Assembly (NCBI GenBank): GCA_028023455.1
Contig: JAQFVV010000011.1
Location: forward strand, 4,464,001 to 4,528,000
Length of the DNA stretch: 64,000 nt
Origin: Epiperipatus broadwayi
Taxonomy: Eukaryota; Animalia; Onychophora
Direction of reading: 5' to 3'
Part shown: in pieces, positions 1 through 64,000 of the stretch
Layout: every line of letters begins with the position of its first letter
How positions within the stretch are numbered: the stretch's first letter is position 1
Made by a program: the position numbers and the translations under genes
The notes under the pieces: model-generated
The model's database searches: none
The model's input: only the letters and a program-made list of their open reading frames with translations
What the model was told of the DNA's origin: nothing

Positions 1-2005
1 AAAAGTAGATACAGAGAATCGTCAATTTCAAGACAGTTGGAAAGAAAAGTATTATTTTATTCTGAATAAAGATTTGCCTATATGTTTGCTGTCCAATGAA
101 TCTGTATCAGTCAACAAAGAATACAACTTGAAGAGACACTTTACTTCAAAACATGCAAATCATCAAAAAATTGATGGACAACTACGAAAAGATGAAATAG
201 AGAAATTGAAGAACTTGGATACCCAGCAGCAAATGTTCACCAAGCAAAGAATGCAGCATGGAAGCATTGTGAAAGCCAGCTTTGTGTTAAGTGAAAAAAT
301 TGCTAGGTATTCTAAATCATTTGGTGAAGGAGAATTTATCGAAGAATGTCTGTTGGATGTTGCAAGTATAATATGTCCTGAAAAGAAAAAAGATTTTGAA
401 AATATTAGTTTGTCAAGAAGAACTGTTGTCTGGCTGATAGAAATTATAGCTGATGATATCCAAAAAAGTTTAAAGGAGAAGATTGCTAGATTGAAAGCAT
501 TTTCAATTGCTTTGGATGACGGCCCTGATGCCTCTGATACAGCACAACTAGCAATATTTATTTGGGGAGTTGATGTGGATTTTAATATCACAGAAGAATT
601 GTTCGCACTTCAGCCACTAAAAGGAACAACTACTGGTGAAAATATATTTGAAGAAGTCAAAACAGACTTCAAGATATTTGGACTTAAATGGAGCTCACTA
701 TCTAGAATATGCAGTGATGGAGCTCCTGCAATGATTGGTGCATGGAAGGGGTTTATTGGAATAGTTCATGAAAAAGCAATAAAACTAGAGATCCATCTGG
801 AAAATTTAAAAAATTTTCATTGCATTATCCACCAACAAAATCTATGTGCAAAATCAATTAAATTTACAAATGTTATGGAAGTTGTAGTATTCAATATTAA
901 CTGTATTGTCACATGCATTTAATCTCTGCCAATTTAAGATATATTTGGCAGGTTTATTTTCAGATTATGAAAATGTGTCTTATTATTGTGAAATGAGGTG
1001 GCTGAGTAAAGGTAAAATGTTAAAATGGTTTTATGATCTGAGACAAGACATAGCAGATTTTATGGACTTAAAAGGAAAAACAATTAACCAAGTAAGAGAT
1101 GATGAGTGGGCTTGTGATTTGGCATTTCTTGTAAATGTCACTGGATATCTAATGAACTTAATCTTAAATTGCAAAAACCAGGACAATTGATTCATGTACT
1201 ATGTGGACATGTCAATGCTTTTTCTAATAAACTAAAATTGTTTGTTAAAGTCAGATAAGAGCTAAAAATTGTTACCATTTTCCTACTCTAGCAACTCATA
1301 AAAATATCCCTTATAATTGTTATGGAGATGAAGTGAAGGCATTAATAGAGTAATTTGATACAAGGTTTCCTGACTTCCAAAATAAAGGCTCCATATTCAC
1401 TATATTTTCTTGTCAGAAGGATGCTGATATAAATAACGTGCCAGAAAATTTGCAGATGGATCTTATTGAGATTCAAGCAGATTTAGTGCTAAAATCACAG
1501 TTTAACATCATTCCTTTGACAGATTTTTATAAACATTTGATGGAAGAAAAATATAGAAATTTAAATGCTTTTTCAAGAAGAATTATTTGTCTTTTTGGCA
1601 GCACATATATGTGTGAACAGTTTTTTTTCTAGAATGAAATTGAATAAATCAAAAATTCGGACAAGAATAATGGACGAAAACCTTGAAAATTTTATGTGAT
1701 TATCCTTAAGCATTATTCCCATCAATACTGATAGTCTCATTGTTGAAGTACAAGACCAATCCTCGCATTAAATTGTTATGTCATTATTATGAAATTTATG
1801 TAATCCTTTACCATTCACTATTACTTTGTAATCTTTAATTATTTGGTCTGGCCCTTGACTCGAAGACAGACATTTAACCTAAATAAAAGGTATTTAACCA
1901 TAATGAGAATTAGATATTAGTGGGGGGGGGGGCATCATTATTAACTAATTTTGTACTATTTAATAGAAAAAAATGTTCATGGTAGAGAAAAGTTTGGGTA
2001 CTCTG
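1..2005 (+). mobile_element. Degenerate hAT DNA transposon (SPIN/Buster, GTF2IRD2/EPM2AIP1-like transposase); 5' end outside window; in a POLD3 intron
   Basis: Broken frames 74-922, 906-1190 and 1438-1632 give YNLKRHFTSKH, FSIALDDGPDASDTAQLAIFI, ICSDGAPAM, FHCIIHQQNLCA, RWLSKGKML and LFGSTYMCEQFF, typical of hAT transposases. A hAT-type right end AAAAGTTTGGGTACTCTG finishes at 2005. Confidence 0.92.
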
Positions 2006-2534
2006 GATAAAATTATAATATCCTATAAGTTACATGTAAACTCCCAAGTATATAAATTATACTTGTATTTAAAAGATTATGGTACTGAAAACTAAAATTC
2101 TTGCAAAGTTAGTAAGATAAGATATTCACAACTGCTCTAAATTTAAATGTATATATTTATAGTTATTTTCTTTAAAAAAAAATCTATTTATGTAATTATG
2201 TATTATTAATATTACAGTAAATTTCCCTTTTGCAACATTAGAATTTAATTATAACTATAAAATTGAGTAATAATAAAATATATTGAGTTGTAGTATTTTG
2301 AATCATGTCTTTGAACTTGGATAATAAATCTTAAATAATTTTGGAAATTTTTTGTAGGTATTTATCATATATATGTATTTATTTTGATATGAAATTGGCT
2401 GTTATAATACAGCTAATGAATCTTAGTTTTATATTTAATTGATTAGAAGACAACTTATTATTTCATATCTTATATTTGTAGGTTTGATAGCTAGTTATTA
2501 TATAATTATTGATTATACTCACACATTATTTTAG

Positions 2535-2599
2535 AATTCTAATGCACTGTATATAGCAGACTTTGATAAACAGAAGGAAACAAATGATCATATTAATAA
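2535..2599 (+). CDS. POLD3: POLD3 internal exon (NSNALYIADFDKQKETNDHIN, phase 2 out)
   Basis: ttttag acceptor and gtaagt donor. Resembles the human p66 region LFNTDYD. Confidence 0.85.
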
Positions 2600-5500
2600 G
2601 TAAGTTTTCATATTTTTATTTAATGATATTTATAGTACTATTATCTTATTTAGTGAATTATTTTTTTTTGTTATAAAGGGCTTTTTATATATATATATTT
2701 TAATGATAATTATTTAAGAGTATTTGATCTTCAGATATCATTATCATCTGCCTAATCCATCATTTTGAAGATGGACAACACTGAATGAATGGTTTCCACA
2801 CATTTTTTTCTCCATTTTCTTGCATAGTTCTTAGAATGTTAGCCACATTCATTTTGTGATGTTACTTATCCATGAAAGTCTTGATCATTCTCTTCTTGAC
2901 CATTAACAATTCTAATCACAATTCTTTTTTTCTTTGTATTTCTGCCTATCTCACCACATATCCCAAATATCATCTCCAAGTTGTCTTTGTACATCTGTCT
3001 TTCCCCAAAATCCATTCATTAGTTCTCTTAGCTATCCAAGGCGCACCAAAAATCCTTAGATAATATTTCATTTCAAAAGCATCATTTTAAAAGATATGTA
3101 TATATGTTTTTTTAATTATATATGTATTCTAATAATTACTGCTCTATGCAGTTATTTTACATAAACAGTATAGCTTTATCTTGCTATATACATATTCTTG
3201 TTTCCAATTTTCATTATAAGAATCACATTAAAATACAATCTTTTTAAATAAATACTAGTTGTTTTTCAGATTCAGTTATATAAATATTCTGTAAATTATA
3301 TAAAATTAATAAAATGAACAATAATTCTTTCTTTAATTAAAAAATAAATTTGCAGAAAATAATGCAGTAAACAATGTATGAAGCAAGTGACATTTTTATT
3401 AATGAGATCATATTCTTTTAATAGCATTTATTCGCTTCTAGAGAAAAGATTAGATTTATTTCAGGTAAGCAATAACTAACTGAGCAATGGTTTCAACCAA
3501 GAATGTCATATTTATATCACTCAAATTTGTCAACTGAGATTAATTAAGAGAAAAGCACAAAATTTGATAACTGATAGTTAATATGTAAATTTGTTGATTT
3601 ACATATTCCACTTTTGGGATGAAATGATACATGAATCACTATGAGCCTGTTAGTAGAGCAATCTTTTATGGGGAATTGCCTACTAACATCTCCATCAAAC
3701 TAGCGCAACATAAGTATATTTATAACTACACAAAGATAGATCTCAATATGAAGTCTGTGTTTCTGGAACGTGAAATGTAATCTGACCATAGCTTAGATCC
3801 ACATAATAATAAAGTAGTGTTGCAGAACCATGATCAGAAAAGAAACTTTAAAGAGACATGGTTCATTGCTAACAATGCCTGCACAATAAAAAAAGAGTCA
3901 TATATTGCTTTATCCTGAAATTGGAATATGTAAATCAACAAATTTACATATTACCTATCAGTTGTCAAATTTTATGCTTTTTTCTTAATTAAGCCAACAA
4001 GTTTAAGTGTTACAATTATAACCTAGGTTGAAAACATTACTCAGCTAGTTATTGCTTAATTGAAATCTAATCTTTTCTCTAGAAGCGAATGAACGTTATT
4101 AGTAGAATTACATAGTAAAAGAAGTTAATGTTCATAGATTAATGAAATCGTAGATTTTTTTTTTTGTACAAAAATTTTTTTGCTAAATATAAATTACAGC
4201 TTTCACATTTGATATGATTTTATTTTTGTAAAAAATGCAATTTGAAAATTGAAACGATTTTCTAAATGTTAAACAATAGACATAAAAATAAGAAATGTAA
4301 ATACTTTTTATTAGAATTAGATAATTGCGCTAAGTTTTAATTCACTTAATTTGTTGATCATTTAAAGATACTTTTTGACAATCAAATATTTTTTAGTCTT
4401 CTGTCTTTGGTAAAATATAAAAAAATATTGATATATAATGGATTTAAATATTATTTATTATTTTTAAAACAATATAATTGTTTCATTTTATGACAAGAAT
4501 AATTTAATGAATATCAAACATATAGTCTTGAAAGAAGAAGAATGAATTAAAATACCTATTTTTAAGTCATATAAGTCTATCTTCCATATAAAACTCTATT
4601 CCAAGTGAGTCATTTACTTAGTTTTTTTTTTAAAAAAAAATCTCAAATTAATGATCTGGTAAAATGTAATCCTTCTATCTCATTGGACATTTCTTTATTT
4701 CATTTATCTTCAATAATTAAGTTTGACTTAAGGTGGAAATCATTTCACAATCATTTCTATGATCTTATTACACGTATATAATAGATTGGCCAGAACAACG
4801 TATATCCAAAAGAAACATCATTCGATAGAATGCAAAGATTTTAGAATATGTTTTTCTTCAAAAATAGTTTTTTAAATCGTCAATAAGATTTGATCAGTAT
4901 GTCAAAAATATGTCAACAACTTTCAATTTCAAAAAAATATGTCTAGTAGAAATGATGTAGAATCACTATCCTTGCTAGAAAAAAGAATGCTATTTTTAAA
5001 TTAGTCTTTGCATATTTGTTTTATTATGAGACAGTCTTTGACACGGTGACTTGGTTGCTAGTCCATGTATTATCAGAATGGAAAAATAAGTTCAAGTAGT
5101 GATTGTTATTGATATTGGGATTGTTTATGTGTTTGACTGATTTTAATGATTAATTATTTTTGTACATGGAGTAATAAAAAATAATTTATTTGATTTTTTT
5201 GTATGATAAATTTAAGAAATTGATTTTTTTTTATTGTCCATGCTTTTTTTTTTTACATTGTTAAAGGATAATAATTTGGACTGAGCATTAATTAAAACAG
5301 TTTTTTTAATGATTCTAAAGCCATTTATTGTAAACTTGAATGATCAATGAACAATAGGTAATATGAAGCTATAATAGTTCATCCATTGAGAATTCAAACT
5401 TATATTAGTTGGTTGCATTATTCTTGGAAGCATAAAAATCATTGTTGTAAGTTATTTCAGTTAATTTCATTAGAGAATGTAGATTTTTAAAGATATTTTT

Positions 5501-8500
5501 ATATATTTTTGGGCATATATTAATGCTTGCTATTGTCACATTTAAAGTGAGCAGGCGGAAAAAAGCAATAACATTTATTTAAAATTAAAATCTGTTTAAC
5601 TATTAAACTTATTGGAAGTTTCATCAATTATGAAAGTCTGTTTTTGATCTTGACAACTGATTTATATTGCATTGAACAATTTTTATAATTCCCATTATAA
5701 TGTAAATCATAATATGGCATCGTGTTTGTTGAAGTTGTTAAAGCCGTTAATCCAAAAAAATATATAATATTGGCTAATTAATTATGTTTCACATAAAATG
5801 ATACTTAAGTTGTTAGGTTTTTTGCCCAAATCATCTAATTGTTGTTAATATGAAGAAAAATAGAATGATTATATAATGTAGACAGATTGATGAATAAATG
5901 TATATCCTTTCTCCGACTATTTTTTTGGAAATATATGTGTGTTTAAATTTTCGCACATGCAATAGATTATTGGTCATTTTTGCATTTAGTTGTATGTCTG
6001 AATAATCAGTGTAAATGAACTATATTAATACAGGGTTCATATAATGACATATTTCATTTTTATATTTGAATTTATGGACTATTTCCATATCTAGTTCAAT
6101 TGTTAAATGGGGTTTTTAGAAAAATTCTAACTTAATTTCTCTATTTCCAAATACACTTTAATGTTAGAAATAATGTATAGGAGTACTACAGTGTTATTAA
6201 TTTGTGCATTATTATTAACAGTTTAATTTTTAAAAACATATTTAACAATTCAATTAGATGATAAAAATAGCCTAACATGTAATTATAAATAAAATACTAT
6301 TTTCACAAACTTTTAGACAAATATTTGTATATATATAGTTTTACTTTTTATATTTTTTTTCCTCCAAAGATATAGTGCTATTTCTTGTCCTGATGCTGTA
6401 TTGAGATCTGAAAGTGAAATTAATCAGAAAGATGAATCTTTACATCTGCATTCATTAGTGACTAATGTCAAGGTAATGATTAAAATTTTGTATCTTTGAA
6501 TTCTAAATCATCAAGTTTTATGTTGTTGTTTTTTTTTGTTATAATTTTTTAAAACCTAATACTTTAGTTTTTTATTTTTATTTTGTATTTAATTGTATGT
6601 AGTACAACTTATTTAATATAAATTATATGTTACTGTAAATCATTTGAAAATGTAAAATGATTCTGCTATTTGGAGTTTAAATTTAAAATAAAATTACTTT
6701 GGATTTTAGTCATAAAACTTGTTATTTAAGAAAAAAAATTTGCATTCAAATATTAAAATGCATAAAATTGTAGAAAATATTTTTTTTGGTTTTATGTATT
6801 TAAGATTACTTTCATTTTTATTAATTATTTTTGCTAAATGACTAAATTCACCTTTGCTTTTTTTAAAAATATATATATAAATTATTTTTAGTTTAACTTT
6901 TTCACAAAATAAAAGAATTATATATATCCAAAATGAAATTTACAACTAGGCAATAGAATATTACAATTTTACATTGTTAGTGATAGTTTGTCATGACTTA
7001 TCACCTCTTACGTAATTTATTTTAATATCTTAATTTTAGAGCATCATCATAAATTTTAAAGAGCCTTAAAATATTACGACTTATTAAAATGCATTATGAG
7101 CCAATAAAATAATATTTTATTTGTTGTCAAAGTTATTAAGATAATTTTATACAAAGTATATAAAATATAAATATATTCAAACGAATGTTTTCACAGATTA
7201 CAGATATAAAAAAAAAATATTTCGCAGGTTCATCCATAAGATTTTAATTAGATATACCAACATTTCGACTTGATCACACAAGCCCTCAGCTGGGAAATTA
7301 ATATTATATAATTGTAGAGGCACTGTAAACATCTGTGTTTTTTTTTACTTGTGGAACTTTAACAATTATTGCAAACACTGTTTACAGTGCCTTTACAATT
7401 TTCATTATAGACACTGTTTACAGTGCCTCTACAATTATATAGTATTCAATTTTCCAGTTGAGGGCTTGTGTGATTAAGTCAAAATATTGGAATATCTAAT
7501 TAAAATCTTACATGGTTGAACCTGAAAAATATATCTTTAATATAAATATATGTTTATAGATATTTACTTAAATAAGTTTTATTGATAATTTCTACTATCT
7601 TAGCTTATTTCTCATTAAATGCTGAAATTCTATGGATTATTGGAGATTAAAACTACTGCTAATTAAAACATTTATCTTTATAGCACTTTTGTTTCGACAT
7701 CATCAGTATTACAAGAAGATGTGTTTTAACCTTATAGATTGTTTTAAATAACAACATTATTGGAATAAAATCTCATATTATTTAATAAATACATCCTATT
7801 TTTTTAAAGATTTTTTTGAAAATTATTTAATCTTTTAATCAATATAAGTTTCTCATTTTTATTTTAAAACAATTTAAAAATTTTTATAACTTTTTATTTT
7901 ATTCTACAATGATTTATTACTATTATTTTTAAGGAGGATTTATTTACTGCTGGTATAAACGTTATTTAGCATTATTGAAATATTTTAAAGTCAGGAGTTT
8001 TTTTCTTTGATGCTTTGTTCAACAATAAAATAATTTATATTTCACATATTAAATGTCTATTGGGTTTATTATCTTATTCATTTTACTTATTTTACAAAAC
8101 ACTCATATTTTTGATAAAAATTTCAATTTAAGATTAGCGGCAACAGTAGCTTGCTCCTAAACATATACATATTTCTTAATATTATATAGTTAATAAAAGC
8201 ATGTTTTTTATAATAAGTCTTACTTGTATAATGAAATAAGTCAAACTTTTGGGAATTTGAATTAATATCTTAAATAGGTAATACAATTGATATTATATCA
8301 CATCACTTTTATCATTTGTTTCTGATAACAGTTCTAATTAAAAATTATCTAATAATGAGCTTCCAGTTCGACTGAACAAGTCACATAATAAATAATTGCA
8401 GCAAAAATAAATATATTGATTGTGGCATAACTTAGACAGTCATGCTTTAATGAATCTTAAAAGCTTAAGAAACAAAGATTTAAATCAGCAACAGAGTTTT

Positions 8501-11500
8501 TTTAGCCTTAATAAGAATCTAATTTGCATTATTTGTAGAACATTATGAAGTATCAATGGGTAACATGTAATAATGAAGCATTGTAAAATATAGAAACAAA
8601 AAAGAAAACAAATGATGTGTCACAAATAAAATAAATAGAAATGCAAATACAGAGATAATCTTATCATGGAAAATTTTTTTTTTTTTAAGTTATAAAATCC
8701 TATGTTGATGATCTAACCAATTATACAGCTTTATATACATGTATGCATAAAACTTCAAGGGAAATAAAATGGCATATAATCTAATGAAACTTAATGACTG
8801 AATTATGCTAATTAAATTTTATGGACTTTTTTTATGTAGTTCCAATTACTATACAATTAGAGAAAAAGTCAGATGCAAAACAAATTTTTATTATAAAAAA
8901 GACTGATGTGAATAGTTTGTTTTTGATCAAAATATTTCTTTAGATTGTGTTATTTTGTTACAAAGTTTTTTAATTTAGTGATAATTAAAGTGGGGGACAA
9001 TTATGTATATTTCTTTGAAATAAAAATAATTTTTTAATAATATATGCAATTTACATGTGTACCTCCCTCTTCTATTTTCCAGAAACCTAGCCCTGTTAAA
9101 AACAGAATCACATCAAATGCAAAATCTGGAATAAAAGATTTATTTGCTGCACAAGAAAATAAAAACAAAGATGTAAATAAAAAAGAGGAAAAGATTATTT
9201 CTAAAAAAAAAGAAGAAAAAATTGTTTCTAAAAAAAATATCTTTGAGGTGAGTTAAATTGATTTTGAAATTTCAACTTTTTTTTATTTTTTAAGCATGAA
9301 TCATTTTTAAAACACACACTTTTATTTACCTATTGTTTTAAATGTCTTCTTATTTCAACATTTAGATATTTTTGATATATTAACTACATTCATGTGATTC
9401 AAATATTTTAAACCAGTGCATTATTTGTCAATGTGCTCTAAATTTTGTATCATTATCCTAAGTATGATATATTAAGCTTACTTTATTCTTTCTAAGAAAA
9501 ATGTCTTCAAAAACTATATAGAGATCTAGCTAGAAGTTAACAGAAATATGTAAGATATTACATTTTGATTGAAAAATAAACAATTGTTTATAAAGTAATT
9601 CATTGATTTTACAAAAGAAACATAAATAAGCTTATTTGAAACTGGCTACATTTGATTGCATTATTCAAGCCACTAAACAAGAAAATTTGCCTTTAAAAAA
9701 AAAAAAAAAAAATGCATATTTTGATGCTAATTTAGAAAATTGGATGAAAATAATGCAGTTGAATAAAACTTTTTTAAGCTTTAATTACCATTGAGATAGA
9801 AAATGGTAGAGTTAAAATTAGTATATTATAACATATTTTTAATCACATGTATTAAATAAATATAGCATTAGAATTAAACTTGTATATTTAAGGTAATTAA
9901 AAGGAATTGGCTGCAATATTTGTGTTATGTGTGTTGCAATTAGAAATAATTCATGCATAAGTTTTGTTTTGTTGGTTGAAATATTTGTTCACAAAGTGTA
10001 GATTTATTTTATGAAAAATGCTTAGTTGTAACTAATTTAAAATTGCTATTTATTTTACTAGAATTCATGTTATACAAGTAAGAACAAACACAATCATATT
10101 AACCAAGAAAAAAATAAAGGTATTTCCATTTAAATTTTAATAAACATTATTATTTTATAATTTTATCTCTGATTTGTATATAGTCAAAAATGAATAATTA
10201 TACATATATTAAGATGAAACAATAATTGGCTACAAATTAATGACACTTTAAAAAAAATAGTGAAGACATACACCATTAGTCATCTGTTGAATGATGAAGT
10301 CCTTTAGTTAAGAAAACTGAGATCCAATTATTGACCAATAGTTTGATGACTATATGAATTAACTAAGAGCATCCTAAGTCTATTTAAAAATCTTAAGCTA
10401 TCTTAAAAAAATACTGCAAGTTCTATTAGATTGAACCTCCATGTTACGGTCATGATAGTTGAATACTCTACCCATGAGTCATATATGTGTGTACACAGAA
10501 TTTATCTAAAGAAACTAATTTGTAAGCACTACTATACTTAGGTCATTAAAATTAATACTTTTTTGTATCCAAATTAAATAAAAGTTTATAGTGACTAATG
10601 TCCAATTCATCTTGAAATAATTTGTCATTAGATGTGTAAAGCTTCATTATGTGATATTCAACTGGAGAAAGTAATCAGTTGTATGTTTTATCATGCTAGA
10701 AACTAAATTACTTTTTTTGCATGATTATTGTCTTAAATGTTGCTATATTTATTGGGTGCTTAGATTAAGGACATGATTCGTTATGCATTGGCATGTAACT
10801 AATATTAAACCGTAACATTTAAACAGTATATATTTCATAAGAATGTGTGATATTAATAAATTGTATCAGAGAGATTACCGTGAACTCCGAAGTCAATGTT
10901 TTTATGTAGTTATGGAAATAATCTATATTGTAACTACAAATAAATAAAAAATCATATTTTATTTGCAGTTTTTTAAATTTTTTTTATACTTAGTACGTAA
11001 TATTAAAAAATACATTTTGATTACCTATAGTTTTCATTGCAACTTTTTTTTTTTAGTTATAACCTTTATATTTATTTGTTTAAGAAGTTTTAGAGTGTAA
11101 TAAATAAATTTAAAAAATTATGTATTTTATTACATAAATATAATAAAAGTAAATTTGCAGTGTTTTAAATCTTTTTTTTTTTTTTTGCATTTGGATACAA
11201 TTAAGTGCTTAAATATTAATAATATTAATGGATTGTTTTTAGATACTTCATAAAATTCATAGTGTGAATTATTTTTTTTGAATTTTAAATAATAGCAATG
11301 TAAATGTATATCTGTAATGTGGTATTTTATCTATTTTTTATTGATTGTTTTTTAGTTGTCGTTAATTATCGATATAGATAACTAACAACATTTAAAAAAA
11401 CTTACACAGCTATAATAATCAGCTAAAGTGACTTGGTTTATAAGCATTAAACAATCTTCTACAAACTTTATTAAAATAATATAATTTTTTTATCTATATC

Positions 11501-14500
11501 TTTAAATTTATTGTGCTTTTTATTTACTGTTGATCTTTACAATTTTGGCTATAGCAATCTTCAGAATTATAATTAACAAATATATATTAATAATATATCC
11601 ACATATACATATAAATTTATATTAATGTTCTATTCATATATATTTTGAGGTAATGCATACAAATGATATGTGGACTAGAAAAGGGATTAAACAGGGGGAA
11701 AATAATATGATTGTTATTTTGAAATTAAATAAATAATTAATTAATTAAAAGTTGAGAAATTTGGTGTGAGAGAGGTTAGAAATAAATAAATTAATAAGAT
11801 GATAAATATTGTTAGGCAAATTGTTATATAAGATTATCAAAAATGAAACATCTTTTTTACTTGATAAATTAATTAATAAACTATGATTAAAGAGATTAAA
11901 TTGCTTTATAGATTATTGATCATCTATATTGTTTATAATATCAGTTTGTTTTTATTAAACTGCTTTATAGATTATTGATAATCTATATTGTTTATAATAT
12001 CAGTTTGTTTTTATTTATTTGTTATAGCAAAAGATAATTAAATGTGAAATTAGATGAGATATGTTGGATTGTTTCTATCATCTATGAATGAATGTTGAAT
12101 GTATAGAAAATTTTAAACTTTGCAAATACAAACAACTTGTTAGTAATAACACACAAATAAACAACACAGATTAATAATTACACGTTTTGACTAATATTAT
12201 TCTCCTCTCTTCTTCAGGTGATGCTCGCCTGATATGCACAGTGACAGTATTCGCATAGAAGTCTAACTCACACCTTTAGATTCTTGAATATCGAATTTAA
12301 AGCAAACGCTTTAACCAACCGAGCTATTCTATCAAAGGCAACAGATAATAGCAATTTGATATATTTTTATATGAGGATTGGTTCAAATTCTCCTAAGTTC
12401 TTCAATTTTTTTTTTTTGAAGAATAAGATTGATTAGTTTTTTTTTTTTTTTTAATATTAATTTTTTCTGAGAGCAAGATTAGGTACTCATCTTTTAGCTA
12501 AAGATGCCACTCTATGGCGCGGTTTTCGTGCCAAAACACATAATAATACTGTTTCCGCGGCCGACACATTCGAACCCGCGTTTTCTATAATACAACTTTT
12601 TTGTTGTGCTACAGAATGCAAGCCGCTATGTTGCGTCGCAGTACAGCATGTATGTCGCATAGTAGCAAATACATTTTCCGAATTTGCACAATTTATAAAA
12701 TAATTACGTCTTGATGAGAGAGTTTGTATTTGAATTGTATTGAAATGTTGTTTTCATTGGATTTTTTTTTATTTTAAACTATTGAAATGTTCAGATTTTT
12801 TAAAACAATAATTATAAGACTTTTTACAACGTACTGTATTGAACTTTTATTTGGGAAAATGTTAAATATCTATGTTTTTATTGAGTTGCAATTAGGTAAC
12901 GTGTCAAGTAACGTACTGTTAGTAACATTCCACGAGCTTCTACCGTCTGTATATTTTTGAAGTAAAAAAGAGCGGTACGAAAAAGATATCCAGTAAGAAA
13001 AGTCCAAATATACAGTTTTTTTTTTTGTAAATTTAATAAAAAGCAAATATTATAAACATGTTTAATAAGTAAAGAAGACATTTGTATGTGTTTGTTGTTG
13101 TTTAAAAAAGTTTGAGTTTCTTTCTTCTGTCCGAGTACGGTTACGATTTTGAATTTTTTTATTTTAGCATTACAAAAAAACAGAACACTAACCCTAAATC
13201 TAACCGTAACAACTTTTACTTTTATTACGATTATTGTTTTTTAGTTAAACAACAACAAAAAAAGTTGTAACACAAGTAAAAAAATATCCGATAGAAAATT
13301 GATAAAAAAAAAAGCCGTAACACAAATAAAAAAATATACGATAGAAAATTGATAGAAAAAAAAAGCCGTAACACAATTTAAAAAGTATACCATAAATCAA
13401 ATTGTAATTTGTTGATTTTATTTTACATTTATTATTATCATTTAAATTGTATACGTTAATAAAAAATAATATTTAAAAAAGACGATTTTGTTTTGTTTTT
13501 ATTTTCGCATTACAAAAAAGCACAGAAAAATTATTAAAATCAACAGCCCGTGAATGTTCATATTTTATAGTTTTAGCGTGAAAACCGCGCCATCCAACGG
13601 CATCTTTAGCTATAAGACAAGCACCCAAGATTAATTAGAGACTTCCATACAATGTGTATTGTCACACTGGGTTAACTTAAAGTATTATTTACCATTGTCA
13701 TATGAGCAATTTGATGTATAAATATATCAGATTGCTATTATCTGTTGCCTTTGACAGAATAGCTCAGTTGGTTAGTGCATTTGTCTTAAATTCGATATTC
13801 AAGAATCTAAAGATGCGAGTTTGACTTCTGTGTGAATACTGTCCCTATGCATATCAGGCCAACAACACACCTGAAGAAGAATGGAGAATAATACTATTCG
13901 AAACATTGTGCAATTACTAACCTGTGTTGTTTATTTGTATGTTATTACTAATAAGTTGTTTGTATTTGGAAAGTTTAAATAAAGTTCACAATTTTCTATA
14001 CATTCAACATTCACTCATAAATGATGGGAATAGTCCAACAATATCACATTAATAATATACCATCATCACAAACCTTCAGGCAAATCTGAAACTATTTGTA
14101 AAATGGTAAAGTTTATTTAATATTCTGTTTAATTAATTTTTAATAAATATCAATAATGCTACTGAGAGATTAAATAGATAGCATTCTATTTCCATGCTAA
14201 TAGAAATAGACATATATTATTATATCATTAAAAACCATGAAGAAGTATACATCTTTCCATCATTTTAATCTAACTATTTGCGTAATTTGGATTAAAGTCT
14301 AAAATTTCTGAAGATTGGATCTATGCTATTAAAAATATGTATGATTAAATTATATCCGCTGACAGTAAAAATTGTTTTTGCTTTGAAATAAAGGTAGTTC
14401 TGTCAAAAAAATTTGTTTATATTAAAATAAAATTTTTTATGAATAATGTAAGTATAGAGTTTAAATTTTATGAATTTTAACATCATTTAGTCGTTTTGGT

Positions 14501-17500
14501 TTTTTTTTTATATATTTTATCATAATTTTTATTCCAAGAAGAATGAAAAAAAAAAAAAAAACATATAAAAGTAGTAAGTTTTTTTTAAAGATGGCGATGC
14601 TTTAATAAGTTTAAAATTATAAAATGATTTTATCTTATTTATATACATCCTATGTATACATGTTAAAATTGTCTGTACTTTTTGTGTTTCAAAAATGTAT
14701 ATAGAATTTTAATTTTTTATTAATTATTTTGATTGATGTCTTACCATATATTTTGGTAAATTAAATGGTATACAGTTATAAACATTCTATATGTACATGT
14801 TAAAAATAGCTATTTGCATGGACAAGTATGCAATAGGTTTGTAAATCTAATAGTGTGTGGGTATTGTTGTATCTTTTGCATTTCATCATAATTAATTGTC
14901 ATCGCAAGGCGAATGAAAAAAGAGTAAGTTTGTTTTGTTTGATGGTAATCAGGTGAATGCATTTCCATCCATAAACATCTAGATTTAAGTACAATATATG
15001 CATATCAGTGTGTTGTTTCTCAATTTACTATTCTACTGTTTTTTTGTAAGTGCATTATTCTGTGTTTTCATTCATTATTTTTGCTAATGTCTTAATGTGT
15101 ATAATTTTAAAATTAAATTGCATTATAGATGTTAATATACATATTTAAAATGTCTGCATGTTTAACATGTGAAATATACATAATGTGTTACTAATAGCTA
15201 TTTTTGGTATCATGCAAACGCTTAGAATCAAATGAACTTCACTGTTCATTCAAGTTATGATAAATAATAGTTTTTCAAGTGTTAGCCTGATTTACTCTTT
15301 CCAGATTTTTGATGTCTTTAGTTAATTTCAATAATATTTCACGGTCTTTACAAATTAAATTGATAAGTTTTTCATTTTAATTTTCTTATCTTTCATAAAA
15401 GTTGTGATAGATATAATCTTCTTTTTACTTTACTTTTATATATTTAAATACAAGTATATTATATATAATTAAGCTAGATGTAATTAGAGGGGATTTAAAC
15501 ACAGATTTTCAAGCTCCCTGTAGTCATTCACTCTTATCACATACAACCAATATACATGGCCACGTTCATGTGAAAACTATAAATGATCTCCAATATACAT
15601 ATTTTGCGCTGAACCAGCATTCATCACTTAGTCCCGATCACCATCTCCCACACATATATATAATCACTATGTTAATATTAAGATGGCAAAGAAAGGACTT
15701 TGAAAATACTCATCATCAGATTTTCAATGATATGGATGATTGGAGAGGATTGAATGCCTATCACTGATTATATATGTGTGTGTTTGAGATGATCTGGACC
15801 ATTTGATGAGTGCTGTTTCAGCACAAAATTTCAATATTGGGAGATCATTTATTTTTTTCACATGTATCAGTTGTATAGAATAGAGTGAATGACTAAAGAG
15901 AGCTTGAAAGTCTGTGTTTAAATCCCCTCTATTTACTTTTATATATAGAAAGTTTTTTTTGCCAAATAAAACTTGGAGATTTTTTCAGGTTCCAAGGAAG
16001 GCAAAAAAAATTTTTAGACAGAAGATTCCAGGAAATCTAGATAATTATTCAGTATTGGCCAGAAAATAGTTATCCAGTTAGTCATATCTAGTGGAGAAAT
16101 CAAGGATGGAGATATCACTAAATAGTCTGGTTCTTTGGGAAGTTATTGAGGATCCCTTTGCAATGGACTATTTTTTTTTTGTTGTTTTATTTATTATTTG
16201 TATTAATATTTTTTATTTAAGTTAATTATTGAAAGCATTTAAATATGGCTTTAATTTATAAATACAGCTGACAAAGTGGATACTGGACTTCTGCCATTAT
16301 GTGAAATTCATGAATTAAATGAATTAGTTCTTTTCTTCATTTATGAATATGTATATAAAAAAATTGACTTCTTATGATTGTTATATAGGATGAGCAAAAA
16401 ATTTTCATATTATTTTATTAATACAATTATATTTTATACTGAGAAAGGTGTTTATTATTTTTTAAATTGAAGAAAAACAAACGTTTTGAAATATTTTAAC
16501 ATATGAAATACAAAATAATTAATCAAGATTGTAAAAATATAAAACCAAAATCTTAAATTATTTCAATATATAAAATATGTTACAAAAAAAAACATTACAT
16601 AAAAATATTTATAACTTTTATGTTATAGTGGATAAAAATTAATTTAGATTTTTTTTTTTTTTTTAAAAAAAAAAGGAGGCTTACCATTTTTGCATATCTT
16701 AAATAGAAAGAATTCAAAAATCAAGATTTCTCCCTGATTATAAATGCTAACTATTGAATATTACTAGAACTATAAAGTAGAAATAATGTTAACTTAATAA
16801 ACCATTAAACAGAAGGAATGCTTGTCAAATAGACAGAAATAAAGATGTGTTTTCACGGGGAAAGCAGTAATGGAACAACCAGATAAGTTTTGTTATTCAA
16901 GTTTACTAATAAAAGATAACTAGTATTTCCTTCTCTTTATATTTTATGCATGTCAAAGAAATAAAATCAGTTTCTTGCTAAAATTGAATTTGCTGTTATT
17001 AATAAAAGATTTTTTTTTATTATTAGCATTCACAATTGGATGTTTGATATATTTAGAGTACTTTGCACAGTTTTATGAACATTAAGCACTGTAAATGAAG
17101 AAGAAATTTAAAAAAATACTAATATTGTAAAGTAACTAAATTTAAAAAAAAATTTAAAACATTTGTACATTTTCTTTTTTGCATCAGCATTAGAAATCAT
17201 TTAGTTAATACAAAAATATTAAATAATATTAAACACAATATGTAATAATGCATATATAGTTTGAAAAATTGCTGGAATTAGTTGCAAATGTTGTAACTAA
17301 TGATTCTCAACATAAATCTTAAAAGTCGTATATTAAGTATATATCGCTAAGTTCTCTTGAATATTCATGCATAATTTAAAAAAGCACCATTATAGGAACA
17401 TTCCATTAAGCAAGAGTTATTATAGTGAGATTCTATATTACTATATGGGATATAATAAAGCAGGAGATTCTGCTAACATTCACCAATTTAGCAGAATATA

Positions 17501-20500
17501 TATCACTTTTTTTAAAAATATATATATATAATGTTAATTAAATTTTCGTTTAAATGTCCTTCAATACTTTTTAATGTTGAAAAACATTTTTTTATATTAT
17601 AGAGTATCCTTCTAAAAAGGAAAAAAGTAATTCAACAAAATCTAAACACCAAGAAACAAACAAAGACAGGTACCGGTAAGAATAACTCACAATTAACATT
17701 TTTAATATATAATTTTAATTTATAAAATAGATTATATATATATGTTTATGGTTAAATGTCATTGTTGAAAATAACGAAATGCAGTAACTGTATGCCACAT
17801 ATTAAGATTAAAATTAATGATAAAACCACTAGTTTTCTTTTTTGATCACCTTATATATACACAAATATTCACGCATCATTTCATTTACTACTTATGCAAA
17901 TATTTATATTTTAAATTAAGCTGTAACGATGTTGATTAAGTCAATAAATACTAGATGGCAATAATAAAATTTCTGTGGCTTTTCCTGGTAATAACCATTG
18001 ATTTACATTGTATGTTTTTGTATTGAACAGCACGAGACATGTTATGATTGTTTATTGTAGATTAAATGCAAGCTAGAGGGTTTATGAAGTTTTACATTAT
18101 GTCTTTTTTTTTTAATAGATTAATTGACAGATCAGTTTTCAGCAGTGAGTCAGGTATAAAAATCTTCCCATTTTTATTTTATTTTAAATTAAGTATAAAT
18201 AAATAATTTTATTTTGTTTTTTCCTAATTTAGAAGAGGAAGATCCTCTACCAAAGAAAAAACGAAAGCGGATTCAAAGTTACAGTAGTTCTAGTGAAGAA
18301 GGTATTTAATTCTTTGAAGTAATGAACTTTATTATAGCTATTTAAATATACATTAAATTTTGCCGTTTTATCAAGGTGTTGAAAGATGTAGTTAAAATCA
18401 ATAATATTGCTATTAATAAGTAAAACATTTTCATATCATTGTTATTGGACTATAATCATTGGCTTATTTCTAAATAATATTAATTAAAAAATTGACACTG
18501 GACTCACAATATCAGATATATTTTTATGCCCCCCCCCCCATGTACATTGTTTGGTTGATATTGTTTGATTACAACATAATACGTATTGCTTACTGAACTG
18601 CAGATGCACAATATTTTTATTATGAACGCAGGTGTTTTTTATGTGTATAGTATACATATACAAACAAAATTAAAAAATAATAAGTTGAAAGATCACATTT
18701 TCATATAGTATAAATTTGCTTGGATTCACTCATTCATATTTATCCAAAAGAATAAAAATTATAAAAAACTTACTATGACATATCTTTATTTTTCTAAATT
18801 AAAATGAATAGTGAAATGTCAGTCTTTGATCTCAATATAATATACTTTTTTTTCACTAACTTTGCTGTTCCCCTATAGCCTCTAGTTATTTTTAAGTCCA
18901 TGACTTTGGAATCTATAATTTTCAATTACTGCACTTTGGAATCTTTAATTTTCTGCCATTACTAAACTGAAAACTTTGATTTATCGCTAAGAAAGATAGA
19001 TTACAATTTTTTTTAAATTTCGTAAAACAATTAGTTTTATGCTTAGAAAACATTTTATTATACAAAATATTGAACCACATCAAAGTAAAGAATAAAATGT
19101 ATATGTTTTCATCATGAAATAAAGAAATGTTATTAATAAGCATAATTGCATATAGTATCCCAAGATAGAAAAATGGGTGCTATTATATGAAATTAAATTT
19201 ATGAATTTCATGTTTTTTTTATTTTTAAACATTATCACATTTGATACTTCCAAGATGAAAAAATGACTATTGCCAAATCATAAAATTTATTAAATTTACA
19301 TTTTAATGTTTTTTTCTTTATGTATATATTGAATAGTGTATAATTGAGATAGTATATATTGATACAGCAAATATCGTTGCTTCACTATATCTGTTAAAAT
19401 GGTATACACTTATTTTTTTAGAAAAAGATGTTGCTATGTTTAAACTTAAAACTCGATTATAATTGTATTGATCAAATTATTTTAAATGGTCAATTTTAAA
19501 TATTAAATTGCCTATATCATTTTAAAATAAAAATTTACTTAGATCCAACTAGTTTCCATTTCTATCAGGAATCTTTTCAAGATAATGTACCACCTAAAGC
19601 TCATTTGATATAATTGTTCTGTAGCCATACTTTCTAGTAGTTATCATAATAATAAAATAAATATGATCTTAATTTTTTGTCTATTCGTCATACATTAAAT
19701 TAAAAGTTATCAATTTTATTTAAAGTTGATATATTGTATAATTTATGTGCAATTATACACTGAACCATGTAAGGTTTGATTTAGTGGTATAATATCAATA
19801 TATAATTGGAAAAGTAAAACTGTTTTGTTTATTGGCTAGATCATTAGAAGTTATGAATTTCATTTGTAATATTCTTACGAAGTTGATATATTTAAATAAA
19901 TAATTGCTATCTTAGAAATGACATTAAATTTTTTAAAATAATTAATGAAATAGTTTATACTTTTAGAGATTCGTGGGATATTTGAATTCTTATTTGTTGA
20001 TTGAACTTATTGGTTTTCTTTATCAGCGACAGAAGCACTATATTGAAATGTTGGTTTTTGTTGTTTTTTTTTTGCTTTATTTTATTTTGATTTTTTTTTT
20101 TTTTTTGCATTTAATTTCTACCTGAAGAATTTTTCTTTTACAACTAAATCCAATGTGTAACTTTTATAAGTATTCTTTTGATTTATTTATGCTTTTCCAA
20201 ACATGCATCTGCAAAAGAAAGTTATATCATCATAACACAACATTTAGGAAATAAAATTATCACTGAAACCAGATAGTGCTACAGAAATTACCATAATGCC
20301 TATAATTCTATGATTTTTTTTATTCGTAATTACCAATTTAAATGTAACTATGAAATTCAGCTGGCCCAAAATGATTTCTGCACAGAAATGTAATATCTAT
20401 AATAGATATGAGTACCTGAAACATATTCCCAGTACTCTAACTAATATATCTGATCTAATATAACAAAAATAAAGAATGAAAAAAAGAAATAATAATAATT

Positions 20501-23500
20501 GAAGAATATGTCATCTATATGTCACTTACTGTCTTCAATTATTATTATTTCTTTTTTTGTCTTTGTTCTTTTATTTTTGTTATATTAGGTCAGATATATT
20601 AATTAGAATAATAGAAATATATTTCAGGTAATCATATCTATTATAAATATTACATTTCTATGCAGAAAACATCTTGTGCATAATTTTCATAGTTACATTT
20701 AAATTGGTAATTTCTGTAATGCTATCTGGGTTCAGTGATAATTTTATTTCCTAAATGTGGTGTAATTTTAATTAAAAATCCAAGCAAAAGTAGCTTTTTT
20801 ATAATTAATATATCTTAAAATGCTTGCAAAGTATGCTGTTCAAATATCATTGAATTATGATATAATAAAATTACTATTACCTGATTTTTTTTTTGTAATA
20901 AAACTCTTTTTGGCACTGATTTCTTTTGCCACCTTTAAATTCCTTGAAAAGAATGCAAAATCTGTGTCCATCTATATTTACATTTGATATTAAAATACAT
21001 GATATGTTTTTTTAATTTCTGGATATATATATTATGCAAAGTATATGTGTAGTGGCTGCAGAAAGGAGACCCTTTGATTCCTCTTGGAGGCCTTAAAGGA
21101 ACCGAGCAGGGCAAATTCCTAATGTCCACTCCATACGTTCTTGTCATTGCAGCTGTTATTACTATGTGATTATTCATATAGTATACGAACATGGATGGGC
21201 TGCTCACCAACACGCATTAGCCACCGTGGTGAGTTTATTGGCTTTTTATCTCCGAGTTTAAGAATATTTTTTCAATATATACAATCATGACAAACAAAAA
21301 TAAATCATGGCCCTTATTCCCAGGTGGCTGTAAAGTCACCAACCAAGGCAGCGGTTGGTGGCCGAAGGCGGAGGGTGCTAAGAATCCCCTGATTGCGGAC
21401 TCAGGCTGCCATTTGATGATGACTTTTTATTTAGGTACTTACAACTGCAGATCACTTTCAAGTGAAGAAAGATTGCAAGAGTTAGAAGAAGAACTGTCTT
21501 ATATTAAATGGGACATTATTGGACTTTGTGAAGTTAGAAGAAAAGGTGAAGAAACAATTGATTTAAAAAGTGGACATATACTCTACTATAAAGGCACAAA
21601 TATTGGAAATACAAGTGGAGTAGGATTCATTATAAATAAAAAATGGAAGAATAACATTGTGGAGATTGATGGTGTATCAGACAGAGTGGCAAGATTAGTT
21701 TTACAACTTAATAGCAGATACCAAATGCAGATAATTCAGGTTTCTGCCCCAACAAGTTCTCATAGTGATGAAGTTATAGAAGATTTTTATATGGATGTAC
21801 AAAAAGCTTTTGATCAGAGTAAAAAAACATTTTAAAATTGTTATGGGAGACTTTAATGCTAGAATTGGTAAACAAATGAAAGATGAAAATGCTGTAGGTA
21901 ATTTTGGTTATGGTAATAGAAATGAGAGAGGACATAGACTTGTGGAGTTTGCAGAAAAAGAAAAACTTTATATTATGAATTCTTTTTTTGAGAAAAATGT
22001 TAAAAGGAAATGGACATGGAAGCATCCAAATGAAGGTACAGCAGAATTGGATTATATTTTGACTAACAGAAAATACATATTTCAAGATTGTAATGTTCTT
22101 AATAAATTCAACACAGGAAGTGATCATCGATTAGTAAGATGTAAGATCCACGTTAACGCAAAACTAGAGAGACAAAAATTATTAAGAAAAACAATATTTA
22201 CAGTTGATATTCCTAATCTTCAGAAACATTCTAATGAATTTAAATTAGAACTTGCAAATCGGTTTCAAGTATTAGTAGATTTTGAACATGATTCAGATTT
22301 GAATGACATTAATAGGAAAATAAGCGATACACTTTTAAAAACTGCAACAAAGATAGCTGGTAGAAAAAAGCAGCAATTGACCAATAAAATTTCTACTGAC
22401 ACTAGAGAATTTATGAAGAAAAGAAGGAATATGAGGATATACAACAATGATGCATTAAAAAAGATTGAGTATCTCGAATTTTGTAAAATGGTGTGGAAAA
22501 GAGTTGAAAATGTTATAAGAAAGTATAATTGTGAACTAGCAAGGAAAGCTGTAAGAGTGTAAAACAACATTTTGGTATTGGTAGGAAATTTATATCTGCA
22601 ATAAGAAAAAAAGATGGCATTATTACTAAAAAGAGAGATGGCATCATGAAATGTGTAGAAGACTTCTATGAAGAATTATATAGTAATAAAGAACAAGTGC
22701 CTCCTATACCTATTATATCTTCCGAATTGCCCAGAATTTTGAATGAGGAAGTGAGACATGCAATTAAATTTATGAAGAAAGGGAAGGCTCCAGGTAATGA
22801 TGGAATTATAATTGATGTATTAAAAGAAGCAGGTGAAGAAATACAAAAATTTTTAGCAAAGTTATATACTAAATGATAAAGATGTACCAGATGATTGGAA
22901 GAATGCAGTATTAATATTAATATTTAAAAAAGGTGATAAAGAAGATATTAGAAATTACAGACCTATCAGTCTTTTATCAGTTTTATACAAAATTTTTACT
23001 AAGATAATTACAACTCGTCTACAGAAAACACTGAATTTCCACCAACCAAGAGAACAAGCTGGATTTAAAAGTGGTTTTAGCACAGTAGATCATATCCAGG
23101 TATTGAGAGAAATTATAGAAAGGACAAATGAATACGAGTTGCCATTATGCTTAGGATTTGTAGATTATGAAAAGGCATTTGATTCTATAAACATTTCTTC
23201 AGTGATTAAAGCATTGGATCATCAAGGTGTAAATCCAGGATATTATCATATTTTAAAGAATATTTACAAAAACGCAACAGCAACAATTAGATTACATAAT
23301 GATAGTAGTAATAACCTGTATATTTATACTTTACGTTTGTCTTCAATATAATATTAAATCGTGCTTTCACACTTCCAACCTAAAGCTATAACAACAAATT
23401 GAAAACTAAATTTGTTGTTATAGCTTTATGTTGGAAGTGTGAAAGCACGATTTAATATTATAATGATAGTAGGAAAATCAACATTGAAAAGGGTGTAAGA

Positions 23501-26500
23501 CAGGGTGACTCCATATCTCCAAAACTTTTTACAACAGTGCTGCAAGAAGTATTTTGTGGATTAAAATGGGAAGCTAAAGGAGTGAAAGTAAATGGAGATT
23601 ATTTAAGTCATTTAGATTTTGCAGATGATGTAGTTGTTTTTGCAAATAATGCTTTAGAGCTACAGGAAATGTTGCAGGAGTTATCAGATGAAAGTAGGAC
23701 TAAAGATAAATGTTAAAAAGACTAAAGTAATGTTTAATAGATTTTTTCAAAATATGAAAATAAAGATTGATTATGATGAGTTAGAAGAAGTTAACAGTTA
23801 CAAATACCTTGGTCAGATTATTAATACAGATGGAAATATAATGGATGAAATTAATCATAGAATTAAACTTGGTTGGAGTGCTTTTGGTAGAAATAACTTG
23901 ATACTAAAAGGAAATATGCCAAGTGTTTGAAAAGGAAGGTTTTTGATAAATGTGTTTTGCCAGTTCTTACTTATGAATCTGAGACTTGGACACTTAATAG
24001 AATAGCAATACAGAGACTTCAGACCACTCAAAGAAGTATGGAGAGATGCATGTTGGGAGTAACAAGAAGGGATCGAAAACGCAATGTATAGGTAAGAGAA
24101 CAAACAGGTGTTACTGACCTCATTGAAAAAATTAAAAGACTGAATTGGAGTTGGGCTGGACATATTGTTAGAAGAGATGATAATAGATGGACAATTGAAA
24201 TTTTAAACTGGATTCCAAGAGATTGTAAAAGACCCAGAAAGACACCACATATGAGATGGATGGATGAAATAAAGTGTGCAGGGGTGATGTGGAGAAGAGA
24301 AGCTAAAGATAGGAAAAGATGGATTGAACTTGGAGAGACCTTCATCCTGCAGTGATGATGATGATATGTGTAGTGAGAGAAATTGATCAGGGAATGAAAG
24401 CAGCATCTCAGCTGATTTGATATTTGCTTTTGTAATTATCATTCTCGTCTACAATCTATATACAAGATTAGGCAACAAATGAAAGAGAATGGTTTTTTTT
24501 TTTTGTAACATAATTAACTTCATTACTATCGAGCATTAACTTAATATAGCCAGTGCTAGGGCATTTGTCATCCCAAATCTTTGTACATATATCTACAATC
24601 ATAAAATGGAAATATCTTTAAATCAAAATTCTGTGTGCTTGTAGTACTTTGAGTATATATATAATAACTGATAGATTGGAATCATCCAGAATAATAAAAT
24701 ACTAATTCAATCATATAAATTGGAATAATATTATACTTGCTTACAGTATTCCCACCATTTACAGTAACCAGTAAAGTTCATAATATCTCAGAAAACTTTA
24801 GATGATGGAAATACCATAAGCTAGCTATAGGTTTTATTATAATTTAGGATATTTGATTGGTATTTTATTAGTAATATTTTGGATAATTGCAGTTTTTTAT
24901 TTAATATATACCAGTGAGAATCTTGATGACTGAGATAACATGTCTGAAAAAAGTTTGATGCCAAACATTGAATTTTTCCAATGATTCGGATAGGATTATT
25001 ATCATTTTATCTTGCATTATGAGAGTATAACATGTCTTTATTTGAAAATATTTTCAATTTTGTTTTTACAACTTTTTAGTCTTTACTGCTCAACTTTTAT
25101 TCTTAATTTTTGCAAAAAAAAAATATGTAGAAGTTTTCGTGGTTATTTTCCTGATTTTAATATGAAGAAATTTCCTTTGGAAGATCAATATTGTGAATAT
25201 TGTTTAAAAAGTTTTGACATATATGTTGCAAATTAACATTGCACTTTATAGAATTTAATTTTGAATTTAGTAAATTGCTATTCTTAAGAATTGCTAAATT
25301 TATACTGTTATGAGCTCATAAGTATTTTGATTTTTAGTTATTATTTATGAGAAATTAAGAAAATTTGGAAATGTATTGAATTCAAGCTTTATTATTTTCT
25401 AATTTAATTTTCCCAAATCCAAGAAATTTTTTTTTTAAAGATTTCTTTATCTAGAGACTTCATTTTTGATGTAATTATAAATTCTTCATGGAATTTTTGC
25501 CCAGTTTTACTTTTTTTTTTTTTTTAAGCTTATATAATCTAATAGTATGTTGAGAATATTTAGATTCAGAATAATATTTGAATGTTATTCATAAATTTTT
25601 TACACAATTAAAAGTTTGCACAAAACTGTTTTATCATAATGTATATTACTTGTTTAGGTTCTTTTATAACTGTTGATTATTGATTTGTTTTATATCATTT
25701 AAAGTATAGTGATAAAGTGATGGTTGAATGTCTTATGATCTCCTGGGCAACAAACTGATTGCTTTTATTATATTATGATTTCAAAGCAGATACCACATTT
25801 AATTGCTTCTGTGTTTTATATTTTCTTATGATTTATTATTTTATAATAAGAAATTTTTATATTTGAAATTGCTGTTAGATTTCTGATCTGTTATGAAAGA
25901 TTGAGCATTTGAATTTTAAAGCAATAAAAACTTGCATTTTTCATTTGTTTTGAAGAATTGTAATCTTAAACACATTATTCAAGTTAAGGATTAAATAGAT
26001 ATAAAATCTGGTTGTTTTTTTTGTGTGTGTGTGTAAATTATTATTTCTCCAACTTACAAAAGCTATTCTAGAATTTTCAGATATATATTTCTTAAAAGAT
26101 AAAATGAATTAACATTTCGAGTATATTTAACAATATAATCTTAAAAATGTTTTATTTTTAGAAGCAGTTTTAGAGTCTGAAAATCATTCATCTGTGATAT
26201 CAGATCAAAGTGAGGAGAACATAATCCAATCTGAAGTAAAACAAAAAATTCCTAATGAAAATAATGGACATTCTTCTCGACGTAGACAAAAAAAACTTGT
26301 TGCAAAAAAGTTTTTGGATGAAGATGGTTTTATGGGTAGGTTTTTATTGATTTTATATATAACATTTAATAAAAGTTATTGTTTGTAAAAGAAATTATAA
26401 GAAATTTTTTTTTTTACTTTTACATTTAGTAACAAAAAAGGTTTGGGAAAGTGCTTCAGAAAGTGAGCCTGAAAATCGTGTACCATCTCCACATCCTGTG

Positions 26501-26617
26501 CCAAAAAATAATACTCATGAGACAAAGTCTCACAAAAGCAGTAAATCAAATAAGAAAAAGTCATCTCCCATTAGAGCTAAACAAGCAGCTCTAACAGCAT
26601 TTTTCAAAAAGATTTAA
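2535..26617 (+). CDS. POLD3: DNA polymerase delta subunit 3 (p66/Cdc27-like), 3' portion, 9 coding exons; 5' exons lie before the window
   Basis: Exons 2535-2599, 6370-6472, 9083-9247, 10062-10119, 17603-17675, 18119-18153, 18233-18301, 26162-26335 and 26430-26617 join with AG/GT boundaries and consistent phases (2,0,0,1,2,1,1,1). The product has LYIADFD...YSAISC, basic PKKKRKR, FLDEDGFMVTKKVWES (DPIM-like) and the terminal PIP box QAALTAFF. Confidence 0.93.
3418..4102. mobile_element. Penelope-like fold-back: GIY-YIG endonuclease fragment between ~190-bp inverted arms
   Basis: Arms ~3418-3617 and ~3915-4102 are reverse complements. The + spacer reads FYGELPTNISIKLAQHK...DHSLDPHNNKVVLQNHDQKRNFKETWFI, like the C-half of a PLE endonuclease. 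Confidence 0.7.
6370..6472 (+). CDS. POLD3: POLD3 internal exon (KYSAISCPDAVLRSESEINQKDESLHLHSLVTNVK)
   Basis: Polypyrimidine tract + AG, gtaatg donor, phase fits the previous exon. Resembles human FSAIQCAAAVPR. Confidence 0.88.
7216..7533. repeat. Fold-back (~118-bp inverted arms) with degenerate hammerhead-like cores, probably PLE-derived
   Basis: Arms ~7216-7332 and ~7411-7533. The minus strand of the left arm reads CCAG CTGAG GGCTTG TGTGAT CAAGTC GAAA TGTT GG. Confidence 0.7.
9083..9247 (+). CDS. POLD3: POLD3 internal exon (KPSPVKNRITSNAKSGIKDLFAAQ...KNIFE)
   Basis: ttttccag acceptor, gtgagt donor, 165 nt, open in phase 0; overlaps ORF 9044-9256. Confidence 0.85.
10062..10119 (+). CDS. 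POLD3: POLD3 small internal exon (NSCYTSKNKHNHINQEKNK)
   Basis: ttttactag acceptor, G|gtattt donor; phase 0 in and 1 out, as the downstream chain requires. Confidence 0.6.
11895..12015. repeat. 59-bp tandem duplication
   Basis: attaaa(t/c)tgctttatagattattgat(c/a)atctatattgtttataatatcagtttgttttt occurs at 11895 and 11954. Confidence 0.95.
12035..12370 (-). mobile_element. tRNA-derived SINE-like unit with hammerhead-like tail, left inverted copy
   Basis: Reverse complement of ~13712-14056. Contains TAGCTCGGTTGG (A box), GAGTTAGACT (B-box-like) and CACCTGAAGA...AAAACGTG. Confidence 0.7.
12482..13625. mobile_element. Non-autonomous Merlin-like DNA transposon (1144 bp)
   Basis: ~56-bp imperfect TIRs GGT(A/G)CT..TCTT(T/A)TAGCTAAAGATGCC...ATGGCGCGGTTTTC. 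Perfect 8-bp TSD CAAGATTA at 12474-12481 and 13626-13633. Internal ~45-bp repeats at ~13260-13385. GG termini with an 8-bp TSD fit Merlin. Confidence 0.85.
13712..14056 (+). mobile_element. tRNA-derived SINE-like unit (TATA + tRNA-like cloverleaf + hammerhead-like motif), right inverted copy
   Basis: TATAAATA at 13717-13724. tRNA-like sequence from G13753 (GACAGAA TAGCTCAGTTGG...GAGTTTGACT...ATACTGTC; acceptor stem largely paired). CAC CTGAAGA A GAATG..TATTC GAAA CATT GTG at 13868-13910. Confidence 0.72.
15485..15931. mobile_element. MITE-like fold-back with an inverted pair of hammerhead-like cores
   Basis: Terminal inverted TAGAGGGGATTTAAACACAGA(T/C)TTTCAAGCTC and long imperfect arms. The + strand at 15803-15828 reads TTGATGA GTGCTG TTT CAGCAC AAAA. 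A related fragment lies at ~43733-43850. Confidence 0.8.
17603..17675 (+). CDS. POLD3: POLD3 internal exon (EYPSKKEKSNSTKSKHQETNKDRYR); alternative same-phase donor after 17669
   Basis: tattatag acceptor; donors gtaccg (17670) and gtaaga (17676); phase 1 in, phase 2 out. Confidence 0.7.
18119..18153 (+). CDS. POLD3: POLD3 35-nt micro-exon (LIDRSVFSSES)
   Basis: T-run + aatag acceptor, cag|gtataa donor; phase 2 in and 1 out bridges the flanking exons exactly. Confidence 0.65.
18233..18301 (+). CDS. POLD3: POLD3 internal exon (EEEDPLPKKKRKRIQSYSSSSEE; NLS-like)
   Basis: ttcctaatttag acceptor, g|gtattt donor. Resembles p66 KKRRRIKLPESDSSEDE. Confidence 0.88.
20233..20764. repeat. Near-spacerless fold-back element (~250-bp arms, ~25-nt loop)
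   Basis: acaacatttaggaaataaaattatcactgaaaccagatag...aataataattgaaga mirrors tcttcaattattattatt...ctatctgggttcagtgataattttatttcctaaatgtggtgt. Confidence 0.85.
21054..21199 (+). ncRNA. HDV-like (CPEB3-type) self-cleaving ribozyme fold at the 5' end of the RTE element
   Basis: P1 GGCTGCA (21054-60)/TGCAGCT (21148-54) with G-U at the cleavage site. P2 TCCA(C)TCCAT (21125-34)/ATGGATGGG (21191-99). P3 ACG/CAT, L3 TTCTTGT, P1.1 GT, P4 hairpin 21157-85, J4/2 CGAAC with catalytic C21186. Confidence 0.82.
21055..24363 (+). mobile_element. Full-length, inactivated RTE-clade non-LTR retrotransposon in a POLD3 intron
   Basis: APE endonuclease (GTYNCRSL, WDIIGLCEVRR, VMGDFNA, GSDHRLV) and RT (FVDYEKAFDSI, GVRQGDSISPKLF, LDFADDVV, YKYLGQ) broken by stops and frameshifts. 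(TGA)n tail. 12-bp TSD ATATGTGTAGTG at 21043-21054 and 24364-24375. Confidence 0.95.
23309..23459. mobile_element. 151-bp hairpin insertion (PLE-tail-like) interrupting the RTE RT domain
   Basis: 13-bp TSD ATAATGATAGTAG at 23296-23308 and 23460-23472. ~53-bp near-perfect inverted arms with a short loop. Its sequence matches 60376-60480. Confidence 0.88.
26162..26335 (+). CDS. POLD3: POLD3 penultimate exon (...RRRQKKLVAKKFLDEDGFM)
   Basis: tttttag acceptor, g|gtagg donor; contains the first half of the DPIM-like DEDGF motif. Confidence 0.92.
26430..26617 (+). CDS. POLD3: POLD3 last coding exon (VTKKVWESASESE...KQAALTAFFKKI*)
   Basis: tacatttag acceptor; PIP box QxxLxxFF just before TAA at 26615-26617. 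Confidence 0.94.
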
Positions 26618-29600
26618 TAGCTGAAAAGTAAGGTGATCTTTAAATGACTACTTGATGAAAATTAATGAAAGAAAAAAGTTTACTAAGATTTGTATATAAT
26701 AAATTATGGCATATATTTAAAAAATAATTTAAATACTTTCCATTGCGCAGTTTTCTTTATGAATAATGAGTATGTGCATGTTTTGATTCCCAGCGAATGG
26801 TAGAAAGTATACTATCATCATTGATGATCGATAATATATTTGTGTATGTGTTATGATTAGATTGCTATAACTAATGACATAATATATATATAAAAGAATA
26901 TGTGAAATCTTATGTAATGTCATCAGACTAGTTTATGTGACATTATATATGATAAATTATCATTAATTAATTTTAACAAATAAATTTATTACATTTTGCT
27001 TATTCTAAAATCTAATTCCAATTAACGTATCTGAATGAAAAACTAAGAAATAAACAAGTTTTTTTTTTTAAATTTTGGCAGGTATTTATTGACATGCTGA
27101 CCATTAAGACAGTTTTTTTTCTAAGCCATGAATTAAAAGTGAAAGATTTGACTTGTAAATGTTAGATAGTTAGCATGTACGCTTTGTATAAGAAAACTAG
27201 TTATTTATTTACAAAAATAGAAAGAAAAACAATCAGATAAATATTTTTTAGATTTTTTACCTAAATCACTTAAAATGTGCATTATTTGCATATTCACCTT
27301 TTAAAAATGTCTTGCAATTTGGTTTGAATGTGTTGCTGGAAAATCCCATCCCCCCAAAACAAAAAACCCACAAAAATTTATTTTATAAAGCTATTTATTT
27401 TTTTCATGAATCTTTTTGATTCCATTTGTGGAATTCTTTGGAGAGCATCAGACTTTTATTCAAATTAAAAGCCTGACTTAATGTATATATATAAACCTAA
27501 AACATTTTCTCAAATGCTCCATAATTTCATATAACTAATTATTTTCATTAACAGAAAAATAAAAAAATTCATAAGCAAGATAAGGTATATATGGTACCTG
27601 TCATCAGTTACAGAAAGTAGGAATTTTTCTTTGCCTTATAACATCATTACCTTGGAAAGTAGCCTCAAGTCATATATACAAAGATAAGTGGATTAAATAT
27701 TATGTCTTGTTCTTTTTTTGCTTATGCATGTTTGTAGAATCTAAACTGCATAATTATTTGATTCCATGTATTTTGTAGTAATGTGTCATCAGAAATCAAA
27801 TCTCAATAAAAGGGATGGTAATCGAATATTTTGCATATCTATTGGATATCAAGGCTTAGCATTTTCTCATTTATATTTGGAACTTCTTTACTCATTTCAT
27901 AAACACTGTCAAAAGAGATGCATTGCATGATGTGTAATGTCATTTTTATCTAATGAAAAAAAGTATTAACTGTGTAATTTAATGTTTATAAAGCAGATCT
28001 AAAGCCTTTCACTCAAAAACCTATATATATATATATATATAATGATAATGAAAATCTATATCAAATATATATCTAAATTCAAAACATTTTTATCTAACAG
28101 GAACAGACTATTACTAATGCCAGCAAAGTATATAATGTAAAAAATATTTTAAAAATCTTTATTTTCTTTATAACACAAATCCTAATTCTATATATAAAAT
28201 ATATTTTTTTTAAATTCTTTGTGAAATATATGCATTTAAAATCTAAAATGAAATATATATAAAATTATAATTCCTAAAATATAACGTTTTGAAATATTTC
28301 AATATTTGAAAATGAACATAAGCTGGAGAGCCCAAGCTGTTGAAATCTTTCAAGTACGAAATAAAATTTTAAAAAACCTAATTTGGAGTATAAATATTTA
28401 TAACATACAAAATAAAATTAAAAAATGTAAAGTATATTTATCAAAAAATATGGAATCAATAGGCGAAAATATTATATGGATAAAAAAAAATAAAAGGAAT
28501 ATAAAACATAAAATTTGAATGCTTAGAAATTCTTATACATTTCAATAAATTACTGTGTTCCAAAAAAATAATAACTTATTTTATTGCTCATTAATTGAAG
28601 AAAAATTCAGATATCTCATGTTGAACAGATTTACATTATAAAAGCTGGAAATTAAAATTTCAGTGATTTTAATGCCTCTATTAAAAAATATAAGAACTAT
28701 AACTAGAATTATTTTCTTTAGCATGAAAAAATGGACATCTAGATATAAAATTGAAAAGATAAGCCTTTCTCATATTACTAACTATCATCGAGAAATCAAT
28801 AGAAAATGAAAAATATGCATTTAATTTAGGGAAAGAACTTTAAAAATATTAATAAATGTATATTTATTTATAATTACAAAATTATCATTCAAAATCACAT
28901 TGCAGAACACTTTCTACATCTTTATATTTTTGTCAGCATTGTCTATTTCATAATAGTGTAAATTAAAATAAATCATTTATTTATATTATTTGTCTATTTG
29001 TAAATAAATTATTCATTCACTTATTAAAAAATCAGAATACAATTAATTTTTTTTAAAGTTTAGTATATGCAAAGCTTTATTAGTTATTGCATAATTGGCC
29101 TTCATAAATTTTTCTGATCTATCATCTAAAATAGTTCTCTTTAATGTTCTTGTATTGTATTAAATTTCTAAAATGTTTTTATATAATCTTTCAGTGTACT
29201 TCTGACAGTACTTTACTCATTTCCCTTATTTTATAGTTTTAACTATTTAACTTTTTTTTTTTCAGAGCTGTTGAATATCTTCTTTCAATTTATATACCTT
29301 TGTAATTATTCGTTTACTCTTTTATGTTCATATAATTGTCATTATTATATTATAATTGCATTATATACTTAAAATATTGTGAATACAACCTTAATTTATG
29401 AAAATTTGAAGATATTTCACAATTCTGAAGAAGACTACTAAATAGTTGAAATTATAAACTAGAGAAATTGAATAAAGTTTTGTAAGACATATATAGAAGG
29501 AATATATTTTTTTGGAAATTTAATTAACATATAATTGGATTACTGTAAATAATTTAAAGATATCATAATATAGCAAAATTTATACGACTTTTTTTTTTAT

Positions 29601-30189
29601 AGCAAAAATATTTCATGAATTTTGATGTATTATATATAATGTTTTGAATAAAATAAAGTCGTTGATTCAAATGAGCTTTTAAAAAAGTTTATTTGAATAC
29701 TCTGATAATCAATCTATCAACTAGTGTATTAGAAATTTTTATATTCTTTTTGCTAACATTATGATTAGTGTTTATAAAATAAACAGTATTCTTAGTATTA
29801 TAAAGAAAATTTGCTACTTAAGAAAACACTCCTTTCTGATACTTTTATTTATATTGCGCACACAGAAATCCTTATTCTTGATCGTTATCAGATTCAAAAT
29901 TTTATTGATTTTTAAAAATTAATCAAATATGTAGTTTTAATTATAGCTGTAAAATAGAATAATCAAAAAATTTTTATTTTTATCACCTAAAAAAGTATTT
30001 TGCTTTTTTCATCAAAATAAGCTGTTTCATATATTTCATTCTCAAAAGTTTATCAATTTTTGTTCTATGATAAGGTACATCTTCAAGAATTAGGTTAAAT
30101 CAGATGACAGTTTAATTGGCAGATGTATTATGAATTTTTTATTTTGTGTTTATCATCATTATCACTATTTTTATCAGCATTTAATTAGT

Positions 30190-31480
30190 ACTTGATCATC
30201 AAGTCATCTTTTCATAAAAATTTTATATTGAAACAAGAATCTACAATCAAAAAATTTATGATATAAAAAAATGGCATTTTTGTGCTTCAAACAAATTTCT
30301 TTTTCAAATCCACAATAAAGCCAGCTGGATTTGATCTTCCTAAATGTTTCTAGTCTCTTCAATAGATTCAGGACAACCCATGCTGTTATCCTCATTTGCT
30401 TCATAAATAAAATTTATCAATTATGGATCTATGTAAATCTGACCAAACACTAAATATGAACACATAGTTAATGACTCAAATCTATGGATACAGTGGCAGA
30501 ATTGAAGAACTTAATAGAGCCATTTGAAGTTAGGAGATATAAAAAGTTCTGAAGAAAATTGCTGGGGCAATCGAAATTGTACAAGAGAGTGGTAAATAAA
30601 ACGTGTAACAGTAATAAAATGCATGGATGATTTAGTATTATAAGATATGATTTTATTTTCTGATTGGAATCTATTGCTTCAAGAAAATCCATATGCTAAA
30701 TAAATTATATGATTTCTAAAAATTTCTGACTTATATTAGATGTTATATTCAATTCTTCATATAATCTGGATAAAATAATAGATCTAAAGTTAACAATCAT
30801 ATCCTGATTCTTGAACCCATTTTAATGATGTATGTAGAGGAAAGCAATCTCTTTTACATTTGGATTAAAATCATCTAGATAAGGAAGATGACCAAGAGCA
30901 GATCCAAAATAAGCGATATTTTGAAGAGAATATTACTATCTTTGCAAAATGTTTCTATTTCAAAAATATAGTCTATGAACCCAGTTTTCAGATATTACTG
31001 AAGATATTTATGATTTCCTTTTTGATTTATCTTGCTGATGTTTTTCAATACTTTGGACATTTTGGGCAATGATGGCAAAAGTTTCAGTTAACAAGTTCCA
31101 AATATATTTCTGCAAGAGAGCTACTTTGTTTTTTAATATTTTAAATCCAAGCTGTTTTTCTGTATTAAAAATTTGATTACACAAATTCAGTTTTTCTGCA
31201 GTAATTTTTTGTGGCCATTCCATAAATGTTAGGTTGTTTAGCACCTCCATTAACAGTTTCTCCAGACACTAACCTTATGAGAATCTGAATGTTGTTTAAA
31301 CTGTGTAAACCGTGCACTGATTATAACAAAGGCCTATATTCTTTCAATGCATTTTATGTTTAGGTCATTAGATAATTTTCTTGTTTTTGCTTGTATCTGA
31401 GCTGTCATTCAATTCATTAATAGTTTTTTCTCTCTCAGTACACTTTCATGCTAGTTTGTTATCAGTTTCATTATTGCTGA
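30190..31480 (-). mobile_element. Degenerate Tigger/pogo (DDE_1) transposase relic; boundaries approximate
   Basis: Minus-strand fragments VSGETVN, QIFNTE, KQLGFKILKNKVALL and ILD(S)ALGHLPYLDDFNPNVK resemble the Tigger motifs SGE.ASAD, QIFN.DET, GFK..KDRLTLL and LILDNAPGHP. Confidence 0.72.
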
Positions 31481-33039
31481 TCCAGTAATGTGCTTTTATA
31501 ATAAGCGAGGAACATCTTTAATGCTAATCTTCAGTTATCACAAAATTAAATTTCCTTTCACTTTTCTTGTAATCTTTTTCCATCTTTATTTATCATTTTT
31601 ATTCATTTCTAAATTAATGACTGTTTACAAGATGGTTTACTTTGATCTTCATATACATGTTATACAATTAACGACAGTGCACTAGATCCATATATCGCTC
31701 TATATAGTGCTACAGTTGATAAATAATTTAACATCAAGTTGTTAGATAAAATAAAAATAATATAGTAATTCAACCAAAGATGGTACTAGTCAGTTAGGTG
31801 TACTGTGGCCGCTAGGCAACGCAGTAGTACCATCAAGAACCCCCAAGAAACTTGCAAGTGATAAATTTTTATCCAAAAATCGCTGAAATCGAAAAAATTA
31901 AAACGCTTAAGGCAAAATAAATTGAACAAATCCTTCTAAAATACAAATCAAAAATCGAAGAAAACGCTATAAAATTCGAATTACAAAAACAGAAATCAGT
32001 GAAAATATGTCAAACGCACCCACCCATGAAAAATTCTATCCAAAAATTGAACAAATCCTTCTAAAATATAAATCGAAGAAAACACTATAAAATTTGAATA
32101 TACTAAATCTCAAAAAAAATAACAAAACTTCATTAATGGCAGAAATGTAGTACATTTAAAAAAAAAATTTCCTCTGATTTTCAGCACTATTACGTGGAGT
32201 GTAATAATTAACAAACCTTAATAACAGATTAAGTAATTAAATAGAGATAACGAGCTCATAGCCATTTAAAAAATAGAAGTAGCTATAACTTACAAAAACA
32301 GAATTTGGTCTAATATATACCCTGCCTTCCCAATCAAAAATAAGTACTTTTCAAAAATATACTAAATTTCATCAATATTTAAAAAAATAAGACTTTCAAC
32401 ATTTGAAAATAACCTATGCGATCAGATTTCAAAGCAGCGATTTATATAAGCTAAAAAGCAATAAACATTAAACTGGAGAGCTATTTGTCTTTCCTAAAAA
32501 TTTATCAAATTAATTAATCTCTGCTTTGAAATTATGGCATATCATTTAAATATTATAAGTTTTTAAAATAGATTTATAGAGATCTGCGGTAAAAAAATAT
32601 TAGCAATTTTCTTCCAGGCTGAGTTGTCCGGCATTTGTAGTAGGCACTTGATATTTGCAGCATAAAAATTCATTAAAAAGAACATTATTTTGAGGCTTAT
32701 TGGAGCACAATTATTTAGAGAACAGATTGCAGCACACTTAACTAATAACAGCAGATTAAAGAAGGTAGTTCAACGCCAAATGGTGGTTTAAAAAATACAA
32801 CAAAGATGGCCGAAATAAACAGCAGGCTTTAACAAACAATTATTTAAAGAAGGTTGTTTTTGCAAAAAATAGGCAAAAGAAAGTTCAAATTTTTAGACTA
32901 TCGGTGCAAAATTGTTTAGAGAAACATTCAAATTTTGAGCCTTATTGGAGCAAAATTATTTAGAGAAGCCTTTTTTCAAACAGATTGCAGCACTTATTAG
33001 CAGATTTAAAAAATAATTTAACATAAGACATGGACAGAT

Positions 33040-34005
33040 TACACCAATTTAGAAATTGTAAAATTTATACTGATGGTATAGTAATGGCTTGTAATATAGC
33101 ATCGAATATATCTTCATCATGGTGCAGTTGTCGCCACATGAATTCAATTAAGTATGCTCCAGGTGATGTCAAGTGATTCCCCTCTCTTTTATTGCGTTAT
33201 TTTAATAGCCCCCAAAGTCTTTATGTTTTGCATATGCTCCCCAGTAGAAGGATCAACAAAATTATACGTGTGATTGATTTTGAAATGTTGGTAATTTGCA
33301 GCATTCAATTTATCCCTTTTGAAGGCCTTCCAACAGTCAGAATATATGGAGGATCCTGATGCTATATGTTGTTTAATGGCATCTAGGAGAACAGACTGAT
33401 GACCTAGTGACAATGAAACACTTGTTTCTCTACATAAACCACCAAATAACCACTGTTGTGGAAGAATTCTTCCCTGTTGATTTTTGCATTTAGTGACTAA
33501 GAGTTTTGTCGACCTCTACAATTTTTCCTGGGCCTCCAATTTTGCAGGTGGGCAAGATAGCAGACTTTCTTTACAGGCTTCTCTCAAATATTGCTTCCAT
33601 GCAATGACAGTATTTTTATCCAAATCATTTATTCCTGATTGTATGGTCAATTGGTTTTTACTCCAATAATAAATGATTCGGATGGCTGTGACAAATGACA
33701 ATCTGCAACCGATGTTGTACTTCCATTGTGCCCTTGGACTCATGTAAAGGGTTATTTGATGGCCATTGACATGCACTTTTTGAGAGAGCAGAACTTACTT
33801 TGGAAGAACTCCACTGCCTCATGTTCCATCTTTGGGATATCCCAAATTTTTATCATTTTGAGTAAGAAAAGATTACCGAAAAGATGTTACTTAAATTTCA
33901 ATGTGGGTTTTTGAAATGTTGTTTGAAAGTTTGTGCATGCTTAATATTGTATTCATCTGTGTAAAAAAAAATCCATATTAACCCCGTCAAAAAATAAAAA
34001 TCCCG
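33040..34005 (-). pseudogene. Merlin transposase copy 1 (the only copy with the native C-terminus EFMWRQLHHDEDIFDAILQAITIPSV*)
   Basis: ORF fragments 33189-33413 and 33516-33776; frameshifted. Confidence 0.88.
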
Positions 34006-34905
34006 TCGCCACATGAATTCGACTAAGTATGACTCCAGGTGACATCGAGTGGTTCCCCTCTTTTATTGCGCTATTTTAATAGCCCCCAAAGTCTTTCTAG
34101 GTTTTGCATATGCGCCCCAGTCGAAAGATCGACAAAATTATATGTGTGATTGACTTGGAAATGTTGGTAACCTGCAGCATTCAATTCATAACTTTTGTAG
34201 ACCTTCCAACAGTCAGAATATATGGAGGATCCTGGTGCTATATGTTGTTTAATGGCATCTAGGAGAACAGATGTTCGACCTAGAATAGCGACAATGAAAC
34301 ACTTTCGTTTCTCTACATAAACCACCAAATAACTACTGTTGTGGAAGAATTCTTCTGTTTGTTTTTGCATTTAGTGACTAGAGTTTTGTCGACCTCTACA
34401 ATTTTTTCCTGGGCCACCAATTTTGCAAATTGGGCAAGATAGCAGTCTTTCTTTACAGGCTTCTCTCAAATTCAAATATTGCTTCCATGTAACGACAGTA
34501 TTCCTATCAAAATCATTTATTCCTGATTATATGGTCAATTTGTTTTTGCTCCAATAATAAATGATTCAGATGGCTGTGACAAATGACAATCTGCAACCAA
34601 TGTTGTACTTCCACTGTGTCCTTGGACTCACATAAAGGGTCATTTGATGGCCATTGATGCACACTTTTTGAGAGATCAGAACACTTTTTTACTTTGAAAG
34701 AACGCCAGTGCTTCATGTTCCATCTTTGGGATATCCCAAATTTTTATCATTTTAAGTAAGAAAAGATTACCGAAAAAATGCTACCTAAATTTCATTGCGG
34801 GTTTTTGAAATATTGCCTGAAATTTTGTGCATGCTTAATATTGTATTCATCTGCATAAAAAAAAAAAATTCATATTAACCCCGTCAAAAAATAAAAATAA
34901 TCTCG
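34006..34905 (-). pseudogene. Merlin transposase copy 2 (900-bp unit)
   Basis: ORF 34071-34370 (KRKCFIVAILGRTSVLLDAIKQHIAPGSSIYSDCWK...LERLWGLLK). Confidence 0.88.
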
Positions 34906-35787
34906 TCACCACATGAATTCGACTAAGTATGACTCCAGGTGGCATCGAGTGATTCCCCTCTTTCTTTTATCGTGCTATTTTAATAGCCTCCAGAGTCTTT
35001 CTATGTTTTGCATATGCGCCCCAGTAGAAGGAAACTACAAAATTATATGTGTGATTGACTTTGAAATGTTGATAACCTGCAGCATTCAATTCATCACTTT
35101 TGTAGGCTTTCCAACAGTCAGAATATATGGAGGATCCTGGTGCTATATGTTGTTTAATGGCATCTAGGGAAATAGACGCTGTTCGACCTAGATTAGTGAC
35201 AGTGGAACACTCGTTTTTCTACATAAACCACCAAATATCCACTTGTGGAAGAATTCTTCCCTGTTAGATTTTGCATTTAGTGACTAGAATTCTGTCGACC
35301 TCTACAATTTTTCCTGGGCCTCCAATTTTGCAGGTTGGGCAGGATAGTAGAGGCTTCTCTCAAATATTGCTTACATGCAATGACAGTATTCCTATTCAAA
35401 TCATTTATTCCCGATTGTATGGTCAATTGGTTTTTATTCCAATAATAAATTATTCAGATGGCTGTGACAAATGATAATCTGCAACCAATGTTGTATTTCC
35501 ATTGTGCCCTTGGACTCGCTTAAAGGATCATTTGATGGCCATTGATGCACACTTTTTGAGAGAGCAAGATACTTTTTTACTTTGGAAGAACTCCATTGCC
35601 TCATGTTCCGTCTTTGGGATATCCCAAATTTTTGTCATTTTAAGTAAGAAAAGATTACCGAAAAGATGCTACCTAAATTTCAATGCAGGTTTTTGAAATG
35701 TTGCCTGAAAGTTTATGCATGCTTAATATTGTATTCATCTGCGTAAAAAAAAAAAATCCTTATTAACCCCGTCAAAAAATAATCTCG
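34906..35787 (-). pseudogene. Merlin transposase copy 3 (882-bp unit)
   Basis: Same unit, bounded by tc(g/a)ccacatgaatt and tattaaccccgtcaaaaaataa. Confidence 0.88.
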
Positions 35788-36713
35788 TCGCCACATGAAT
35801 TTGACTAAGTATGACTCCAGGTGATGTTGAGTGGTTCCCCTCTCTCTTTTATTGCGCTATTTTAATAGCCCCCAGAATCTTTCTATGTTTTGCATGTGCG
35901 CCCCAGTAGAAGGAACAACAAAATTATATGTAATTGATTTTGAAATGTTAGTAACCTGCAGCATTCAATTTATCACTTTTGTAGGCCTTCCAAGAGTCAG
36001 AATATATGGCGGATCCTGGTGCTATATATTGTTTAATGGCATCTAGGAGAATAGACGTTGTTCGACCTAGAATAGCAATAATGAAACACTTTCGTTTCTC
36101 TACATAAACCACCAAATAATTACTTTTGTGGAAGAATTCTTGTTTGTTTTTGCATTTAGTGACTAGAGTTTTGTCGACCTCTACAATTTTTTCCTGGGCT
36201 CCCAATTTTGCAGGATGGGCAAGATAGCAGACTTTCTTTACAGGCTTCTCAAATATTGTTTCCATGCAATGACAGTGTTCCTATCCAAATCATTTATTCC
36301 AGATTGTATGGTCAATTGATTTTTACTCCAATAATAAATGATTTGGATGGCTGTGACAAATGACAATCTGCAGCCCTCAAACCAGGTTCCTTTCCGAAGT
36401 GCTATGCAACTTTGACCTGCACCAATGTTATACTTCTATTGTGCCCTTGGACCCACGTAAAGGGTCATTTGATGGCCATTGACACAAACTTTTTGAGAGG
36501 GCAGAACATTTTTACTTTGGAAGAACTTCACTGCTTATGTTCTGTCTTTGGGATATCCCAAATTTTTATCATTTTGAGTAAGAAAAGATTACCGAAAAGA
36601 TGCTACCTAAATTTCAGCGCGGGTTTTTGAAACGTTACCTGAAAGTTTTGCATGTTTAATATTGTATTTTTCTGCGGGGAAAAAAATCCATATTAACCCT
36701 GTCAAAAAATAAT
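35788..36713 (-). pseudogene. Merlin transposase copy 4 (keeps 49 bp missing from copies 1-3)
   Basis: ORF 35948-36265. The extra segment 36373-36421 encodes part of ...IALRKGTWFEGCRL. Confidence 0.88.
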
Positions 36714-38001
36714 TTCAACAACTTCTATTTCTAGCAGTACAAAATAATTAATACGTCGTAACAAAATCAAGCAGGTATTTCAAAAGACTAGTTCAGTTAC
36801 ATTTTGATTAAATTTGTCAGCTCAAGAAATTATTTTTTTCATGTGAAAGTTCTATTACATCTCATTTCATTTTGAAAGTACAAACTTTGATGTGTAATAT
36901 AGTACTTTCTCTTTTTAAATCTTTAATTAGTATATGTGTATGGATTTAATTTAGTATTTTCTTAAGAATCTCATATAACATACATATATAATGAAATGTT
37001 TACGCAACTATTTACCATTTTCTACTTTTTTATGTATGTTAAATGTTAATTTTAAAAATAATTTTGCTTATAGTGAAAGTAAATGTGATCTACGCGGCGC
37101 CATTTTCTATTCACTTGGGGATTGCCTTTGTTTTACTAAGATAAAAGATCTAAGCTAAGAAATTTAACAATAGAAAGCTAAATTTTATAATTTTAAAGAG
37201 TTGTAACAGCTAATGGATTTTTATGCTGCAAATAACCTTTTTGCGAAACTACTTTCTTTAAATAATTGTTTGCTAAAGCTTGCTGTTAATTTCTGCCGTC
37301 TTTGTTGTATTTTTTAAACCACCTTTGAACTACCTTCTTTAATCTGCTGTTATTAGTTAAGGGTGTTGCAATCTGTTTGAAAAAAGGCTTCTCTAAATAA
37401 TTTTGCTCCAATAAGCCTCAAAATTTGAATGTTTCTCTAAATAATTTTGCACTGAAATACTTTTTTATTGCGGAACTACCTTCTTTAAATAATTGTTTGC
37501 AAAAGCCTGCTGTTAATTTCTGCCATCTTTGTTGTATTTTTTAAACCATCAAATAACCATCTTTGAACTACCTTCCTTAATCTGCTGTTATTAATTAAGT
37601 GTACTGCAATCTGTTTGAAAAAAGGCTTCTCTAAATAATTTTGCTCCAATAAGCCTCAAAATTTGAATGTTTCTTTAAATAATTTTGCATCAAAAGGCTA
37701 AAAATTTGATCCTTCTTTTTGCCTATTTTTTGCGGAACTACCTTTAAATAATTGTTTGCTAAAGGCTGCTGTTAATTTCTGCCATCTTTATTGTATTTTT
37801 TAAACCACTAAATAACCACCGTTGAACTACTTCTTTAATCTGCTGTTATTAGTTAAGTGTGCTGCAATCTTTTCTCTAAATAATTGTGCTCCAATAAGTC
37901 TCAAAATGTTCTTTTTGATGGTTTTTTTTTTGCTGCAAACATCAAGTGCCTACTACAAATGCGGGACAACTCAGTCTGGAAGAAAATTGGTAATATTTTT
38001 T

Positions 38002-38648
38002 GGTAGTTGTAAATTATGCTTTGTACATCGTGTGGTGGCGCTGTTTCTGTGCATAAAGACAGAAATATCCCATTTACGCGGCCAAAGTCATGGCATATAG
38101 AACAATTCTGTTCATATTAGTCGTTAAGCAGGCCTATATGGCCCGCTGATGTTGTTTCCGATACTATGCAAATAGCGCGCACTTCACATATCTCTACTGT
38201 ATGATGTGAGGGTGTATGTAATTCAACTGGCCATAACTTTTAATGTTGATTCGAAGTAATGTATGTTACACCCTACCTGACGTACTATTACATAGTAATA
38301 ATTGTAAGGCCAGCCCTGTGTTTCCCTACACATGTTGGAAGGTGAAAATAATTTCAAAAGCGTAAGTCCAAACAGCATTTCCCAAAACACACAAATATAC
38401 ACGTTTTCACGAGAACAGCTATGAGACAAATCATAATCTTTGTTGAAGAACATACATTTGTAAATAAAAAGGCAAAAGTGCTTCTGTTTTCTTTTTGACG
38501 TTTAATGTAGAATGCTAAGAATAACGTAAACTTGTTGGAGCATGGAAACAAACTTTGTTTGATCAGAATAGTGCATCTTTTGGATGATCCTTCAGATCAT
38601 CAAAAACAGCGCCACCACATGATGTACAGTGTATAATTTACAACTACT
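38002..38648. mobile_element. Merlin-like MITE (647 bp) nested in the right arm of the large Merlin element
   Basis: ~48-bp TIRs (G/A)GTAGTTGTAAATTAT...TGTACATC(G/A)TGTGGTGGCGCTGTTT(C/T)TG. 8-bp TSD TATTTTTT at 37994-38001 and 38649-38656. The left arm near 32590-32620 shows the empty site. Confidence 0.88.
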
Positions 38649-39919
38649 TATTTTTTACCGCAGATCTCTATAAATCTATTTTAAAAACTTATAATATTTA
38701 AATGATATGCCATAATTTCAAAGCAGAGAATAATTAATTTGATAAATTTTTGGGAGACAATTAGAAGCTCTCTGCTATAATGTTCTTATTGCTTTTTAGC
38801 TTATATAAATCGTTGCTTTGATATCTGATCGCACAGGCATATTTGCAAATGTTGAAAGTCTTTTATTTTTTAAATATTGATGAAATTTGGTATATTTTTA
38901 AAAAGTACTTATTCTTGATCATGGGTTATATATTGGACCAAATTCTGTTTTTATAATTTATAACTTATTTTTTAAATAGCTATGGGCTCGTTATCTATAT
39001 TTAATTACTTAATAAGTATTAATCTGTTATTAAGGTTTGTAAATTATTACACTCCATGTAATAGTGTTGAAAGTCGGAGGAATTTTTTTTAAAAAATGTA
39101 CTGCATTCCACCATAATGAAGTTTCGTTAACTTTTTTGAGATTTAGTATTATAGTTTTTAGGTTTTTGTAATTCGAATTTTATAGCATTTTCTTCGATTT
39201 TTTTATTTATTTGCATTTAGATTTGTTCGATTTACTTTGTTTTAGGTGTTTTAATTTTTCAATTTCAGCGATTTTTGGATAGAATTCTTCATTGGGGGGG
39301 GGTGCATTTGAAATATTTTCACTGATTTCTGTTTTTGTAATTAGAATTTTATAGCATTTTCTTTGATTTTTTTATTTTATTTATATTTTAGGATTTGTTT
39401 GATTTACTTTGCCTTGGGCATTTTAATTTTTCGATTTCAGCAATTTTTGAATAGAATTCTTCATTGGGGGTTTGACATATTTTTACCAATTTCTGTTTTT
39501 CTAATTCGAATTTTATAGTGTTTTCACCTTTTTTTTTATTTATTTGTATTTTATAAGGATTCATTCAATTTACTTTACCTTAAGCATTTTAATTTTTCAA
39601 TTTCAGCAATTTTTGGATAGAAATTTATCACTTGCAGGCTTCTTGGGGATTCTTGATGGTACTGCAGTGTCCCCTTACAGCCACAGTACACCTAATCAAC
39701 TAGTACCATTGTATCATCTGAAAGTTGTTACTTTGTGTAAACATTATTTACTTTGTATTTGGATACATTAACATAAAGTAGGGGTATTTTTAAGACCCAT
39801 TGCAACACTCAAAATTATTCTCAAAGTAAGTTGCGCAAATGCCAGTTTAACTCACTTTCTTTAAATATTGGAATTTGCCTTCATATTAAATAAAAATTAA
39901 ATCACAAGACTGAAATGGT

Positions 39920-40240
39920 AAGCAAGTATTGATTTTTTTTTGTTTAATGAGGCTATTTGGATATCCATTAGGAGAGTCTATTCAATATATTAGACTTATC
40001 TTCATGAAATTATAGTTTTATCTTCTGAGGCTGGTGTATACTGCTGGCTTCAATAGGAATTCTGGTTTCTTTTTATACATGTATTAGAGATTCTTTAAAT
40101 TAATACTTGTTTTAAATCGAACAATTCTAGATCTATTGGAAAATTTGACCATTGTTTTATTGCAAATATTAAAATCAAATAATTCTCCTGCAATAGTCAA
40201 TTTTTGATTATATAAACTAAATATATATATATTACCATTT
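39920..40240 (-). mobile_element. Possible degenerate Penelope-like RT C-terminal fragment
   Basis: Minus-strand fragments YKKKP and NGYPNSLI resemble PLE VYRKPT and NGYP..FI. It sits beside a hammerhead-like hairpin. Confidence 0.4.
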
Positions 40241-40307
40241 AAAAATATATAAAAAACTAAACAAAGGAAATATATATATATAAACAAAAAAATACTTATA
40301 TATCTAC

Positions 40308-40429
40308 GAAATAGTTTAATATTTCAACCAGAGGACTGGTTTTAATCAGAAAGAAATATATACAGTAAAATATATATTTATTTATTTCTGATTAAAACCA
40401 GTCCTCTGGTTGAAATATTAAATTATTTC
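40308..40429. repeat. 45-bp inverted repeat (1 mismatch), each arm a hammerhead-like motif
   Basis: Arms 40308-40352 and 40385-40429. The + arm reads ATTT CTGATTA A AACCAG TCCT CTGGTT GAAA TATT AAAT. Confidence 0.85.
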
Positions 40430-43400
40430 ATGGCTATAGAGGGTGTTGTTTGAATTCTCCCTAATCACTTTTAAATCTTAAATAATTAATTAAATAATTT
40501 TTAAGATTTGTGCTTTATTAAGTTTTGTTTTTTATTAAAATCACTTTTGCCATTTTAAATGAAAATCTTTTAATTGAAAGTTAAATTAAGGATATGTAAT
40601 ACATAAATTTAGATTTGTATTAAATAATTTCAAGCAATACTCCTTTGTGATTGCATTTAAATTTTTAAAAACCACAAATATTTGGGCTTGACTTATATAT
40701 AGTGCAACATGTTTTCAAAGTTATTGAAAAGAATATGATTTACATTAAAATTATTGATATTTTATCTTTTTGTTGTGATTTTAACCAAACAATCATTAAT
40801 TTTTTTAAATGTTTATTTGGAAATAAAAATTGTTATATTTTATAAAAGCTTCCATCTTTAATGGTTTATATAAGTTAAGAAAAATTTGTAGAAAAACATT
40901 GCAAGAAATCTTTTTACCAATATAATTTCAGTTTTCAAGATTCTTAGATAGTATAATTAATGGCCATAATTGGTTGTTTTTTATTACTTGATGTCATTTA
41001 CTGTTACTAATAGACTAATTTGACCAGAGTATGACAATAAACATTAAAGATTTTTTTGCATGAAGACAACCATTTTTCTGATTTAGTAATATTTGATGAT
41101 CAGTATTTCCCCCTAACATAACTTCACAGTTTTAGTTTCTATACATACATTCTCTGTCTAAAATAAAATAGAGATGTTAAAGTTTGCTTATTTTAGTGTA
41201 TGAGATTCTAATGTAGAATTTTATAGCATCTGAGTCCTTGATTATGTTTTTAATAGCATACAACTCCCTCTCCCACCATCTGCACATATGCTTCCAAATA
41301 TATTTTTTATACATCCATTTTTGTCAGTTTTAAAATGAGTCCTGCTCCCTCCATCCCCAAAGCTTATTGCTTGTGGAAAATCAGATATATTATTTGTTAT
41401 AACAAGAGTATTAAAAATGAAATTCATGAAACTAGATGAGATAGAAAAGTGCAACAACTGGCAATTAATAAATCCTGAATGGCAGCTACATACCAAAAAA
41501 TTAATAAATTAAACTAGCATTATTTTTAATTTTAACTTATCATTTCATGAGTCAAATAATTTTGAATTTTATATAAAATCATTTTTATAGGGATTGAAAA
41601 TGAATTTACATTGTCAATATATATATATTACTGATCCTACATTTACATGTAATAAGTATAGAGCCCTGGGCAATTTACATGTTTTTTATGAATAATGCTT
41701 GAACAATTCCAATTTTTATTCAAGTTTTAAAATGCAAATTGATTTCATAGTTTATTTTTTGTGCATAATCTGCAGTATGCTATAGATTTTTCATTCCGGA
41801 TAGACAATTATATTCATAATCTGTATCAAAAGTTTGGGGACTTTTAGGACCTCGTGTAAATTATATTTTAGGCATATTACTGTTATAAAAGGCTATTTAT
41901 CATGCATAAATTGTATATAATATTAATATTTTATGTATATGTGTGCACAATACTTTCAGATATCTGGAATCAAACTTCAGAAAGTAATTTATAATGAAAC
42001 ACACAAGTTTGCTTAGTAAACTAGTTTTTTTTATTATAGGAATTGTAATGGACTTTGAAAACTGTATTAATATGAGAAATTAAAAACATGTAAAGTTTAA
42101 AAATATCAATGTTATGTATATAATTTGAATAAATAATATCAAATAAATTATGGTGTTTTTTTTTTGTCTTAAACATCAACATAGTAAAAAAAAAAATTTC
42201 CATACTTACCCATCAAATTATCTTAATTTTCAAATTCTTTTTCTCTACAATATTTTATTTTGGTATGTACATTTCATTAAAGTTTTGAAAAAATATTATT
42301 TTAATAAAAAACTGTACAAAAGTTATTCAAGGTTTTGTATATTTTTATGTATAAAACTACATACAGTTGTTAAAAAAAGGTATCAAACTGAACTATATAT
42401 CCATATCACAAATGTTTATATATATTTACAACACATTATTGCTAATCTGTTCAGAGAATTAATCATAATGTTAAGACCTTATTTAAGTCTTAATATTATA
42501 ACTTGTATACAAATTATCTTTACAATTTATAATATCCTAACAAAAGTATAATCAAATTTAAACTTAGCAATCGGATGAATTCATATAGAACAAATTTCAA
42601 ACTTTATTTGTTAAGCAGATACTTATTAATATTGTTAATCATTATCAAAATATCCATCAACATTCAAACTGATCCACTTCAATTACAGCTATAATTCTTT
42701 ACTTCAGGACATCAATGTTTTAACATCTTCAAATTCTAAGCTTTTTTTAATTGAGTATATTAAATTTTAGTTTAATCAACTATGCATTTACTTTTCCTTG
42801 TGGATTTATGGCAGTTAAAACAAAAATTAACCAGATACTTGTTGAAATATAACCTGACATACTATATATAGATTTGAAGAAATTCATATTTCTCTTCAAA
42901 ATGAGGACTAATTCAATACCTCATGATCTGCATTTTAATTTTTATCAAAGGTATTTATGTTCTGACTGCATAATAATTATCATTATGAGGATAAAGGAAA
43001 ATATTCAATTTTATGAGTTGGAAGATACTTTTTTCCATTTCTATTTTCTTCAAGAAAGAAATAAGTATATTAAATCTTAAAGCCTATGTTGGAATTTTAT
43101 TTTTCAATTGAAGCTATGAGGTTAATAAAGCATATTTTAATTTCATTTCTAATACTTCAATTTATCTTCTATTATCAAGGCACTCCTGTATTTTCCAGCC
43201 CTTCATCATTTAGTATTTCCTACCATTTGTAAGCTTTCTGATTTCTATCTTCATTAACGTTAGTCCATTTGATTCTTGAATCTAAAATTATGTGATTTTT
43301 TTTTTAAATTATATTGACAACAGACAAAATATTGTCAATAACAAAGATTCATTAAGAGTACCGTGTATGATTTAGAACAGGGATTAACTGATGGACTTTA

Positions 43401-44223
43401 ACTCAAGATGCATGGATACAGCTTAGCTTTTTCATTTCCAGTGTTCAAATTTTATATGAATTTCTGAGGAATAATTTTTTTTTTTTAACTATTTAAAGTA
43501 AATCATACTAATCTATATTAAAAGCAATTTGATGAGAAATAATTATTATTTATTGTGTTCTTTTTGGATATAACTAAAAAGGAATTTGGTAAAATTATTG
43601 GTGCCAAACTTATGTAGATATGCTAACCATAGTAAGTTTTGCACTACAAGAATAAATCAGTTTTATGAATTCCCTTACAAACTAGCCTCAATGGAATTTT
43701 GTATTATTTGAATACAAGTATAATATAATTAAAGGGATTTGAATTCAAGCTCCCTTCAGCTATCCACTCATAAACAAACATGACCTCATACATGTGACAA
43801 AGATAAATGATCGATATACATTTCATACTGAACCAGCAATGTTTAGTTTAATGCATTTGAAATACTTTATAGTAAATTACTTTCTTAAATATGGAATAGT
43901 GGGTGGGAAAATATTAAATACATTCAATTTCACATATTGTAGTTAATTATTCTTAGAATGTTTTAAATAGCATTTTAAATTTAATGTATATATCATATTT
44001 AGTATGTGTACATAATTATATATGTATAATAAATCAGTAACTAAGTTTTTTATTTAAAATTGATAATTTTTATTTTAAAACAATTGTTTAAAAAAAAATT
44101 TTAAAATATAAATAAAACTATCAAACAATTTTAAATAGAAAACTTATTGATTTATTACCCATATGTAATTATAAACACATAATATATTAAATACTATCTA
44201 ATGATATACTAGTAATTATAAAT

Positions 44224-44950
44224 AAAATAGAAATCCATATAATATTACAATACTAACCAAAAAAAAAATTACTAAAATTCTTCCACAACCATGGTTCATC
44301 TATTAAGAAATAGATCTCAAGTGAAATTCAACTAAGCATTCCACATATATACACAAACAAAGCAAAATAGCCTTCCCATCATTCACTTCAAAAACCAATA
44401 TTTAATAAAAATATCTAAATCTGTTAATAAAGATTTAATTGTTAATGAGAATAGAGTTTATTTCCTTGCTGTATGTCATCAATTACTTTATAAGAAGTTT
44501 TTTATTGGGTGATATGCAAGTGGCTTTGAAGAAAGGCCTGAATAAATTCATTACTAAATAGTTCAAAACAGTTAATTGCAAATTTATTCCTGGAGTAGTT
44601 TATAAGATTCCTTGTAGCTGTCATAAGTCCATGAAAGAGTTAAAGTTCATAAGAGTAGAGTTAAAAACGAAATGAATACAGATATAAATTATTTGACAAT
44701 GCAATGAATTGAAGAGTAAAAGAAACTGATGGTAAAATATTTTGAATCTAAGGCCATTAATCTTATGAAAACATTCTTTGATGTGCAACAGAAGTTGGTA
44801 TTTGAAGTGAATGATAGGAAGACTTTGTATATGTGGAATGTTTAGTTGAATTTCACTTGAAAAGGTCTTTGTTAATGAAACCATGGCTGTGGAAGAATTT
44901 TAGGGAAAAAAATTTTTTGGTTACTATTGTAATATTCGGATTTCTATTTT
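44224..44950 (+). mobile_element. Penelope-like GIY-YIG endonuclease fragment with inverted duplicate of its 3' tail
   Basis: IPGVVYKIPCSCHK at ~44586-44627. The segment ~44224-44400 is the reverse complement of ~44790-44950. Confidence 0.75.
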
Positions 44951-45644
44951 AAATATACATTATATGATATACATTAAGTCTCTATTAACTTGCTGTAGAA
45001 ATATGTAATGACATATATACTATATGTGTGCTATTTAAAATAAAATTCTATGTATTAAGTGAAGTTCATTTATAATATATACACATTATTTTTCATAAAA
45101 ATGAAAACTATGGCATGTTGAGATTAAAAGAATTGTTAGAATATATCATTGGCTGGATTAATGATAATGCACCTATAGTACATTGGAGATATAAGTAAAA
45201 ATATATTCAACTAAAATTATTTAGCAAAAAAAATTTTTTATTTAATTTTATTTTTTTATAATGAAGGCTAATTCTTGAGGCAATAAAATATTTGTATAGA
45301 TGCTAAAATATTCAATTGTTTACTTAATATGAAATGATTAAATGATGTCTTGAATATTGAACCTTATATTAAAGTGATTAAACAAAACATCAAAATTAAT
45401 TATATAAAAAAATAAACTTTATGAGAATTATACTCTGATGTATGTAGCATAAAATCTACAGAAGTGCCATTTATCAATTGCTAAGAAATGTTTATTCTCA
45501 TGAATTGTGGTTGATATTAACCTAGTCAAAGGATAGAAAGACTATATTAAAGCAGAAAAGATCTTCAAAATTTATAGCCAGTGACTTGGTATTTGATCTA
45601 TATAATTATACAAATTAGTTGGCTTAGGTTCAAAACTATGGTAT

Positions 45645-46415
45645 TTTTTAATTTCAGGCTATTCGCTAGTTACTGAAAGCATAAGTGATTTTGAATTCTA
45701 GTCTTCATTATCCTTTGATTATTCGAGCTTCTCCAACAGATGATTAAAATAGGAATAAAGAACTGCATAATAATTTCTATGAACCAAAAATTTCCTTAAT
45801 AATTTGTCAACTTCTACATGTTATCTTTAGTTTTAAAGTTTATTTTAAGTCTTCAAATAATTATTTTCTTTCATTCGGACTATATCTGAGTGTCCCTTGT
45901 ATAATAACTCCATTTGCTATCAGTTGTGAAATAGAACATTACACATGGATAAATTTTCACGGGTGTTCCAAATTTGCTGGGTCATGTATCTTGGTCAAGT
46001 TTTAGGCCAATCTTATTTGATCCATTTCTTAACTAACTAGTCTCCAGCATTGTCCTTCATCCACTTCACCATGATTATACTGTTTATTACTTCAGATTTC
46101 ATAGAATCAATATAATTAACGTCTGAAACACAGCTAGTGTTCTTGTACATCCAGAGTTCTAGAAAGAACATCAGCATGTCTAATTTTCTTTCTCGGTTAT
46201 ATTTTTGAATTTCAGGCTATTAGCTAGTTACTAAATGCATAAGTGGCTTTGAATTCTAGTTTTCATTGTCCACTGATTATTCGAGCTTACAGCAGATGGC
46301 TAGAGTAGAATGAAAGAATTGCCTAAGTATTTCCATGAACCAAAAATTTCCTTAATAATTTGTCAACTTCTATGTTTTCAAGTTTATTTTAAGTCTTCAA
46401 ATCATTATTTTCTTA
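45645..46415 (-). mobile_element. Degenerate Ty3/Gypsy pol relic (RNase H end, start of integrase) with a ~225-bp direct duplication
   Basis: Minus strand gives KTRIQ...KEN.HADVLSRTL, WPK...WNTRENLS and ELLYKGHSDIVRMK. ~45645-45870 repeats ~46195-46415. Confidence 0.65.
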
Positions 46416-46913
46416 CTAAAATCCCTATATTTTTCTATTTCCAAAAATAGTCTATAGTTTTCATGTGGTGGTGTATTCAATAGCATATAAGATTCATGTA
46501 TATTGACATTATAATTTTATCTATTTTAACTTTTATTTAATAAATTCTTTTGTTCAGTTAGCTACATTCACAAGTCTTGCATAGAGAATTAACACAAGTG
46601 GCCTTTGTTTTTATAACTTGTAGGTAGAGTTTAATTTTTGTTTTGAAATATATAGTACAATTATTCAAAAAGTAACTAATAAGTTGGCAAAAGCAATTAG
46701 TAGATAATACAATTAATGTAGGGCTAAAAAAATTGTCCTTGAATTTGTCACACATCAATGCAATAAAAGCTTATCGTTAAAGTTATATCATTAAGTATAC
46801 TTAAATTATCTTTTATCATTTAATGCTAAGTTTAAAAATATATTTTTCTATAACTAACCAAATAATTGAATTTATTAACAAAAAATGGCATCTATTATTT
46901 GCATTCTTACTAG

Positions 46914-47085
46914 CTTCAAAATAATAAAACTTGACCCAATGACAGTTCTCAGTGAGTGGAATAATCAAATATTGCATGGCATCTATGTTCATGAATTTGG
47001 CATTAATACTAAAGGATATATCGGTGTTGAAATTCAATTTAATACCTATGATAAGGATTGTGGAGATTTCGAGACTATCAGATAA
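46914..47085 (+). CDS. Possible terminal exon of an unidentified gene (FKIIKLDPMTVLSEWNNQILHGIYVHEFGINTKGYIGVEIQFNTYDKDCGDFETIR*)
   Basis: cattcttactag acceptor, protein-like open frame to TAA. A phase-compatible candidate upstream exon lies at 43180-43228. No family recognised. Confidence 0.33.
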
Positions 47086-47806
47086 ACATTCTCATAAAAA
47101 TTAATATTAAAAAAACTCTAATATAAGAACTTATTTTTAAATGCATCTAAGACTGAAAATAACCATAAATGGGGTTATAGCATTACATTTAGTTTATCTC
47201 GCTGATAGTTTATGCAATTAATAGTCACAAAGCTTGAGAGATTATTTGCTATTCTTTGATTGATTTGAGAGTTTTCTATTTACATGTTTACTATGGACTT
47301 TATCAAGCAATTTGTTATACTTAAGATAAAATATTACGAAAAGGATAAAAAGAAAATTCAAATAAAAAAGAATAATATTGTAGCTAAATGTGTAATAACT
47401 ATCTTAAATGTGCAAATTTGAAGAATACTTAACTTTTTTTGCTAAACGAATTAACACCTTGTAATGAAGTCCCTTATTTTCTAAAAAAAATTGTATTTAT
47501 GCCATTACTCAAAATTTTTAATTTCTTATTCGTGTTTTACTATACTTTTTATCCTATGATAATTTGGCAATTGTCATTTAGTCTGTAAACATTTACTACT
47601 AAAACAATTTTATGCGTTTTACATAATGGTTTAACTAACAGAAATTATATTTTCTTTGATAGTTTGTATTCAAACATCTTTGCTTTAATCTATTATCAGT
47701 TTTCATTGATTTTCATAAAAAGTAAATTTCCTACATCGTGTTAATTGATTTGCAAAAGATTAAAAAAATAAACTTTTACTACTAAATATCAGGTATAAAA
47801 AAATAT

Positions 47807-48099
47807 TTATTTTACATTTCTTAAATATATTACATTAAGGGAAAAAACCTGAGCTATTAAAATTCCAGGTAACATCAAATTGTTTTCTACTCCGTTTATA
47901 CAATACTTCTTATCAACATAATATTTTGATACATCATGATTTTGGGCTATACTACCATTTAATCCAAAAACCATACATTGTTCTGTATTGTTGACAACCT
48001 GAAAACTGTCGTCCCATACTTGCTCACAGAAATTGATAGCATTTTTGAAATAATGGTCGAATGTTTCACATTTGTAACCATCAGGACAAACATTTGTTC
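47807..48099 (-). CDS. FOLR: Folate-receptor-like last exon (TNVCPDGYKCETFDHYF...LMLPGILIAQVFSLNVIYLRNVK*)
   Basis: ttttag acceptor, phase 1; TAA at 47809-47807; GPI-signal-like hydrophobic tail. Confidence 0.92.
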
Positions 48100-51000
48100 C
48101 TAAAACAGAATAAGACGTAAATCTATTATGTTTTTATTTAGAATACATCAATAGATTACAATGCTTTTTCCATTAAGGAATTTAATGGAGAAAGCAATAT
48201 ATAAAAACTGATATATGTATTTATATTTTTAAATTACATGTTTCCTAAAATTATAAACTACCAAAGGTGTTTAAGTGACTTTCTGTGCTGACAGATAGTT
48301 GCAATATGGTGGAATTGAAATGAAGGATATGCTGATAAAAATAAAAAAAATATGAAAATAATTTTTCCTATCTGAAACAGGAAAGTCTATAAAAGAGTGC
48401 ATTTTAAAAATAAAGTTGTAATTTGATTTTTTTATTATTTTAAAATGTTTAAATTTAGACTAAGTCAATTCCATAATTCACAATACCTGATGACCAATTA
48501 AAACCTCTCATCCAATTATCTCTGCAGGTTAAATCAAATTTGCAAGCCTCCCACCAACCTTCACATTCACTTTGACATAATGGAACTTTGTAATATCTTT
48601 CACTTCGAGATTTCATTTTAATCTAAAATTTTAAACAGTTTTAAAATGTTAACAAATGCAATTGAAAATAAAATTGAGCAAATAAAAAAAATATTACTTA
48701 AAAATTTTAAAGACTAATGATTATATAATTATAACTTAATAAAAACCTGTATCACAGCTAATATAACCATAGATAAGCTATAATTGGTGCAAGTTCAAAT
48801 ACTACAATAGTCTTATTATCAAGGGTCCTTGCCTAATATGACACCAGTTATTATTTTGTTTTTATTTATAAAGTGTCCCTATACTGAAATAGATAAAAGG
48901 TGGAATACTTTGAATTATAAGACCAACAATTAAAAAATAGCCTTATGACTGAACAAAACATGTCAGTAATTGAATGACTAATGTAGTTATGCCAATCCCA
49001 AACTACATATCGGAATGTTGAAGTAAAGTGTGGAATATTGTAAAACATGCAAAAGAATGAGTTGCAAATAAGTACAGGAAATTTCAAACTGCTACAATAA
49101 AGAAAAGTTTTTTCAATGTATGAAATAGATTAATCATGAATACATACCCTTTAGTAAAATGGTCATTCAGATAAAAGAAATTTACTTAAAAGTAAAGAAA
49201 AATAGCAATTCAAGTTAAGAAATGATTGGTTCAAAAGTAGAATAAAACTACATAATCTTAAGATTACCAGTGAAATAGAGATTACAATTTTTTATCCAAA
49301 TATCCTATTTCTTTAAAGAAAAATATTGAAGAAAGTAGATACATGGATAAATTTTTTAATCAGATTAAAGGATTTTATTCTGGGGTGTCTGCGAATCTCT
49401 GTTTCTTAATAAAATTGCTAAGCCTGTGTTTAAAATAGTTCAGTATTTTGATAAAATATAATGTTTAGGATTTTCAACTATAAGTTCTTATTGAAGTCAA
49501 AATATCAGTACTTTGAAATACTACAATCATTTCCAATTCTTTGACAGACAAGGATGGTTTTAGTTATCATTTTCATCCAGCTTTAAAAATATATATTGCA
49601 AGGAAAACAACATCACTTTTAAAAACATAACTGCATTTGGCTCGTGTAAAAATGTAAAAGCAATATTTTTATTTGTAAGTACTCTGTTATAACCCATGAA
49701 CCTACAAATTATTGTGACATTTTTGAACAAAGAATGTTTATGACTGCTAGTTTCTGAAGAATTCACATCAAAATTATGACTGAAAATATGTACAATGCTC
49801 AGCAACAAATAATTACATGCATTTGGGCATGAAAAAACATCTTGCCCCATTGTGGAAATTATAATTTGAAATTTTTCTTTCTAGAAATAAAAATATGACT
49901 TCAGAAATTACAAATATTGGGTGAAAATTTGATTTGTTCAGCTAGAAAATGTCGAGGCAAAGAAAATACTCAATTCCCACTTGGAAGGATCTGCTATTTA
50001 GGAACTTTTAGATCAACAATGTTAATTTTTTGAAGAAATTGATGAATAATGCAAACAAAAGCAAGAACTTATAAATAAACTTTGTTCGCGCTCTATAAGA
50101 ATTTGAAGATATTTTGTTGAATTGTTAGATATGAAACAGGAAGAGATGCTGATTCTAATTTCAATCAAAGCTTGTGAATTTCCAAGATATGCATAAAAAA
50201 ACTGTGTTGATGAATTTTTATAAATAATTTCTGCAACATTTTTTTTTTAATTTTATTAATTTGCTTTCGAAAAATCAATTTGTTTTTCTTATCTTTTCAT
50301 ATCATAGAAGTAATTATTGTATTTTAAATATAAGTGACTTTTCCAAAATTTATCAATTAATTGAGATATCACAGAGACAAAACTCTCCATGCAGTAGTGC
50401 CACTGAGTACAAGCCAGAGTAACAATGGATGCAGGAAGGTTTGTGCAATAAAATCTCTATCTAGTGCCTATTCATCCAATAACCCCAGACTAATTTCTAG
50501 CTAGTGGCTTTCATCAGTGAGGAACCTTGAATCTGATGAGTAGGCACTAGATAGGGATTTTATGCACAAACCTTCCTGCATCCATTGATTATTCTGGCTT
50601 GCACTGAGTGGCGCTTCTGTATGGAGAGTTTTGCCTCTGTGAAAAACAATTGTGTAAGCATAAAAATGGCCATCATATGATGTTTTAATGGTTTAACTGA
50701 GATATAGTAGTTATTGCATTTGTACTACAACGATTCACTTGAAAACACATTAATGCAGATATATAGTGATTACAACTTACTACTTGTTTGTTTTTGTTTT
50801 TTTAAAAAGAAATTTTAACATTTTTTCTTTTATTTCTAAATACAGTATATATCAAAATGAAAATTATGTTTTTCAGATGAAATTAAATAATATTAAGGAG
50901 CAAATAACTTCTATCTTTTAAAAAGGAATAATGATCACTAGATAAATATTTTTTTGCCTAAGGTTTTGTAAAACTTTAAAATGAAATAAATCCCAATTAC

Positions 51001-54000
51001 ATATAAAACTTAGAGAAAGTAAAAATATCAGAATGGATTAATTTAAGAAATAACAGGTGGTAAAAGAATTATTAAAAATGCATTTTTTATTCAAATTTAA
51101 TCCTTAATAATAAACTTGAACAGATCAATGCTTCTATTGAAGGAGACCAATGCTACATTTTTGTTTTTAATCCTTTTAATTTTTATTCATAATGATCCAC
51201 TTCCTAATAAAAATTAATAATACTTTTCAATTACATCAGTATACACCATTATGCAAAAAAATAAGGTGTAATGAATTTATATTTTCATTGATACTTTTTC
51301 ATAACTATTAATGCTTATTTTTAATATATCTTTCTTCAAGAGTTTGTCATTTTTGCTTTTAAAATTTTATTTATATATTGTAATTAAAAATGTTACTCCC
51401 TTTACAAAAGCTGTGCAAGCACTAAACATTTTCATTCATAAAAAAACCAGCATCACCCTTATCTGGCTTACCTATAATAAACTAATGGGTAAGTAATATT
51501 TTTTGTAAAAAATCAATAAATAATATATCAAAGATTATTAAATAAAAAATTGCAAAACAATTTACAAAACTTTCATAATAAAAAAGTGCTTTTGGAATAT
51601 TTTTATTTAACTTATAACATGTATTTTAGACCTCATGTCAAAAACTTTCATAATCTAAAAATGGAATTTAAAAGGTTATTTTAATTTTATCACTTGCAGT
51701 CTTCTTGCTGCTTGTTGATGGTACTGCAGTGTCACCTAGCGGCCACATGTGGCGTAAATTACAACTACCACAGAAAGTACTTGATATGCTATATAAATGG
51801 CTGCTCTGATGGTTATATTAAACTAGGGATAGTCACTCATAACTCATTTAAACTTTTATATAAAATGAATTCCAGTGAATCAGAATGTAATGTTAAATCA
51901 ATACTTTAGAATTAGATATCAAATAAAAAAATCAAATTTCAGCATACATAGAAACAATAACAAAAGCATTAATTTCAGTGTAATGCAGAATTTAAATCAA
52001 TTTTGTAAAAGCATGCACAAGTTCTTAAATAGTAACAATTCATATCAATGAAAGCCAACAAATGTACACAAAAATTAAGACTGATTTTCTGATTTAGATT
52101 ATACATTTTTTAAACAAGTTAAAGCAGGCAAGTAATTAGAAAAGCTAATAAAAATTTTAAATGCTCTTAAAAGTAATATAAAAATTGAGTTAATATTTTG
52201 GATTTTTCAATTCAAGATTGTGTAATTTTTTTTTTCTTTTAGAGAAATAAATTGTCAGGCATTAATAGACAGTGTAAAAGCAATATATTCTTCAATTGAG
52301 CAATCTTGGAAGTAAAGATACTTAAGGAAAATTATCAAGATTATGTGCTTATTAGATATAATAAAGTACTGGTGCTACATTAGAACATCCAACTGCCATG
52401 CCATGGTCTGATAATAATGTCTAAAATTGGTCAGATGAATATTGACGTATCAATGTAAAACCAAAAATATAATTCTAATATGATGCAGCTTTCACTACTA
52501 GTGGGATAGGATATTACATCTATGACATTTTTTAATAGTCTAAACTTAAAATAGTAATAGATGACAGATGGTAGTGCTTACTAGATAGATGATAGCCAAA
52601 TAATATAGATGCTTAGAATCATAACACTAATGTTTTTGAATTTCAGGCTGGTAATTTGATAGAAAAAAGGAGTTGGCTTCTGAGTGAATGTTGTAATATA
52701 TTCTAAAAAGTCAAATTCAAAGCTTTTCATTGATAAAAATCACAAGCTAGAAACTAATCTGATGATATGGATAAAACACCTCTGGATAGAATTTATTAAG
52801 CACTACAATCTGGCATCTATTGTTTACTCAAAGTTACAATAGGTGGCAGAACTATAGTAAGAAAATATTCAAGGAAAGTAGTTTATTGTTTAAGGCTTGA
52901 ACGAGATCTTTAGCAATAAGGGAATATACGCATAAATGGAAAAATATGAGTGATTTAGTCTGCAAGTTGTGTAAGGAAGGCATAGAAAATATTAGGCATC
53001 TGTTGATTCAATGTAAATGCTTGAAAGCAGAAAGGGTTCAAATAATGAAGTTATGGAAGACTAAATATAAACAAAGTGATTATACAGAAGGTGGGTTATT
53101 GGTTTTTATGCTGGATTTGGTAACAGATAAGGGGGATTTAAATATGGAGTTGACATTATGTTGTGGAAATGGGATGGAGCAGGATATGGGGAAATTTAGG
53201 GTGGGGAATGGAAAGGGAAGGTAAAGTGGCTAACAGGTTTCTCTGGATATAGTTGCTGAGAGATTCCTGACTCCATATAAGGAGAAGTCACAGTGCATCA
53301 CATCTAGTGGATTAGAATGTAATATTAAATCAGTTTTGGTTCTGCATTTTGAAGTTGTAAGTAAATGTTTTACAACCAGCACAAATTAAAATTATTTTAA
53401 ACCATGTAATTAAAATGTCCAAGTGAACTGTCACAAGTTTAGATTTTATGAACTAATAATATATAGTTAAGTAAATGTTAATTTGCTTATAAAGTTTTTA
53501 CATATAAATGTTCAATAATTTGCTTGTTTGTTATATTCTCATGCAATGTTATTAATGTGTACACTCTCCCTAATAGAATCATATATAATGAGATAAAACT
53601 ATTAGGAATTTTAAACTTCTCTCTCGATATTATAATATATAAAATTAAAAGCGTATGAAATGCTTGAAAGAGAAGCTATACTAAGTGCAAAAAATATTAA
53701 ACATTAAGCGCTTTCGAGGCCCTTTGCCTCGTATTCATAGCAATAATGCGAAATGCAGAACAGAGAAATAAATTAGCGAAATATTTTTAACATCGGCAAC
53801 TAAAAATATTTCATTATTTATTTTAAATACAAATAATCTTTCTTATTGCATTGCCAAATGTATATAATATAATATTAAATCATTATCACTGTTTCACAAT
53901 GGTTTTAATTACCATCCTCTTTGATTCAAAACTCTCAAGGTGGTAATTAAAAGCATTGTGAAACAGTGATAAAGTGCATAAATGATTTAATATATTTTTA

Positions 54001-57000
54001 GATAGAGCTGAGCATAGTTTCAGTGTCATACACCAGAATCATAACTCTCACCAAAAAAAAATCATGTGCATCCTATAAACCTTGGGCCATATTCCAATAT
54101 AGTTCTTATTTTTGCAGGAACATGAATTTCTCACAAGTTGATAAAACATTCATATATTTGAGTACATTAATGATGGAACTTTTTCTTTAATAATCAAAAT
54201 ATAATCTTTTTTTTGTTTTGTAATGGATTCTGTGTTATATGATCTTTCTCTTTTTACTAAAAACTTAATTCTATTTTCCTCCACCCCCTTAAATCAGTAA
54301 TTGCATTTCATCCCTGAGTATCTCTCCAATCATGATTTTAATCCAAAAATGTGCAATAAACAATCCCAAAGTAATCTTTAAATTTAACCAATATGCATAA
54401 AGGAGTTTGTTTTTACAATTAATTAAGATCAAATGACTCTATATGATAGTAAGTTTTTATTTCAGTGTAGTAAAATATGATTAGCTCTGTACTCCATATT
54501 TCATTAATAGGAATATAAAATAAAATTAACATTAAAAAAAAAAGTACGCTTGTTATTTAATCATAAACAATACTCATTATACATATTTTAATACCATTCC
54601 AAAAATCAGTAAAACTATTTAAACGTTTTCATTAATATTTGCTAGAAGAAAAAAAAGATCCAATCAATACAATGAAATCTCAATCTCTGGTTTTTGAAGT
54701 CAACAGACAAAATGATAAATACCGGAAAACACTAGCATTAGGAACCCATTAAAAATGTAGATAAAAACAATTTAATGGTTAATTCACTGCAATAGCATTT
54801 CAATTAGGTTTATGACTAAAAGCATCTTACCTTAATTTTACAGGATGGGGCAAGGGGAGGGAAGAGCTATGATGTTAAGGGCATAAGTATTTCAAGTCGA
54901 TTCAAAATTCTACTTACATCAATTAAATACTGTAAATATTCACATAACTTTAGTTAATTTATTAAAATCTGGTAACCACCTAGAATTTCTGCTTTCAATT
55001 ATGAACTAAATAAGACTTGTTAAGTTACATTTAGCATTTGGATTTGAAGTATTTCATATTTGGAAAAAATATGTTGAAATAATAAGAATGCAATTTTTTA
55101 GATCTCATTTCCTTAATAAAAGAGCTATTTTTATCAGTTAAATTCCAGAATATTTCATATGTTTTTATTGTTATGTAAGTTTTTATGCTTATAATCTCCA
55201 ATTACAAATTCTTTGCAGATTAAATCATTGAATTACAACAATACAGCTAAACAAAAGTCAGAAGACAGTGATTAAAACAAATATAGCTGAATGCATGTGC
55301 CCTGAAAAAATTGAACATCCTAACACAATCTGCAACACTGGGAATTAATAGCATGACTTTTAAAAATGCTACTTACATACTTATTATTTGCAAATTGTGT
55401 GTGTATATATATATGTATGTAAAATAAATAACTGAATATTCTTTGAGACTTCATAAGATGTTCCACCACCAAACATGTTAACTTCTTTTCACCTATAAAA
55501 ATTTTCTCTCCAGAAATACAGTGAAATGTCTATTGATTATTCCCCTCAAATATTTTCCCATATCTTTCATATGTGCTTTTCTTAGCTCATCCAGATAAAT
55601 TCACTGTACTCACAGATATCATTTCTGCACTTTTTTTTGGTCCTATAACTGGACCATACAAATAAACATTTTTCCTGGTTCCATTTAGTTAAGTAAAAGA
55701 GAAGAGTGGTATCACTCTTTTCTTGTCAAAAAATCTCTGTCATGTGTCTAGGCCTTATTGCTCCTCAGACCGCTGTTGTCTGAAAGTAATAGGCACATGT
55801 GGAAGAATAGCAACCTTCCACTCATTACTAATTTAATATCAACATGCGATTTAAACAAAATATTATTCAAATTGTTATGTAATAAATCAAGGTCCTAATG
55901 TAATATTTTCACACATTAAGTTTTTTTTTTTAAAAATTTAAATAACATATAGTATGTCATGGAAACACTTGTTAAGAATCATTATGCATGATCATAAGTT
56001 TTTATTTAAATTCTCATTCATTGCAAGCTCTCCTATGAGTTCATCATTTTCATTCATTAACTTAGTTTAGTGAATTTTATTTTGTTAAATAAAAATAGAA
56101 GAAAATAGTGAACTTGAAGGTAAGACTAATTTTGCTAAGATTTATAAAGTTTTGTCAAAACTAAAAGCTTTCAGGTGTATCTACATTCCATTATACTAAG
56201 AAACAACATGGAGACAAAGGCCATGAAAATGTTTTAATTCTAAAAAAATAATGCACATAAAGTTTGCTACCCAAATGTCAACTGAAGATTTTTTTCACCA
56301 AGATCTTTTCATTTATGATTTGTTATATAAAAAATTACGATTGTTAATGAATATAAACGATTTGTAAATATCTAGCAACCATTATTTAGTACTTTCTAAT
56401 AGTTCTGATTTTTTAAAACTATACCTGTTTTTTTGTTGTAGTCATAAAATGGCAGATTCTAGAGTTCACGTCCATAGATTGAGGCCCAGCTCTAAATCAA
56501 ATTTTAGCATTTCGGTAATTTTGAAACATCCAAAAAATAATTATTGGTCTAGACACTTAAATTTTAACTTATTTTATCCTATCTTTTGATGATTCCTTAT
56601 TCTATCATTTTTTAAAAATAGTTAATTAATTCGTTTGACTATTTTGTTTAAATTTTAATATTTTTAACTCAATAAGATAATTTACTATTACAGAAATCCT
56701 CATGTATCTGCAATATAGCAAATCATAATGTTTTTCACACATGCATAAATACATTTATTTACGTAGTGTATATGCATTGCAAAAAATCAACATATATATA
56801 AATTGAACCTTTTTTGTTGTTGTTTGTTTATTTCATTATATATTTTTTTTTGAATTGCAGATAAAGAAGAATGCTGCATTTCTTATTTTATTTATACTAG
56901 TGTATTGTAACGAGCACAGACGTTCGTTACATTGTTTTTTTTTATATTTATTAAACATGAAAGTAAATCAAAAAGTTCGCATTTAAAAATTTTCTTTAAG

Positions 57001-59337
57001 AATTAAAAATTGAAATTAAATATCATCTTAAACTCGTATATATTAAATCGCACAGATAAAAAAAAATTATTAAAATAAAACTGTATTAAAAATAGAAAAG
57101 GTATTTTAAAACAAAAACTTAAAAAGATTTAGAGATAAAAATATATCTTTGATTTGGAAAACAGGTTAATTAAAGAGAAATGGAAATGATTGTTAATTAG
57201 TTAAATGTAAACCAGCCTTGGGCATTTAAATGTAAAAACATCGGTCAGAGAGGAAAACAATAGAAACTTTTAGCAAATGAAATAAATCCATTGGGAAATC
57301 GGACCTCAACGAAAAGGATCATCGCATCGATGACGTAATGTAAATGCAATCCTTCAAATGAATATAAAAGGACATGGTTGAAAATTATTAGGGATTGATT
57401 ATTGATTATTACGATGTGACTATATGTAGTACTATGGAGTTGGAGGTGATGGAATTGACAGACGCACTGTCAATTCTGTCAGCTGTTAAAGAAAGAAAGA
57501 GAAATGAACTATCGTTTTTCTACATTGAGGACCAGTTAAAACAAAAACCTCCGGATGGATAAATAAATCGGCCAACAGAATATCAATCTTAGGACGGCGT
57601 GGGAATTTACGTTCATGGCAAGCAACGGATAAAGTTGGACGTTTTAAAAATCGTAAGAACTTTATATTCACTTGAAACAATAAGAACTCTAAATTTTAAA
57701 ACTTTTTAGTAAATAATGCAATAGAATCCTATCTGACCAAACTAAATTCTTTATTAATAGTGTTATTTGATGTATTTTTTTTCTTATTTATGTAAAATCA
57801 TTTCCATTTATTTATTTTTTTATTCTTTAAGTTTTTATCATGATTTTTTTGTTTTTCGTTAAATTAATTATATAAATGTTAAACTTAAGTCGGGCGTGAA
57901 TGGCTGTATAGATTTGTAAAGTTATATTAGGGGAGGGTAATCTTAGGTTATTTGTGTCGTTGTTAGATTGGGTCAATGGATTGGATATATTGATGTAGTT
58001 AGTAGATGTAATCGGAGATTCGCTACTGGCAGAATCGCTTCATACGCCGCACTCTCTCGTTTTGCCTATGGAAGGAATTATAAGACGCAGAGCGCAGTTC
58101 CTTTCTATGGAGTTTTTTTTTTTATTGTTCTTCTCGTTGGATAGAAGTAATATTCCTATCTAATGAGAGTCAATATCTTCTCTTAATCTTTTGGTGCTGC
58201 CGTATTCCGTATTACATTGAATACATCGATGTATCAGATGGATTGATGCCAGTTTGACTGCGAATTTTAGCCTAAGGTTAAATAGGGATAGAATATTTTA
58301 TTTTCAAATGCAAATCTATGTGGTCTATTCATACTTGACCCTAAATAAAAATGCATTAAATTTAAGTTGTTTATAGACGCTTGCATGGATTGGTTATCGG
58401 TTAAGTATGTTTTGGGTTTTCATATTTGATCAAAATATATAGACATTCGATAAATAATGATACCTTACGGTGAGTATCTAAAATGTATTTATTCGGATGT
58501 CTTTTAAGTTATTGGTGACAATGCAAGTATCTTATGATGAATACTATTGGGTTACGTATAAATTTCCCTCCGCAATTGTCAGTAATCAATAATTTTGTAT
58601 TTTGATCGTTTATGTTTACTTTGGAATGTTTTTAACCGTGTAATCTATGTAACCGATCTATAGCAACATATTAAAACAAGTTTTTTATAATCCCATCTGT
58701 GCGAACTTAATTAAAATGTAAAATTAGAATATAATAGTAATTAAATGTAAATTAAAGTCAAAAATCAAAGTTAAAAATAATGTTAAAATGTAAAACTAAT
58801 ACTAAAATAATTTTAAATCTTATATATATGTGCATAAATAAATATTTTTATGTGCTAATTTCTGGCAGTGGCTTTTATTCTTTTATATTTAAGATATAAA
58901 AATTTATAGATTTTTATCTCAGCGTCTCCGTTGAGCTAGTGACATGGGCTAACGACCGGAACCAAAATATTTAAAAAAAAAAAAATTTTTTTTTTTGACT
59001 TACGCATCTGCCTACTTTATAAATTTTTCTAGGTTCAAATGCCTAGATGGCGCCCCATAGTGCAGATGACGTTAAGTCGCTTTCTCTGGATCGTTACAGT
59101 ATGTACTATTGCATTTTAAATGGTGTAAAAATCATTTCAACTTACACTTGTTTTCCATAATCCAAGATTTGGTGAACACTCAAAGAAGCATAATTCCTGG
59201 ACGAAGTATTTTTGACATTGAGGAGATAATTTTCCACAATGATTGAAATTAAAACGATGCCATGTCCCATTAAAGTAGTGGCTAAAGTTTTTAGTGTTTT
59301 CTGCAGAACAACAAGAATGATCTGCCCAAGGCTTGCA
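47807..59337 (-). CDS. FOLR: Folate receptor family protein with GPI-signal-like tail (FOLR/Juno/riboflavin-binding family), last three coding exons; first exon not found
   Basis: Exons 59146-59337, 48487-48622 and 47807-48099 splice in phase (0,1). The product has CKPW..HSCCS, RFNFNHCG..SPQCQKYFVQELCFFECSPNLG, VPLCQSECEGWWEACK, TCRDNWMRGFNWSSG, FCEQVWDDSF and a hydrophobic C-terminal tail. Confidence 0.93.
48487..48622 (-). CDS. FOLR: Folate-receptor-like exon, 136 nt (IKMKSRSERYYKVPLCQSECEGWWEACKFDLTCRDNWMRGFNWSSG)
   Basis: aattttag acceptor, g|gtattg donor; gapless match to FOLR1 VDQSWRKERVLNVPLC...WNWTSG. Confidence 0.94.
50370..50641. mobile_element. MITE-like fold-back (272 bp, ~115-bp arms, CACAGAG termini)
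   Basis: cacagagacaaaactctccatgcag...ctagtgcctattcatc mirrors gatgagtaggcactag...ctgtatggagagttttgcctctgtg. No clear TSD. Confidence 0.8.
51690..51769 (-). mobile_element. Solo terminus of a Merlin-family element
   Basis: Minus strand GGTAGTTGTAATTTACGCCACATGTGGCCGCTAGGTGACACTGCAGTACCATCAA shares its terminus with the 38002 MITE and its sub-terminus with the 31782 element. Confidence 0.7.
52860..53330 (+). mobile_element. 3' fragment of a non-LTR retrotransposon ORF2 (CCHC zinc knuckle)
   Basis: ORF 52946-53224 contains CKLCKEGIENIRHLLIQC (Cx2Cx8Hx4C), typical of LINE ORF2 C-termini. Confidence 0.65.
53883..53972. repeat. 32-bp inverted repeat (1 mismatch), 26-nt loop
   Basis: ttatcactgtttcacaatggttttaattacca / tggtaattaaaagcattgtgaaacagtgataa. 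Confidence 0.85.
56897..56931 (-). mobile_element. Helitron 3' terminus signature; 5' end not located
   Basis: Minus strand has hairpin TGTAACGA-N10-TCGTTACA, followed 5 nt later by CTAG then T. Confidence 0.6.
57880..58700 (-). mobile_element. Possible degenerate non-LTR retrotransposon 3' part
   Basis: CpG-richer block with broken minus-strand frames, ending ...cagccattcacgcccgacttaag into an A-rich tract. No diagnostic motif was read. Confidence 0.3.
59146..59337 (-). CDS. FOLR: Folate-receptor-like exon, 192 nt (CKPWADHSCCS...ECSPNLGLWKTS)
   Basis: tttag acceptor, gtaagt donor, phase 0/0; colinear with human FOLR1 CRPWRKNACCS...ECSPNLGPWIQQ. Confidence 0.94.
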
Positions 59338-60375
59338 CTAAACGTTCAAAAACGAAAATGTATTAGAAACATCAAAATATAAAAACTTTTTTATTGGACA
59401 CATTCCACATTGAAATTAGTATAGAAACTAAAATACTTATGTGAATCCAATATCATTACTAGGAATATAAAAAGAATAAGAGTAACTAATTTCAAAGATC
59501 AAGCACTATTATAAATGGTACAGAAATATTATAAATTTTATATAAAAACATTTCAATATTTATATGTTCAATGCAAATGCGAAAATTATTTAATTTTAAG
59601 AAACTTAACTTACTTTAAAAAACAAATGTAATATTTATTACTATCTATGATACTTCCAATTTTGATATATGCATTTATTTCTAGTAATGAATAAATCCAT
59701 TGTTATTCAATATTTAACTTACAAAATAAACTTGACTCAAAAATCACTTTGCTAAACATTACGATCAAGTTCAACCTCGTATATTTTCAAAGGTATTTCC
59801 AATCTTCTCTAGATATTCAACAGAAATATCGCACTTAAAAAGTGTTTATTTTATATTTTCTGCAATTATTATTTAAGTTTAAACAACCTGCGTTCTAAAC
59901 ATATACAAATTCCATACCATTTTAATGTAAATATAATTTACAATTATCAATTTTTAACACTTATTTATTAACTAATAATAACCTTTAAAAAAATTAACCG
60001 GGATATTTTACATTAAAAACATTTCTCGTATAAATTATAAATAGAATTGCAACTGAATTGAGATTATCTTCATTACTTCCACCATTCATTCTAGACAAGG
60101 AAAAAAAACCAAAAATTGAAGGTGGTTTTTTGTGATAACTATATACAAATCAAAATCTGTGAACCACAAATATATCCAATATCCATCGCAAACTGGAATA
60201 TGTACAGTAAACTACAACGAAAGCTTTTTTACAAACTTTTTGAACTCTAATGTACTAACTTTATAATACTTAAATATTTAGACAATATTTAAATCTAGAG
60301 ATCCATACAACTATTTAAGACACTATACTTGAACACACATCAAATATAATTTCATATTCTATTTTTAATATTAAG

Positions 60376-60530
60376 TAATAATCTGTAGATTTATACTTTA
60401 CGTTTGTCATCAATATGATATTAAATCGTGCTATCACACTTCCAACGTAAAGCTGTAACAACAAATATAAAACTGAATTAAATGGCTGAGCGCTTTCAAG
60501 AAGATGTACTTCTCATATTCATAGCCAGTT
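60376..60530 (-). mobile_element. PLE-tail-like repeat with a non-canonical hammerhead-like motif; same family as the 23309 insertion
   Basis: 60376-60480 matches 23309-23412. Minus strand 60527-60483 reads TGGCT ATGAATAT GAGAAG TACAT CTTCTT GAAA GCGC TC AGCCA. Confidence 0.65.
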
Positions 60531-63500
60531 ATGATTCTTTCTTTGAAATCATTATATAAATAAATACTATATGCAAATTCTATGCAAATGAGTTACTAAG
60601 ACCATCTTTTAGATATAGCAAAACATGCATCCTTGCGATTAATGGCAAAGGAGTCCTCTGCTATAAAGTAAGCTTCTTTTACCTTTCGCTTAATATCATG
60701 CCTCAGTACAAACTAATTTTGCAGATGCATTTACTAATAATTTCATTGTGATAACAACTGAGTTATTAAACCTCAATTCCTCCTGGGTACCTTGCATTTT
60801 TTAATGATCATAAAAGGATGCTTTTTTTTAAAGCAGTGGATTCTTACAGCTCACTGTTTTGTGAACAGACTAAATTGCAATGGCATTCAATTCTTACAAT
60901 AATAGCCTAAAATAAGATAAAAAATTCCAAGTTTTGCACAAATATAAGATTTGAGTATTGGTTATCTGACTGAAATTTTTCACAGCATTACTATTAGGAA
61001 TACACCTAGCATTCTTATGAATGTTTTCATATTTAAATCTTCTATCACAGGATTTAAGTTTCAAATCACTAGTCACTTAACATCATCCTTGTTTTCCATT
61101 GTTATACTATAATTTCAAATAAATTCTTTTACTGAAGGCTGTTTGCAGCAGACAGGTTTCTACAATATATAATGATTGGAAATATTTTTACCAAAGAATC
61201 AATTCTTGAAAGAAATTTAACTAATTCTTGACAAATTAATAATTTAGCAGGAATGTACCCATTTCATGGAAAATTGTGGAGTTATAATTATGCATTATAC
61301 AAACAAAAGATATATATATATTTGTATTTCAAAACCCACAGCAGAATTCTCAACCACTTCTGGTTTGAAATAGTAAATTAATTAATCTTAAATAATGCCA
61401 CTGTTAACTACCTATTACATGCCGTCTGTTATTTCCTTGCACTTATCTGTGACAATGAGTTAATTTGTTTGTACAACCCTTCCAACGAATTGCATTGGAA
61501 CTTGATTGGAATGTTTCAATTTGGCAAAGATTATGTTTGAGGCAGCCCTATTTAAGAATCACCCTACCTACTGCAAACGTGGAAGAGGTCTGATAATGGT
61601 GTTCTAAAAATGGACGGCTTGCACAATCTAGTTGTTGTCATACATTACTCACTCATTAAAGCAATAATGTTAATAATAATACAGCAAGAGGAAGCTGTAG
61701 TTTAATTTTTATCTAAATGCCATGCATAAACTTGTATTTAATGCTAACTCTTCAAGATCTGCTCAGAGGAAATACAGCTAACGAATTACCACAATTTAAT
61801 AAAAATATGGCTGCTCTTAGTGAAATTCATCATCCAGAGTTTAATTGAACATATATATGAATAAAATGTTATATATAGATTGCAAAATAAGCTCTTAACA
61901 AGCATATGAATTTAAAAATGTTGGTAGAGCAGTTCATCTAATGAAAGGACACTGCATGATATTGGTTGTATATATCAATAAAAAGCTACTAATATTAAAC
62001 TTGGTTTGTCAAGTTTATAGTCCATTGTTATATTCAAACAAAGAAAACTATACTGGATTGTATTATTATATCTAATATGGGGGGAGGGGGGTTAATGCAC
62101 ACAGTAAGAATACTCATAATGAGAATGATGCTATAAACTCAAATTGGCCATCGAGAATATTTAGGAGGAAAATTGTTAAGAATCTTGATCGCATCTCTGC
62201 CCCCCCCCCCAAAAAAAAAATGGCATTTAATAAACTACATGTAAGCCAGAATTAAGAATATAACAGACAGTTTCTATTACATAAACACTGGCAAATACAG
62301 ACTATTAGCCCAAGATCGCAATTAGCATGCTGCAAGATTAAAATAATAGTTGCATTAAAAATAGATCCTATTCCAATCATATGTGTAAGAAATCTGATAT
62401 TTATTCTTTAAAAGCATCAACTATACAAGCCAATAGCTTCCCTAGCGTAATATTTACTTATTTTGACTTTCACAAGTCATGTGAACGCAAGTAAGTATTC
62501 TCAATGATTCTATTATTACCAATTTGATTAAAAGACATTTATTAATTGGCAAAATAATAAATTGAATTTGGAACTTTATAACCAATATAGATTTAATGGA
62601 AGAAGTTCAACAACTGACTGGAAAGTTTAAAAAGACTGATAAACTAGAACTGCAAAAGAGAAGCAACCATTTGGCGATAATAATCACTTGAGATTTTTTT
62701 TTATGCAATGAAAGTAATAAATGGACTTGATGCTTATTAAATCTAAGGGATAGCACATATATATGTATTTGTTTTATAAGATAATATTTAGAACATGTGA
62801 CAAAAATATGATTACTTTTTGAATAATGATGATTGAGATGGTGGCTTTTAATGATATATTCCTTTATATAATTATGACGCGTTTTTTTCCTTGTTTGATC
62901 AATTTATAAGGTAATTTTTACTTAAGTGGACGATGGTAAAATGTAACTATTACGCTGTTTGATGCAATGTAAAAATTAAGCAAAATTGACAAATACATAT
63001 ATATATATATATAAGAATGTAATGATGTATCTTCTTAACATTAACGATATTTATAAGAATAATCAGTTTTTATAGCATATTACTAATGAATTAAAAAGTA
63101 ACTAGTATTGTGAAAGAGACCACACTGTGCAAAATTAATTGGCTGATATATGGAATTGATCTGTATTTTAACTAAAACAGGATATGAGAGAAGGCAGTAA
63201 GGCTTTCTTTTATGCACTGTTCTCTAAAAGTTTGTTCACTTTTTCTTTTTTAGCCTTTTAGGAACTCTTTTCTTTGTATCTATTCCTGCCAGGTAAAATT
63301 GTTCCAGAGAGAATAGGATGATGTCATTAATATTTAATTTTATCCACTATACTGCTTCTGTTTTAGTAGGTATAATTTTTTCTACTGACAAATGTATCTA
63401 TTTGATTTTTTTGCTGATATGCAATGAGAATTCTGAGCATTGGCTATTGGGAAAATTATCATGATTTTTTTGAATTGCTTTTGTAAAACTATTTTTCCCA

Positions 63501-64000
63501 TTGGCTTTTTTTGTTGTTTTTCACCATTCTTTTGGAAATGCAAAGATTTAATCACACTGACAGTTATACATAGTATAGTCCAGTCAGATTCCATTGTGAT
63601 GTCATCTGGATAATGGTAATGTTATGAAAAAAATTTAACAATTTTGTCTCTTTGAAGTAGACTCTGTTGGGATTTGACAGGATTGTCTGTTATTATTCTG
63701 CATCCTGGAAGTGCTTAAATGGATTTAGATCAATTTCATTGTGCAATCTTCTTGGAAATTGATGAGATCTGGTACTTTCAATCGATATTGCTTACACTTT
63801 CAATATGGGCATTTTTTAATGAAGCAGTCCCTGTATTTGCAATAGGAACACTGAGGGTAAATGCTACAAAATATAATGATGAATCAATGAAATATAGGAT
63901 GGATATGTCATAGGATTGAATGTTTTTGTGTAAGATGATATCAAAGATAGCAGTATTGGTTAAGATAAATAATGAGGCTCTCCTTTCCAGTAAATTTCAG

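Follow-up and report, generated by a model that had tools for sequence, protein, structure and literature searches.

An HDV-like ribozyme motif at the 5′ end of a decayed RTE retrotransposon in an intron of POLD3

Does the 5′ end of a retrotransposon lodged in an intron of an essential gene carry a self-cleaving ribozyme, and do the lesions of that copy reflect its location? The question was raised by an earlier note on the 64-kb stretch of DNA analysed here (the window), which proposed a complete HDV-like ribozyme starting precisely where an RTE element in POLD3 begins. The reading that we favor, at a probability of roughly 0.9, is that the sequence is the 5′ HDV-like ribozyme of a very abundant RTE family, present here in one dead full-length copy inserted in the sense orientation in a POLD3 intron. 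Active members of such a family would be transcribed within a longer RNA such as a host intron, and would not need a precise promoter. The ribozyme would fold as a nested double pseudoknot and cut immediately 5′ of its own first G, and this cut would set the 5′ end of the RNA that is later reverse-transcribed. The POLD3-intron copy itself has decayed, with a C·A mismatch in P3 (G21146>A), the loss of 21 nt from J1/2, frame breaks and a MITE-like insertion.

The element, its boundaries and its host gene

The element and the coding exons located downstream of it were delineated as follows.

21043–21053, no strand: left target-site duplication (TSD), ATATGTGTAGT, identical to 24364–24374
21054–24365, + strand: RTE-type non-LTR retrotransposon, 3312 nt, a dead copy with a TSD, Pfam domains and ORF pieces in different frames
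23343–23466, no strand: palindromic (MITE-like) insertion, 124 bp, which breaks the RT region
24353–24365, + strand: (TGA)n microsatellite tail of the RTE, adjoining the right TSD
24364–24374, no strand: right TSD, 11 nt, the same as ATATGTGTAGT at 21043–21053
26194–26334, + strand: penultimate POLD3 (Cdc27/p66) coding exon, ends approximate; Pfam CDC27 positions 341–387, 14.6 bits, below cutoff alone
26426–26617, + strand: last POLD3 coding exon with stop codon; Pfam CDC27 positions 388–442/443, 31 bits (cutoff 24.5)

Because ATATGTGTAGT recurs directly after the (TGA)n tail, the element starts exactly at G21054. The duplication is 11 nt long, of which 9 nt are certain and the first 2 nt could be tail repeat. 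This boundary does not depend on the ribozyme fold, and it places the junction between TSD and element at the predicted cleavage G, as had been claimed. That the DNA copy begins exactly there, beside the TSD, is what would be expected of a ribozyme that cuts 5′ of its first G.

The element fits the profile of the RTE clade, whose members are ∼3.2–3.3 kb long and have a single ORF with an APE-type endonuclease followed by RT, no separate ORF1, a short 3′ UTR with a simple-repeat tail, and a TSD. Pfam detected Exo_endo_phos_2 at 32 bits and RVT_1 at 16 bits, the latter below cutoff and on a fragment, and the nearest named proteins to the RTE ORF are annotated as “craniofacial development protein 2-like”. 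The ORF is split over several frames and its RT region is fragmented. Self-BLAST of the window revealed no second copy of the element, and an exact-protein look-up of its own ORF returned no record.

The copy is intronic and sense to POLD3, which encodes DNA polymerase delta subunit 3, in agreement with the earlier note: the last two coding exons map downstream on the same strand, with the Pfam CDC27 match of the last exon spanning 26426–26614 (+). The C-terminus encoded by this exon carries a PIP-box-like QAALTAFF.

Fold of the ribozyme motif

The first 147 bases of the element (21054–21200, + strand) constitute an HDV-like ribozyme motif in which every element of the topology was assigned: P1, J1/2, P2, P3, L3, P3′, P1′, J1/4 (P1.1), P4, J4/2 and P2′.

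21054–21200, + strand: whole HDV-like ribozyme motif, predicted to be cleaved 5′ of G21054; assigned from descriptor, shuffles, base pairs and relatives
21054–21060, + strand: 5′ strand of P1, GGCTGCA; 7 bp with 21148–21154, duplex −10.1 kcal/mol
21061–21123, + strand: J1/2 peripheral domain (P1.2), self-folding at −15.4 kcal/mol with closing helix AGGAG/TTCCT
21124–21134, + strand: 5′ strand of P2 with bulged C21129; 10 bp with 21191–21200, −11.0 kcal/mol
21135–21147, + strand: P3 (ACG/CAT) around L3, with a central C21136·A21146 mismatch in the POLD3-intron copy
21148–21154, + strand: 3′ strand of P1, TGCAGCT, pairing with 21054–21060
21155–21156, + strand: J1/4, GT; G21155 can pair with C21140 of L3
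21160–21183, + strand: P4 hairpin of 10 bp with a 4-nt loop; 21160–21169 pairs with 21174–21183
21184–21190, + strand: J4/2, TACGAAC, with presumed catalytic C21186 and CGAA at 21186–21189
21191–21200, + strand: 3′ strand of P2, pairing with 21124–21134

Most of the proposed architecture was recovered. P1 has 7 bp and begins with the G21054·U21154 pair, and the predicted cleavage G, by position, is both its first nucleotide and the 5′ end of the element. L3 is TTCTTGT (21138–21144), as the earlier note had it, and matches the pattern T-Y-C-N-Y-G-T. J4/2 likewise contains the CGAA described there, and C21186, within CGAAC ahead of P2′, occupies the place of the HDV-like catalytic cytosine. The closing helix of J1/2 was confirmed, and this insert would act as a peripheral “P1.2” domain, keeping P1 and P2 together. 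Other details required correction. P2 does contain one bulge but has 10 bp rather than 9, and P4 is a hairpin of 10 bp rather than ∼12. P1.1 had been described as GT; the dinucleotide is present, but since only G21155–C21140 can pair, P1.1 is a single pair and not two.

Could the resemblance to HDV be due to chance, the region being merely a structured 5′ UTR? A relaxed HDV descriptor that we wrote and applied to both strands of the window gave one match, at 21054. Whole-window dinucleotide shuffles gave 0.25 matches per 128 kb, which leaves some room for a chance match somewhere in a sequence of this size. In contrast, no match was obtained in 100,000 local shuffles with the descriptor fixed to the element's first base, and none in 5,000 shuffles when it was allowed anywhere in the local 207 nt. 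The Rfam HDV, CPEB3 and drz-type models gave no match in the whole window at the gathering score, or in 401 or 89 bases at E≤10, a result that favors chance; these searches returned just chance snoRNA and miRNA matches. The Rfam test is a weak one because the models ignore pseudoknots and penalise a long J1/2. Of the two kinds of model search that had been suggested as a check, the descriptor thus supported the motif and Rfam did not.

Relatives and covariation

Four sequences were compared: the window, a metagenome contig (L006), Centruroides sculpturatus (L007) and the minus strand of a C. vittatus locus (L008). In each of the three relatives an alignable ribozyme lies directly 5′ of sequence homologous to that which follows the ribozyme in the window. 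The metagenome and C. sculpturatus ribozymes are located upstream of a related EN ORF (58–59% protein identity), while the C. vittatus copy is inverted and lies beside a 5′-truncated copy (69% identity).

The paired regions differ in sequence and retain their pairing. P1 is formed by GGCTGCA/TGCAGCT, GGCCTGC/GCAGGCT or GGTCCGC/GCGGACT, 7 bp in each case; five of the seven pairs change on both sides across relatives, and the first G·U pair is invariant in all four sequences. The third pair of P3 flips between C-G and G-C. Two pairs of P2, T-A and A-T, are C-G in relatives, and the bulge keeps its position. The closing helix of J1/2 is maintained with different sequences, the domain folding at −25 to −33.6 kcal/mol in relatives. 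L3 conforms to T-Y-C-N-Y-G-T in 4/4 sequences, and the J4/2 cytosine occupies the same place in all of them. Relatives have GG in J1/4 opposite CC in L3. Pairs in P1, P2 and P3 were counted by script because the MAFFT alignment splits the P1 5′ strand of the window. Unaided, RNAalifold recovered P1, the J1/2 domain, P4 and a helix resembling P3 (4 pairs, shifted relative to the P3 assigned here), with 12 of 42 pairs compensatory across what are three lineages only.

The covariation anticipated by the earlier note was therefore found between related RTEs. That three lineages share the fold, with compensatory changes and in the same position relative to the ORF (L006 and L007) or to downstream conserved sequence (L008), also argues against a chance resemblance, which together with the anchored shuffles we regard as close to refuted. 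These data bear out the central proposal of a complete HDV-like motif that begins with the very first base of the RTE.

At seven further loci (L001–L004 and L009–L011; a metagenome contig, Diabrotica, Achroia, Branchiostoma and others, at 45–59% protein identity) no ribozyme was detected by descriptor or BLAST; these loci are 5′-truncated, embedded in other repeats or too distant. A metagenome DNA-pattern scan gave no match with the first pattern used. A second such scan gave one match (L005), which was rejected as a chance occurrence, as it lies inside an apparent coding sequence, by eye probably that of a cation-ATPase gene.

Family-level variation and lesions of the intronic copy

Variation within the family was assessed from Logan contigs over a 601-nt stretch, using one DNA run, in which 47,395 contigs fell on the stretch, and RNA libraries. 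At position 21146, G is the majority base in 4/4 runs (54–74%), and A accounts for ∼46% of family DNA depth and 26–43% of RNA-library depth. The family-majority P3 is thus CGT, giving 3 pairs, and A21146 is a CpG transition of this sequence, as had been stated. Of the 68 positions that vary in the DNA run, 56 are explained by CpG transitions, and other CpGs of the family are decayed in 7–53% of depth, the catalytic C included; C21186 itself is lost (C>T) in 11–36%. A further family variant, G21166>A, converts a G·U pair of P4 to A-U. As the variation consists almost entirely of CpG decay, the covariation expected among copies of the family is absent.

The second CpG defect that had been named did not hold up. 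At 21142 no majority T>C was found in the family, and a CG at this L3 position occurs in the scorpion-type relatives only. At most, low-support T>C could be present, because all four A>G places but three of the four T>C places were listed for the DNA run. T21142 was accordingly rejected as a lesion of this copy and is apparently the normal base of the family. The family ribozyme may itself be slow, given its one-pair P1.1 and a U in L3 where relatives have C.

Nor are the two substitutions the only changes to be considered, as the earlier note had assumed, for it overlooked a 21-nt deletion in J1/2. The deletion lies between two GAAAGGAG repeats and removes half of the closing helix. Other family copies carry GGCTGCAGAAAGGAG+TTTGCTGTTAACT before position 21061, and J1/2 ranges from 63 to 84 nt across the family. 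When GGCTGCAGAAAGGAG+TTTGCTGTTAACT was restored, the closing helix extended to ∼10–11 bp and J1/2 folded at −29.5 kcal/mol, compared with −15.4 kcal/mol in the POLD3-intron copy.

Does the intronic copy nevertheless remain active and cut POLD3 pre-mRNA measurably, the C·A mismatch and short J1/2 merely slowing it? The catalytic C21186, P1, P2, P4 and L3 are intact, and J1/2 still closes with 5 bp; the benefit of a peripheral helix levels off above ∼4 kcal/mol (PMC4908430). In addition, the occurrence of A21146 in RNA-library depth indicates that copies with this variant are not all silent. On the other hand, P3 has just 3 pairs and the middle one is broken, P1.1 is a single pair, GTT at 21155–21157 competes for AAC at 21188–21190 in the MFE fold, and RNA contigs (Logan) have zero depth on the intron flank of the element. 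Nor did RNA ends accumulate at 21054 in the Logan contigs, which by their nature carry neither direction nor end pile-ups. We consider measurable cleavage unlikely, and our guess is that the POLD3-intron copy cleaves poorly or not at all.

Fast ribozymes in introns can lower mRNA output. This consideration, together with the sense orientation of the element inside POLD3, gives some appeal to the suggestion that the lesions were selected because transcripts of an essential gene would be lost to an active sense ribozyme. The family data point the other way. A21146 is carried by nearly half of family DNA depth, CpG transitions predominate generally and reach the catalytic C at other copies, and in the first 450 nt of the POLD3-intron copy just one of ∼11 family CpG sites has decayed. 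The chance that such a hit would fall in the core is ∼1 in 4, as 3 of the 11 sites sit in P3 or J4/2. The broken ORF indicates general neutral erosion, and insertion in introns is in any case expected of RTEs (PMC6765202). Selection to protect POLD3 transcripts is therefore very improbable, and we conclude that the copy bears ordinary decay lesions and not signs of special selection. A broader version, prompted by the share of A21146 in family DNA depth and RNA-library depth, holds that the P3 C·A variant marks a slow-cleaving sub-lineage, or a class of copies that sense introns of essential genes, POLD3 among them, tolerate preferentially, with host selection filtering ribozyme strength genome-wide. 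We give this little credence; if true, host selection would be acting on intronic self-cleaving motifs in the tens of thousands. Unless a genome-wide bias in orientation or lesions exists, the POLD3-intron copy has nothing special to say about POLD3 regulation.

Relation to known HDV-like ribozymes

The motif is HDV-type and of a self-cutting kind known since 2009–2011. HDV-like ribozymes are a feature of RTEs, elements that have no promoters and rely on transcription from introns (PMC6765202), and the present locus is an ordinary example of this use of host introns. Cleavage by RTE ribozymes falls at the 5′ junction (PMC3774820, citing Ruminski 2011). In Anopheles, the drz-Agam-2 family comprises HDV-like ribozymes at RTE 5′ ends (Webb 2009 and Ruminski 2011, as cited in PMC3774820, PMC6765202 and PMC4908430), and a structured J1/2 has an activating effect on large HDV-like ribozymes, drz-Agam-2-1 among them (PMC4908430). 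The window ribozyme resembles this type in lying at the first base of an RTE, in its nested double pseudoknot and large structured J1/2 (P1.2), and in a host-intron lifestyle without its own promoter. It differs in belonging to another sequence family, with no match to Rfam drz models and with scorpion elements as the nearest relatives identified in this analysis, in its one-pair P1.1 and in the decay of this copy.

What the locus adds to the HDV-like class is a well-supported, very high-copy RTE lineage with a large P1.2 and a minimal, one-pair P1.1. Because existing Rfam models miss them, annotation of the RTE 5′ ends headed by such ribozymes in this genome calls for descriptors or a new covariance model.

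The mammalian CPEB3 ribozyme has a 7-nt L3 of the UUCNNGU type, GU in J1/4 with a one-pair P1.1, and CGAA in J4/2. The window ribozyme appears to share its L3 type, one-pair P1.1 and J4/2 CGAA, and both are intronic, sense-strand HDV-like folds. CPEB3, however, occupies one conserved locus of its host and has a short J1/2, whereas the window ribozyme belongs to a transposon family of tens of thousands of copies in which J1/2 measures 63–84 nt, and the Rfam CPEB3 model does not match it. The 5′ HDV-like ribozyme of R2 is similar in processing a co-transcript to release retrotransposon RNA, as the window ribozyme would in active copies, and in its extended peripheral structure. R2 is specific to rDNA, and its cleavage site is often located upstream of the junction (PMC3774820), whereas the predicted cleavage site in the window is the junction itself, as reported for RTE.

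Boundary of the element and its intronic position

The 5′ end of the RTE-type element was delineated by its target-site duplication (TSD), two identical 11 nt copies of ATATGTGTAGT (9 nt certain, as the initial two may belong to the tail repeat). These flank the element and fix its first base as G21054, independently of any RNA fold. At 26.6% G+C the window is strongly AT-rich; the relevant features are as follows.

Element and host-gene features
21043-21053: left TSD copy, ATATGTGTAGT
21054-24365 (+): RTE-type element, 3312 nt
23343-23466: near-perfect 124 bp palindrome interrupting the RT region (58 nt arms, 97% complementary; 8 nt spacer)
24353-24365 (+): (TGA)n run, 3′ end of the element
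24364-24374: right TSD copy, ATATGTGTAGT, after the (TGA)n run
26194-26334 (+): CDC27 match (Pfam, DNA polymerase delta subunit 3), profile positions 341-387 of 443
26426-26614 (+): CDC27 match, last exon, profile positions 388-442 of 443 (31 bits; cutoff 24.5)

Pfam matches within the element body identify an AP-type endonuclease (Exo_endo_phos_2, 32 bits) and, weakly and below cutoff, a fragment of a reverse transcriptase (RVT_1, 16 bits). The coding region is broken across several frames, and the closest named proteins are 'craniofacial development protein 2-like'. Size, a single EN-RT ORF, the simple-repeat tail and the names of the nearest proteins fit assignment to the RTE clade. The palindrome, which looks like a MITE, has a second copy, 90% identical, at 60374-60479.

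The two CDC27 matches, contiguous in profile positions, lie downstream of the element, and the last POLD3 exon terminates in a PIP-box-like QAALTAFF. The first 340 profile positions must lie upstream, and the gap from the element's 3′ end up to 26194 contains no coding candidates. The element therefore sits within an intron in the sense orientation, which agrees with its placement in the earlier note. A candidate exon at 9041-9253 had no Pfam match. Elsewhere in the window, a 306-aa open frame running off the window start (2-919, +) resembles a domesticated or hAT/ZBED-type transposase, its zinc finger being of the Spin-doc type (Pfam zf-C2H2_12, below cutoff at 23 bits), and near-identical open frames recurring every ~900 bases at ~33000-36700 (+; e.g. 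...LLRYFNSPQSL..., ...KKRLPKRCYLNFN...) suggest a tandem array with units of roughly 0.9 kb.

Ribozyme fold and chance controls

Rechecking the sequence upheld every ribozyme segment assigned in the earlier note, and a plain MFE fold recovered P1 and P4 (z = −2.26).

Predicted ribozyme segments (all +)
P1: 21054-21060/21148-21154, 7 bp, G.U first, −10.1 kcal/mol
J1/2: 21061-21123
P2: 21124-21134/21191-21200, 10 bp, bulged C21129, −11.0 kcal/mol
P3: ACG/CAT, C.A mismatch in the centre
L3: TTCTTGT
J1/4: GT, sole pairing base G21155, partner C21140
P4: 21160-21183, 10 bp, 4 nt loop, −10.8 kcal/mol
J4/2: TACGAAC, contains C21186

Chance occurrence was measured with our own HDV-like descriptor, made loose on purpose: a 7 bp P1 with G.U first, a 3 nt P3 in which two or more pairs form, a 6-8 nt L3 whose third base is a C facing a G after P1, and a hairpin followed by C-N-R-A and a P2 of seven or more pairs. 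The only match on either strand of the window was the site at 21054. Whole-window dinucleotide shuffles gave 0.25 matches per 128 kb, so that an unanchored match alone would be weak evidence. When the descriptor was anchored at the TSD-defined first base, none of 100,000 local shuffles matched; with matches allowed anywhere in local shuffles, none of 5,000 did. Rfam HDV, CPEB3 and drz-type models did not match the ribozyme at gathering score or E≤10, a negative that is real but weak, as these models cannot represent pseudoknots and penalise the 63 nt insert.

Covariation among related elements

Relatives were found by a profile-free search of the element's first ORF against 1.84 billion representative proteins, which returned proteins of 55-69% identity. 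In DNA around several of these, an alignable ribozyme was present at three loci: a metagenome contig (L006), Centruroides sculpturatus (L007) and the minus strand of C. vittatus (L008). Each lies directly 5′ of sequence homologous to the region following the window's ribozyme; those of L006 and L007 are additionally upstream of a related EN ORF and immediately preceded by an AT-rich flank. The L008 ribozyme and RTE 5′ end (1150-1410) are inverted beside an oppositely oriented, 5′-truncated element copy, and at the junction a P1-containing motif, GATCCTTTGCGGACCA, occurs in tandem ~3 times, the final copy being partial. J1/2 blocks common to these ribozymes and that of the window (TAACTG-GAAGGAGACCC, GGAACCG, AATGTCC) show that they share descent.

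P1 is GGCTGCA/TGCAGCT in the window, GGCCTGC/GCAGGCT in L006 and GGTCCGC/GCGGACT in L007 and L008, with 7 pairs in each, an invariant G.U and both-sided change in 5 of the 7 pairs. P3 is ACG/CGT in the window's family, GCC/GGT in L006 and ACC/GGT in L007, the third pair being flipped. In P2 the position of the single unpaired base does not shift and two pairs, T-A and A-T, become C-G; the helix closing J1/2 is retained with three different sequences. All four sequences have L3 as T-Y-C-N-Y-G-T and keep the J4/2 C. Run blind on a MAFFT alignment, RNAalifold recovered P1, the J1/2 domain and P4, with 12 of 42 pairs compensatory; its P3-like helix has 4 pairs and is offset from our manual assignment. 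The covariation that the earlier note had asked for is thus present in P1, P3, P2 and J1/2, across three lineages only.

Taken together, the TSD, fold, shuffles and relatives show that the HDV-like ribozyme motif is real and that it occupies precisely the 5′ end of a dead RTE lying in sense within a POLD3 intron. The motif belongs to a class that was described in 2009-2011.

Family variation and decay of this copy

Logan contigs from four runs, one of DNA and three of RNA libraries, were aligned to 20900-21500 at 80% likeness. The element part drew 47,395 DNA contigs, and summed depth, which is not copy number, reached millions there versus roughly 36-250 on the flank. Variation among copies consists mostly of CpG transitions (in the DNA run, C>T at 25 and G>A at 31 of 68 places). 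Most family depth has G at 21146 (54% DNA, 57-74% RNA libraries), so that the family P3 is ACG/CGT and the A of this copy represents CpG decay, as had been proposed. The same proposal for T21142 is not borne out: family contigs in the DNA and RNA-library runs showed no majority T>C there, so that T appears to be the family state. Scorpion-type relatives carry CG at the matching L3 position. C21186, presumed catalytic, is C>T in 11-36% of family depth, and G21187 is G>A in 8-31%. At 21253-21254 this copy keeps CG and the family has TG in 57% (DNA) or about 90-98% (RNA libraries) of depth; the majority letter is thus sometimes not ancestral.

Contigs of other family copies carry ...GGCTGCAGAAAGGAG TTTGCTGTTAACT directly before the base aligned to 21061, indicating that a 21 nt stretch between two GAAAGGAG repeats is gone from this copy. 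With this stretch, J1/2 is 84 nt (−29.5 kcal/mol; closing helix of ~10-11 bp, AGGAGTTTGC/GCAAATTCCT) and the full-length ribozyme 167 nt; in its absence J1/2 shortens to 63 nt (−15.4 kcal/mol), closed by AGGAG/TTCCT only. J1/2 of the relatives ranges from −25 to −33.6 kcal/mol. In drz-Agam-2-1, a structured J1/2 pinches P1 and P2 together and raises the cleavage rate by as much as three orders of magnitude (PMC4908430). Our guess is that the ribozyme of this copy is probably weak or inactive.

A passage in PMC3774820, citing Ruminski 2011, describes RTE HDV-like ribozymes as cleaving at the 5′ junction. The RNA template of this copy would likewise have been cut at the G now at 21054, and the DNA copy would begin there for that reason; the P3 mismatch and J1/2 deletion would have been gained after insertion, or in the copy's immediate source. 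The alternative, that the lesions were selected as protective attenuation, is not borne out: the P3 change occurs in nearly half of family depth (A at 21146, ~46% of DNA depth), copies of the family generally vary through CpG decay, and the coding region is eroded. Within its first 450 nt, this copy has lost only one of ~11 family CpGs, three of which lie in P3 or J4/2. RTEs are reportedly promoterless and transcribed from introns or by read-through (PMC6765202), so a sense-intron site is their expected habitat and no anomaly. Nothing marks this copy out as selected.

The family is also present in RNA libraries of the source organism and two others. Across 21054-21440, 20-48% of exact 31-mers occur in public RNA and DNA runs from ~12 labelled organisms, so that several species share the RTE family nearly unchanged, through either close relationship or horizontal spread.
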